A stretch of 64,000 nucleotides of DNA from Podarcis melisellensis (lineage: Eukaryota), in assembly GCA_964234715.1 (NCBI GenBank), contig OZ174279.1; one strand, 5' to 3'. Made by a program: the position numbers and the translations under genes. Shown piece after piece: positions 1-64,000 of the stretch. Below the pieces are notes generated by a model. That model worked only from the letters and a program-made list of their open reading frames with translations, ran no database searches and was not told the origin of the DNA. Within the stretch, counting starts at the first letter, position 1. The number at the start of each line of letters is the position of its first letter.

Positions 1-2585
1 GACAACAACTTAAAGTTCAGGTGTGAGGCACACATCTGTCAAAGTGCTGCAGACTTTCTCCAGAGTTCACACACCTTGTGCTTGTGTCTGATCTTTTGCG
101 AAGTATGTCTACATAAACGCAGACACACAGATCTGTGGGACTTTGTCTCTGATTTCCAATAAGCTAGAGGCTAGCCTGATTCACGTAGGAACCGTGAACC
201 ACCAACTTAAAGGAACAGAACTTCAGTTTCCAAGAAATTATGTGTAGGATCAAACAAGAAAGGATTTAATGCTAATGCTACAACATTTGCACAACTTAAT
301 CCCGCACTCCGTGGCTTGCCATATAATTGCACTGGCTCTCTTCACAAACATTGAATTAGCATCACCGTTTAGCGTGCACTTCATATGGTAGTTTTCCAAA
401 AGTGTAGTTCAAGTATTTGAACAGTAGGAAAAATAGCGTTTTCTCCCTTTATGAAAGGGCATAGTGTTACATGCTCGATATTTCATTTCTGAGTAGAGGC
501 ATGACATGGAAATGATCAGAACAGCAGGAAAAAGTCTTGGGGAAATGTAAAAGGGTATGGAGACATAAGAATGCATTGGAAATGTGTGGCATTTGTGCTC
601 GGCCCCAGTAGTTGCTATTACTGAATCTATATTTCTTCAAGATCTTCAATATGTTCCAGCCCTTTTATTTTTTATGTAAAAAATTCTGTCCTTGTAGCTG
701 TTCACAGATTTTTTGTCTTCAGTGATTTTCGGTTTAGGCTGGTTGTTCTGCTTGCTTCTTCCCCCTCATTTCTTGAATCAATTATATATTTTGACGTCTT
801 CTCTGAGCCTATCTGATTTACTGCAATATATTCACAAAAGGCCAAGTTTTGAAGCAGCATTTAGAAAAAGAAGAAGTGGTAGATTCTCAAAACAAACAAG
901 ATGCTGTTCAATTCCGATTCCTATTTGCTTCCTCATAGGAATTTATTGAATTTCTATCTTGCCCTTCCTTCTGAAGGAGCCCATGCTAGCATTTTATTAT
1001 TCTGAGTTGTTAGTATTGCCATTCATTTTTCTGGTTTTCAGTTGGTTCCTCAAAGTGTCTAGAAGCTAAATCTCTATGTGTGGTGAGTAGATGGATTTTA
1101 TTTCTAGTATAGAAGCATGAATGTGAAGGTTCCTGTCAGTCCCCATGCTGGTGAGGATCCCTTTGAGCTGTTGATAACACGAATACAGAATATGACAGAC
1201 AAAGGGAACTAGACATGTTTATGAAGGATAAGCCTGTCAATGGCTACACCCAATAAATACATCCAATCTTTTACTCTGGAGTCATGATGTGACATGGCAA
1301 AAACTGGAAGGGGAATAAGCAATGGGGCAAGAGCCTGAATGTGTGGTGTATACTAGCCATGTTGGGAACGAGGATGCTAGACTATTGGTCTGACATTCAC
1401 AGAATGGCTCTTACATTAAGAGCCTTTACTAATTTGTAATAGGTATGGGGGCTTGATGAGAGTCTTTGGTATGGGAAAATGCTCCCTGTTTGTAGCTCTA
1501 TGTAATCTAATGGACACTTTTATTTAACCTGCCTCTTGTCTTACCATGAATTGGTCCCTGGATTACGCTGACATTTTTTTCCTGGCATTACAGACTAATA
1601 TGGTTTCTTGTACTTCTTGTTCCTTTGATTAGATTTTTGATCTGATCCTCCCCTCCTGAGTTGCCATGCACTCAGCCAAACCCAGCAAGAATTAAATGAA
1701 AAGGAAACTGAGTTCCGAAGCCCCTTGCAGTATATATCTTGAGAGTGTCCTCCCAGGTCTGTATTCACTTAGTGCAAACAGTTGAACAAAATAATCCACA
1801 GAAGAAAGGACACACACACACTTCAGGTTTTTTAGGGTGAAAGATTTCCCAGATTTGAGCAATCCATATGCTCCTGTGGAGTTGCACAGCATGTACTGTA
1901 AGGTGAATTACGGATGTCTGTAGAACTCCTGCAGTCTAAGAGGTCTGTAGTGCTGTGTGAATGATGTTAAAACGCTGGCTGTTTTATGCAGTATATATTT
2001 ATGAAGAAGGCCCACTCATTTAGTCAACCTGTCACTGTCAAAATTAAAAGAGGTGCTGATATTATAGCAACTTCTGCTGCATTTGTGAATGGCGTAGCCC
2101 AGCTTGCTTGGTTAATCCAGTCTGTTCTAATGATTAATAGAAAAGATTATGCCACCAGCTTAGACCAAACAATGTCTAAGCTGGTTGCTTTTGTCAACTT
2201 TGACCACTTCTTCTCCTGCTGGGAGCCCTGCTGCCTAATCCCAACTGCACGTGTACTGACATCACTTATGTGTTTCTTTATAAAAAATATTTATAGACTG
2301 CGGGTCTGCAAGGCGGTATCCAGCAAATTTTCAAGTACAATAAAACATGAAATACCATGCAAACAGTGCAGAATAACCATAAAGATGATGGGCTCATTTT
2401 GGGAATAGTTTTAAAAACTACCTAGGCCTGGCAGGATAAAAAAAAGTCACCAATAGATGCTTGAAATTCATAGCAAGGATGCCTGCTGAATCTCTGGTGG
2501 ACGAATATTCCACAGCATGGGATGAGCAATGTTAAATGCTCAACTTCTAGGTGAATCCATGTGGGCTTCTGAAACCTCCAGAATT

Positions 2586-2723
2586 CAGCCTTTCTCAACC
2601 TGTGGGTCCTCAGATGTTGTTGGACTACAACTTCCATCACCCCTAGCTAGCAAGGCCAGAGCTCAGGGATGATGGGAATTGTAGTCCAACAACATATGGG
2701 GACCTACAAGTTGAGAACTGCTG
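2586..2723. mobile_element. Palindromic hAT-like MITE
   Basis: ttctcaacctgtgggtcc...atgttgttggactacaa is mirrored by ttgtagtccaacaacat...ggacctacaagttgagaa. Confidence 0.75.
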
Positions 2724-3076
2724 CTACAGGTGGTTTTATTCTTTGGTTTGGGATGATGAAGATGATGAAGAAGATGCTTTTGAATCCACCCATCTGACTG
2801 GGTTGCCCCAGCCACTCTAGGCTGTTGGGATATAAGGGGACTCATTGATATGGGGAAACAGACCTGCCACACACTTGGAGTGGAGCCTGAAAATAGCCAG
2901 ACTTGGCATGCAGAAGCTTCACTCCCTGTCATCTCCTGTTAAAAGAAGCAGCTAATGTGAGAGACCTTTACTGGAGATCCCAGAGGGCAGCTGCCATTCT
3001 GTGTATGAGACTGTGTGAGACTGGGAAAATATTCCAGCCTCTTGCAAGGCAACTTTGTATGCCCCTATGGCAGAGC

Positions 3077-3410
3077 CAATCCACACCATACACCTGAAGC
3101 ATAATAATGCCACCTTAAACAGTCATGGTTTCCACAAATATTTCTGGGAGCTGTAGTTTGTTAAGGGCACTGGGAGTTGTTGGGAGGTCCCACTCCCTAT
3201 GTCCCTCATGGAGCCACAAATGCCAGAGTTCTCCATGAAGAGGGATTGATTGTTAGATCACTCCAGGAATTGTAGCTCTGGGAGCTATCTAGAGGTCTCC
3301 GAACAACTCACAGCACCCTTAACAAACTACAGCTGCCAGAATACTATGGAGGAAGCCATGACTGTTTGAAGTGGGATCACAGTGCTTTTACTCTATGGTG
3401 TGAATGTGGT
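3077..3410. mobile_element. Palindromic MITE; partial relatives at ~54570-54710 and ~55820-55950
   Basis: aaacagtcatggtttcc...gctgtagtttgttaaggg is mirrored by cccttaacaaactacagc...ggaagccatgactgttt. Confidence 0.72.
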
Positions 3411-4445
3411 CACTGTGTCATAATTGTAATGGTAGCCATTGGTGTCTTATGTTATTCTCTGTCATTTTAGTTTAAGCTGAGCTCCTTTTGTACTGACATT
3501 TTAATGGGTTTTAGAAATGTATATTTGTGTATTTTAATACGTTGCACACTTAACCAGGTGGTGAAGAGCAGCATAGAAGCAGATAAGTAAGAAAATGAAG
3601 TGTTACATCATCCCATTACTGGGGCCTAGCTGAATGATGGTTTCTTTCACAGGCAGGGGATTAAGATTAGTGAACAACTGTGTCCTGAAAGCCAAATGGA
3701 GTCATAAAAAATACATCCACAACTCAATGTAGAGATCTGAGTGATTAGCATTAAAATCAAGTGAATGATAGTAAAATCTGACACATGTGCTTTTTATGAT
3801 TGGGTTTCATCTTTAATGCCTTAAGAGGCAAGGAGTGCTGTAGTGTATGGGCATGGGGGATGGTGAGGTGTGTGATCTATGTGCTGGCAGATGTGAGCAT
3901 GCTCGGAATAATTTAACGTACTGATAAGACCTTGGGCTGAGGATGAAACCTGCATGAGTTAGAAAAAGACCTTGATGTCTGCTTTATTTGCACTTTTAGA
4001 AGTATTGAGTACATTGTAACTCGTACTCTAATTAATACATGTCTTTTAGCTGCTTTGCTACACAACTACTTCTAAGGAGCTGTTTAATGCATACCATAAA
4101 CCCTCCTTGCATTTCTCTTTGATGGAGATTTGCAGCATGCAGACAAATTAACTTTAAGCCTTTTGTGCTTCTCTGTTTGGGACTTGGAGATTTTTCCTCC
4201 CTACCCAGAAGTCTATCTTCTACATCTCTGCCAACTTTTTTCACATTTCTAAGAGACAGTTGGGTTTAATTTGTCACAATATAGGGAGAGTTACCATTGT
4301 CTTCCTGTTTTTATTATTTCATTTTGGAAGCAGTATTGTAGATGATAATCTTCAGTTTCTCTGTGAGAGGTTTTATTAATTTAGGGCAGCTTACAGTTTA
4401 CTTGTGAAGAAAAGAAGAAATGAATACTTTGTATGCATTTCAGTA

Positions 4446-4677
4446 CAGTGGTACCTCAGGTTAAGAACTTAATTCGTTCTGGAGGTCTATTCTTAACCTG
4501 AAACTGTTCTTAACCTAACGTTCCACTTTAGCTAATGGGGCCTCCCACTGCCACTGCGCCACTGCCGCACGATTTCTGTTCTCATCCTGAAGCAAAGTTC
4601 TTAACCCGAGGTACTATTTCTGGGCTAGCGGAGTCTGTAACCTGAAGCGTCTGTAACCTGAAGCGTCTGTACCACTG
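4446..4677. mobile_element. Tc1/mariner-type MITE (CAGTGGTACCTC TIR)
   Basis: TA|CAGTGGTAC...GTACCACTG|TA; same family as 31997, 51922 and 63181. Confidence 0.88.
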
Positions 4678-5267
4678 TAATTACCTTTGTTCCTTAGTTC
4701 CCTCCCCTCCACTGATCATATAATATAGTCCAAACAGGTGTGTTCTGTGCCTATGAAGCTCTTAGTGTCAGTTAATGTCAGTGGGAATTGTCCAGAGACT
4801 CTGGGATGGCAGCATGCTGATATATATATACAGCTGTGAATAGCTAGTTCACAGACAAGATTTTGCCTAAGGTTGTAAAATCGGCTGAGGTTTCTTCTAA
4901 AAAGGCACCACCCTCTTGTTTTCCTGTCTGTCTTGGGACCACACGAGACATTGCCTTCCATTGCTTAATAGCATTTTGTCCACCCCAAGGGTGGTGCCCC
5001 CATCTCAGCTGCAAGGTAGGCTCAGTGTCCCACCTGCTGCTTTCAATTGCATCAACATTTGGTGTTTAGCTCTTTTTGTTTGATGTGAAGCCAACACATG
5101 GGATCTCTTGGGTTTTGAGGGATGTGGCTTCTGGCATGTTGAGTAGGTTATGCTGCTTGTCTATAGAGGGTTGAAGTGGTAGGTGGGAGAACTGGAACAA
5201 AGCACTCAAGAGGACATAAATATGGCTTTATATTGCTTCTTCAGAAATAATAAAGCTGCTTCTCTCT

Positions 5268-5670
5268 CAATAATAATAATAATAATTTATTTATACCCCA
5301 CCCATCCGGCTGGGTTTCCTCAGCCACTCTGGGCAGCTCCCAACAGATTAAAAACAGAGTAAAACATCAAACATTAAAAACGTCTGCCTTCAGATGTCTT
5401 CTAAAAGTCAGATCGTTGTTTATTTCCTTGACATCTGATGGAAGGGCATTCCACAGGGAGGGTGCAACCACCAAGAAGGCCTTCTGCCTGGTTCCCTGTA
5501 ACCTTACATCTCGCAGGCAGGGAACCACCAGAAGGCCCTCAGTGCTGGATCTCAGTGTCCGGGCTGAACGATGGGGGTGGAGACACTCCTTTAGGTATAC
5601 TGGGCCGAGGCCATTTAGGGCTTTAAAGGTCAGCACCAACACTTTGAATTGTGCTTGGAAACGTATTGGG
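5268..5670 (-). mobile_element. L2-type LINE 3' fragment
   Basis: Minus-strand ORF ...LPIRFQAQFKVLVLTFKALNGLGPVYLKECL...APSLWNALP is the C-terminus of an L2 ORF2; short-repeat tail. Confidence 0.85.
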
Positions 5671-6775
5671 AGCTTGAGCTTTTTAAACACACACACACAC
5701 ACACACCAACAACAACAACTTGGAGGTATTACAAGAAATATTATGTCCATGTTCAAAGAGCTGAGGGATGAGATGGTATGTTATATATTCTGAATGAAAT
5801 TTCAGTCTGAGTCATAAATCATTTAACTTCTTAGAACACTATGACATGGTTGACTGTGTTTATTTTAGATGGTTTTTAAAACTAAACATAGCACTTTCCA
5901 TTTCAAAGTTTTTTTTAATTCATATTACCCTTTTTCTTCTCAATCACAAAAAGAAAGGATAAAGGCTGAAATATGTTTGAGAAACACCAAAGCTAGAGAA
6001 AACACTGGGATTACAAATTATTTTCCTTGACACCTATGATGAATCTTTCATTCTTCACACTTTATTGTTTTAGTCCTCCTTTTATTGCATTATCCCTCCT
6101 TTTTTAGGGCAGCAGGTTAATTGCTAAGCTTAATGGTAAAAAGAACACACATTGTCTTTTATTCCCATATGTTGAAGAACTTGCCTTAAGGGAATAGGGC
6201 TGCAAGAAAGAAAAGTTCAGAGCACTTGTCATATTTATAGGGAGATGAGAAAATTTCTGGTAAGGGCATAACATTTATGTGTTGCATTTTTTTATTCCAC
6301 CCTTACTCCAAAGAGCCCAAGGAAGTGTATATGACTCCCCAGTAGGGATCCTGGAGAATTCTGTCAAAAATAGAAATGGGAGGGGAAATTGCCAGTGTTT
6401 GTTATTGGTCCCGTGTCTGGAATGAAAATCAATCCTGCGAATACCATTGGTATTTGCAGTTGCTGTTGCTTTTGGTCTGCAAATGATATGTAATTGATTC
6501 CATTTTCCCTGTTCTTAGAGTTCTGTTTCCTTGTATTGAAATTAATGAGATGGAAGAGGATAATGGCAGCATTATGTAATTTGCTGTGATGTAATTTTGC
6601 TATGGTAGATAGTGAGTAATATACTGTTTTACAGGAGATGGACTGCAGCAGAACAGGATGAGTGCTGCATGCATTGAATGTGAACTGTACTGAATTTCTT
6701 TCCCATCTTTCCTTCAGACTAGGATATTTGCAGGATTGACTTCTTCTCTATATTTTTGCCCATTCACTGTGGTCT

Positions 6776-7157
6776 TCTACATTGGCTCCCAGTATGTTTC
6801 CAAACACAATTCAAAATGTTGGTGATGACCTTTAAGGCCCTAAAAAGCATCAGCCCTGTATACCTGAAGGAGCGTCTCCACCCCCAACATTCAGCCTGGT
6901 CACTGAGATCCAGCAGCGAGGGCCTTCTGGCGGTTCCCTCACTGTGAGATGTGAGGTTACAGGGAACTAGGCAGAGGGCCTTCTCAGTAGTGGCACCTGC
7001 CCCGTGGAACGCTCTCCCATCAGATGTTAAGGAGATGACTCTGAAGGCAGCCCTGTATAGACAAGCTTTTTAAGGTTTAATATTTTACTATGTTTTTATA
7101 TATGCTGGAAGCTGCCCAGAGTGGCTGGGACAACCCAGTCAGATGGGCGGGGTACAA

Positions 7158-7204
<47 letters not shown>
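6776..7204 (+). mobile_element. L2-type LINE 3' fragment with (TTA)n tail
   Basis: LHWLPVCFQTQFKMLVMTFKAL...; same family as 5268-5670 in opposite orientation. Confidence 0.85.
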
Positions 7205-7205
<1 letters not shown>

Positions 7206-7261
7206 TACACACCTTGTGGTGCCACATGTTCCAGAGGTTTGTTCAGAAGTTGTTTGGACTA

Positions 7262-7627
7262 GGGTAGAGGGTCCTGTAAAGGACCCCTGGGTGGTTAAGT
7301 CCAGTCAAACTTGACTATGGGTTGCAATGCTCATCTCGCTTCAGGCCAAGAGAGCCAGTGTTTGTCCACAGACAGCTTTCCAGGTCATGTGGCCAGCATG
7401 ACTAAACAGCTTCTGGCACAACAGGACACTGTGATGAGTGTCAGAGCGCACAGAAACGCCGTTTACTTTCCTACCACAGTGGTACCTATTTATCTACTTT
7501 CACTGGCATTCTTTCAAACTGCTAGGTTGGCAGGAGCAGGGACAGAGCAATGGGAGCTCACCCCGTCACGGGGACTTGAACTGCTGACCTTCCAATTGCC
7601 AAGAGGCTCAGTGGTTTATACCACAGC
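7262..7627 (-). mobile_element. Sauria SINE, diverged copy
   Basis: Matches the other four copies (ggtcatgtggccagcatgact, gctaggttggcaggagcagggac). Confidence 0.85.
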
Positions 7628-8132
7628 AAAGCAGCCCTTGCCCATTCTCCCCACTGAAGATTTTCCTGGATAAGAGAAGTGCTTCCATCATGTATGGGTG
7701 CTTTTTTAGATTGTATCAAATAAAGCATTTTGAATCCTCCTTTTTTATATATACAGAAGGACTTGAAATGATTGCCTCTTGTGAAGGCACCCATTAAAAC
7801 AAAGCCCACAGTTTCAGTGTGTTTCTAACTGAGGTTAGAAAGCACTTCTCTTTGCTTTCTTGCCTGTTTTGCATTGCGGCATGGCTCCCAAATTCATGTT
7901 TAATTTGTGTTATTGACACATAGGGGCTGATCTGTGCTGTTGAAGGATAAAGGCTAACTCTGCTGTAATCCTAAGCATACTTACTGGAAAGTAATTTCCA
8001 TTGAAATAAATGGATCCTACACCTGAGGTAATAATTCAGGACTGAAGGACCAGACACCACTGGCATAAGCAATCAGCATCTTTCTTATGCCACTACCGAT
8101 CTTCAGGAGGGGGTGGAGTTGCGGGCTCACGA

Positions 8133-8315
8133 CCCGCCCACACTCTTGCGGGGCTGAGGTCAGCCCCGCGGGAATTGCAGGGAGTCCCCAGTCACCCCGC
8201 CCACGCTCCCACGAGGCTGAGGTCAGCCTCGCGGGAATCAGGGATTCCCCAGTCACACCCCCGCGCGCCAGCCAATCGGCTGGCGGCCGGGGCGGGCCTT
8301 CCAGAGGCCACATAA
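8133..8315 (+). promoter_or_regulatory. LTR-type enhancer/promoter: two ~62-bp tandem units plus CCAAT, GC box and TATA-like CATAA
   Basis: Units 8133-8195 and 8196-8256. Each has CCGCCCAC (Sp/KLF/EGR-like), a hairpin-palindrome centred on TGAGGTCA, GCGGGAA (E2F-like) and an NF-kB consensus (GGGAGTCCCC 8180-8189; GGGATTCCCC 8241-8250). Confidence 0.6.
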
Positions 8316-8403
8316 GGTCGGGGCAGCCCCCGGCTCGCCCCTTTTCTCCCTGGCTGCGAGCGCGATTTCCCACCCACCCACCCTTTAGGTTCCGCCATCG
8401 ACC

Positions 8404-8511
8404 TTGCTATGGGCTTCGGCTGGTCGCCGCTTGGGGCCAGGTAGGAATTTTTCCCATTTGGCTAATTGGCTGGTTCGGGAGCCACTTGGTTTTTCGCCTA
8501 CCTCGTAGCAA
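8404..8511 (+). ncRNA. Predicted structured RNA domain with an ENE-like U-rich internal loop
   Basis: AGGUAGG (8439-8445) pairs with CCUACCU (8497-8503). Two UUUUU runs (8448-8452, 8490-8494) face each other and are closed above by CC/GG. Outer helix UUGCUAUG (8404-8411) pairs with CGUAGCAA (8504-8511). Confidence 0.55.
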
Positions 8512-11215
8512 TTCGTCACAACTTTCCCGGTTGGCGGTAGGCATTGGCCGGGGTATTGTCATGCAAATGAGGTGGGGGGGAGGAGCGCCATCACCTCCCC
8601 CAAAGATTGAAGGGTAGTTCGTTAAAGGACTCCGAGGGGCGACGCCTCGTCCGAAACCTACGGAGGCTAGGGCCTAAAGCGCGCCCCCGAGCGGTAACCC
8701 CTCGGGGAGCGCCTAGGGATACGCATCTCGGGTAGCTCCCCCTGTTGGTGTTTAACCCTTCCCGGTTAGATCGGATAGTCGGTTAGGGGCCAATGCCTAA
8801 AGCCAATACCTCTCTTTCCTGTAATCAATAAAGTTGTGGCCATTTTCGCCCATTAACTTAAATTCTTGTGTCCTGTGTCTTTATTCATTACACCTGTGGG
8901 GGGGAGGAAATAGCCACGCAACACACTTTTATTTAGAAGAGATTGATGTAAGTGGCTTTTATTAAGCAAACATTACTGGGTTACAAGAGTACTGTATTTG
9001 ATTTTCAGAGGTGATGTGAATGGTTGTTGATGAGAATAAATGAGTGAAGGAAAATTGGGTGCTAGATTTAACCGGGAAGCTTTGCTCTGTGTTTATTTCT
9101 GTGTGCCTTTGCTAGCTTGAATGAGATTGTAGTGAAAATGAAGTATCAAGCTGTTGTTATGTAGATTCCCCCTTAAACACTGCTGGGATTATTGTTTGCT
9201 TTTACTAATAAAGTGTATAACATGCCTTATGTTGTCTTATGTTGCAGCTTTTGCTTTTGTTCTTTTGCATTATGTTGCAGCTAAGGATTGCCCTCTGGAG
9301 TGTTGCAGCTTAGTATAACTGCCGCTCTTTTTCTTCCTATAAAATTATGAAAACCCTTCACATCTCTTTTACCTACAGTAGATCTGTTGTATTTCAATAG
9401 GAGTCTGATAGTCAAACCATATCTCCCCAGTCATCTCTGAACAGAAAATGGTGAAGAGTTACTCATTCCAGGATTGTGTTTTAATTGAAAATATTGGACA
9501 TTAAAGGGGGGGGGGATGGAGAGACATAATTTTTGTAGTAGAGATTGCTCTAGACCTTGATGACATGAGTGATGAAATAGGCAAGGCAAAGCAACAGAAA
9601 GAAACTAGGAGGTGGAGTAGCATGAGGACTGGACTGAAATACAAGACCAGATTGATTCAGAGCTTGGCTGAGACAGGCCCAGAGAGGCCTCTGAAAACAA
9701 GGAACAGGGGGATATACTGATATTTTCTTCTGACAAGATCAATTGTAGGGATAACCTATTGACTTCTTCAGAAAGCCTCTGGTACTGAGTGCCATGGAGG
9801 ATCGGTAACTGCATTTTGGTCCAGATAACCTGATTCTTTCTAGGTTAGTACTTTATGTGTATAGTAAATTATTCTTTGTTCAGTAAAATAGAGTAAGGAA
9901 TCCCAAAAAAACTTCTTTCCAGCTACGTTAAAATAGCATATATATATATATTTAAAAAGTGGCAGCTCTTAATTATATGCAGCATTGGTGGAATCTTTCA
10001 CAGCCTGAGGATGTCCACATTGTGCTCTTTTATACACAGAGCTCACTTACATGCAGGAAATCACACAGTAGTTCCCAGCTGTAGAATATAACGTATGTTT
10101 GTGTGTGTATGTGTGTGTGTATTCGTGCAAATTTTCTGTGTGTATAAGTGATTTTAAAATTTCTTATTGCTTCTTCCCAAGAAACACAGACCTGTTGCAA
10201 ACCACTAGCAAAGGGTTAATGGCTTTGTGATTGTTTAGTGTGAGTGCTTGTAAAAGCTTATAGTGAGCAGTGAAAAAGCACCTGTTATTTCCCCCTCCCT
10301 CCCTCCCTCCCTCCCCCCCTTCCACATTTCAATAGCTTATGCATGTGGCTCTCATATAGGAATTCAGTATTGGAGCTCAATATCATGTTCACATGCTCTA
10401 GAGTGCTAAGGGCCTCTCTAGAATTCAAAAGGTAGTGACACAGAATCGCCCCATCACAGAGTGTGCAGTGAATAGCTGCAGGGTCTCAAAGCCTCTTGAT
10501 TTCTAAATAACTAAGCAGTTGAAGTTACCGTACTTCCCCCCCACCAAACCCAATTACAATGTTCAGCATCAAACATTCTATGCCTCCCTATCTTTGTGTT
10601 TCTGCTCCCTATCTTTGTGCAGCATAGATGCAGACACTTAGCTGCTGCACCGTGAAGCTAATTTTGTTATTTGTGGGCTGCTTTAAGCTATTTGAAGAAG
10701 GTGGAATCGTGCTAGCAACTTGGTATAAATATATCCCTATGAGCAAGGAACAAGACTGTAGCCCTTGCAATTTGGATAGGGCATGGTTGACATACCCTAA
10801 CCCCCACCCAAAAAAGAATTGGGAAGAGGTATCCATACTCTTCTCAGGCAAGTGGTGCCATAAAAGTCTATCGTAGGAGTCGACTCCATAGCACACAACA
10901 TCAAAGAAGAATATTGTGTTTCATCTTTATACTAGGTGTGTTCGTATTGCTGATTTGTGAGTTGAAAGGGAGGGTTTGTACAGTATTCTATTTTTATTAT
11001 TTTTGGAACTGCTGTCGTGTATGTCGTCCTGAGTGTTGCTCATAAAGGCAGCCTAAACACATTTAAAATAAAATGAAGTATTGGGAGAGTTAGGTTTTTT
11101 CACAGACTGGGCTAAACTAATTGAAAAACAGGTAGTTCATTACCAGCTGAGTAGCTTTTCAATAGCAACTTAGAACTATCCAGACCATTCTTTGTTATGT
11201 AGATATAACTATGCA

Positions 11216-11565
11216 GGGACGCGGGTGGCGCTGTGGGTTAAACCACTGAGCCTAGGCTTGCCGATCAGAAGGTCGGTGGTTCAAATCCCCGCAACGGGGT
11301 GAGCTCCTGTTGCTCTGTCCCTGCTCCTGCCAACCTAGCAGTTCGAAGCACCTCAGAGTGCAAGTAGATAAATAGGTACCGCTCCGGCGGGAAGGTAAAC
11401 TGCATTTCCGTGCGCTGCTCTGATTCGCCAGAAGCAGCTTTGTCATGCTGGCCACATGACCCAGAAGGTGTAAGCCGGCTCCCTCGGCCAATAAAGCGAG
11501 ATTAGTGCTGCAACCCCAGAGTCGTCTGCGACTGGACTGGTCAGGGGTCCCGTTACCTTTACCTT
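11216..11565 (+). mobile_element. Sauria SINE, full length
   Basis: Head gggacgcgggtggcgctgtgggttaaacc; B-box-like ggttcaaatcc; (ACCTTT)n tail; flanking direct repeat TATGCA(GGGA) at 11210 and 11566. Confidence 0.93.
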
Positions 11566-12053
11566 TATGCAGGGAACATATATGGGATTGGGAGTGGAAT
11601 TCATTTGGTCCACTTTTCACGGCGGGCTGACGCAAACTGATACCCTGGTAGATGTGATACCCAGTTCTCTGCATTTTTGGTGTTCTGCACCATTTATATA
11701 AAAGATGCCCATGAATGTGCTTTTACTGGAGAATGAATTAAAAAGTGTGCATTTGTACATGACACAGACAATGGAATGGAACAGAACAACTCATGACTGA
11801 GTGCTAGTGAGACCTAAACAGGATGGTTTCGGTGGCTCAACCGAGCCAAGCATATATCACCTCCCCCCCCCCATGCAACCCCTTCCCCTCATTAATATAA
11901 GTGAGACCCACACCAGCCCTCCTGACTCTTCTAATGTAAGTTTGGTAGCAGATTAATCAACAAATTCCCTATTTTTTGTTACAAGTATCAGCAGATTAAT
12001 TTAGGTATTGATTAATGTTTCCTGTGGGGTGGATGCTGCCACAGACTCCCAAC

Positions 12054-12241
12054 CAGGGGTGCCAACTTGAATAAAATATTGGAGGAGGCAGGTAAGCCCA
12101 GCCCCATATAATCAATCACAAGATGCAGTGCACACACGCCATTTGAATGGCAATGACATAAACTTTGCAGTGGTGATGTGGGGCTCAAATGTTTTATTGG
12201 GAAGGCAAAGGGACCTCGGCCTTTAGGAGGTGGCTCCTATA
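12054..12241. mobile_element. hAT-like MITE
   Basis: CAGGGGTGCCAACTT...AGGTGGCTCCTAT termini with an imperfect 8-bp flanking repeat. Confidence 0.55.
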
Positions 12242-12326
12242 CTTCCAAAATTGTTGTATCCTTAAATATATCTCCAAGAATATAATGAAAGTGAATTATA
12301 ATAATAATCACAATGATAATTTATAA

Positions 12327-12546
12327 TTTATACCTCATCCATCTAGCTGGGTTTCCCCAGCCCCTCTGGGCGTCTCCCAACAGAAAATTAAAAGCACAAT
12401 AAAACGTCAAACGTTTAAAACTTCCCTAAACAGGGCTGCCTTCAGGTGTCTTCTAAAAGTTAGGTAGTTGTTTATTTCCTTGACATCTGATGGGAGGACG
12501 TTCCACAGGGCGGGCGCCACTACCGAGAAGGCCCTCTGCCTGGTTC
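12327..12546 (-). mobile_element. L2-type LINE 3' fragment
   Basis: Homologous to 5285-5495. Confidence 0.8.
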
Positions 12547-13120
12547 ATGCCACTTCTGCAGCTGAAACTATCCTGGGATAGATCCAGCACTGCTGTTCTA
12601 CTGGCATAGCAGACTTTGGCTTGCGCAACAGAACTTCCCTGTCTTCTCCTCCCTGCTGCAGTTTTCATGCAAAAGAAGAGCAGCTACTAAATTAAAAAGA
12701 AATTATTTCTTGCCACATACAATATATAACAAACAAAGAACATTTTTTCATACCCTTCACCTAGATGCAATCATCAAATTACCTATTCATATTACATATC
12801 TGTCATTACAAGACTTTCTTTCTGTCTCAAAACATTGAAAACCCAACTTTTGTTTGTGAGAGTAATAAGTTCTGTCTACTGCCCTCAATAAAAAGAGTTC
12901 CAATTGCCACAAAGGTATCTTCTTGTTCTCTTCCTCCCTTTTAGTTCTCAGATTATTAGTTTTTGCTATCAAGGGAGATATCCAAACTTTCCCCATCCAT
13001 TCACATTTTGCTGGTACAATGCAAAGACACAAATTTCTTGAACAGAATAGCCTCTTATTTCTTTATTGTTTAATGTATATAAGCAGCCCATCAGTATTTC
13101 CTGTGCAATATACAAATAAG

Positions 13121-13554
13121 TAGGGATGGGTGAATCAATTAATTAATTTTGGTTTCTTTCAGTTTCTTATTTCCCCCCTATATAAATCTGCTTCTCCACA
13201 CTTCCATATGAGTTTGCATTGCAGCAGGAACGAGTCTTTCAAGTGTGAAGTTTTCTTAATATGCATATTCTTGTCTACAATCTTCCCTATTAAACACAAT
13301 TTTGCAAATAATTTCCCCTAATACCATGCATTTTTGTATATCACTTTTAGTAATAAATGTGTTTGTATGCATAATTTACCCCAGAATAAGCGTTTTTGCA
13401 TACATGACTTGGTTGGAGAACTGCATTGTCAGATTCAGAGAAGTGTGAATATTAAAGGATGGCGGTGTCTCAGTTTGCAGATGGTCTTGGAAGCTGTGAA
13501 TTAGGTAGATTTGTCTTTAAATGTGAACTGAGTCAAATTTAGCTCCCAACCCTA
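13121..13554. mobile_element. Old non-autonomous DNA transposon; internally deleted, inverted relative at ~33870-34100
   Basis: Termini TAGGGATGGG...CCCAACCCTA; aaatgtgaactgagtcaaattt matches the reverse complement of aaatttgattcagttcacattt at ~33885. Confidence 0.55.
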
Positions 13555-13754
13555 CAAACAAGTCAATAGTAAAACACAATAAATAATAATTAAAACAAAA
13601 ATCTGTAAAGACAGGGCAGGGACTTTTTTGCCGCAGAGATAACATAAAACAGTTTATCTTTCTGAGGAGGGTATTTCATAGCTAAGGTGCCACTACCGAA
13701 AAGGTTCTCTATGTTGTAGTGTGGAATATGTGAGGGAATATGATGTTCTCCCCC

Positions 13755-14069
13755 CCCCATTATGTTTATTGAGTTTCTTACACATATAACACATCCTGTA
13801 AAACAAATGAAACAAAATTTAAAAAGAACAAGAAATAAATTAAAAAATACAGCAAATAACAACAAAAAATATAAACAATACGAATTGATTAATTAGTTAA
13901 ACTTCCAACATCATAAACATATTGCTTGACTTCCTCTAATCCTTCCCATCTGAATTTCCTTGTAATTGGATGTAGCAGTTTTCCAATATCATTATTCAAA
14001 ACCAATGTTCTAATTGTAATCAAATTTATTAACTTTTCTTAACATTATAGATCTCATTTATTTAATTAA
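13755..14069 (-). mobile_element. Retroposed AT-rich 3' fragment (L1-like) with a long TSD
   Basis: Flanked by AGGGAATA(T/C)GATGTTCTC(C/T)CCC at 13733-13754 and 14070-14091; TTTATT (reverse AATAAA) near the left end. Confidence 0.6.
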
Positions 14070-17000
14070 AGGGAATACGATGTTCTCTCCCAACATTCTG
14101 GCTTCTGAAAAACAATGTATGGATACTGTGACACTCTGATTCTTAGTTATGAAGATTATTGAACAAACCTGAGGAACGTACTATCCTTCAGCTGAATCTG
14201 CTTTGCAAGGCTTTTGGGGGTAAATATAAATGGTCAGTCTAGCATGTTTTAGGTTATTCATCATCTGAATACGACTCTTCTCCACTGCTGGGTTTGTAAT
14301 GCAGTGTTATATGCACTTGACCCTGAACTTGCACAAGCAGAGCAGACTTGCCACAGCTATGGAATATACCCAGAGAGTAATGTTGGCAGGTCTGGGTTTG
14401 CTTTCTCAGGTGTGTTCCAGTTATATGCATTACAACATCCAAATGGAGCGTAGCAGGGCTGTCTCGTTAAATATCTGTTGGGGTGAGGAATTTTGGATGA
14501 TATTATACCAGTGTGAACATTGTGCTGAAAATAATGGAGAAAACCAGACACGCACATTTTGTGAAGCTCTTAAAAATGCTGATCCGCTCTAGAACCAAAT
14601 TAATTAAGGCAAATTAATGTTTTTTTTGCCAGTGTTTTCCCAAGTCACTTATCTTTACTGTTTATTCACTTATCCCAATGGAACATGCTTCCAACTAAAT
14701 ACACCAAGTGTTACAACTGTAGAAGTCAACTGGACTATTAAGGTGTTTGAAGCTGGAGGTTTCCACCTTCTTGTAGTCACAAGGGTTAGATAGCAAAAGT
14801 GTATATTGAAGCAATATATGTAAATGCATTAAGGGAGCAATCCAAACCCAAGAGCCACTGGGATGAGTGGAGTTTGGAATAGGCAGGCTTCTGGCTGAGT
14901 CTTCTGCTGTTTTCCCTCTGCCAGACTTGGAAAGGTTCAGTTGGCAGTAGTCTGTCTCTACAGTAATGGAGTTTGGTGATAAGCTAAACCAGCATCGTTT
15001 ACCCTGGCATAAGTTTGCTGGTCTCCTCTGGTTTGGCATGCACTGAAGGGTCAAGCTTCAATAAGGAGGACAACAGTGGATGTTGACTGAGAGTGATTAA
15101 TGCTTTATTGAACACTAACACATTGCTGATCAGAGAGACCTCTACCTGTGTTCTCCTGCAGCTACATACCTATATCCTGGTATAATTGCCCTTGTTTCTT
15201 TGGCTCATTTGTTTATTCAGCCCATTTCCCTGCTTTGCTTCAAGTACATGTACTTGTTGACATGTATCTTTAAGGGAAATTAATCAAAATAATGTGTTGT
15301 TGTTTTCTTTTTAAACAAGCCTGATATTTTTGGACTATATCCAGATGTATTCAAGCCCATTGAATCACTGCTCATTCATCATAACTCCTGTGAAGAGCAT
15401 GAAGGTAGGGATAGTCAGTGCATGAAGGACAGAACAGGATCATGCCTGATTGTTTTGCTCACAGCCTCACACCTTGAGTGAACCTTCCGCACAGTTTACA
15501 TGCCTACAATCTGCGTTCACCTGTGTGTGTGTGTGAGTGTGCTCTCTCTCTCTTCTCTTTGTGCTGTTTCTACCCTGCAAAATGTTTGTATATTCATAGA
15601 CCTCATGTGAAAGCCCCAATCAATGTGCTGAGGTCTGTCTAGATCAGTTTGTAGTGTGGGTCTACTGGGTGTGATCCTTCTAGGCTGTAATTACAGTGGC
15701 TTTTCAGAAAGTGTGCTACTCTTTCGATTAAGGGTTTTCTATAAAGCCTATATTCAGAACCGACCTAATGATGAACAAAGCTGGAGCAGAGTATAATGAT
15801 GAAACCATTTTCCCGCCTTGGGTGTCTGCCTCTGTGTGGCATATGTAAAAATGAAATCCAGCCCAGAGTGAAGGGTGAGATAATGGACACAGTGCCATTT
15901 TGACTACTGTTGCTGCTGCTTCAGGTGAAAAAAAGGAGTCTCAATGCTGGCTCCACCTGCAAGAGTGCTGGAGACTTAGAAACTTCTCTGAATCACACTG
16001 TTATTATTCTTAACAAGCCAAAGCAGGAAATAATGAAGAACATATATTTTTGATTGATTTAGAGCTAAAAGGCTTGTGTGTGCTTCTCTTTTGTGTGATT
16101 GCTGTGACCAGTAACAGTTTCCCTACCCATTCCTAGGTACGTAGTTCTCAAATCTCCCTGGACTGTATACAACATTCTTTGACTGAGGGTGTGTTTCAGT
16201 GTTGCACAACAGAGAAATACAACACAACAGTTACAAGTAGACAAAACCCATCGTGTAGCAGACCATGCAATCTACTAGCAACCTGCTTCTGCATTTTTTT
16301 ACCCAGTAACGTTCTGCTGGTGCAAAACAATTCATACCTGCAGTATGTGAAGTATTTTCCATTCACTTGCCTTTATAGTTGTGCTTACTAGGCGATTCTT
16401 GTAGCCTCTCATTTATGGCATTGCATATGAGGCTGCCTTTGAAAACAGTCTGGAAATGGCAGTTAAAGCACAGAGTAGTGGCTGGGACTGAGCAGATTAT
16501 GTCAGTACTTTATCATGCGCAGTGGCTCCTCGTCGGTTCCTGAGCCCAGTTTTGACAGAGGATCCTTGAGTTTATCTTAACAAGAACAGGTATCAGAAAG
16601 CACAGATTAGACATAGATGGCAGCATGCTATTTGGCACAACTGTTTTGACCTATTCTCATTTTTGTAACAATTTGATTAGATTTCCAAATGTTATGCTTG
16701 CTTTTAACCTAAACAGCAGCAAGAGAGAGTTCATTTTCTCAAGTGCACTGTAACCCAGATAAAAAAAATCTCCCATTATTGTTGAGGTTTCCATTCACTT
16801 ATATCAGTGGTTGGATCAGGGCCTTGCTTGGAATAAAAAACAATGGAAACAGAATGAACAAATCCCTGGTGGTGGTGGAAATCTTTTAATGGTGTTGGTT
16901 TGGCCTGCTACAAAGCAAGCATTGGGAAGGAAAGGGTGGTATGTTGAAACTACAGTCGTACCTTGGATCTCAAAAGCTCCTGCAGCCAATCAGAAGCCAC

Positions 17001-18373
17001 ACTTCGGTTTCTGAACGTTTTGGAAGTCGAACGGACTTCTGGAACAGATTGTAGTGGCCTTGAAAGTGTCAGGAATACAGTTCCTATTAGCCCACTCAGA
17101 ACCACAAGAGACAACACTGAGCCTTTTTGGCCTACTATTTTGATGTGAATTAGAAACATAGAGCCTGTGGAAATAGCCCCATTCAGTACTTGGCTGACAG
17201 AGTGAGTGATGATCCTTTCCCTCTCCATGCAGTTGGAGCTGGAATCTTGGCATACAGGGCACTTGGTGTTTTGCTTTCCAAGCCAGCTGGCAGTCCTGAG
17301 TTAGACGGCTCTCAATTCTGGGGGGGGCCCCACAGAATTGCCTTATTGCTGCTCTCTACAGAAAAGATGGGATTCTTCAGATTTTGCTTGTTGATAAATG
17401 TGCACTTACTCCCCCTTTTTATAAGCTGTTGAGAGTTTTATAGAAAAAAGAATAACTGTCGTCCTCGGTCACATTTGTTTTCCGCGCCCCCCAATTCTCA
17501 GACAGATTTCAAAAGTATCTGGATATTGTGCATTGACAAAATAAACAGAGCGCAGAGAGGGAGGCCTTATTAAGTTCAGAGCCTTCTTTTGTTATTACTT
17601 TTCCTCTTAGAGTTTGGGAACGGGTCAGTGATGGACCACCTAACCAATTCAGCTGGAAATCATGAAATGGTTCATGACCTCCTGGAACAAGCTTATTACT
17701 TTCCTTACTGCCAGTTGAACTCTATAATCAAAGGGTCAAGCAGTGTGTCTCCAGAGACTTTCATCTGCTTGCTGCTCTGTTAATGAAAAGGTTCCCAGAA
17801 GTCTTTAGAAAGCCTTGCATCTCCGCAAGATCATATTCCTCTATTGCTATATCTTGATGGGACCGGGGGGGGGGGGGGAGAGAGAGAGAATAAAATAATT
17901 CCTTTTTCAAACTCAACCTATGCCTTTCCCCTTTCCTAATAGCTTGCAACCCACTTGAGACATGTAAATGAAATACTTTGCCCCAAAGTTACTGCCAACT
18001 GGAGAATGTCACTCTGCCAGAAAATAATATGAATATGTAATGCAGATTCATGACAGAGGCCGGCTTGGCACGAATTAGGCAGTCCTATGGCACTGCATTG
18101 GAGAAGCATCCTTCATCCCTGTTGCTCCTTTACCCACATGCAACTGTAACGAAACATAGCCCTTTGCATCCATCGTTATTGCCATTCTGTGAAGTGGGCA
18201 GCGGAGAGCAGTTTGTAGTGCATCTGGAAAACCCAATGATCTCTCTCCTAGCTCAAATGTGTGTGATCTGCAATCTGTTTTCAGCTGCAACATTCTGCCA
18301 ACATTAAATGCCCCCTGCACAACAGTGGCATCTGTTCCACACTGCTATTAATATCTGGCAGCATGTGTAGTTG

Positions 18374-18438
<65 letters not shown>

Positions 18439-18445
18439 TTTCTTT
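18374..18445. repeat. (TTTC)n microsatellite
   Basis: Direct reading. Confidence 0.95.
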
Positions 18446-19473
18446 CCCTTTATCCACAGCTTTTAGTTGCCTGAACGTAGCACAAGCAAATTTTTGGCAT
18501 CTGGGATTTTTTGCTTTGGGTACTTGGAGTATTTCCCATCATGATATTTCTTCACGATGGAGTGAATGTGTTGTAGTTCATTCATGTGTTGCCTGTGTCT
18601 TTTGCCCACAAATGGCTGAGTCAAATCAATCTCCTCTCCTGTTTTCTGAAGACGCAGTTAAAACTGTACTTGCTCATATCCAGAAATGGCTCAATAAAGC
18701 TTGGATACTGTGTTGGTGAAATCCTGCCATCACTTATACCTTATTAAATCTTACTGATTTCAAAGAGATCTGTGCATTAACTACTGGATATGGGATTACA
18801 GTAAATATGCATCGTGGGAGGGAGGGGTATCCAATTATGATAAACCGCCTTTACTCAAAAAATGCCACCTTGATCAATTTACAATGCCATCTTGATTGAT
18901 TGAGATTGTGTTTACATGGATGCATTAATATATTGCATATTTTGTATTTTATTCTCAAGGGTTCACCGTCTGGAGAACTCTTGCTGAAGGGTGGTCTCCA
19001 AATATAATAAATAATAATAAATATAGGTTCATTTATTCATTCAAACTTCCACTTATCAGGATTCCCATTCAAAATCAAGGGGAAATGGTTCTCTAGGAAA
19101 GCAGGAAGATTTGCAAAATGTCATTTTTTCCAATTTGTTCTCTATACAAAGTACAGCATGCCATGTGCAATATTGAAATGTGCTCGTATCTCCATTCTCA
19201 GTCTGTCTAGAAGAGGGATGAACATTCATTAGCATGGAGAATTTGTTATCCTTAAGTCTCTTGGAGTGTGCAATTATATGTCATTTTAAATAAATGTTTA
19301 GATTTTTTTAAAGTCTGAAATCTGCAATATGCATTATGCATGTAAGTTTTAATACACAGGAAATTGTTGGGAGAGTTGCTAACATACTCATGGGAAAACA
19401 GGCATTGTTGTAGGGAAAATCCTGAAGATCTTTCATATTAGTGGTTTAGAAGCTGTTTGTATCTACAAAACTA

Positions 19474-19510
19474 TATCTATCTATCATCTATCTATCATCT
19501 ATCATCTATC

Positions 19511-19559
<49 letters not shown>
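19474..19559. repeat. (TATC)n microsatellite, interrupted
   Basis: Direct reading. Confidence 0.95.
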
Positions 19560-19678
19560 GACTTACTTCAAGACAAGTGGGCATAGGGTTAGATCCTGAG
19601 TGTAAGATGCTATGTCCACTTACGTGAGAGTAAGTCCCATTGAACTCAGAGACTTACTTACGCCATTTGTTTGACATA

Positions 19679-19929
19679 CAGTGTTACCTTGGTTTAAAAA
19701 CAGCTTAGTTTATGAACAACTTGGATTAAGAACGCTGCAAACCCGGAAGTAGGTGTTTTGGTTCGTGAACTTTGCCTTGGAAGCAGAACATGTTCCGCTT
19801 CCTGTTGAGTGTGTTCCATTTGTAAATTGAGTCCCCTGTTGCTATGCGAAAGCACACCTTGGTTTAAGAATGCGCTGGTTTAAGAACGGAGTTCGGAATA
19901 GATTAAGTTCATAAACCAAGGTACCACTG
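19679..19929. mobile_element. Tc1/mariner-type MITE, related family
   Basis: TA|CAGTGTTACCTTGGTTTA...TAAACCAAGGTACCACTG|TA. Confidence 0.85.
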
Positions 19930-20629
19930 TACTGTGTGCTTCATATTTACTATGAGTACAGAAAAACCCTGTAAAATTTGCACATAGTAAAAGTCATGGT
20001 CATTTCACTCCCAGTTCTAGTGTCACCCATATATGTAAGAAGAAAATGTAATAAACATAGCTCACTTTTATTTATGCCAGTGCCCCACCATATGTAGAGC
20101 ACAGAAGCATAGGCCTTATGGTCATGCGATCAGTCCCTGCCAATAAAGGCATGGACATATTTGCATGGGCAGAGTCTTTGCTTGTGTGAACCTCCATGTC
20201 ATGCACTCTTATGAGTTGTGTCCCTTTGTTGGGTTAGGGGCTTTTCAGAGGGAGAAGAAAAGTATCTAATGCTTCACAGGGTTATGTTTCTTGTAGTAAG
20301 ATGGTCAGGATGCAACATTTGACTGTTGTGGAACAAGACTAGTAAGAGAGGCAGTTTCATTCAGGGACTGATGACACTGATGGAAACAAGGAACTAGGGG
20401 GGAAATGTTGAGTCAGCAAACAGAACGATAGAACATAAAGGCAAAGTAAGGAGTTGTGCATTCAACTAACCTTTACTTAGACCTTTTGAAATTAATTTCC
20501 ACAGTCACAGATTAATGCTGAAATGGAATGATGTAAAAGTAACATGGACCACAAGATGACTGTTTTCCCCATCCCAACCTCACACATTCATGTACAGGCA
20601 CCATTAATAAAGCAGACCAGTGTTGTATT

Positions 20630-21408
20630 TTGAGATCAGAACCTAAGAACAGCCTGCTGGATCAGCCTGGAGTTCAGCGTCCTGTGCCCATAGGAAGCTT
20701 GCAAGTGGGACCTGAGCTCAAGAGCTCTCTCCTGTCCTTCAGTTCAATAGCCTTATCCTCCATGAATTTGTCTAATCCTAAAGCCATCCAAGCTTGGTGA
20801 CCATCACTGCCTCCTGTTGAGAGCAAGTTCCATAGTTTAACCTTACACTATGTAAGACTGGCTTTATTTTATCTGTTCAATGAATTCAGCTCCATGGGAT
20901 ATCCATGTGTTCTAGTGTTATGAAGGATGGAGAAAACTTATCTCCATCCACTTTCTCCATGTCATGCATTCTTTTATACACTTCTATCAGGTCACCTGGG
21001 ATGAGGGTGGTGCTGTGGGTTAAACCACATAGCCTAGGACTTGCCAATCAGAAGGTTGGCAGTTCGAATCCCTGCGATGGGGTGAGCTCCCGCTGCTCAG
21101 TCCCTGCTCCTGCCAACCTAGCAGTTCGAAAGCACGTCAAAATGCAAGTAGATAAATAGGTAGGAAAGTAAACTGTGTTTTCGTGAGCTGCTCTGACTTC
21201 TCCAGAAGCAGCTTAGTCATGCTGGCCAAATGACCTGGAAGCTGTATGCCGGCTCCCTCGGCCAATAAAGCGAGATGAGCGCTGCAACCCCAGAGTCGGC
21301 CACGACTGGACCTAATGGTCAGGGCTCCCTTTACCTTTACCTATCAGGTCACCTCTTACTTGACTTCTCTCTAAACTAAAATACCCCAAATGCTGCAACC
21401 TTTCCACA
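20630..21408 (-). mobile_element. CR1 LINE 3' fragment, host of the Sauria SINE at 20998
   Basis: agaacctaagaacagcctgctggatcag 3' end; ccatgaatttgtctaatcc; ctctaaactaaaatacccc. Confidence 0.7.
20998..21340 (+). mobile_element. Sauria SINE inserted into a CR1 fragment
   Basis: Head, body and ACCTTT tail; 14-bp TSD CTATCAGGTCACCT at 20984-20997 and 21341-21354. Confidence 0.93.
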
Positions 21409-21498
21409 TCATGTAGACGTTGCACACATGAGGACTACAATTTTTTTTAGCAATGTGCACATTAGAGTTAAGCACGCACACACTCTTTTATGAAATGG

Positions 21499-21500
21499 TT

Positions 21501-21559
<59 letters not shown>
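21499..21559. repeat. (TTTC)n microsatellite
   Basis: Direct reading. Confidence 0.95.
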
Positions 21560-23785
21560 GAAACTGCATGTGAATACCCAGTTTCCTGTATACTGTTAAA
21601 CACTGGAACGCAGCATGCTGTCATCATGTATTCTAAAGTAACTTCTTGTAAAAAGTTGTGTGTGTCCCGAAAGATCCAGATTTCTTGGTGGTTAATGAGG
21701 GATCGAGGTACATTAGCATCACTGACACCTTGCCATGCTGACATTTATGGCAGCCTATGCTAGCTGGTGAAGAATTGTCATAGTAACATACAGCAAATGA
21801 GGCAATTGTTTTGTAGCGTATCCCAGTGATGATGCCATATTTATAATCTCATTGTTTTTACATGTTGTATTATAGCAAGAGCAGCATTAATGTTTTAACT
21901 CCCTTAACATGCTAAAACCCAGCGCTGCCAACTTGAAATTCCTTGCTGAGCTTTTTGGCAGCATTTCTGAAATGTTCTTAAAAGTGCATTGTTGCAGTTA
22001 GACTGTGCTCTCTACAGTCTCAATGTTAAAATTGTCTGAAGGTTCACTCACAGGGAGGTATGTTTATATGAATGGATGCCAGTAGATGCTGGGAACCAAA
22101 GCAAGGTTTGATAATACAGCAACCCATTTTAACTTCAGGCATGTTTTCTATAGTGGCCCATCATTCTTTGGGCACACAATGCAATGTGGAACATTTACCC
22201 ATACATCTGTATGTGTCTATGATGCTTCCGCAGAGGGAAGGGTTTTGAGAAATGAGTGTTTTACATTTTCTCTGGTTTTAAATTGTTTTTATATGTTTTT
22301 TGGGGGGGAGGGGTCAAATAGCTTTGATGGGGTTTTTATTTACTGTAAAAGAGACTGATAAATACAGTAGATAGCTAAATGTATAGCATCCTGCTGGATA
22401 TCCTGTACTCATACTGAGACAAGTGTTTGGTGTGCACAGAACCAATGAATTATTTTTTTATTTCTATTTATGGTGCCCTTCAGAATATTTACCCCACCAC
22501 CATTTACAATGTAACTGAAAACAAAACAATAACAATCGACGCAGTAAACCAATTAAAAATTATAAGCAACAGCATTTGGCATGGTATTTTGTTTTGTTTT
22601 TAAATGCAGTTGAAGCAGCAAAGTAAGAACTTTCCTTCTATTGTTTTAAGACATAGGATTCTTTTCTCCCAATACTATTTCAAAGTAAGAAATCATTAAA
22701 ATTCCTAAGGGGATATTAAAGAAGTTCTTAATTTGATGGCTAAAAGATGATGAAGTGGATGCCAGCCAAGCCCCCTTTGCGAAAGAGTGGGGTCAAATTC
22801 ACTCATTTGTCCCCACCAACATAGGGAACAATCCTAAGGTTAGATCTTCTGGAATGAGTGGGTTTAAGATCCAGCAGATCTGTTAATCAGGCTGCTCCAT
22901 TATATTTTTGCCAGGCTGCCCCTTCTGTTTCATCACATTCCTGTTTCCCTTATGCACTGCTAGCTTCCTAGTGGTGTGCACCAGTCACAGGCTTCACATT
23001 GTATCTGTAGCGTTACAAAACAACTTGAGCTGTTTGGGATCCACTGTCTTTCTGATTGGGCTTGTTATTCAGGACCGCATTATATCTCTTAAGTCCAAAG
23101 GCCTGTTTCTTGCCTCCTATTGACTATAGCGGGAAATCAGAAAACAGAAATGGATGAAATTTGAAGGCAACAGAGCTCTTCTGGGACCAGCCAAACTGTA
23201 GGATTTATTTGGTGCAGGGAACCTTGACACATTTTTCTAACTTCTAAATTTTTTCACTGAATTGGATACAATTTCCAGGTTGAATTGGTTGGCCCCTCTG
23301 AAGGGGGGTGCTATTTTTCTAGAAAAAGAGCTGCTGGAACTCACCATGAACACCTCCCTCAGTCTCGTAGAATGGCAATGACGTCCAGATGAGAGGTGCT
23401 AGAACTGAACTCCAGTGAGTTCCAGCTGAATCCCCTTCGGTGAAAATTTGCCCTGTTGTTCCTCTATCTTTAAATACATTTGTTTTTCACTCCTCCATCA
23501 ATGTCCAAAACCCAAATCAGCTGAAAATACTGTCCTACCTCTAAGAATTTTATGCACAGCAGGGTCATCTGGATGCATGGAAATATCATTTCCTGAACCT
23601 TCAAATTCAGTCTACATTCGCAATCCCTCTAGAAGAGAAGTTTCTGCCTGTTGCAGACGTTATATACTAACACAGCCTTTGCCAACTTGGTGCCCTAAAG
23701 ATGTTTTTACAACTTCCATCAGCCCCGGCCTGCACGTGGAACCACAGCCAGTTAGCAAACGCTGCACTAACACCACTTTTTTCCT

Positions 23786-23788
<3 letters not shown>

Positions 23789-23840
<52 letters not shown>
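23789..23840. repeat. (CT)n microsatellite
   Basis: Direct reading. Confidence 0.95.
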
Positions 23841-23844
<4 letters not shown>

Positions 23845-24674
23845 ATAGAAGAAACCTTGCATGCCATAGATTGAGCCACATCTGGACTCCAGCCTTTTTT
23901 CTGCTCCTACAAATTTGCTTTACTCTAAGCTGCTCACTTTTACAAGAATAAACACTGCTATCCAATTACGGTATATGAAATAATATACAATTATGCTGAA
24001 ACACAGTATAGAGAATAATAAACAGAATCAGTTATTTGTTTATATAACCTACCATAGCCAGCATATGTAGCTGCAGAAACACTGGAAGATAAAAGTAGAA
24101 TAGGAACAAAGAATTTTTTAAACCACCAGTATATGTTCAATTTAGTAACTAAATTCAGGTTGCCCCCAAATGCACACTGAAAGCTCAGTGTTTTCTCCAT
24201 AACATGCTCGTTTTCCATCTGCTGAGAGTTTTCTGAAATGCGGGGCAGCCAGTCATTTGTGAGGCTATTCCATGTGGTTTGGTTTTTAAACACATAGAGT
24301 ACTTCTAAGTTGATGGCCTGGTTCAGGTAATTGTTTGAGGATTCATAAGCCACTGTTTAAAACAACAGGAATGGGCGTCAGGACTAGGAACAGAGAGGGA
24401 TTTAGGGAAGCATGAATTGTTTGGTTGCACTGGGCATGGAGTCTCAGGGGCGTTGTAGGGGGCACAACAACTATGATGTAGAATGGAAGAGGTAGGGGGC
24501 AGTGAATTTTGGCGTCGCAGATGGTATTGCTGAAATTTGAGACCCCCAAGGTCCACCACTTGTGATTCGAGGACCCTCCCCCCACGCTTGTGGACAAGAA
24601 AGACACATGGACACAGTCAAAACAAAAAAAATTCCTTCCAGTAGCACCTTAAAGACCAACTAAGTCAGTTCTTG

Positions 24675-24712
24675 GTATGAGCTTTCGTGTGCATGCACAC
24701 TTCTTCAGATAC
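24675..24712 (-). ncRNA. Second identical minimal hammerhead ribozyme on the minus strand
   Basis: gtatgagctttcgtgtgcatgcacacttcttcagatac is the exact reverse complement of 24859-24896. Confidence 0.85.
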
Positions 24713-24858
24713 ACTGAAACAGAAGTTTCGGTTCCAGTTACAGATAGGTAGCCGTGTTGGTCTGCCATAGTCAAAACAAAAAAAATTCCTTCCAGTAGCA
24801 CCTTAAAGACCAACTAAGTCAGTTCTTGGTATGAGCTTTCGTGTGTATCTGTTTCAGT

Positions 24859-24896
24859 GTATCTGAAGAAGTGTGCATGCACACGAAAGCTCATAC
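24859..24896 (+). ncRNA. Minimal type I hammerhead ribozyme (PLE-associated)
   Basis: Stem I GUAU (24859-62)/AUAC (24893-96); core CUGAAGA (24863-69); stem II palindrome GUGUGCAUGCACAC (24871-84); GAAA (24885-88); vestigial palindromic stem III (AGCU); predicted cleavage after C24892. Confidence 0.85.
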
Positions 24897-26231
24897 CAAG
24901 AACTGACTTAGTTGGTCTTTAAGGTGCTACTGGAAGGAATTTTTTTTGTTTTGACTATGGCAGACCAACACGGCTACCTATCTGTAACTGAAACATGGAC
25001 ACAGTATTTAAGGTTAATGGGCTACAAAAGGCCACAGCTTTATTAATTACAGCATGTGAGAGGTATTGGCTTAGGCATTGGAAAAAAACCACAAAGTTTG
25101 ACTCCACCCCTCAGGGAGGGGTGAGTCTAACAAGGGTTAACCACCAGTAGGGGGAGCCTGTTGATGCAAATACAACTGTAAGCTCTCCCCTGATGTCACC
25201 GGGGGTCGTGCCATGGCCCCCAGCCACAGCAGGGCATCGGACAGGATCCACGACCGCTGGATTCCTTTAACGGAGTACCCATAAAGGAAGGCAATTGCCA
25301 CCCCCCGCCCTTACATACACCAACAACAGATTCCAATGCCTAACCGCCACTTCTGGGAACTCTTTCCCCTCCTCTTGGCTCACTGCTTGCTGTCTTGGGC
25401 ACAAAGATCCTGCCTTGTACTTAGCCAGAGTTCCCAGTTACAGCTGATCTGGTTAGATCTACCTTAAATGTACATTAACAAACCAGGAAACCAACAAACC
25501 ACGTTGAGATCAAGCCCCATAGCAGGGCATGTAGGAGAGGGAAGCTGTTTGCCCAGGGCTCCTGAGGCCTGAAACTGGGTACTGCCAGCATTTTGAAGAC
25601 ATTACTTTTTAAGCAAGTCATTTTACTGCTCTGTAGATTAAGTGCTAGTCCTGGCTCTCTTGGTTTTAAATGCTGTTTTAAATGTTTTTAATACTGGTTT
25701 TAGCGGTTTTTTAAGTGCTGGTTTTAGTATTTCTTCATGCTATCCTTAGTGTTGTGGTGCTGATGTTTTTAAAATAGATATTACAGGTTTTTAAAAATAT
25801 GTTTTGTTGGCTGCTCTGAGCATCTCCACCAGAGGGGGAAAGCAGGCTATAAATTTAACTATCGATAAATAAAAACCAATGGTGCTTGATTATTTCTATG
25901 GTGCAAGTCTTTCTATTTTATATATGCAGGCTATTACTTAACTTTAAAAACCATTCTGCTCAATATTTTTTTATCTCTAGAAAATGTGAATTCTTTTTTC
26001 TGCTGTCTTAATTCAGGTCTCAGGGCAGTTCACAGAATAAAATCAGAATATAAAACCACAAAATACATAATCAAAAAAGAACACCAACAACCCAATAATC
26101 GCCCAACACATTTTAAAAGGCCATAGGATGTAGGTTAAAGACATCACCCCCTGCCCTGTGCCAGGTGGAGAGAGGCAGTGGCAGGACCCTCAGGCTTTCA
26201 GCAGGGTGATACTTGCTGGGCGGCAGCAGCA

Positions 26232-26369
26232 CAGAACCTCCAAGTGTCCCTATTTTCCAGGGATGGCTCTGATTTAGAGAAGTCATCCTGGTTTCTGATT
26301 TGATTCCAGTATGTCCTGCTTTTCCTTAGGATGTCTCTATTTTCGTTGGAGAAATGTTGGAGGGTATGG
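26232..26369. mobile_element. hAT-like MITE inserted between two ~50-bp direct repeats (26155-26203 and 26391-26441)
   Basis: aacctccaa...ttggagggtatg termini; GCAGCAG on both flanks. Confidence 0.6.
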
Positions 26370-26532
26370 CAGCAGTCCTGTGAGGTGCCGCCCTGTGCCA
26401 GGTAGATACAGGCAGGAGTAGGGCCCTCAGGCTCTCAGCAGGACACCGTTAAGACCATGTTCATTAAAGACAATCTTACTCGGCCACGAGTGATCACCAA
26501 AGAAGAAGAGATAGCCTCCCCACCAAAGCGTA

Positions 26533-26877
26533 AAAAGGTAAAGGTAAAGGACCCCTGACAGATAAGTCCAGTTGCGAACGACTCTGGGGTTGCCGCACTC
26601 ATCTCACTTTACTGGCTGAGGAGCCAACGTTTTTCCGGGTCATGTGGCCAGCATGACTACGCCATTTCTGGCGAAACCAGAGCAGCACATGTTTACCTTC
26701 CCACCAGAGTGGTACCTATTAATCTACTTTCACTTTTGGTGTGCTTTCGATCTGCTAGGTTGGCAGGAGCTGGGACCGAGCAACAGGAGCTCATCCCATC
26801 CCGGGGATTCAAACCGCGACCTTCCGATCAGCAGGCCCTAGGCTCAGTGGTTTAGACCACAGCGCCACTCGTGTCCC
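26533..26877 (-). mobile_element. Sauria SINE
   Basis: aaaggtaaaggtaaagg tail at left, head ...cacagcgccactcgtgtccc at right; TSD CCACCAAAG(C/T)GTA at 26520 and 26879. Confidence 0.92.
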
Positions 26878-29706
26878 TCCACCAAAGTGTACTTACAGGA
26901 AAATCCAGCCAAGGATGTCATGGGGTTTTGGAGGACAGGCACCCAATAAGTATTACTTACAGATACACTTCACACATCTTGAAAGTATGTAAGGACAGTA
27001 ACAACTCCAGACCCCAACCATTTCACCAAACAAATTTCTTTTGGTAATTGTAATGCAGTTTCTTATTCCATTAATTGAAAATGTGCTGGGAAAAATGGGA
27101 GAAAATTTCATCACAGGACTAGAAGGAAGGAAGGGGGCTAGTTCTCTGGAAATTGCTTTCTTCTCCCCTTCTGCCTTAGGACACTCTCACAGCAATTTTG
27201 CCGGGTCAATTTCTTTCCTGAAAGAGACTAATGGAGACTTGCAGTGACTTTGTAATACAACTGTTTACTTACAGATGCACGATTGGTCAGGTATTTGAAG
27301 GGTGCCAAAAGAGGCACATCGTGGAGAATCGTAGTCCCACACACTCCTGGAAGTCCAAGTCAGCCAGTCACAAGTTTCACTGACCTTTTTGTTCCCTAGC
27401 ATTACTATGCCTGAGAATGTTTTGACATGGACGAGCCCACACTCATTCACATCTCTGCTGAACAACAAATCTCACTGCCTCAATGCCAGCACTAGATTTA
27501 GATTCCTGACACTTACGCGGTCAATTGACTTTGATGCAGCAGCAGGCTGGAATTAGACACAAAATTGGCTTCATCAGATGGGAAATATTTTATACTAGTC
27601 CTGGATTCATTCAGCTGATAAAGGTCTGAGAATATGGTTTTGGTAATGACACTGGGGATAGAGAGGCACAAAGTAAGGCTAAAATCACTAAATCAAACCT
27701 GTTATGGGAAACCCCAGCCTTCTCGTCATAGATTATTAATATTGCAGTCTCACTACACATTTGTGAGTGGCCACCACAATTATAAAAGGCTGTACAGACA
27801 GACTGCTACAGAGACTACATGGAAACACATCAAGTTGGTAAGACTATTTGTTTCTTTAATTTGTGGTTCTATGTGCTCAGTTGGGAATATGCCCCACTCA
27901 AGGCCTGGGGCCTTGTCTTCAAGTAAATACACAGAGGGCTGGACTTGCTAAGGACTCCATGCTCTTTAGGTACCATGTCCCAAACACTGCTCATCTTCCA
28001 TGAGAAAACATTCTTTATGTATTTCATTCTTTGTTTTTATGTGATATTTGTTTGGATAAATAAACACTCCACCCTTCAATTTTAGTAATGTAAATTCAGA
28101 AGGCAAGGATACAGAGAAAAGTAAAGCAGAATACAAAAAGAAAAAGCTATAAAATGCAATAGCAGAATTATAAAACAAGCCAAACAAGATGAAACAAGAT
28201 AAAAGCAGCAATAAAATCCAACAACATAAAAAAACTTTGATGTGGTTATAAAACATCATCCTTGTTCTTTTAGTTTAAAAGTTCAGGAGAAAAGAATTGC
28301 TTTAATCCACCACCTTTCTAAAGTATCAAACCTTTCTGGGGAAGAAGGTGTTACCTGTGAGGGGCAGCACCACAGAAGAGGCTGTCTCCTCACTTGCTAC
28401 CCACATTACTTTTCAAATAGGAATAGGGGAGAGATTTCTTCAGGTCAGTTTTTCATGCTAACCGAAAGATCTTTCCAAACTTGTAGTTCTCCAAATTTTG
28501 TGATGTGGTTCTGTAAATAAGTATGTGTAAAGAGAGAGAGAGAGAACATATATTAGGAGGAAGTATGCCTGACACCATGGATGTGAGTAAAAACATTGTT
28601 CAAAAATGCATTATGCCTAGCTTGGAGGCTAGCATGCCCTCAACTCTTCCACGTTGATGATGGTGGGCCACAGTATCAATCCATACTGTAGTGGGCCCAA
28701 GCTTGGCTTCCAGCATATGAGCTGAGTGGCCACATAGTTAGGTGGTCCATTGTACCATTCCTGCCCTAAGCCATGCTGAACTGTGAATGCTGTAACCCAT
28801 AAAGGTGAGGTCATTTAAACCCATTTCCAGTATTCAAGGGATTCTCGCGTCCCCAACTTCCTGCCCTATCTTGTGAGCACAACCAGAGCATGGACAACTA
28901 TAGCCAGAGTGTATCTCTCGAAAGAAACAGAAGGACACACACCAACCAACTGTATTTCTCTCATTAAGCAAAAACAAAAACAAGGCAAGTGCATTTGTAA
29001 TTCCATAGCATATTTCATTCAGTTGTGTGTGAAGTACCATGAAGTACCATATTGCCACTAAATCAAAATGTCGACAGTGCCAAGTGTTTCTTTAATGGTC
29101 CCACTTTGCCAAGCTCAGATCTCTATTTTTTTCTGGTGAACCACTCTGGTAGACCAAGAGTTTGGAAAGACACCTAGTTCTGAGCATTTGCATTCAAGCC
29201 GTTCTGCCCAGTTCTTTAAAATAACCTTGTGCTGCCTGCTAGTTCCATGCAACTGCACCATACAGTAGGGTCTGCTAATGTTAAAGGGTATTACAATAGT
29301 AAGCTATAATAACAAGAGAGGATTGTGAAAATAAAATCCTGCTTTGTTTTAAATCTGTTGCTGTCAGCAGTCACAAAGCTGAAAAGAATGTAGTCTTGAG
29401 GTTTTATGGGAAATGAAAATGTTTAACAAATACATCAATGTGCTCGCTTTTTTCTTTTTCTGTTTTCTTTTCAGTAATTAATATAGTGCATCTTCTTTCA
29501 AAGTCACTGTGTAGTCTGAGATTTAAAATATCAGGGGGCTTGCTCTGTTTTCTTTTTTTGCCCTGATACTGCTTTTACATTTGGGACATATTTGTTCTTT
29601 CTATAGCTAAATTTCAAGATTGAAGAATAACATGCCAATTTTCATATTACCAGCATGAGAAGTATATAATAACAGACACATATTTAAACTCATGCACAGT
29701 GTGTAT

Positions 29707-29708
<2 letters not shown>

Positions 29709-29743
<35 letters not shown>
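29709..29743. repeat. (CA)n microsatellite
   Basis: Direct reading. Confidence 0.95.
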
Positions 29744-29744
<1 letters not shown>

Positions 29745-30473
29745 TCACATTTTCCTTCTCTGTAAGAGCATAGAGATGCATATTCACATGCTCACAAAGA
29801 AAAAACCCACTGAAGAAACAAAGAGCACATGTTTGTTTTCACAGTCTCTAACATTGTTAGTGCTGCTAACCAGAGAGTATATTACTGGTCCAGCTAGGAA
29901 GACGGTATTGTATCAGATCCCAGTTTCAGGGTCTGAAAAGACAATAAACTACAGGTGCTGAGTTGCGCCTGACATTGAGTATTCTGTCTCTTCACCTGCC
30001 TTCTCATAATCCAGGACACCTGTATTTGTGAAATTCAAAGGTAGAAACCTAATTAAAACCACCACTTCCCACTTCAGAGGACATTCCTTAAATATATAGT
30101 GTTTTCTTCTTCTTTTAGCATACTGTACTTTAAGTTGTAATCCTGTGCCCACCTACCTAGGTAGACAGGTGTAGGTTTCTTTATCACTGTTACCCACTCT
30201 CCTTTTTAAGTCTGAGAAAACATAGACAGCTAATGTGATTTTAATTCCATCAAACTGTGGATCTCTTTTTCCATGTGGCTGCACATATCACTGCAGTTCC
30301 CTTTCCTTCAGCAGATACTGAGTTTCCTGGCTACTGTGATTACCCATGTTATTTGCCATTGTATTCTTGGAAAATACTTTTCACTCAGCATGCTTGGGAA
30401 AACCCACCCCGCATCTAAAAAGCTACATCTTCCTACAGATTTTGTATCATGAAGTTACTCTTTTCATGCAGAC

Positions 30474-30611
30474 CAGGGGTGGGGAATCTGTTTCCCTCCA
30501 GGTGTTGTTGGACTTCAACTTCTGTCAGATGTAGCCATCAAGGGCCACGGTCAAGGATGCTGAGAGTTATGTTCCAGCAGCATCTGGGATGTGACATGCT
30601 TCCAACCCCTG
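30474..30611. mobile_element. hAT-type palindromic MITE
   Basis: CAGGGGT...ACCCCTG; 8-bp TSD ATGCA(G/A)AC. Confidence 0.75.
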
Positions 30612-31577
30612 ATGCAAACAGAGCCAAGATCTACTTTCTCCACTGAAGCATGGTTTTCCCTTTTCTTTGCATACATCATATGGAAGTCATATGTAGACTT
30701 TATGATAACACTTTCTTCCTGACCCAGGGGCCCTTTCTCTTATCTTCCACTACACTTTCCCAGGGCTGTGGATATTATAAAGTTGGGTTTCTGAAATGCT
30801 GAGCATCTGGTTCTGATTTGCACAGGTGTAAAGCAAGTGGAGTTAGGTAACGGAAAACCTAAAATCGAAACACACGCCTAGCTTTATCCCCTTTTAGGGC
30901 AAAATAAATCTCGCTTCAATCCATTTACATCCTAGCTGAGGCAAGGACTTTGACGCAGAGGCTCCCCCTTCCTATTCTATCATAATGACTCCATCCCTTG
31001 AGAATGTGATGTTTTGTGCTAAAGTATTCTGAATAATCTGAATAAGCATGCTATGTGGGAGACAAGTATGTAATTTGGGGGTAATCTTTTCTGCGTCATG
31101 CATTAGGCATTGTTTCAGTTTTATTGTCTGCTAATGTTGGAAGTCAGCTGAGTTCCCCAAGGTACAAACTCATTATCTGCTCAGCATGGAGGTTCCCTCT
31201 ACCTCCAATGCATAGTCAAAGAGAGTGTGGAATCTTGTAATGACTTGGCTCATCTCCAGAAGCTCATTTTAAAAGACCAGCAGTTGAGACATGAAGTTTC
31301 CAGAGGTGAGCTGTGTTTGATCAGCTGTGTTTGGGCATCACAGACGCAACATCAGCTGCAATGTCAAGCATGCTGTGAGCACATGATAAAATGTTTAAAC
31401 AGGATTCTCTCCTTGGAGGATGACTTTGACCTGTTTTCATGAAATATTCAGCAGTGTGAATGTATATTTTAAAAATTCAAAGGCTTGGCTAAGGCTTTAA
31501 AGCCGCTTATATTTATATTACATTCCAAAAGGAAAAAGTTGTGCACCTCTGCTAATTTCTCCCATTATTATTATTAT

Positions 31578-31791
31578 TATAGTGGATGCTCAGGTTGCGA
31601 ACGTGATTAGTGTGGGATGCACGTTCGCAACCTGCAGCTGCACGTCTGCATACACGCGGGTTGAGATTTGGCACTTCTGTGCAAGCGCGACCGCCGAAAC
31701 CTGGAAGTAATCTGTTCTGGTACTTCTGGGTTTCAGCGGTCCGTAACCCAATAAAACACAACCTGAAGCATCTGTAACCCGAGTTATGACT

Positions 31792-31793
<2 letters not shown>
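31578..31793. mobile_element. Tc1/mariner-type MITE inserted in a (TTA)n tract
   Basis: agtggatgctcaggttgc...gtaacccgagttatgactg|ta, with (TTA)n on both sides. Confidence 0.7.
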
Positions 31794-31835
<42 letters not shown>

Positions 31836-31996
31836 ATAACATTTTATTTGCCCAAGGCAACCTGAAGCAACTTACAATCAACCAAACAAAAACCCATTAG
31901 ATAAATTAAAAACAAGCAGGGTGGGGGAATACATTAGAAACACCCCACTCACTACTAAAAGGCCACAGATAGTTTTGCCTGGTGCCTACGTATATA

Positions 31997-32213
31997 CAGT
32001 GGTACCTCGGGTTACATACGCTTCAGGTTACAGATTCCACTAACCCAGAAATAGTACCTTGGGTTAAAAACTTTGCTTCAGGATGAGAACAGAAATCATG
32101 CTCTGGTGGCGTGGCAGCAGCTGGAGGCCCCATTAGCTAAAGTGGTGCTTCAGGTTAAGAACAGTTTCAGGTTAAGTACGGATCTCCAGAACGAATTAAG
32201 TACTTAACCCGAG
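31997..32213. mobile_element. Tc1/mariner-type MITE, right TIR truncated, nested in an older repeat
   Basis: TA|CAGTGGTACCTCGGGTTA...; reverse orientation relative to the 4446 copy. Confidence 0.85.
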
Positions 32214-32859
32214 ATGGCGAGCTTCCCTGGGGAGAGCATTCCACAAACGGGGAGCCGCTGTAGAAAAGGCCTGTTCTCCTGTTGCCTCCCTCTGGACCTT
32301 TCATGGAGGGGCATATGAAAAAGGGCCTTAGATTTCAGGGTCCAGGTTGGCTCATATGGAGAGAGGTGATCATTGAGGTACTGTGGCCCTGAGCTGTTTT
32401 AAGTTAAAGAGACAGCCAAATGATTCAAATGAAAACAAATTAGACTCAAGGTCCGAAAGTCTCCCAAATTTTGTTGTATTTTGTTGTGAGTGGATCTCTG
32501 ATGTGTTGCAAAACATTTTATTTGTATTAGTACAGAAAATGTTAGCATTTACTCCAGTGGAAACAGTTGCAAGATAATATCTATCAAATAGCATCGTCTG
32601 ATGGCATATGGTAGATCAAACTTGCTGGGTTTGGCGGTCAGTGCCTGGAGGGAAGATCACCTGGCCGCGTTATGTATGTATACTGTACAAGCAGTTTGAG
32701 CAAGCTTAATTTGGGAGTGTACTCAAGGGAACTTCAGTGACAAGTTAGATACTAAAGAACTGGAGACAAAGCACAATAGACCATGTAGGCACTGGGCGTC
32801 CCATATGCATGGTATTATCTCCTGCCTAATATTTGTTCATGGTGCTGGTTTTGGGTGCA

Positions 32860-33260
32860 GGTTTGGGTGTTGGTAAACCCCTGTACAGCTTGATACTGTG
32901 ATACCTAAAATAACGTCTCACCCCTTATATACGCAGTCAATCTGCAATTGGGGGCCTCCTGCAGATACCATCTTATCAGGAAATCATTTTCACATGTAGG
33001 AATTGAGCATTTTATGTTGTGGTCCCTGCCCTTTGGAATTCCCTCCCCCTGAATATCAGACACATGCAATCTCTGTTGTCATTTTGGCACCTACTGAAGA
33101 CCTTCCTTTTACAACAAGCCCTTTTAAGTTGAGATCCTTCCCAGTCCGCATCTGCACTGCAGTGGTTTTTAGATTATTATTATTTTATTGCTTATGTGTT
33201 TTCCAGCCTGGGCTCCTTTGGGAAGGAGGACACGATATAAATTTAATAAATCATAAATAA
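32860..33260 (+). mobile_element. Degenerate L2-type 3' fragment
   Basis: ctttggaattccctcccc, ctgaagaccttcctttt and gggctcctttgggaagga...gatataaatttaataaa match L2 3' ends. Confidence 0.55.
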
Positions 33261-35526
33261 AATAATTGATTTTTTTCTCTCCCCCCCCCCCCCCGCCAAG
33301 ACTCTTCTAAAAATTCCTCTTGGTTATTCATTGTTTCTTGATTATCTTTTCATAGCTCAAAAGTTGACAATTCACATTTTCTTCCCTTCCCTTCCAACTT
33401 TCTTTCATCTTACCTAAACTATGTGTCTGTGGGCAGGGTTTTGCCTTTGGTTTCCTTTTGTTTTTGAAGAACACCAAGTAGGTTTCATGTTGTTATAGCT
33501 ACTTGGCTGCAGTCCACCTTTCTTGTGGTGAGGAAAGTCATTTGCTGTAAAGATAAGATTCCTTTCATGGAAAAGTGTATTTCCAGAAGAGCTGTTTGAT
33601 TTCCAGTGTGTAGTTTATATATAACTTAGCCAATAGCAGCAGGAAATACACACACGAATGCAGAATAAAATTAATGTAGCTTATTTTGATCGTTCAAAAT
33701 AAATATTAGTAATCCTTATAAAATCATTTACATTATCTCAGCGTCAGCCTTATTATCTCAATAGCGTAGGTGGGGGATTGAGACCAAAAGATTGCTTAGT
33801 CATTTGGTGACATAAGTGAGATTTTAATCTGAGACTTCTTGTTTCATCACATCATATAATGTTCTGTCTAAGGCTGAAGAAGAAATTTGATTCAGTTCAC
33901 ATTTGAAGGGGAATTTACTGAATCTGCAGTTTTCATAACAATTCACAAACCAAAGCATAACCATTCACACTTCTCTGAATTTCACAGTGCAGTTCTCCAG
34001 CTAAAAAAGACAAACCACAAGCTGATGTTGAGAACTGAATTTAAGATTGGAAAAACAAGAAACCGAGAGAAACCCAAATCAATATGTTCACTCATCCCTC
34101 GCTATGACTAAGGTGCTGCACTGAGAGAAGCCGGCGCTATCAGTTGTTGGAATGTGTACATTTTGAGTCGGCCATGGGGCACAGTCTGTCTAATAATTAA
34201 AAGTCCAGGGGGCACATCTTAGGGCTTTCCAATTAAAAAAAATGCACATTTTAGTCACTTTATACATGTGATTTTTCCGTTCTTCAATGGCTGTAAAGGT
34301 TTCTACATTTGCCAGCAAAAGCTGACACCCTCTGTTTATAACAAGGTCGACTGTTGGTTTGATAAATTGCTTATCAAGGTTTCTGGGAGGTATATTGAAA
34401 GTGCATCATTAATAAAACTCCAAAACAAGATGGCAAGTTGCCTCTTTTGTACAAATCAGAGCGGAATTCTTTTGTGTGTGACAGAAGTTATTCATCTGCA
34501 CATAGCACCATTATACCTAATTAGAGGGATGGAAATATCATTCCAGTAATTTGATTGTCTGAAACTATTTCTTGGTGCCTTGTAACTATGGAAAAAACAA
34601 AATGCCTTTAGGACTACAGATGGTGAATATGTGGCTGTTCTCATTTTTCTTATTACAAACAAATAGGGGGTGCTTTCTGAAGTATGTACACATGCTTAAG
34701 AGTAAATCTTGTCTTCTCCAAAACATGTTGCAATTTCATTTCAGTTCCCTCAATTTATAGTTAGAAGAATAGAAACGATTTCCTCTGATGGCACAAAACA
34801 ATATGTAACATGGCTGAAAATTTCTGCTTGTTGATATTTTCCTTTCACTTTTGCCTCATAATGTGATCTTTGGATGAAGGGTGGTATACAAATTTAATAA
34901 ATAAAATAATAATGGTGATAATAATCTTTTAATAGGAGAAAGAAGTATGTGATGGGAGGTTCCCACAGATAGCAACAAAGATCCTCAGAGAATAATCGTT
35001 ACTTAAAAAATAAATACCTTTAATTGGACCAACCAATATGTCCCAAATGTGGGCATATGAATAATGGGCCTATGAATGTTGTTTGTATTAATTCTAACTT
35101 AATGCAAACAACATTTGCATTAAATTAATTCACTGCCTCATCACTGCTCCATATGAGCTTTGCCACACTGAGCTCTTTTCTTTTTTCACCTTCCACACAA
35201 ATAAAGTTGTAAGATGGGGAGATTTTACAAGAGAGAATTCATAGAAGTACTATTGGAAAACCCTTTCAGTGGTCCTGGAATTCTCTTTTGTTAAGGAGAT
35301 AACTAGCTAAATAGCTAGAAAATTGATTTCTGATTTAATGCAGTCCACTCATTTTTAGCTCCATTGAAGTGAGCTTTCCTGTACACTACTTACAGAAACT
35401 GTAAGTATGTGGTATACAGATTGTCAGGGGAAACAAATAAATTGCAATATTTGAGCAGAGGCATACTTTTCTCACTCACTGACTCTGGGTGCTGCAGAGA
35501 CATGGTAACTATCACTCCAAGTCTTT

Positions 35527-35865
35527 TTTTTTTGCAAAAGTTTTATTAGTTTTTACAATATCAATGACAAACAAAAACATAAAACAAACAAAACATAACA
35601 GTCATAAATCATAACCTTATTGAAAATAACAGTTATTTACTTTGTAAAACGACTTCCTCGTTTCTCCTTAGTTGAATTTCATTGCATATCCTTATAACGG
35701 TTTTCCAAATCCCAATTTTAATACCCTTTAAATTAAACATTAACATCTTTAAATCTTCTCCTTCTTGTATTAAACATATTATTTTATCAGTTAACATAGA
35801 TACAATCCTAAGCCCTTTAAGTATCTGGACGCTATTTCCAGTTATTTTAGCTTAACAAGTCTTTA
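35527..35865 (-). mobile_element. Retroposed 3' fragment (L1-like) with poly(A) tail and TSD
   Basis: TSD ACTCCAAGTCTTT at 35514-35526 and 35866-35878; T-run and TTTATT at the left end. Confidence 0.7.
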
Positions 35866-36754
35866 ACTCCAAGTCTTTCTGTGACAGTTCACACATACAG
35901 TCATAAATTGATTTACCTACGTACATGTGTAAACCATTCGTTGCACTGGTATCCTCCCATTTCTTCCACGTGTTCCTGACCAATTCTTTATTTAGGATCA
36001 TCCTTATTTAAGTTCTGTGGGTTGAAATAATGCCTGGTGTTGACAGTCTGAAGGTGCAGAATTAGTTGTAACATAGAATGTGATGCTTTCTTTGTGTCTG
36101 TCAAAAAACAAACAAACCCATGTCTCTATTAAGTATATTTGAAAATGACAGCTGGAAGATGAATGTGATGGTCATATATGATGGAGTGCTCAGACTTTGG
36201 TGGATTTTATTTTTATTTTATTGACATATTTGCCTTAAATGATTAGCTAGCTTTCCTCCCCTGTCAAATAAAACGTTTTTGGACTTCACTTAGTCTGGGG
36301 AAAAAATTAAATAGAGATGTCTTGGCAAATACCAACTGTTTTATTGGAGCAGAGCGGTGTTGTTAACGATATTACAGTTATCACAGTGTCAGTCTTTCCA
36401 TTATAAACCCCATTTTCAGAATTTTACAGCTTGGTTGTAAAAGCCTGTCAGAAGTTGAAAATGGGCAAGCCAAGGCTCTGTGTGGGAATGGAGTTTTTTG
36501 AATCTGCGTTTTTCTGGAGGTTCTTGGGGTTCTTTTAGGTAGAGCTCTTTGGATTTTGGTACCATTCAGCGTTGAACTGTTGAACCATCTTGAAAAACCA
36601 GTTGAAATCATTGGGATCTCTGCCTTTGAGTGCAATAATGTGAAACTACCCGAGTAATAATATACCAAGTGCATAATTTTATAATCCATGTTGTTGATCT
36701 GGAGCCAATTTTTCTCTTCACCTTTTTAAGGTTTCGTTTTTCTTCTTCCTGCAG

Positions 36755-37449
36755 CGGCCTTTGAGTCCTTGCTTCGCTTTGCTGAGAACCATACCACTTC
36801 TCTGTTTGAGACTGTCTACAGATCCATGTCAAAGGAAGCAGCAGAGCCTGTCAAAGAGCTCTTTACAGACATCTCTCTCTACCTCTTGGGCGCTCAGACC
36901 ACAGTGGAAAGTGTCCTTTTCCGGTTCTTCGACAGCCTCTTCCCTTTGGTTTACAGCCGCCTAATCAACCCAGGCATGGCTAGTCTGTCAGAGGAGTATA
37001 CAGAGTGCCTGCGGCTAACGCGGCAAGATATAAATCCATTTGGACTCTGTTCTAAAGAAGCAGTTACAAAGTTGGAAAAGTCTCTTTGGGCAAGCAGGAC
37101 ATTCAATCAGGCCCTGGGTATAGGCATTGAAGTACTGAACGCTACAGAACATGCCACGTTGACAAAGGAATGCAGCAGAGCCCTAGTGAAGATGCAGTAT
37201 TGCCCACATTGCCAAGGTCTGACTTTGATCAGACCCTGTGAAGGATATTGTCTCAATGTCATGAGGGGCTGTTTTGCCAGCATATCTGAACTGGACTCTC
37301 AGTGGAGGGAATATATCTATACCCTGGAGTATCTCACTAACGAAATGGCTGGATCGCATGATCTAGAAGCAGCACTTTTGGGTATCCGGAATTCAATCAA
37401 TGACGCCATCTTGCATGCCCAGCTGAATGGACCCCACCTGTCTGCAACT
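36755..37449 (+). CDS. Internal coding exon (exon-3 equivalent) of a glypican-5-like gene (GPC3/GPC5 subfamily)
   Basis: Translation AFESLLRFAENHT...FFDSLFPLVY...ECSRALVKMQYCPHCQGLTLIRPCEGYCLNVMRGC...AQLNGPHLSAT carries the glypican cysteine pattern and closely resembles GPC5 (ECSRALLKMQYCPHCQGL...KPCMGYCLNVMRGC). Acceptor tttcgtttttcttcttcctgcag|C at 36754/36755 (phase 1); donor ACT|gtaagt at 37449/37450 (phase 0). The 695-bp length matches GPC3/GPC5 exon 3 as I recall it. Symbol left blank because orthology (GPC5 versus a GPC5-like paralogue) is unresolved. Confidence 0.95.
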
Positions 37450-37710
37450 GTAAGTATTGTGTTCAGATTTGTTTTCAACTTCCTGCTGCTACTTTTAACC
37501 TTTGGTGTGTGCATTGTCTCTAACTATTGTTTACTACTGCTTGTACAAATATCAGTTCTTGAGGGGGCCTTCTTCCTTTTTCCTTTCTCACATGCTTATT
37601 GATATTAGGCAACTGATAAAAAGCTCACAAGGAGGAATCTTTCAAAAGGAAATGAAGAGACTTCTTGAGGAGGAGTATGTGTAAATCAGAATGTTAGTAG
37701 TCATTATAGT

Positions 37711-38073
37711 AAAGGTAAAGGGACCCCTGACCATTAGGTCCAGTCGTGACCGACTCTGGGGTTGCGGCGCTCATCTCGCTTTACTGGCCGAGGGAGCCAG
37801 CGTTTGTCCGCAGACAGCTTCCGGGTCATGTGGCCAGCATGACTAAGCTGCTTCTGGCGAACCAGAGCAGCACACGGAAACGCCGTTTACCTTCCCGCTA
37901 TAAAGCGGTACCTATTTATCTACTTGCACTTTGACGTGCTTTCGAACTGCTAGGTTGGCAGGAGCAGGGACCGAACAATGGGCGCTCACCCCGTCGCAGA
38001 GATTCGAACCGCCGACCTTCTGATCAGCAAGTCCTAGGCTCTGTGGTTTAACCCACAGCGCCACCCGTGTCCC
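37711..38073 (-). mobile_element. Sauria SINE, young CpG-retaining copy ~260 bp downstream of the glypican exon
   Basis: 16-bp TSD TAGTAGTCATTATAGT at 37695-37710 and 38078-38093. Confidence 0.95.
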
Positions 38074-39689
38074 ACAGTAGTAGTCATTATAGTTCCACAG
38101 AAAAAACTGGAGTTCAGTGAGATAATCAAGGAAGGCCTAAATTTGATTGATGGATCATATATATTTTTAATACCGCTTTTCATTTACAAAATAAATACCA
38201 CACACACACACATAATACACACACATACACAAATATAAAATATATTTTACAGTACTAAAAACACAAACATAATGGCAGAAAAAAATATTAACCCCCTATG
38301 ATCACATCCTAATGACCTCATGAACAATAGTTTAAGAAAAAGTCAACCATCAACAATAAAGTGAATAGTAAAATATCAAGTGACCATGAGCAGCAGGATA
38401 TTAATCAATGAGCTGCATGTTAAGTGCATGACTATGTAATTGTCGAGCTCTCTCTTTTGCTTCTAGTGTTTCACTGTGATGGAGAATGACAAATACAATA
38501 ATATTTCTTCTAGCAATTAGTAGTAGCTTTTGTATATTAAATGTTAAGATATTTTCCATTTCCTTCAGTATATGTAAAAAGGTGTTATATTGGTAATATA
38601 ACATTATTCATCCAAAGTACACAGGGCGGTTTACAATATAAAAACATGCAATATACAAAGTTATTTATTTGCTAAATTGCTTTTACGGCAGATGAATAGC
38701 TAAAATGTGTGCTGACAGCTCTAAAAAAAACCCCATATTTAGCACCAGTCGCTACTTTACTTAAAGGAGATCCCTTGGGTTGCATCCAAGGCGTTCTCCC
38801 ATCAGCACAAGGGCTTCTCATTGTGCAATGAAACCATTTTTCTCTCTCCTCTTCCTGTGCATCCTCTGCGCCCTTCCCAAATCTGCTCCAGACTGTTTTG
38901 GGAAACCCAGAACAGATTTGGGGTGTGTAAAGGGAGGAGAGAGGGGGGAAGTTCCATCACAGAAGCAGAAGCCCTTGCACTAACAGGACAAATATGTTGT
39001 ATTGTTGAATTTGTTGAATTTGCTTCCAGAACTTTCCATTGGCACACTGAGGGATTGTTCCATGTGTGATTCACCTCCCCCTCCCCCCACCATTTAAGAC
39101 ATTTGCACAAAGTTTTTTAGGTGAAACACTTTCTTTTAATTCCAGCTATCAATATTTCAGAAACTCAGTTTTGGAAATGAGAATAGCACTCAAAATAGAA
39201 AATGTACGTTTGCTCTATGGAATATTTTTACCTGAGGAATAAGACTGTTCCAGTGCAATATTCATTCCCCCCCCCCACCACCATGCTCTTGTTGTTTTTA
39301 AAACCACGTTGCCAATATATAATACATGAGCCCATAAACCGAAAAGTCCTATTTGAAAGATTGAAGTATAGGTCAGAAATTATAGGAGGCAGCTGGCTAT
39401 TCTTACATGAAGAGCAGCATGACTGTCAACATAGCAACATGGCAACTGGACTCAAAACAAGGATCAGGCTAATCTGGAAGAATGCAAAGAAAAATAAATC
39501 ACATGGCTTTGGACAGGGTAATTTCATTGCATAACTTTGGTTATTCTGTTGGTTTGGGGTATGGAAAAGACTCAAAGGGATAGAGAAAGCAATTAAGACG
39601 GAAACTGCTGTTGGTCTACCTGGATGATATTTTACTATAGACAATATTCTACTATAGACTTGCAGCTGAAAGAACAATGATAGAAGTAA

Positions 39690-39822
39690 GAGAATCATAG
39701 AATTGGAAGGGGCCCTGAGGGTCATCTAGTTCAACCTGCTGCAATGCAAGAATCCTGCCCTGGGAGGACTCAAACCACGAACCTTCTGGTTAACAGCCAA
39801 ACACAGTGACTAGTACACCACC
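39690..39822 (-). mobile_element. Short SINE with tRNA-Asn-like head and CR1-type 3' tail
   Basis: Reverse complement ttggctgttaaccagaaggttcgtggtttgagtcctcccaggg resembles tRNA-Asn(GTT); tail gaactagatgaccctcagggccccttccaattctatgattct. Confidence 0.65.
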
Positions 39823-39860
39823 TGACATGTCAAATGTAACTATTTCCTAGTTCTGAGAGA

Positions 39861-40029
39861 CAGTGGCGTAGTGTGGGGAGTGCAGGGGGGGCCGGCCGCA
39901 CCGGGCGCAACATCTGGGGGTTAGGGTTAGGGGGCGCAAATCCACGGGTTAGGGGGCGCAAATCCATGGGTTAGGGGGCACAAATTACTTGCCTTGCCCT
40001 GGGTGCTGACAACCCACGCTACGCCACTG
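39861..40029. mobile_element. hAT-type MITE containing TTAGGG motifs
   Basis: TIR CAGTGGCGTAG...CTACGCCACTG; perfect 8-bp TSD CTGAGAGA at 39853-39860 and 40030-40037. Confidence 0.9.
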
Positions 40030-40527
40030 CTGAGAGAGCCTATTTATTTCATAATATCTATACACTGCTTCATTGTTTCTTTTCATAAAAAAACCCTCAC
40101 TGTAGTTTACAAAGAGTATACTACAGATACTACCAATATGTGTTTATTTAGTGTATGATTATCCTACCTTTCTTCCAAAGAAGTCACGGTATCATACACG
40201 GTTCTTCTGTATATGTGAGGCGGCCGCAGCTGAATGGTTGAGGCCATGGTCACTCAGCATTATTTGTGGCTGAGTGAGGATCTGAAGATGGGTATCACAA
40301 CTATGGCACTCCAGCCGCCACACTATAATAGACTGAGATTTAATCTTATTTTAAAAGCCTCAGCCCCAACTGCAGCTGGCTCAAAGTTGGCCCACAAGGT
40401 GGGAACTAAAAATATTGCCTACCTCTGATCTAATGGGTTAGGGGCGGATTGAGCCCCTAACAAATTTTAAATTATCCTAGTTAGCTTCAGTTAACTGTTA
40501 ACTTTGATTCATGACACACAAAATGAA

Positions 40528-40529
<2 letters not shown>

Positions 40530-40606
<77 letters not shown>
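40530..40606. repeat. Compound (CT)n(CA)n microsatellite
   Basis: Direct reading. Confidence 0.95.
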
Positions 40607-40613
<7 letters not shown>

Positions 40614-40970
40614 GGTTAAACTTTGGCATTCTCTGCCACCAGATGTGGCGTTGATCACCAACACAGATGAGTTTAAAACAAACTCACTGTTGAGAATGCT
40701 ATCATTGGATATTGATGGCTATATTCTCCAGGGACATCAATTGTTCAGGAGCAACACTGTGCAAGTACTGTTCACCTCACAGCCTGCTGTGGGCTTCCCA
40801 GACCCTTCTGGTTGGCCATTGTAGGAATCTCAGTGCTGGAACAGATAGGTCTTGGGTTTGATCCTGGGGGCACTTCTTAATATTCATAATTTAGTGCATT
40901 AGACCCAATGTTTATGTTATCTGTCAGAATTTGACACAGCCCTCTGAATTAATATTTTAGAAAACCATTA

Positions 40971-41086
40971 GCCTGGAATAGCACAAATGATAGAGCACGA
41001 CTCGTAATCTCAGGTTCATGGGTTCAAGCATTGCAAGGTGTTAGACTAAATGACCCTCTTGGTCCCTTTCAATTCTACAATTCTAT
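40971..41086 (+). mobile_element. Short SINE with tRNA-Lys-like head and CR1-type tail, decayed
   Basis: atagcacaaatgatagagcacgactcgtaatctcaggttcatgggttcaagc followed by ttagactaaatgaccctcttggtccctttcaattctacaattcta. Confidence 0.65.
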
Positions 41087-44000
41087 AAATCTGCAACTGA
41101 GGCTGCTTTGCAGTGATGAGTCAAAAGCTAAATTCAGCTCATGATGGTGGCTTCATCTAGCTAGCCAAGAAGCTTGTCACATTCTGAGAGCTCACAGGAG
41201 CAAGGAGAGGCAGCCTTTTTTCCTATGCCATGGCTTGGAGAGTATGCCTTGAACAGTTCGTCACTGTGACCAAATAATTTTACAGCTTTTAGCTGGCAGA
41301 ATCCAAGACATAATCTGTCTGGTTCTGAAAAAACTGGTACTCACAGAATAGAATAGCTGGTTTAACATTTAAGTTAAATTAAGAGATGAGCAGATCTGTC
41401 CATTTAAGACAATTCCCCATGTCTTTACACATAATTCCCTTCTATTCAGTTTCAGCATTTTTTAAAAAAAATATTTTAAAATATATTATATTTCAGAAGT
41501 ATTTTAATTTATTTCCATTCCTGCTTCAGGAATTGTGTGCCTTTCTTCCATGAAATCCACTTTTGCAACCAACTGTGCACCTGGTATAATTCAACGAGAA
41601 ATATGGTAGTTATGGAAAACATCTTCAAATAAAGAAAACAACCCAGGCTGGTAGCTTTCATATACCCTGAGGCAGCTTTCATTAACAGCCGTGCTCACTT
41701 TTTAGGAAACTGTTAACATTTTTGAAATAGCTAGGCAAAGGCTATGCATTAACATAAAGAATTCCTTTTTTGCTAATTGAGAACTTGGCAGTGAATAATG
41801 GAAAGTTGGCTATTTTTACTTTGTTGGGGAAAAAGGTTAAGTAAAGCATTTACTGTACTTAGCAGAAGTGCTCACCACACTTGCAGGCAAAGGGGGGGAA
41901 AGGGGAGACGCGCTTTATGTTGAACTGCAGAAATATCTTTCCCATTGAAGTCAAGGGAGATTGTTTTAATACCTGCTTGTGGTATGTGTGAAAGGTTGCC
42001 ATTAAGATATTAAACCACTCTTGGGCTCAGTGCATTTCTCTTTAGTGTGCCATGCCATTTGTTCAATGACGCTGGCTTCTACCCAACTACTTCAGCTAAT
42101 GTAGGTCCTCTACAGTCTGCAGCCTCAGCAATCACAGCCATTATTTTATGTTTCGTCAGCTAGAATCTTAATTTGTGTGTCCTACTGGAAGAAATCCCCC
42201 ATGCACTGTGGTGCCAGATAGGTTGACTTAGCTTGTTGACCCTTGCCATCGCTTTTTGAGACTTTTGCTTCTCTTCCTCTGTGCTATGGAGTTATACTAT
42301 CTCACCTCGTTTTTTTATTCTGCGGCAGTACACACCTTAGTCCACCTTTTTTTTCATTTGTTCTATTGTTTTATTATCTTGCCCTTTCCCAAAGGCTCAG
42401 GAATGGATGACAGTTTCCCCCCCACTAAACTAATAAGACCATTTTCGCATTTCAAAGTGCATTTGAGCCCTTCTCGTGTAAGTTGTGGCATGTGTAAAAA
42501 TGTTGATAGTATGGGAAATAATGTAAAAAAGAAAAACTAGTTTGTGTCTTCTGACTAATTCGCATTATTGTCTGATTTAAGCACAAATCAAGGCAATGTC
42601 TGAAGAACAAGAATCTCTCTATCACTCTCCAGCCCCCTCCACCACAAACAACACCCACTATATAAAATATTTCCAGCTGCCTTTTAGTTGAATAGCAAGC
42701 TGCACTCCCATAAAGTGTGTGGAACGACCAGCCGTTTGGGGTGGAGGGATCTGAGGACAGACAAACAAAGTATGAGACGAGGGAATGTAAGAAGCCTCGA
42801 TCCCTTTAGACAAGTCGTTGCAGTGGAAAGGAGGGAGGCATTCACTTTGAAATAGAAAATAGGGAGTCACAGGCGAGAGGAAAGAGTGTAGCAAATGCTC
42901 AGGGTCTGGCTTCAGGTTTCTCTACCACCTAATAGGAGATGTTCTTGAAAGGATTGCTTTAACCAGGCAAACAATGATAATCCAAAACAATCTTGGAATT
43001 CTGCGATGGGCTATGAAGAACAGGCAATGTTTTGGGGGCCATATGGCAGTAGCGGGTGAGGCCAGAGGTAAAATTAGGTGGGGCAACAGGGGAAACTCTT
43101 ACCTTTCTACATTGCAGCCTCCTGAGAATCAGACATTTCTCCACACATCCCTCTCCATCCAGGCCTTATCACAGTTCAAGGATACATTCCAGCCAAGCAG
43201 AAGTTCTCAGAGAGGGCATGGAGCAGGAGAGCTGCCATCTGAGGAGAGTCTTGAGGGCCAAGTAGGGTAGCCTAGAGGGCTTTGTTGATCTTAAGGATGA
43301 AGCTATGGATGAAGCTGCTGTACCTTGGCTTGTACAAAGAAGGCTGTACGGGGTTACATTTTGGGAATACCAACAACTAGCTGGGATGTTCCATGCTAGT
43401 TGGGTCTTCAGGGACAACTTTGTCTACAATCTCTGACAGTGGTCTGACCTCAAGATTATGAACACCTGAGTAAAGCATGGGAAATTCCCTTATTCCAGTG
43501 ACTTTTCCCACTGCTTCCCACTGCTATCCCGGATTGTTAGATATCCCGTAGACTGTCCCTGGGACAGCTGAGGATGCTGATCCCTTATTTTTGAGGCTGC
43601 TACTCCCTTATTTTCAAATCTGAAAGCTGACAGCTATGGACATGGGTCCAGCAAGAAAGACAGTCGTTGCCTCTCCCGATTCAGTCACGAGAGAGTGACT
43701 AGTTTCTAGGCAGAGAAACAAGGAAAGAATCAGCGAGAGTGTAGTTCATGGGACAGAGTTTGTGTCTGTAGATGGGCTTCATATCCCTGCTCAGCCTCTA
43801 GTTCACTGGGCCGCCATTGGCAATTCATTGCTTCACTTCAGTCTATAATAACAATGATTTAGCTCACAGAGTTCGAATGAAGATTGACAGGTATTTTACA
43901 GGTTAAAACCACTAGAGACGGGATTAAGAAGGAAAGCAAAGTAGGAGCTGAATGGACAGAATGAACACAGTTCATTCCAGTGATCCACTTTTTCCAAAAA

Positions 44001-46959
44001 AGCAGAACCTCCCTAGATATAGATGCTATGTTATCATTCCTTGGCATTTCTTTTGCTTTGCTTTTCAAGTGGTAAATTTACTGCTGTTAAGATTTTTGTG
44101 TTGACAGACTTGGAGACAAGTTTTCCAGCCTAGCTGATGGTCACGAAACACTGGCTCCAAAGAACAGCATTGTTTGTTTGCTTCCTTAAACCCTGCATAA
44201 GCAAGTTTATATATAGACGGCATTACTTCTGTTTTAATGGAGTCATTAGTTCTTCCACCCATCCAAATTGAATGTTCTCAGAAAGGGTTTCAGACCCATT
44301 TCTTTACAGCTGTAATCCCAGAATGCTTTGTGGTTGACATAATTATGTCATCAGCCTCAGCAATCTAGCTGCTCTATTCCCAGTAGATGTATAAACATTC
44401 TTCAGCATTGGACAGAGTCAGTTGTAAAGCTTTTGAACTGTATAGAGCAAAACTAAAAGGAGATGGCCATGGAGGAGAGCGAGTGGTAGCTCCACTTAAG
44501 AGTACTCTGCTCCTGAGTCAAGCTAGCATGCAGTCTCTCTCAGTGACTTTGCCTATACACCTTAAATCCATGCTGGTTCACTCCAGGTCCTGCTTAGAGA
44601 CTACATTTACACTGAACAAAAATAAATTGGATTAAAGGGGGGGGGGGAGTCTCCAACAGCTCATCAGGCCTAAGTCAAACTCCCCAAAGTTAGCTCAATA
44701 TCATTCAAAGGTATCATTCAGAGGGTATTCTTGATGATCTTGGCCCTGGATTTTAGGAGATTGTGACAGGACACATAGAAGCATTTGATCTCTATTGCAT
44801 GTTAATCTTAAAACTTTTGGGGCTTTAAAGTCAAAACTTTCAATTCTGCATGGAAGACAAGGGAGCTTACAGATGCTGGAGCACTGATGTAATATTCTAC
44901 ATCTGGTTTTATTTTTTTATTTTTTGATTGTTCTCTTCCCTGTCTAGGGAGGGAAGAAGAGTCCATTTTAAATGGAATTATACATGGAATTTGACAGTTC
45001 TAATTGAATTGAGCTTCGCTCGCACTTGAGTTTTTTAAATTAAACACTCACTTATGTCTGAGGCAATCATGCACTGTCATCAAAATTATACACGTGTAAA
45101 TTATATGTATAATTGGTGTAAAAGAATCAAGACATGTTCTGTCCTATCTGCATCATAATCTTCTTTCTATGTACATAAAAATGCAAGGCTGTCATCACTC
45201 CTGGATGATTTGCAGTGCCACATCACAATCCCGGAACTGCATAAAGTAAGGGTGAGGTAGGGGAGAGAAAACCGAGAAACGTTTATGGCATGGGAGTAAG
45301 AAGAGAGAAACACTGAGAGGGGGAAAGTAGTGTTTTAAAACAATAGCAGACGTCAAGTAGGGATGGAAGTAACTGAGAGGAAACCAATTGCAGACCTTTG
45401 AGTAAAGTACCGTCATACAATGGGATGTTTATTTCTCTCACACAAAGCAGATAAATAATAGAATTGCATTTATTTTATCATGGTATTTCTAAAACGCTAG
45501 AATGGTTGTCACTGGTCAGAATTAGGGATGTGCATTAGATTGGGTCAGCTTGCTGTGGCTGGGTGGGGCTTTCCTAGTCAGAACATCTGAGTCTCAATAA
45601 GAAACTCATGAAGGTCCAAAACATTTGCTCCAATAAAAGGTGATGTTTCACTGCCTCTGAACTTGCCGGACCTCAGTGGGGCAAAGCTTTCTAGGCAATC
45701 AGATGTCAGGACATTGGAATCTGGTGAGAAGGAGGTGTGTAGCTCAAAGTCAAGCTCTAGAACAGCAAAACAGGATCACTGGGGTGTGTAGTCAAAGTAA
45801 GGCAGAAGTCTAGATTCAAGGCCGCAACAAAAGGGCAGGAGATCCAGAAGCAGGTATGTAGTCTAAGGCAGCCCAAAGTGAACATCTAAAGCAGTGGTCA
45901 AGGAAAAGGACCAGGCTAGAGAAAGTCTTCAAGGAACACAAAGTCCTTCTGGTTCCAGCCGGAAATAAGTTAATTCATCTACTTGTCTGTATAACATCAC
46001 CTGACTCCCCACACCTATCAGGATACACTTGGCCCTATAATGCCCTTAAGGAAAAGTCAGTTTATTAGTCCAAGCAACTTGTCTTGGACATGAGGACTTT
46101 TGCCTCTTTTTCCTAATGGCTGCCTTGGATCATGACCCTAGTTGCCTTTGATTTCACTTCTGCTTCCGCCCTCTTCAACCCTCCACTGCCATGTACTTTT
46201 CTGCCAGGGGAATGGCCTCTGGCCTTTTGCTTCTTATTTGCCTGACTACCAGTCCATCTCTTGCCTCTTGCCTCTGGCCCCATGCTCCTTCTCTCCCATA
46301 CTTTCCAAAGAGGCATTTGGCTAACTTACAGGCTTCAGACGGGATGGTGGGGACCCATTCCTAGAGATGGGAAAATACTGGAAAGGAATCCTAAATTTTC
46401 TTTGTGCATTTTATTGAATTGTCTCAGAATAACGAAATTGCATTTTTGAGGCTTTCATTTAGGTTGTGGCTTCTTAAAATGATGTATTTTAGCTGCAATA
46501 ATGTTTGTAACTTGTGTTTTCCTGAACCTTTAAATGAGCTGATTTGTTAAAACTTTGCATCAGCACCCCCCCCCCAATTTTATGAACTTTTCACTTATCC
46601 AGTTAGGGACCAAAATTAGTGATTCAAATGGTCTGCTAAGTTTCAGAAGTAGTTGTTCAAGATATGTCAAAATTCAGAACGCTTCAGCATATTAAAGATT
46701 CATCAGAATGATCTACCCACTCATTTAAGACAATGCTTTTAATCATCTAAATGAACTGTCACTAAAACTGACTAGGATTTCTGACATTAAACATAATATT
46801 CTGTATATTCATTTGATTTGGGGTTATTTATGTCAAGGATATGTGTACCTAACCATCGCTTTAAGACATTCAGAAATCACTCTGAGGGAAACTGACTGGG
46901 ATTACACTCACTATCTTGGACGAAAGATTGACAAATCAGTATATTCATGGGGAATGAGG

Positions 46960-47180
46960 TTTTCAATGGCTGGTGGCCATGGTGGCTGTGCTCTGCCTCC
47001 ACTGTTGGAGCCTGTAATGTTCCTGAATATCAGCTGCTCAACGCCACTGGAGGGTAGAGTGCTCTTGGGCTTGCATTTGGCTTCCTGGTTTCCCACAGAC
47101 ATCTGGTTGGCCACTGTGGGAACAGGATGCTAAACTAGATGGGCCATTGGCCTGATCTAGTAGTCTCTTCTTAGGTTCTT
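46960..47180 (+). mobile_element. CR1-type 3' UTR fragment; related decayed pieces at ~1200-1420 and ~40610-40880
   Basis: ggttggccactgtgggaacaggatgctaaactagatgggccattggcctgatctag...cttcttaggttctt terminus. Confidence 0.6.
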
Positions 47181-49785
47181 CTTTCCACTCTATGTCACTT
47201 TTGCACATGTTACATGCATTCTGTCCATTTTCACACTCTGTCTCCCAATGTGTTAAATCCTCACGGCTGCAGAAAAGCGCTGTTTAAGTATATATGATTA
47301 AAATACTTTCTGTCAAAATACACTTTTCAAAGTGTCTTTTGATTTATTTATATGTTTGGGAAGATACGATCTGTGCATTAGTCTGGGAGGTAAGGATGAC
47401 CTCACTTAGAATTGCAAAGATAAAGTTCTTCAAGCATTCCTATCTCTTGCCCAGCTCATAACTTCCATATGTTCTAGAGGTGTGCTGAAATGGCCTATCA
47501 AAACCCACCCAATTTGAAAGAATTTGGTGTGTGTGTGACTTTTCATTACATTTCTCCAGGAGGAGTAGCAATTCTCCCAACAGTTTCTCAGGGCTGGGGC
47601 TCACTATTAGGAATGGCAGTTGCTCTTTCTTTCTTTCCTAAGCCCCCACCATCCTCATCCACAAGTGGCTGAAACTGTGTTGGCCACAATTTCCCACAAT
47701 CCTCTAGTTGGGAAATGGCAGCTGCTGCCGCCACTCTCCCAAAAGTTGGACAATATTTGGAGAAGAATTTGCAAAGTAGCATTTTCTATGGTGAGGTGAG
47801 AAAAATCTAAGTAATATTCTCAGAAAATTGTCTTCCAGCTAATTTTAGCTCAGCTCTAATTAGTCCAGGCAAAGATCTGAATAGAGCCTATACTCATACC
47901 AGTTGTATGGTGTATATGCAGAGGTTATAGCCATATATAGGAGACCCTGCAAAAAACAAAGTCCTCAGTGATCCTTACAGGCGCCACGCATGTTATGCTT
48001 ATATAGTTGAATGTATCTCGGCCCTGACTCCGCCTTCAGTTAAATTCATAAAGCCTGAGAGCAGGGCATTCCAATTCTCTCCCTCCATGAATTCACTGAA
48101 AGACTAGCCTCCAAGAAAGTCCCATTATCCCTTCAAGATTTCCATGTTCATTTGTTCAGAGGCTTCATTATAGCTTGGCTCTGCCAATCAGCTCTGGACA
48201 GAAAGTAAATTACACCCTTGCAGAGTGGGATTAAGATGACTTTGCGAGAATGAAAGCCAAGCCATAAGTATTGATCTTGACAAATATACAAAATAAAAAT
48301 TAATTGCACTGGAGACGTCTGCTATACTTTGGCATCTGACGGGCTAGCAATTCAAAATTATCAATAATATATTGCATCCAATTACAGCAGGGAGAAATAA
48401 TATAGTAGATGGACTTTTCAGTCATTTTATTAAAATATGTTAATTTTAAGAAGTGGTATGAATAGTAATTCTTTGCTTGGATTTCTTGAAGCTTAAGGAG
48501 ATACAGTACTCAAAATTAAGTAAGATATTAAGTAAGATAGATGATATTTATTATGGCAATGCAGAGTGTCTTTTTTAATGAAATAGTATACTATTATAAA
48601 TCAGTGCATTTTTCTTTATAAAAACTCAGCTGCTGGTATTCATATCTTGATAAAAGTGTCATGGGTGCCAGCACAAAATGGCTACCATGGAAAGAAAAGA
48701 AAGACTACCATCACACAAAAAAAACACAGATGATAATATTTCTCCCTATCTTTATCCTCTAATATTCTTCATACCTGACAGTAGCGTTGGCAGACAGCAG
48801 AAGAGGACTGCGGGAATCAAGTCAAAACCATAACAAGGCCTTCTTCTAGGTCCTACCATTGCCACCAATGAAGATAACTGGATGTGAGAACAAAATGCTT
48901 GCATAACCAAATGAATGTAGGGATGGTCAGCATTAGGAGGCCTGGTGCAGTTTTGTGAGTCAGCAGGAGCAATCTCACCTCTGCCATGATTCTGAACTCC
49001 TTATGTCAGGGATGTGGACCTTTTGTTCTTCCAGGTGGCATTGGGTCATTACTATCAGTCCTGATACGCAACATCTGGAGAAGAAGAGGTCCCATCCCTT
49101 TTCTAAGTTCTTCTTTCCTTCCCCTTTCAAAGGAGCTGCTTCAGAAGGTTGCCTCCTTTTGAGGTGTGCCAAGAAATGTTGGTTAGGTTAGGCATCTATC
49201 AGCATTTTTTAAAAAGTATACGTCAACAATCCTAAATAGGGGAAGCCAGCATAAATTATTCCAGTTGAAGTTAAGATAGCGCAAATTACTCCAGATGCAA
49301 ACTCCATTCAGGAGGAGGGTTACAGCTGTCTGAACCAGCCTAAGCCTGGCTGAAGGAAAACAAGCCTTTAGAATAAATGTTTCACCACCCTTTTTGCCGC
49401 CTTAACTTACACTGGGTTGCTGGGTCACGTGACTGAGCTGAATGGGCTTGAGACCCAGCCTAAGTCCTAAGCTTGAGCTTGACAAATGTAGATATCCACC
49501 AAACCTGTCTGAGACTGATCAGTAGTTCAGCTTTATTTATTTAGCACAGAGGTAGGTAACCTGTGGCATTCCAGGTGTTGTTCAGCTCTATCTCCCATCA
49601 ACCAGCGTGGCCATTATGACAATTAATTAGGATAATAAGAGTTGTGGTCCAGCAATGTCTGAAGAGCTACAGGTTAGTCACCCCCTTTTTAGCACTTAAA
49701 GATGCATGGGCATCTACACAACAACCCTAGGATATAGATTTGGTTAACATTTATTTGCCCAAGACCACCAAAAAATGGTTTATGC

Positions 49786-49945
49786 CAGTGGTGTCCAAAC
49801 TTTTTTCAAAGAGGGCCAGATTTGATGAAGTGAAGGGTCGTGAGGGCCGACCAAAGGATTGAAGTTGTTGAGGTTTTTTTTTAGGATTTTACCCCTGCCA
49901 CAGGGGCCGGATTAGGCCCCCCGAAACAGACTTTGGACATGCCTG
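49786..49945. mobile_element. hAT-type MITE
   Basis: CAGTGGTGTCCAAA...TTTGGACATGCCTG; 8-bp TSD GTTTATG(C/A). Confidence 0.78.
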
Positions 49946-51921
49946 GTTTATGACTGAGCAAGGATTTAAGCAGGCTTTCCTCCATGTGAATCAAGGACCC
50001 TGTCCACTGCCCTGCACATCTTTCCCAGAAACAAGGTAATCCGAGTTTTTCAGAGTCTCAATTCTGACTAGGATGGTAATTCAGGTGGTTTCTTGAGAGC
50101 ACCTAGAATTGAAGATGCAATTCCAAGAGCAAAATTGCATTGTCAGTTGCTACATCCTGAGGTGAATAGCTCGAAAACTTGGAAATTTCAGACAGGTCAT
50201 ACAACCTTAGACTAATGCGCAGCAAATCTTCCAAATCTGAAACGGAAATAGCCACCCTGTGAAGAACGTAACTTTGTTTAGAGTGAGTTCACAGTACTTG
50301 CCAGCTGGTAATGAACAGCTTTATTAAGTGGGCCGAACAGCGTTGTAAAGTACTCCTGGACACTTCGGGAGAACGCTGAGAACAAAGCTTAGTCGCTTCT
50401 TTCCCCGAAGCTCACACAGTTCAGATAATCACCATGTGCTGTCAGCAAGTAGTGTAGTAGCCAATCACTCTTGAGGTGCTACAAATAAAACAGCGCAATC
50501 CATCATGAATTTGCAGCTAGGGAAAATAATAGTTTTAATGAATTATATGCTAGCAATGGAACTCCAGCATGCATTCTCCTTGGAGTGTTTCAGCTGCATT
50601 CTTTGGCCATGTGCCATTTTCCCCCTTGGCTAGCCCTGCGCTGAGAAAATCCAGGGATGTTGGTCGAAGGCTTGCTGCAGGGCCAGTCCATTAAAGATAC
50701 TTTTCCTCCTGCTGATGGGGATTCCCAGCATGCACTGGAAATCGTCTTGGCTGGTAAACTATTACCTTCCGGCTCCATTCAGGACACAGGAAGCAGTGGT
50801 GCCCTTGGACCTTAAGTCACTTGATTGTCAAAATAAATATTCCCCAAAACAAAAAAGGCCTATATCACATGGGTGGCTGAGTGCTTCCTTCCTTGTGCTC
50901 TTACCTGATGATTTAGCACCAGGTTTCCCAGGAACATGTAGTGCACTGTCCACCCCCCATCCCTTTCCAGCATGCCAAGTGGCAAACGAAATGCAAACAG
51001 AAAGTTTAGAGTATCTAATGGATTCTGCGTAGGGGATTTTTGCTGTGGCTTGCTATAGTGTCTCCCAGCTGCTGCATAATTACGCCTGAGTAAATTTTTA
51101 TCTGATGTTTAAAAGTGTTTTGATTCTATTTAGAGAATGTATTTTGTGTCGTTAATTTGTTTTCTGTTGATTTTACATTATAACCAATGCTGGGCTTGTT
51201 TACAATGAATGGTGGGCTCAAAAATAGAAGGAAATAATATAAATAACACACACCAGTGTTTGTTCTACTTGGAGTAGACCCATTGAAGTCAACGGACTAT
51301 TGTTTTTAGTAGGTCTACTCTGAGTATGGCCTAGTTGGCTCTAAGCCAGTGAATTTCAGTTGGCACTTCTGTCTGTTGCAGCAAATTGTTGGTCTCATAA
51401 ATTAACAAGGCATCAAACAATGAATTTAGAGTGTTGCTGGGTTAGGGTCCAGTCCCTGATGAAAAATGCAGCCCCAGCATATTGGCAGCTAGACTGCTTG
51501 TTATTCATTGTAAGGCGCCTAGCTATGGGAGTGTTAGATGTTTGACAGCATTGAATAGATTCTAGTCAGCCATACAAACTACCTCCAGTCAAGTGGAAAA
51601 GACCATAAAATTGTTTTAGCAACAGCTAATTCTCTTGCTGCTTTTGGACCTTCTTAACTCCTTGGTTGCCAATGTTTATATTTGCTGCTCAATATACCAA
51701 ATATGTTGTTGCTTATATTGTGGAGCACACTTAAATGAACCTGTCAAATGAAGCGAAATTGGTTTTAAAGCTGACCTCCCCGAATGATATTTCTGTCAGT
51801 GCAGTCACCCTTATTCTGTGCTTCTAGCATGGTGGTACCCAGCACAGATTCCTCCACACGTTTGGACTACAACTCCCATCATCCTCGGTCAATGGATTGA
51901 GGATGGGGCTGAAAGGAGCCA

Positions 51922-52130
51922 CAGTGGTACCTCGGGTTACATACACTTCAGGTTACAGACTCTGCTAAGCCAGAAATATTACCTCAGGTTAAGAACTTTG
52001 CTTCAGGATGAGAACAGAAATTGTGCTCCGGCGGCCCGGTGGCAGCGGAAGGCCCCATTAGCTAAAGTGGTGCTTCAGGTTAAGAACAAACCTCTGGAAC
52101 GAATTAAGTACTTAACCCGAGGTACCACTG
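51922..52130. mobile_element. Tc1/mariner-type MITE nested in a palindromic ggactacaactccc MITE (~51860-52145)
   Basis: CAGTGGTACCTCGGGTTA...TAACCCGAGGTACCACTG|TA. Confidence 0.88.
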
Positions 52131-52306
52131 TATAGTCCAAAACATATGTAAGGCATCATGTTCACCTCCCCCATTCTAGCACCAATGTAACGTGGAGTAA
52201 TTTTTGTGTGTATGAGGAGTGTGTGCTCGTTTTAGAACTAAATCAGAAACTAAACGAATGAGCCCAATTCGTTTCAGTTTGCTACCTGCCATGGGAATGT
52301 CAAACG

Positions 52307-52542
52307 CAAGGGTCAGCAACCTTTTTCAGCTGTGGGCCAGTCCACCGTCCCTCAGACCATGTGGTGGGCCGGACTATAATTTTTTTGGGGGAAAGAACGA
52401 ATTCCTATGCCCCACAAATATGCATTTTAAATAAAAGCACACATTCTACTCATGTAATAACACGCTGATTCCCAGACTGTCCGTGGGCCAGATTTAGAAG
52501 GCGATTGGGCCGCATCCATGGGCCTTAGGTTGCCTACTCCTG
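52307..52542. mobile_element. hAT (Charlie-like) MITE
   Basis: CAAGGGTCAGCAACCT...AGGTTGCCTACTCCTG; 8-bp TSD (G/A)TCAAACG. Confidence 0.78.
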
Positions 52543-52693
52543 ATCAAACGGCTTCCAGTGTAGCAAATTGTTACCATCAAGATCCCATGTTCTCTCGGCC
52601 AAAGGAAACAACTTTGTAGCGCTGCCCCTGGAACCTCTCACCAGTTGGGAAGCAAGAAACGCATAACACTATGTTATTCTGGATATCATAGGC

Positions 52694-52975
52694 AGATAAT
52701 AGAAGTGGAGATAATTGAAGAAAGCGATTTGTCTCCTTCATTATGCAGATACCGTCTTGTCGTTTAAAAACCATTGATAGGTTTCTAAAGCGAGTCATTT
52801 CTGTTTCTGCTGCGTCCTGTGTAGCTTTAAACATTTCGAGAAGTGGTCTCCTGACACTTCCCTGGAGAAGCTATTATGCAAGATAATCGTGTTCTCTGTC
52901 ACTCTTGATAAAGGTTTCTGTACATGAACCATCTCCTGCACCCAGTATTTGTTTTCTTCTTATCTCTGCTTATCT
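52694..52975. promoter_or_regulatory. Candidate intronic enhancer: cluster of seven WGATAR sites
   Basis: AGATAA at 52694, 52709 and 52881; TGATAG at 52775; TGATAA at 52906; TTATCT at 52960 and 52970, in non-repetitive-looking sequence. Confidence 0.4.
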
Positions 52976-55342
52976 TTTCCCATCTGACCTCTTTCACCTG
53001 CCTCTTCAACCTTTCACTGCAGCTGCTGACAATTCCATCACCTCATCACCTCCTCTCTGTCACCTCCTTGTTTTCTGATTACATCCAGAGTGTGTGACAA
53101 ACCCTGTATAACATCCCTATAACACCCATATTTTATAGCCACTTCTGTTTAAGGATATCTTTGGCCTGGAATTGCTCAGCTCCTGAGCCTGTCCTAGGGG
53201 AGGGGGAAATTAGGTTTGGTTCATGCTCCTGCTCCTCCTCCTGCTTGTACTAATTTATTACGTAGGGCAATTAACACACAATGTTTAAAATAGTGTGAAA
53301 CAACTTACAAGCACAAAAATAGCGTGGGTCCTAAAAATATACACCTCAGGTTTCAAAAGCCAAGGCTAAAAGGTGTGTCTTCAGCATTCATTGAAAACTG
53401 GATAACGAAGTTGCCAGATGCATCTCTGTGAGGAGGGAATTTACAGTGCTCTGGCAGAGCTGCTTTTAATTTAAGGGGGGAAATAAAGTAGAACCCTGGA
53501 AATTGGGCTTCCTTAGATGGAAATGCAGAGTTAATTCACTTCACCGGAATACAGCCCACTTCTAAAACCTCTGTTGTCTATACACTCAAGGTGTTGGAAG
53601 CACAAATGGACCCATACCATTGCCAGTTTTCATTGTGTATGTGTGTATTTTTCCTACCTTGTTGTGGTGCCATTTGCAGTCACACAGGAAGTATGACTAT
53701 TGGAATTGTGAGCCACTCACAGTTTCTCGATGTTGTGTAATGTATGAAGCCTCTTAAATGGCAGAGGTCCATTTAAATCCCTTATCAGCCACCACTATAT
53801 ATAGGGAGAAAGTGCAGTAAATCTGTCCTCAAGTTGCGTGGATAATGTCAGCTCAAGGTTTAGCTTTCATCTTGTTTCAAATCTTAAGGGCAGGGAGCTA
53901 TGATTGGGAATCTCAATCGAAACAGTCTATGAATAGACAACAAAATGTATTTGTTCACACAAAGAATTTCAAACATGCTTCATGGTCTATCAAGAAGCTT
54001 TAGAAAGATACAGATCAATAATGAAACAACTCTTAGACAATTTTGAAATACATTTCTATATATATTTTTAATTCATTTGAGTTTCAAGCTACTATCTGCA
54101 ATGTTCTCCATGAAAAACATTTTTTGTAACTTATGTACATTTCAAGCTGTGACTATCCAATTTCTGAGTCAGAAATTTTCCCTATTCTCTTCAGTATTTG
54201 TATAGAGTTCAAACAAAACTATATAATGGTTTCTGACTTGTTCCATGTGCACAAAGAAGAGCAGGGGATATATGAAAAATATCACTAGAGGTGCCAGTTA
54301 TTTTTGTTCCTCTGCCACAGTGAGGTTTTTTTTTAATGTGCTGCCTTCCTCTTCCTGATTTGAATTCTGCTGTTCTATATTTGTACAGCCTTTTAAAGGT
54401 CTACCTAGAAAAACTCAGATTTTATCACATTTGTGGTGCAGCAAGTAGTTTTCAATCATGACTTTAACACTTATTAATTAGTTGTGTCCTTTAGTCCTAA
54501 ATTAGCACTTTACTGAGTGGGAGTTTCCTATGGCTGTGTACCTATCTTACATTGAAAACACATGAAAAACACATCCCTTCCCAGCAAGAACCCTGAGAAT
54601 TGTAGTCTGTTAAGGGTCCTGAGAACCTTATCTCTGCAAGTGGGAAATTACAGTTTCCAGGATTCTTGAGGGGAGGGGGTTACTTTAAATGTATGCTGTG
54701 TACACAGCCCATCTTTACTTTTGTGACTATACCAGTCAAGTGCTGTAAACAAAGTGCAAACAAGGAGGGCCAGTGTGATGTTTCTGGGTCCAAGAATAGG
54801 TACCAAGAATGAGGAATTGTTTGATAGAAATAGCATCCAAGACCCTGAAATTAAAGGACTAAAGAGCAACCCAGGGCAAGTCCTCCCCTCCCTGGAGTCC
54901 AAGACCCCCCCCCAAAACATCATACATACATCACAGAAGGGGTGTAGCCCAAGACCCCCCCCCCAGAAACATCACACCTACATCACAGAAAAGGTGGTCT
55001 ACAACAGAAATCTGAGTGTGTTGTTTTTACCCTGTCTGCCAGGTTACCTGTTAACGGTCACTTGACTGGATTACCTGGGGAGCCTGGCCATTCTTTTGTA
55101 ATGATAATACTTAATTCCTGAGCCAGGTCACAGGCTCACCCTATTCACACCTTAAATGTGCCCTTAAGGCAGGATTTGTGAGGACGGGGACAATAGGGAG
55201 GTTTCTGCGTTTCCTTCGACCTTGTAGAGAAATATTTGAGGTGACTGAAAGAGTCAAAATGGCTTTAGAACTTTTCCTGTGGGTTTTGGACATGTGGTTT
55301 ATATATTTATATATGTGTTTGTTTGGTACAATTATGAACATT

Positions 55343-55346
<4 letters not shown>

Positions 55347-55428
<82 letters not shown>
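55347..55428. repeat. Compound (CA)n(TA)n microsatellite
   Basis: Direct reading. Confidence 0.95.
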
Positions 55429-56924
55429 CTAAAAATTCTTATAACAACATCGTGTACAGATTGGTACTTGTGAACATCTACAGCTGCAGCATGATGACCT
55501 GCTATGGCAGCAGAGGAAATGGAGTATATTTTTGAAGAGATTCTTATGACAAATATCTTTTCCAGTATAGATGTTCATTCTCCCAAGGGCTTTTTTAATT
55601 TTAGTCATTCTTTTCTGTTGGCCTTGCAGGATCCATTTCTGATGAATGCCTGTATCCATCAGGTCTTGCTTTCTTTTGTCACATTTGCTTCTTCCTTAGG
55701 GCTTGAATATTATGCTACTAATGGGATAACAAGGGAGCTTCAAAATCCACCATACCAGTTCATGCTGAAAAAATTAGGAGACAGGTAGCACAGTTTTAAT
55801 AAAGTTTTAATAAAGTGGTCTCATTCACATTGCACATTTAAATCACTCTCATACCACTTTAAGAGTCATGGCTTCTTTCAAGAAATCCTGGAAATTATAG
55901 TTTGTTAAGGGTTTGGGAAATGTAGCTCTGTGACAGGTCTCCTAACAGCTCTGAGTTTATTAGCTCTCATCCAGCCCACCACTGCATTCCCTACCTTTTC
56001 ACCTTTTTAGAATAACATTTTGAGTGTTGGATTAAGGGTGAAACTAGACAGTACATGGGAGATATGTGAATTGTTCCTCAGGTTTTGTTTTGTTTTAAAA
56101 AAATGAAAAAGCAGATTCTGAGGCAGCAGTCAGAAGTGGAGAAAGACAGGTGGGCACGTTCAGAATTGCCTCCCCTGAACTACTTCCCCAGCTGGGAAAA
56201 GCTATAGGGGTCTCACCATTTTCACCACCAAGTAGCTGGAGCACGTGGAAGGGGGGAATTTGGGGCAGGCAAATGGCAGAGAGGGTGAAGTATCCTGCCT
56301 CCTAATCTTTCTGACTGCAACCTCCACAGCTGCTTTTTATTTTAAACACACACACACACAAACACACACACCCCTACCTAGAGACTGATTCATGCATCTC
56401 CCGTGTACCCTCTAGTTTGGCCCTAAAGTGTAATTCTCTTTTTAAGAAAAACAATTCTATGAATACTTCATTCAGGCAGTATGATATTTCACATACTAGA
56501 CTACCTGAAACACTCCTGCCTTAGTACGATAAGGGTCTTTAGTAGAATAGAGGCCCCCAAAGACCTGAAGATATACGATCTATATAGAAATACTGTTGCG
56601 TATGTCGCTTGCTGCTTCTAAAATTTGAACTGTCTGCTTACTCATTTGGACGTGAGAAATCCATTGTTTCTTAGGATTATGTCTTCTGGGACCTTGGATT
56701 CATTTACGACATTGGGGAATTTATTGCCCATGCAGGATTTCCAAAGCTGCCTTTATTCTCTTTAGCTTCTTTTAAAACTCAGTTTCGGGATTTATTTATA
56801 AACCTCCATACCTGTTATTTTGAAAGTGTGAGGAACTCCTTACTGTGGTGGCAGGGAAAAGAAGGCGTAAACAGCTAACAAGGGATGCATGAAAGCTGCC
56901 AAATATAATATATCATATCAAATA

Positions 56925-57075
56925 TCATATGGAAGATGGAGCAAGCTTGTTTTATCCTGCTTCAAAGGGTAGGACCAAACCAATGGCTTCAAGTTAAAAG
57001 AAAGGAGATTCCCATTAAACACAATGAAAAACTTTCTTACAGTAGGAGCTGTTTGACAGTAGAATGGACTCGCTT
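56925..57075 (+). mobile_element. CR1 ORF2 C-terminal fragment
   Basis: gggtaggaccaaaccaatggcttcaagttaaaagaaaggagattc...aactttcttacagtaggagctgtt. Confidence 0.65.
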
Positions 57076-57171
57076 GGAGTAGACTGCTTCAAAAGCGGGG
57101 AGGAAAGTTAAGTGTGGATAAGACCTTATTGACATGGGAAGCATCATCATCGTCATCATCATCATCATCTG

Positions 57172-57390
57172 TTATTTATACCCCGCCCATCTGGCTAGGT
57201 TTCCTCAGCCACTCTGGGTGGCCTCCAACAAAATATTAAAAACATGGTAAATCATCAAACTTTAAAAACTTCCCTAAACAGGGCTGCCTTCAGATGTCTC
57301 CAAAAAGTCAGATAGTTGTTTATTTCTTTCACATCTAATGGGAGGGCGTTCCACAGGGCGGGTACGACTACTGAGAAGGCCCTCTGCCTG
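57172..57390 (-). mobile_element. L2-type LINE 3' fragment
   Basis: Homologous to 12327-12546. Confidence 0.8.
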
Positions 57391-58588
57391 GGTAGGAGTG
57401 CCGCACAAACTCAACTGTGTCTTCTACAACTCCCACTCATTCTGATGGGGCTTGCAGAGAAAAATTCGCTACTGATAGTTTTTCAGCCGTGCTTTGCATT
57501 CTTTCCCAGGTCCTTCTGCTGTTATTAATTACTGACATTTCGTATGCTCGTTCTCTTGGTATTGCCTTTGGCTGTGTTCCTGCTCATGAGCACTGGGGAT
57601 CTGTCAGATAGCTTGCAATATTCATGCTTTGTTTTCACTTGCTTGGGACTTTTTATACATGTAGGTCTGATAAACATAAGACTACTGTTGTTGTTGCTGC
57701 TGCTGTTGAATAAACACACACACACACACACACGGCCATTTAACACGATAGTCTCCCCCCCTTCCACCCCAGTGCTTTCGATGAGCCAACCCAACATGTC
57801 ACCATGAGTATAATGGATATCATGAATTGTGCCCCCCCCAAAGGTAATGTGAGAAGCTAGTCTGCCCTGAGTGACCTTCTATAAAATGATGAATCATCCA
57901 CTCCCACTGAAATAATTGAGGTGAATTACCTAAATGGAACTAAGAAAAAGGCTCAGTGATGTAGCTTTATTGACTTCATTGACTGTGCTGTTGTAGTCCC
58001 ATTGACTCTTACACTAGTATTTGTGTTCTTTGATTTGCACATTAGGCTCCAGATGTACAGAAGCATATTGTTTTGGAAATGTTTTAAGATGACAAAAACT
58101 GGCAAAATATCTGAAAGGAAGCCTACTACCCACACCACATACCCAAGTCAAGGTGCTTTTTGAAGAAACTCAAACAAAATGTTTGAAAAACGAGTTCCTT
58201 GAATACGTCATGCCTCTGAGGAGATATGAGCTTGTTTATTTCACACTTAAGACACTTTTGCTAAATTTTCCAAAACAGACCTTTTTCCTTTCTGTTTGCA
58301 CTTTCAAGTTTGCTTCGTCTATTTATATTAGAGTGGTGCCCAAGTTGTCCCTCAAGGTCCTTCACACTTCTGTGAGGACAGCAGATTTCTCCATGGGGAG
58401 GAGAACTTCTCCAGCAGTTTATGAGGGATGAGACTCACCAGCAGCAATGGTAGTAGACAGCTTCTTTCTTCCCCTCCCCAAGGTGGTGTTTTGTTTGAGG
58501 GCTTTTGCTGGTGCACTGATGCCTGCACCCTGACCACAATTTTGCATCCTCCAGTTTCCCAGGCCTAGTGTCAGTCCAGGGTACTATC

Positions 58589-58599
58589 CCTCTCTCCCT

Positions 58600-58632
<33 letters not shown>
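58589..58632. repeat. (CT)n/(GT)n microsatellite
   Basis: Direct reading. Confidence 0.9.
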
Positions 58633-58645
<13 letters not shown>

Positions 58646-60162
58646 GTGTGTGAAGAGGAAGAAATGGTAGCTGCTGGAAAAAAAAGATAGAGAATATTAG
58701 AAAAAAATTAGGCAGAATGACCTTCTTTTGGGGAGGTGAGAAAAAGGAAAAATCTCTCTCTCAAAAAAAGAAAAAAAATCTTCTGAGAAATTTTGGGTCA
58801 TCTCTGATTTATATATACATTATTTTGGATAGTTGTGTAATGTGGCAAAGAAAGGTGGAAAGTCACATAACCAGCCTTCAAAATATTTTTATTCCTATGG
58901 CTTTACCCATCTCAGCATTTTTTTCCAAGCTATAGAAAATGATAATTCTTATTTCTCAGTGCAATATTAGATTTTGTTTAGCAACGATGGTAGAATATTT
59001 ACTTTGGGTTTTAGCATTCCACTAAACATTTCATTATGTATTGATAGGCCCTTGTCAGCTTTATCCCCCAAAGGGCTTCACAATCTAAAAGCACAGTTCT
59101 TCCAAAATTTAAAAAGCTATAATAATCATTCATGCTCATCAGGTGTCCCTAAGAAGCCTGGACATCTCTAACACATTTCTTGTTCTCTTAGTGGAATGCT
59201 GTTCAGGATTCTTTTAGGGGAAGACATGTAGTATTTTCCTATATTTTTTATATTACTCTTCTACTTCCATTCCCCACCCCCTGAGAATGCAAGTTGTCAT
59301 CACACCATTCCATTTTAACACAATGTTCTTCATAAAGCTTTATGGTTGGATCAGAAGAAGGCGCCGAGGTCTGCCAAGAGAATACTTTTGCCAGCATCAA
59401 GTTTATAGAAGCGTGATGCCCAGCTGTAATCAGGATTACACTCCTGGACAGAAATTGCAATGGGACCTAAGGGAGAAACTGAAGCTTGTAAATTCAAAAA
59501 CATAGCTCACTAAAGGGTACCATTACTTTATTTATAAACATGCGGGATTTATGACCTCACTTGATCTACAATTGGGAGCTCATAAATCCAAGATGCATAA
59601 CAGTGAAGATTTTCTTGAGATGGTTTTTGCATAATTGCCACTATCATGTGCCATTTGGATCTGATAAGCCTGCAAAGGCAACACAGTGCACAGTCTAGTC
59701 AGAAATGGGCAGTGTTTAGACTGTAGCAAGAGGAAGACTCTTCTTGGTTGTTGTTTTGCTTTCCACGCTAGAGAGCAGATTCAAACATTTGGAACTGCTT
59801 TAGCATTTTGTTTTGGGGCCAAGGTGGATGGAAATGAGTGGCCATATTTTGCAAGTCTTTGATGTATGCCTCCCGCTGTTGTTGTGTTAATGACAAGTCT
59901 TTGTCTTGCTCTCCGCTGGGCTGTGGTGAGGTTCCCAGATATTCAGATGCTCAACTAAACTGAAAAGCAGAAAATGAGGAACATCCCATGTTAACTTCTT
60001 GGAAAGATGCTTGCCAACACTGAGTGAAACTAATAGGAAAACATGGTCCAGTGAATTTGATAATAAAATGCTACAGCCTCCTTGTTTGCTCGAGAAATTT
60101 CTGCATTCAAAAACATTCCTGTTCCAGTTCCAGTGTATGTGTCAGGCAAGGGGCTTTAAGCT

Positions 60163-60777
60163 GGGCTGCCCTTGAAGCTGTCCCAGAAACTCCAGTGGGT
60201 GCAGAATGTTGCATCGAGGCTCCTCACAGGGTCTCTGCCATGGGAGCATATTCACCCAGTGCTTTTCAAACTGCACTGGCTCCCGGTAGAGTACAGGGTC
60301 AGATTTAAGGTGCTGCTTTTGACTTTTAAAGCCCTTCATGGCCTAGAACCCTCGTACCTACGGATCACCTCTCCTGGTATGCCCCGCGGAGGACCTTAAG
60401 GTCCATATATAGCAACACCCTGGAGGTCCCGGGCCCTAAGGAAGTTAGATTAGCCTCAGCCAGAGCCAGGGCCTTCTCAACAATGGCTCCGACCTGGTGG
60501 AATGCTCTGTCTCTTGAGACCAGGGCCCTGCGGGATCTGATCTCTTTCCGCTAGGCCTGTAAGACAGAGTTGTTCCACCTGGCCTTTGGCTCCGAATCAG
60601 TTTGATTCCCTCCCCCTTTTTCTTTTTCCTTTCTCCTCCTATGATGAGATTGCTCCCTAATTGTTTTAACATTGTATCTTAATCTTTTAAATTGTTTTTT
60701 AATCAACTTGTTTTTATTATTGGTTGTTAGCTGCCCTGAGCCCGGTCTCGGCTGGGGAGGGCGGGGTATAAATAAAA

Positions 60778-60834
<57 letters not shown>
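60163..60834 (+). mobile_element. L2-type LINE 3' fragment (different subfamily) with (TTA)n tail
   Basis: KLQWVQNVASRLLTG...HIHPVLFKLHWLPVEYRVRFKVLLLTFKALHGL; ends gggcggggtataaataaa followed by (TTA)n. Confidence 0.88.
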
Positions 60835-60835
<1 letters not shown>

Positions 60836-60895
60836 GGCTGCTGTGACTGTTATGAAGGAGGAAATGGGAGCCCATATCTGAGGGATCAGAAGATA

Positions 60896-61302
60896 CTGTA
60901 CTTTTCCGTGTATTAGACGATGTTCCCCCCCAAAAAATAATGTTAAAAAATGGTCAGTGCATATTGGTTGGTTCCGCTAGCTTGAGATTGTCAGTGGTGT
61001 TATTGGTGGCTGAGACAAGGGCTGGTGTCTATTTGCTGTTGCTGCATCAATGGGGTGGGTGATTAGCGGCTTAGGGCAGTGAGGGAACAGCTGATAGGTG
61101 GTTTTTTTGGCGCGTGTGCGGTAGCGCAGCTTAGAAGGGTGAGCAATTTTTGGCAATATCCCCCCTAAAAAAAGCTCAACCATCCCTCACAAAAAACGCT
61201 GAACAACTCTGGGCAATCTCCCCCCATTTCCTTAAGTTTGAGTTCCCAAAAATAGGGGTGCGTCTTATACATGGGGGTTCTGTTATACATGGAAAAATAC
61301 GG
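60896..61302. mobile_element. Non-autonomous Tc1/mariner (pogo/Tigger-like) element
   Basis: TA|CTGTACTTTTCCGTGTAT...TATACATGGAAAAATACGG|TA imperfect TIRs. Confidence 0.7.
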
Positions 61303-63180
61303 TAGGTTTGAAAAAAGTGCATGCCTAGATTCAAACAATTGCAGCTAGAAAAAAAAGTCCAAAATCCCAATGGAGAAGCCCAGTCTCTTAGAAATATCTT
61401 CAGGAGACCTGCTTTGGGCAGGCATGTTCTGATACTTGAAAGAGCCAGCTTGTCAATAATAGTGAAACAGGCACAATCCCATTGGCCTGGGGCTCATCCA
61501 CATTCCACTTGTCTAGAAAGCATGGGTCGAAGAGTTTTCTGCTTGTCCCATACTTTCTAGCCACTGGCCCGAGATGTTTCCCACTTGCCTTGCCACTTTC
61601 CCTGGCAAAACCTGCTCTTTACCACTGGATCGTAGCAAATGTAAATGTGTGGAAAGCCCAACTTGACATTTGGTTTGATGCTGTGGTAAAGAGCAGTTTT
61701 TCCTGGAGGAACCAGGGAGACAAATGCAAGTGTGAATGAGCCTTCAGTGTCAAACACATTCATTGTCAAACATATTCAGTTTAATTCATAGCCTCTAGCT
61801 ATATATGTGCTTTTTCATATGCAAAAGAAAGCATCCTGGCATGATCTGGATTGGGACTACAGCGTGTGTGGAGAGTAGAATTTTAATCCATCTTTAAACC
61901 TAGCCGATTCTCCACTTATGGCAATTGCAGGCACCAGGGGAAGCTCTTTTTTTACTATCAGTAACTGTGGAGGGAGGAGATTTCCAGGGGTTCTCGACTA
62001 TAGGCCAACTGTGGGGTCAGGAATTTGAGTCAGCTATTGAGCAATGCAGAAATGTCCATTTCAGGGCAAATATTGAATAAAAAAGGGTAACTACTGTTGT
62101 TAAAATAATGCTGGCACAATTATTCAGCTGCTCCGTTGTGCCTGCTTTAAGATTTGGCCTTATAGCAGTTTTCTTTCATTGTTCTCATAAGGAAGCATTT
62201 CAGGTAATTTGTGCAATCCCTACAGTCTATCTTCGTGTGCCATAAATTCCTGAAATGGGGTAGTGATATATGGGCTGAAGGAAGATTCTGTACAGGCACG
62301 GAACAAAGGAATGTTTAAATTTGGAGCTGTCATCCAAGAAACTATAAATGTACCACTCAGATATTTCAGGTTTTTGTTAAAAACGAAAAGGTTGAAGAAA
62401 AGAAACTTGTTTTGTTTTCAAAAGGACACATTATGCTGCTGATCTCCCCCCCACCCCACCCCCCTTTAAAATATTGAGCTGGGGGTGTAAGGAGGCAGCA
62501 TTTTCTAGTCTGATCTGTATTCTTTCCAATCAGTGCTGCTTCTGCTCTGCTGCAGTTTGGTTTCTGCCAAATACCATGACATTTAGCTTGCTGTCCACTA
62601 TTTAACATGTTACATCACTTGTGCCACCATTTACATAACTTACGTATTTTACATTCATTTCGATGTAAATGAAATGTTAAGATAATGTGGAAAAAAATCA
62701 GTAGGTATCAATTGTTGACTGAAAAGGCAGTGATGTGAATGAAGACCAGTCATAGTCATTTGACTGATTTCTCTTCCAGACCACAGCAATTTCTGCTTCC
62801 TTTCCCATTTTTGTTGGGATTCTCTGACCCCCCTAATTATAGGGTGTCAGAGCACATTCTAGTCAGTCAGGTTATTTAGATATTTCCAGCACTGGAAATA
62901 AATTGTAAGCATCTTCCTCATCTCTGAATCTAATAAAGTCAACTCTCTCCTTCTTCAAATCTTGCTCACATCTTCCAAGGTTCACCTGGAGCCCACTTCT
63001 ACATAGCACTATCCCATTCTTGGTCTAAAGAGACAACCTGCATATGTCCAGCTGAATGTGGTTCAGTTCCCTCCTCAGACCTTCTGCTCAATGTGTGAAA
63101 GTCTGGAGGTGGAGCCAGAAGACTGAGGGGGTGGGGCCAACTTGCACAGCCCTGTTTCCCTCTGCGCATTCTTTGAATTA

Positions 63181-63406
63181 CAGTGGTACCTCAGGTTAAG
63201 AACTTAATTCGTTCTGGAGGTCCGTTCTTAACCTGAAACTGTTCTTAACCAGAGGCACCACTTTAGCTAATGGAGCCTCCCACTGCGGCTGCGCTGCTGC
63301 CGCGCGATTTCTGTTCTCATCCTGAAGCAAAGTTCTTAACCTGAGGTACTATTTCTGGGTTAGCAGAGTCTGTAACCTGAAGCGTATGTAACCCGACGTA
63401 CCACTG
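63181..63406. mobile_element. Tc1/mariner-type MITE
   Basis: TA|CAGTGGTAC...GTACCACTG|TA; near-identical to 4446-4677. Confidence 0.9.
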
Positions 63407-64000
63407 TAATTTCTGAAGAGAGCTTTAGTGGCTCAGAGTTGTCACTGCTCTTTGAATAGCAAGGATTGTTATTGGTGAAAACACTGTCTGTCTATAATCA
63501 CTGCATAACTCCTAGGCTCCAACACAGCTAAATGGCATTTTAGGGAGCCAACACAGCTAAATGGCATTTTTAAAAATGCACTCCAAACTTATTGGGCAAT
63601 ATAAGTCTTGCTTGGGTGGAATTGGCTCTGACAATGTCATTTTGAGATGTTTGACAATCCAGTTGGCTTTACTGGATGCCACTAACAGCTACTGTAAATG
63701 GTCTGGTATTGAATCAAATTCACTGAATGCCAGTCTAGTTAGAATAAGCCAAAACAAAATAGCTCCAAAGCAGCATTTTTTCCCAATGAAAAGGTTTGTC
63801 ATGCATGTTCTTCCAACAGCTGTTTTTATTTTAGGTTTCATTTCAAATACATTCAACTAAATGCAACGCTCAGATTCATCATCAAAGGTCACCAGAAATC
63901 CACAGATTTCCCCCCCAAAAAAGATCATTATCAAGTTCTGAGCAATTGTGTGTTTTATTACTTTCATATTTTACATTTCTGAGTTTTCATTTGCTACCCC

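Follow-up and report, generated by a model that had tools for sequence, protein, structure and literature searches.

The window analysed here, 64,000 nucleotides of the Podarcis melisellensis genome, contains a hairpin with two exactly opposed U tracts inside a retroelement terminal repeat, and the question it raises is whether the RNA of this element could clamp its own poly(A) tail in the manner of an ENE. According to PMC7583470, what defines an ENE is a stem-loop whose internal loop is rich in U and adjoins G-C pairs; the PAN ENE forms five U-A-U triples, and more than 200 ENEs are predicted, including ones in stickleback fish retroviruses and in the transposable elements of slime mould, fungi and plants, about 10 of the predictions having been confirmed in reporters. 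The plant ENEs are mostly double (PMC7583470), and 3-5 consecutive triples are typical (PMC4836648, excerpt). In plants and fungi, ENEs are embedded in the LTRs of some elements, at the 5' as well as the 3' end (PMC13541005, excerpt), and the Evade ENE, which needs its U tracts and flanking G-C pairs, stabilises the retrotransposon RNA and raises mobility (PMC12501189, excerpt).

The host element

The hairpin lies in an isolated repeat whose features, all on the plus strand, are as follows.

8117-8923 (+): lone retroelement terminal repeat (solo LTR or solo A-B repeat), 807 bp, CpG-rich
8104-8116 (+): purine-rich tract directly 5' of the element, possibly polypurine-tract-like, possibly flank
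8133-8256 (+): two tandem 63-bp repeats (Tandem Repeats Finder, 2.0 copies, 85% matches; also BLAST), putatively enhancer-like
8272-8276, 8289-8296, 8311-8316 (+): CCAAT box, GC box and TATA-like word of a putative promoter (Pol II consensus)
8827-8832 (+): AATAAA with a GU-rich stretch 35-50 nt downstream (to 8880), predicted as a probable poly(A) site

The observed/expected CpG ratio is 0.72-0.86 across 8117-8806, compared with 0.09 in the flanks and 0.26 window-wide, and the GC content also rises sharply. This CpG retention points to a young insertion, in which case the intact motif plausibly mirrors the master element. No second copy of the whole element was found in the window.

The first-pass annotation had described the element as LTR-like, for which the CA end and an inverted hexamer speak; LTR status is not established, as the element starts with A, not TG, and has no duplication. 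The ends are inverted hexamers (that at 8118 matching the end at 8922), each bordered by A. The flanks at 8111-8123 and 8917-8928 are weakly inverted as well (GTG/CAC). Judged from their sequence, such inverted ends and flanks may point to the action of a recombinase more than to that of an integrase. No target-site duplication was found for any pairing of starts at 7900-8199 with ends at 8915-8934, and the combination of TG...CA termini and a 4-6 bp duplication that marks an integrase-type solo LTR (ERV or Gypsy) was not observed. The element is possibly a mutated or truncated integrase LTR, and the purine tract at 8104-8116 is consistent with a truncated 3' LTR. A short inverted repeat with arms of about 10 bp (8061-8094, by eye) lies just upstream of the element.

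The CCAAT, GC and TATA-like words suggest a start site near 8340-8345, and palindromic words in the 63-bp repeats presumably resemble nuclear-receptor/AP-1 and NF-kB sites, by eye. Two earlier statements about the 3' part hold: AATAAA is present at 8827, on the same strand as the hairpin and 324 nt 3' of it, and there is no genomic A-tract, the longest A-run between 8504 and 8925 being 3. The motif would be about 100 nt from the presumed cap and about 350 nt from the tail, an arrangement that counts against an ENE.

A 182-codon open frame (8069-8617) gave no Pfam match and was treated as non-coding, and no SGNH-hydrolase or other coding remnant was seen by eye beside either copy of the element. 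A glypican exon is present at 36730-37602 (+) (Pfam PF01153, E 9e-78), with the element 28 kb upstream on the same strand; no earlier glypican exon was found in the window. The position of the element is probably intronic and sense to the glypican gene, and its promoter-like part or its AATAAA could, judging from these signals, initiate or shorten host transcripts.

Anatomy of the hairpin

The pieces previously named in the hairpin were all found letter for letter where they had been placed.

8404-8411 / 8504-8511 (+): outer helix, 8 pairs, one of them U-G
8412-8438 (+): side hairpin of a three-way junction, seen in minimum-energy folds; the centroid keeps its base only
8439-8445 / 8497-8503 (+): lower (A-minor) stem, 7 Watson-Crick pairs, two G-C pairs closing it beneath the loop
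8446-8453 (+): internal loop, 5' side, consisting of AA (8446-8447), U5 (8448-8452) and C
8490-8496 (+): internal loop, 3' side, consisting of U5 (8490-8494) and a 2-nt CG bulge (8495-8496)
8454-8489 (+): upper stem-loop of 3 bp, a 2x2 loop, 5 bp and a weak apical hairpin

When 8439-8503 is folded alone, each pair of the lower stem has a probability of 0.72-1.0, and nine of the ten loop U's are unpaired at 0.87 or above, the U at 8490 being at 0.78; positions 8446-8452 are unpaired at 0.91-1.0 in the isolated fold. The upper stem-loop reaches 0.71-0.75 in isolation and about 0.5 with the outer helix, 7 of the 8 pairs of which have probabilities of 0.9-1.0 in the 8404-8511 fold and 0 in folds from 8340. 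The letters of CC (8453-8454) and GG (8488-8489), taken earlier as the base of the upper stem, are correct; the register in which they had been paired is 2.8 kcal/mol worse than the favoured one, 8454-8456/8487-8489 followed by 8459-8463/8480-8484, which is slipped by one base. The upper stem adjoining the loop is just 2-3 bp, which counts against an ENE.

In the isolated fold the opposed U tracts in a stem-loop agree with how single-domain ENEs are defined in the literature, in line with the earlier claim of ENE geometry. Two G-C pairs close the lower stem and are separated from the 5' U tract by the AA. Pairing of this AA with the opposite U's is a possible alternative, 4.0 kcal/mol worse. 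An AA between the G-C pairs and U5 is not known from the PAN and MALAT1 layouts and is atypical. There is only one U-rich loop, the second loop being a 2x2 UU/CU, so the hairpin is not a double ENE (dENE).

Rarity and stability

An ENE descriptor was composed with the motif already known, and specifies two U-runs 12-80 nt apart, a G-C-closed lower stem after spacers of 0-3 nt and an upper stem of at least 2 bp. At its two stricter settings, the sole match on both strands of the 64-kb window is the site at 8439-8503. The strict setting (U5, 7 bp) matched none of 150 dinucleotide-shuffled windows and none of 5000 shuffled elements, and the middle setting (U4, 6 bp) gave 0.027 matches per shuffled window and 2 in 5000 elements. 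The loosest setting gave 3 matches in the real window against 0.17 expected from shuffles, an excess in real DNA which indicates that the shuffle null is optimistic.

The stability of the fold is ordinary compared with shuffles (z of -1.08 for 8400-8515, -1.82 for 8439-8503 and -1.60 for 8404-8511); the opposite strand gave -2.49 and -2.56. Rfam had no match at the gathering score across the whole 64 kb, and with the threshold relaxed to E 10 there were weak miRNA hairpin matches alone (five in a scan of 8000-9000 and one in a scan of 8390-8530) and no ENE.

Folding within the presumed transcript

Two further features bear on whether the hairpin would form in the RNA of the element.

8345-8351 (+): pyrimidine stretch competing for the 5' strand of the lower stem, pair probability 0.91-1.0 in the 8340-8560 fold
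8438-8446 (+): splice-donor-like 9-mer overlapping the lower stem, boundary 8440/8441, 7 of 9 positions matching the consensus

The probability of the lower stem is about 0 once the RNA begins at or before 8354, and 0.29-0.69 for starts from 8360 onward (0.6-0.7 in most of them); in all five whole-element folds it is at most 0.02. The stem is lost because, with an early start, 8345-8351 captures its 5' strand while its 3' side is captured by 8536-8541 (competition probability 0.7) or by a G-U hairpin. From the presumed start, forcing the hairpin costs 5.7 kcal/mol and forcing the entire junction with the outer helix 12.2. Since triple helices are not accounted for in the folding energies, binding of the tail might repay the 5.7 kcal/mol.

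The 10-mers at 8440-8449 and 8536-8545 are one mismatch apart, and each can pair with 8497-8502. In the predicted folds, this near-identity hints that the RNA could switch between folding the motif and folding the domain downstream of it.

A rival explanation is that the lower stem serves to conceal or uncover the donor-like site at 8438-8446. U1 bound to the upstream repeat would then suppress its poly(A) site and the alternative fold would free the downstream one, as in foamy viruses, the U tracts being spacers or binding sites for U-rich-binding proteins that aid U1. The score of the 9-mer is equalled by 69 of the 6730 GT sites in the window, which places it in the top 1%, and both strands of the stem have alternative partners (8345-8351 and 8536-8541). 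The site is also 5' of AATAAA in a terminal repeat, as in the foamy virus R region, where an excerpt of PMC3694450 describes a donor sequestered by structure upstream of the poly(A) signal and acting as a switch. Such a switch leaves the two exactly opposed U5 tracts unexplained, and the donor-like site is paired in every predicted fold, with no exposed state. Furthermore, the related frog sequence CR1-2_XT (see below) has U where the element has A at 8500, so its partner, which falls outside the visible alignment, would be expected to be A and not the U of a donor. We consider a U1 switch unlikely; it is compatible with an ENE, and the two are not exclusive.

The proposal of an ENE made in the first-pass annotation is partly supported. 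Geometry, rarity by chance, strand and a position 5' of a poly(A) signal kept in both copies speak for it; in the RNA presumed to be transcribed, other folds win over the hairpin, and a donor-like site is buried in the stem.

Copy 2 and the shared downstream domain

One relative of the element was found in the window, and it shares a structured domain with the element.

24560-25349 (-): copy 2, an older diverged relative of 8532-8923 alone (nhmmer E 4e-23 over 8532-8874)
8531-8806 (+) and 25349-25070 (-): structured domain common to both copies, closed by helix 8539-8545/8792-8798

Copy 2 ends before the motif, as had been noticed earlier: significant similarity begins at 8532. An end-to-end local alignment suggested that it reaches the motif, and this was rejected, four of five targeted tests being plainly non-significant (best 16/474 tiles). 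Copy 2 keeps AATAAA and helix 8539-8545/8792-8798. It is split by an insertion at 24612-24994, and the end of the element is matched beyond the insertion.

The shared domain has about 275 nt, lies just before AATAAA and shows 64% identity (218 of 338 columns). Its joint fold has an energy of -57.9 against -42.5 +/- 5.8 for shuffled alignments, one in 100 of which was as low; just seven pairs exceed 0.4 in both separate folds, and these form helix 8539-8545/8792-8798. The two copies thus support, at the level of predicted folds, a plus-strand RNA structure in the element family, outside the motif. Rfam gave no match to 8531-8806. The domain could itself be a ribozyme, a packaging structure or a poly(A)-control structure.

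Inverted and tandem repeats that are 98-99% identical make up the insertion at 24612-24994. Each repeat has a minimal core resembling a hammerhead (24863-24888, +; 24708-24683, -), and we take the repeats to be similar to Penelope-type terminal repeats; Rfam found nothing in it beyond miRNA-like hairpins. The sequence at 28763-28828 (+) weakly resembles the part of the element around AATAAA (E 0.15) and is perhaps a third, very old fragment.

A further alternative is that the motif is a structured cis-element with another job, such as packaging, dimerisation, export or recognition by reverse transcriptase, its loop being a protein site or closed by U-U or A-U pairs and never taking a third strand. 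Packaging-type signals are usually located at about the distance from the start that is presumed for the motif (some 100 nt), and the motif sits in a three-way junction that is followed by the second conserved structured domain. Symmetric U5/U5 tracts with flanking G-C pairs and a bulge are, however, a specific ENE signature, and the occurrence of a related strand in a LINE 3' UTR is more in keeping with a function directed at the host than with one peculiar to the element. We regard another job as rather unlikely.

Searches for relatives and a possible CR1 link

A search with nhmmer for further copies of the motif in the window returned the motif itself and two others at E 11 and 18. The words with the GGAAGGAAT run at 24639, 24793 and 24932 were rejected as copies, since they belong to the Penelope-like insertion and are without a partner strand. 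In bacterial and archaeal genomes there were six exact pattern matches, none of them with the architecture or with similarity to the window, and these are attributed to chance; plasmids gave one match, at E 0.2. A protein-level search for family copies through spurious translations found no matches, and two matches in a representative protein library were rejected as unrelated tandem-repeat proteins.

The first-pass annotation had suggested that a similar module occurs in the 3' UTRs of some reptile and amphibian CR1 LINEs. Support was obtained for the 3' half of such a module, in that the 3' UTR of Xenopus CR1-2_XT has a U-run followed by a word that matches 8497-8504 at seven of eight letters (supplement of PMC4316615); this is one of the 11 passages inspected among 12 occurrences of the 3'-strand word in file 2 of that supplement. 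The 5' half is not visible in the trimmed alignment, from which its authors had cut an ambiguous upstream part (PMC4316615, excerpt). The supplements of PMC5786205, PMC4255032 and PMC4054807 contain no match to the motif. In literature full texts no two words of the motif co-occur, and the four one-word matches listed are unrelated by title. The open-licence literature, a body that lacks the main ENE surveys, yielded no ENE in reptile elements or in CR1 LINEs.

The recurrence in CR1 also bears on whether the hairpin has any function. A chance hairpin, or a passenger piece from another retroelement, masked by competing folds, would suit the z values of -1.1 to -1.8 and the suppression in context, the in-window relative that does without the motif, and the optimistic shuffle null. 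Chance does not readily give the perfect agreement of all seven lower-stem pairs and both U5 tracts, which no shuffle of the element (0/5000) reproduced, or the recurrence of half of the motif in a frog CR1 consensus. An absence of function appears unlikely as well.

A proposed poly(A) clamp

The motif is a real feature that is ENE-like by shape, and its geometry does not establish a function. By analogy, and on predicted folds, it is probably (about 0.55) a single-domain ENE of the PAN type in the transcribed part of a retroelement terminal repeat. This reading is favoured by the exact geometry with its 2-nt bulge, by the sole strict match and the empty shuffles (0/150 and 0/5000), by the absence of any A-run longer than 3, by the precedents for ENEs in LTRs and by the near-identical 3' strand in CR1-2_XT. 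It is weakened by the out-competed fold, the z values near those of shuffles, the short upper stem, the AA and the lack of an Rfam match.

In the proposed mechanism, the RNA of the element would be cleaved and polyadenylated near 8850 and its tail would loop back over about 350 nt, so that five As could enter the loop as U-A-U triples while others of the tail bind along the lower stem, in its minor groove. Deadenylation would slow, and the intronless RNA would persist for export and reverse transcription. Since the hairpin is marginal in its context, binding of the tail would have to pay for the fold, and we propose that the clamp is conditional. In a complete element the repeat and its motif would be at both ends of the RNA, and it would be the 3'-proximal motif that acts.

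A wider version of the PAN-type reading is that the hairpin, side hairpin and outer helix together constitute an ENE module that is portable among the retroelements of amphibians and reptiles, found in CR1 3' UTRs and in the terminal repeats of an unrelated element; we hold this to be possible, though doubtful. The entire module may occur in the CR1 3' UTRs of frog and turtle. The unrelated element would possibly be an Ngaro tyrosine-recombinase retrotransposon, and no ENE in Ngaro elements is on record in the literature searched. With split or direct repeats, the context-dependent fold would arm the clamp of the downstream repeat only, limiting protection to read-through, replication-competent RNA. 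If this is true, host transcripts could also gain poly(A) protection from solo copies, of which there would be thousands.

ENEs are already known from viruses, MALAT1 and the transposons of plants and fungi, and an ENE in a vertebrate retroelement has precedent. The one record of a vertebrate mobile-element ENE found in the open-licence literature is that of the stickleback retroviruses (PMC7583470, excerpt). If confirmed, the present hairpin would bring amniote retroelements into the range of poly(A) clamping and supply a new loop variant, with an extra AA and a three-way junction. Should CR1 3' UTRs have it too, a neglected part of a very common vertebrate LINE family would acquire a function, and this would imply that a decay shield has been exchanged between classes of retroelement. 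High-copy families would ease tests of covariation and activity.

Comparison with known systems

The foamy virus R region shares with the element a sequestered donor-like site 5' of the poly(A) signal in a terminal repeat and differs in that no opposed U tracts feature in the switch as described in the excerpt of PMC3694450.

The order of parts in Ngaro elements is A1-ORFs-B1-A2-B2 (PMC8547959, PMC9210276 and PMC6681497, excerpts), solo A-B repeats are described (PMC8547959, excerpt), and the Xenopus A and B repeats are of 236 and 152 bp (PMC9210276, excerpt). The element resembles a solo A-B repeat in being an isolated repeat without a TG start or a duplication and in its two-part make-up, copy 2 having just the downstream part. 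The window holds neither a full element nor coding sequence that would prove an Ngaro origin, and the Xenopus repeats are shorter. The absent duplication and the two-part make-up are consistent with derivation from an Ngaro tyrosine-recombinase element as a solo A-B repeat. The part at 8531-8923 may resemble lizard Ngaro B repeats.

The MALAT1 ENE has a 2-nt bulge and a short P1 (PMC6379651), and the hairpin shares with MALAT1 and MEN-beta a short lower helix, G-C pairs under U5 and a 2-nt bulge at the base. Unlike theirs, its U tracts are without a C/G interruption. It also lacks a second U tier, an encoded A-rich tract and a tRNA-like element, ARAGORN having found no genes in the window. Lacking these MALAT1 features, the hairpin is not a blunt-ended triplex.

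From the ENEs of transposons in plants, fungi and slime mould and of stickleback retroviruses, the last compared by mention only, the hairpin differs in its reptile host and, in the case of most plant ones, in its single loop. It shares with them a place within a retroelement, for some of them in terminal repeats, and the proposed role of shielding the RNA of the element from deadenylation, which has been shown for Evade.

Compared with PAN, the hairpin has the extra 5' AA, a weak upper stem, a three-way junction below it and about 350 nt to the tail. The two are much alike in length, at 65 nt for the hairpin and about 79 nt for PAN, and have a U-rich loop able to take five As, and in both the host RNA is intronless and encodes no A-tract, the poly(A) tail being, or here being predicted to be, the third strand.

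Follow-up and report, generated by a model that had tools for sequence, protein, structure and literature searches.

Two diverged repeat copies with a long-range stem beside a poly(A) signal in Podarcis melisellensis: a possible LTR-like terminal region

The stretch of Podarcis melisellensis DNA analysed here (64,000 nt, GCA_964234715.1, contig OZ174279.1; hereafter the window) contains two old and diverged copies of a repeat whose unit is about 380 nt long. It is composed of a stem-closed domain of 276-283 nt followed by a tail of about 100 nt with a poly(A) signal. The stem and one hairpin inside the domain were retained in both lineages despite about 40% divergence and many indels between them. 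With a confidence just short of even, both loci are explained as dead and isolated copies of an LTR-like region at the end of a retroelement, where a fast-evolving insert is closed off by a long-range stem beside the poly(A) signal. The insert would then represent a variable region with little structural constraint and not a conserved multibranch machine. All the conservation comparisons given below rest on n = 2 copies, both situated within one 64-kb window.

Extent and surroundings of the two copies

The window has the composition of vertebrate-type DNA, with about 41% GC, numerous interspersed repeats and zero N. A large glypican exon was found at 36769-37599, and its nearest relatives are squamate glypican-5 proteins. 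The exon showed 91% identity to a 3.2-kb Logan contig, 86% to Gekko and Varanus and 81% to Anolis. Owing to this glypican-5 affinity, both repeat loci were assigned to the non-coding DNA of the squamate GPC5 gene, where the two copies sit in an intron. Self-comparison of the window was performed by blastn, motif search and nhmmer, the last with a profile built by hmmbuild from both copies. It revealed exactly two related loci, one on the + strand (about 8532-8907) and one on the - strand (about 25349-24993), which bears out the proposal of a repeat family with two diverged copies made in an earlier, sequence-only reading of this DNA. A weak, old relic resembling the tail is also present at 28742-28880 (profile E 0.0026), and its putative closing stem is ordinary, standing at 43% of background. 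An arm-like 10-mer pair at 31104 and 31205 was considered as a further copy and ruled out, as it gave no alignment. The stem arms did not occur elsewhere in the window above chance, and two pattern scans for further copies in metagenome contigs returned 0 matches. None of ten window ORFs was present in the protein collection by exact look-up. The 176-aa ORF lying over copy 1 returned just two spurious tandem-repeat proteins when compared with representative proteins.

The homology detected by nhmmer starts where the closing stem has its outer base, at 8532 in copy 1 and at 25349 in copy 2, and the range of copy 1 matched by copy 2 is 8532-8874. A short motif common to both copies opens slightly earlier, at 8524 and 25359. 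Upstream of the stem, the best local score between the copies was 24 against 20 +/- 2.3 in the shuffle null, and the flanks could not be aligned. At the other side, the homology ends in both copies in a G-run, at 8896-8907 in copy 1 and at about 24585-24574 in copy 2, and no similarity between the copies was found past it. Copy 2 is split by a later insertion of 375 nt with a 13-bp target duplication on either side (24605-24617 and 24993-25005). The insertion was left uncut and the two pieces of copy 2 were compared to copy 1 separately. The homology to copy 1 picks up again beyond the insertion, in 24604-24574. The positions of all features are collected in Table 1.

Table 1. Coordinates of the repeat copies and of their features in the window
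Feature	Position	Strand	Basis or remark
Copy 1 of shared module (stem-closed domain and conserved tail)	8524-8907	+	nhmmer; tail alignment to copy 2 piece B
Copy 2 piece A (stem-closed domain, tail as far as insertion)	24993-25359	-	
Copy 2 piece B (tail end including G-run)	24574-24604	-	
Later insertion splitting copy 2 (composite hairpin-forming short repeat, 375 nt)	24618-24992	.	
CpG-rich promoter-like stretch, upstream of copy 1 only	8094-8523	+	Motif readings; not homologous to copy-2 flank
5' arm, copy 1 (outer 5 bp, 2-nt loop, 12 bp)	8531-8549	+	
3' arm, copy 1	8788-8806	+	Two CCAAT motifs, 8790-8794 and 8803-8807
5' arm, copy 2 (outer 4 bp, 2-nt bulge, 13 bp)	25331-25349	-	
3' arm, copy 2	25067-25083	-	
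Variable GC-rich interior, copy 1	8550-8787	+	GC 0.6, CpG o/e about 0.9-1.0
Internal hairpin supported in both copies, copy 1	8704-8741	+	-22.7 kcal/mol, z -4.24, pair probability 0.9-1.0
Internal hairpin supported in both copies, copy 2	25151-25190	-	-13.4 kcal/mol, z -2.20 alone
AATAAA poly(A) signal, copy 1	8827-8832	+	Within 85%-identical block 8790-8873
AATAAA poly(A) signal, copy 2	25039-25044	-	
GU-rich stretch, downstream-element position	8866-8882	+	Kept in copy 2, either side of insertion
G-run at homology end (putative primer-binding site)	8896-8907	+	Position and TGG-type start recall primer-binding site

The sequence around the copies was analyzed for features of known element classes. 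Copy 1 forms the 3' edge of a CpG-rich region (8094-8800) with a CpG o/e of 0.7-1.0, against 0.1-0.2 in the flanks. The part of this region upstream of the module holds a 63-bp tandem repeat with palindromes (8133-8256), a CCAAT (8272-8276), a GC box (8289-8296) and a TATA-like motif (8310-8317). On these motif readings it may be the U3 of copy 1, or else a host CpG island beside the insertion site. In copy 2, a 17-nt purine run ends 10 nt before the TG and is suggestive only as a polypurine tract. The module opens with TG at 8532 and 25349, and a common CA end could not be fixed. The string TTACA at both ends was tried as an LTR end and found to be wrong, as in copy 2 it belongs to the later insertion. 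A scan of TG/CA boundary pairs for target-site duplications of 4-6 bp gave 4-mers at chance level; a matching 5-mer at 8089-8093 and 8913-8917 was seen, but chance alone should give about one. Within the window, no other copy was found that lies in direct orientation and might serve as a partner LTR, and no retroelement Pfam domain that could represent a gag/pol remnant was found within about 8 kb of either copy. Neither copy has a tRNA-, 5S- or 7SL-like head or the A-rich or LINE-type tail of a tRNA- or pol III-derived SINE; ARAGORN found no tRNA-like head, Rfam no other pol III head, and an A-rich tail is absent. The Rfam covariance-model search gave no match at gathering score across the window and nothing relevant at E up to 10 around the copies. 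At that level the sequence around both copies and the copy-2 tail gave only chance matches to miRNA models, all outside the domain. The fold had not been recognised as a named RNA family from its sequence, and this search agrees. Among the classes considered, an LTR-type terminal region calls for the fewest assumptions, which is not to say that it is proven.

The closing stem and the polyadenylation region

The domain is closed by a perfect helix of 12 bp in copy 1 (8538-8549/8788-8799) and of 13 bp in copy 2 (25071-25083/25331-25343). Both perfect helices extend outward by 4-5 pairs, at 8531-8535/8802-8806 across a 2-nt loop in copy 1 and at 25346-25349/25067-25070 across a 2-nt bulge in copy 2, and the total closing stem comes to 17-19 bp. 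TA flanks the perfect core of the stem at either end. One inverted CCAAT motif is situated in the 5' arm and two CCAAT in the 3' arm. At the two innermost, adjacent pairs, copy 1 has C-G where copy 2 has A-U, a change on both sides; taken alone, two covarying pairs in such a stem have a chance probability of about 1 in 16. The stem pairs are all Watson-Crick and therefore carry no information on the strand, or on whether the pairing acts in RNA or in DNA. The sequence-only reading had thus given the closing helices with correct positions and letters and had correctly noted the change of two C-G pairs to A-U, and the stem is in fact longer than it claimed.

The closing stem was present in the MFE structure in all ten contexts folded, ranging from the bare domain up to 900 nt. 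Its pair probability was 0.82-1.0, except in two long copy-1 contexts where it was 0.12-0.14. The stem duplex has an energy of -31.8 kcal/mol in copy 1 and -25.8 kcal/mol in copy 2. These values fall in the 0.2% and 0.8% tail, respectively, of a background of 3000 random arm/upstream pairs drawn from the same window, with the MITE inverted repeats included. The folding z-score of the whole domain was -2.85 for copy 1 and -4.35 for copy 2.

The tail is the best-conserved part of the unit, with 85% identity over 8790-8873. It is composed, in order, of the two CCAAT motifs in or just past the 3' arm, a pyrimidine-rich spacer, AATAAA, a CA about 20 nt on and a GU-rich stretch. The last three are canonically spaced in both copies. 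The AATAAA lies 27 nt past the perfect helix in copy 1 and 26 nt in copy 2, close to the 30 nt or so reported earlier for the end of the domain, and about 20 nt past the extended stem. The CA at 8851-8852 is the likeliest cleavage site, judging by the letters of the tail. Taken together, the predicted tail elements form a complete vertebrate-type polyadenylation site. Such an arrangement, in which the signal and the GU-rich element following it both lie within the repeat, here 85% conserved between the copies, is a feature of LTRs.

The variable interior

The insert enclosed by the stem is about 240 nt long and shows about 55-60% identity between the copies, with many indels. The alignment of the domain has 252 aligned positions, 101 of them mismatched, and a further 48 columns with gaps. 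Of the 21 CpGs in copy 1, just 5 correspond to TG or CA in copy 2, and CpG decay was ruled out on this count as the source of the interior divergence. The identity of 85% in the tail against 55-60% in the interior, along with the poor CpG fit, indicates that the difference arose in the source lineages and not merely by neutral decay after insertion. Uniform neutral decay cannot produce such different values in neighbouring parts of one unit. The constraint must therefore have differed, the clamp and the poly(A) module being kept while the insert was free to change.

Without the closing stem, the interior folded no better than dinucleotide shuffles (z -0.94 in copy 1 and -1.76 in copy 2). The sequence-only reading had listed a series of internal helices recurring in the same order in both copies. 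All the listed stretches are complementary as written, and this part of the claim stands. In the folding ensemble, a probability of 0.01 or less was obtained for the long-range GAAGG/GTTAAA helix, for the CCCC/GGGG hairpins and, in copy 1, for the CGAGG hairpin. The best structure containing all listed helices lies above the MFE by 20.4 kcal/mol in copy 1 and by 18.7 kcal/mol in copy 2.

The consensus fold was compared with column shuffles on a sequence-only alignment and gave a z-score of -4.55 for the whole domain and -2.43 for the interior alone. The antisense control gave -4.23, and the antisense strand scores as well as the sense strand or better. In the whole domain, 11 compensatory pairs were counted, where the column-shuffle null gave 8.6 +/- 2.6; the interior had 7, with 8.4 +/- 2.5 in the null. 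Alignment of pair-probability profiles revealed that the copies are no more similar to each other than a copy is to a shuffle. With compensatory pairs at null level, an interior that folds like its shuffles and no preference for a strand, the earlier claim of a multibranch fold of about 260 nt kept by compensatory changes was not upheld.

One internal hairpin is supported in both copies (Table 1). Its base is conserved in sequence and its distal stems differ between the copies. The antisense of the copy 1 hairpin reached just z -1.34, owing to three G-U pairs. The probability of the copy 2 hairpin drops to 0.2-0.3 when the whole domain is folded. The z-score of a terminal hairpin was strong in copy 2, at -2.77, but weak in copy 1, at -1.2. 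Leaving aside the closing stem and the one supported hairpin, the interior acts like GC- and G-run-rich sequence of equal composition.

Possible explanations and comparison with known elements

Several lines of evidence favour the explanation of both loci as dead copies of an LTR-like terminal region. The stem is dominant in both copies, rare against the background and changed on both sides at two pairs. The hairpin is significant in both copies and sense-specific in copy 1. Enhancer-like tandem repeats and promoter motifs stand upstream of copy 1, and a purine run upstream of copy 2. The poly(A) signal, CA and GU-rich stretch keep their canonical spacing in both. The explanation is weakened because there are two copies only, their upstream flanks are unrelated, and neither shared LTR ends nor a target duplication, a partner LTR or remnants of gag/pol could be detected. 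On these grounds the R-like, transcribed placement proposed in the sequence-only reading is a candidate one. The LTR-like explanation is weakened also by the purely Watson-Crick stem, by covarying pairs that chance might give, and by the richness of the window in MITE-type inverted repeats. In transcripts running into the poly(A) site, the stem would fold the variable insert into a closed domain. As the insert would be looped out, the upstream sequence would be held beside the poly(A) module, and 3'-end formation would be insensitive to the content of the insert.

The stem could also be a DNA feature without a role in RNA, which we regard as a serious competing explanation, if a somewhat unlikely one. 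It would then represent either the terminal inverted repeats of a MITE-like element (262-276 bp, TA-flanked) in the ancestor of the family, or an inverted duplication of a double CCAAT-box module serving as transcription-factor sites. The perfect Watson-Crick arms without any G-U pair fit this well, as do an antisense strand that folds equally well or better, the TA at both ends of the perfect core, and the opening of the homology exactly at the outer end of the 5' arm. The distribution of CCAAT, two in the 3' arm and one inverted in the 5' arm, suits the transcription-factor version. The small size of the unit and its terminal inverted repeats of 10-19 bp are those of MITEs, and such units are common in the window: about 18 loci carry perfect inverted repeats of at least 12 bp with a spacing of 20-300 nt, where about 2.4 k-mer hits would be expected. 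Unlike MITEs, which are found at independent sites with unrelated flanks on both sides, the two copies agree at 85% identity over about 100 nt beyond the 3' arm, and this highly conserved flank means that they did not arise as separate MITE insertions. Had the insertion been ancestral, nothing would have kept the arms complementary, yet two pairs changed in concert, and the pairing runs 4-5 bp past the TA. The interior is GC-rich, unlike that of typical MITEs, and neither arms above chance nor free-standing copies were seen elsewhere in the window.

It is improbable that the module is a self-standing short retroposon, for example one that goes back to strong-stop type (R-U5-primer-site) cDNA, or a SINE-like unit ending in a LINE-type tail. 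The sharp limits of homology, one at the base of the stem and the other at a G-run whose start resembles a primer-binding site, are in line with such an origin, and so are the unrelated flanks on both sides and the failure to find a partner LTR or internal genes. Against it, a tRNA-like or other pol III head and convincing target duplications were not found, and the copies have no tail that is A-rich or clearly a microsatellite. That the whole domain of about 260 nt is a conserved multibranch functional RNA, of the response, transport or ribozyme type and kept by compensatory evolution, is highly unlikely. The closing stem and one hairpin are indeed conserved, the whole-domain consensus fold stands out from its column shuffles, and every listed helix can be paired as written. 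Set against these are the shuffle-like interior, compensatory pairs that are not in excess, an antisense strand as good or better and a profile similarity not above shuffles. The claimed fold lies 19-20 kcal/mol over the MFE with helix probabilities of 0.01 or less, and no Rfam ribozyme or retroviral element was matched even at E = 10.

It is very doubtful that the stem-closed cassette of the possible LTR-like region is a cis-acting RNA module of a novel kind, belonging to an LTR retroelement family of squamates. If the stem is selected at the RNA level, a reptile example would join the short list of LTR structures which organise 3'-end formation, with a design in which the clamp alone is conserved and the enclosed fold is not. 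As the evidence stands, the case mainly advises caution, as complementary stretches picked by eye in GC- and G-run-rich repeats may equal what composition leads one to expect.

Retroviruses regulate the use of their poly(A) sites in three described ways, HTLV-1 bridging among them. In HTLV-1, a large structured element is situated between the AAUAAA in U3 and the distant cleavage site and bridges both (PMC3694450). Similar to the Rex-responsive element of HTLV-1 and BLV, the lizard repeat has a domain of a few hundred nucleotides with a long closing stem beside polyadenylation elements, placed in the LTR part of the transcript if the LTR-like explanation holds, and its folding would join the two flanks of the domain. 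Unlike in HTLV-1, the lizard AATAAA lies downstream of the stem at a normal distance to the CA and the GU-rich stretch. No bridging is therefore needed, and the HTLV-type mechanism does not apply. The lizard copies differ from HTLV-1 and BLV also in having no Rex-like gene or internal region and no conserved internal architecture. The analogy with the deltaretroviral Rex-response element, drawn in the sequence-only reading, thus fails on anatomy, with the AATAAA outside and downstream of the stem. A conserved multi-stem interior, which could act as a protein-binding platform of the Rex/Rev/Rec type, was not seen in the two copies.

The HERV-K Rec-responsive element and similar U3/R response elements are large folded regions in the LTR portion of the 3' UTR of retroelements. 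The lizard domain would resemble the HERV-K element in being a large folded region at such a place in the 3' untranslated region. It differs from that element in having no sequence or Rfam match and no sign of a conserved multi-stem interior or of a cognate protein.

The TAR and poly(A) hairpins of HIV-1 start at the 5' edge of R and are positioned directly upstream of or around the AAUAAA (PMC2645353). Likewise, the lizard structure begins at the 5' edge of the conserved, putatively R-like unit, upstream of the AATAAA. The HIV-1 hairpins are short and local and one of them contains the AAUAAA, whereas the long-range lizard stem closes an insert of 240 nt and leaves the AATAAA outside.

The host gene

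The large open exon (see table) carries a Glypican domain, and its top relatives are squamate glypican-5 proteins, with 91% for a Logan contig and 86% for Gekko and Varanus. The whole window is located inside the GPC5 gene of a squamate.

Features in and around the two module copies and other repeats of the window
Feature	Position	Strand	Detail
Large open exon	36769-37599	+	Glypican domain, Pfam E 3.9e-76
Inverted repeat	25353-25363 / 25427-25437		perfect, 11 bp, 63 nt between arms
G-run terminating copy 1	8896-8912	+	starts TGG
G-run terminating copy 2	24574-24595	-	starts TGG
Composite short repeat within copy 2	24618-24992		13-bp target duplication
63-bp tandem repeat, two copies	8133-8256		85% match; short palindrome in each copy
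Weak, old relic resembling module tail	28742-28880	+	profile nhmmer E 0.0026
~230-bp repeat, four copies	4444-4682, 31995-32213, 51921-52132, 63179-63411		80-90% identity
~350-bp SINE-like repeat, five copies	7276-7627, 11212-11566, 20997-21342, 26534-26881, 37709-38073		70-85% identity

Borders and interruption of the module

The module is a ~380-nt repeat with a stem-closed domain and a conserved tail containing the poly(A) signal. Its minus-strand copy (copy 2) is adjoined upstream by the 11-bp inverted repeat, which overlaps the short motif where homology with the plus-strand copy (copy 1) begins; a 17-nt purine run (25360-25376) is situated between the arms and abuts the one at 25353-25363. 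At the other end, the letters following the G-run of copy 2 resemble, in reverse complement, a tRNA end with T-loop and acceptor-like parts. The G-run region is a possible primer-binding site.

The insertion splitting copy 2 forms a long, near-perfect (99%) hairpin with arms at 24612-24723 and 24848-24959. Several miRNA precursor models matched it, all below threshold; the best, mir-3688, reached 45 bits, whereas its gathering score is 84. In the tail-like relic the poly(A) signal is replaced by ATAAAG, and a search upstream of it for the closing stem, the long-range helix bounding the variable interior of the module, revealed none exceptional.

Surroundings of copy 1 and other repeats

The tandem repeat near copy 1 lies within a 700-nt CpG-rich stretch (8094-8800) surrounded by CpG-poor DNA. 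The repeat and this stretch may be enhancer-like or, alternatively, represent a host CpG island. One copy of the SINE-like repeat is present immediately upstream of copy 1. The ~230-bp repeat is considered a MITE-like family because at least two of its four copies possess terminal inverted repeats of at least 12 bp; inverted repeats of this type were found at about 18 loci across the window.
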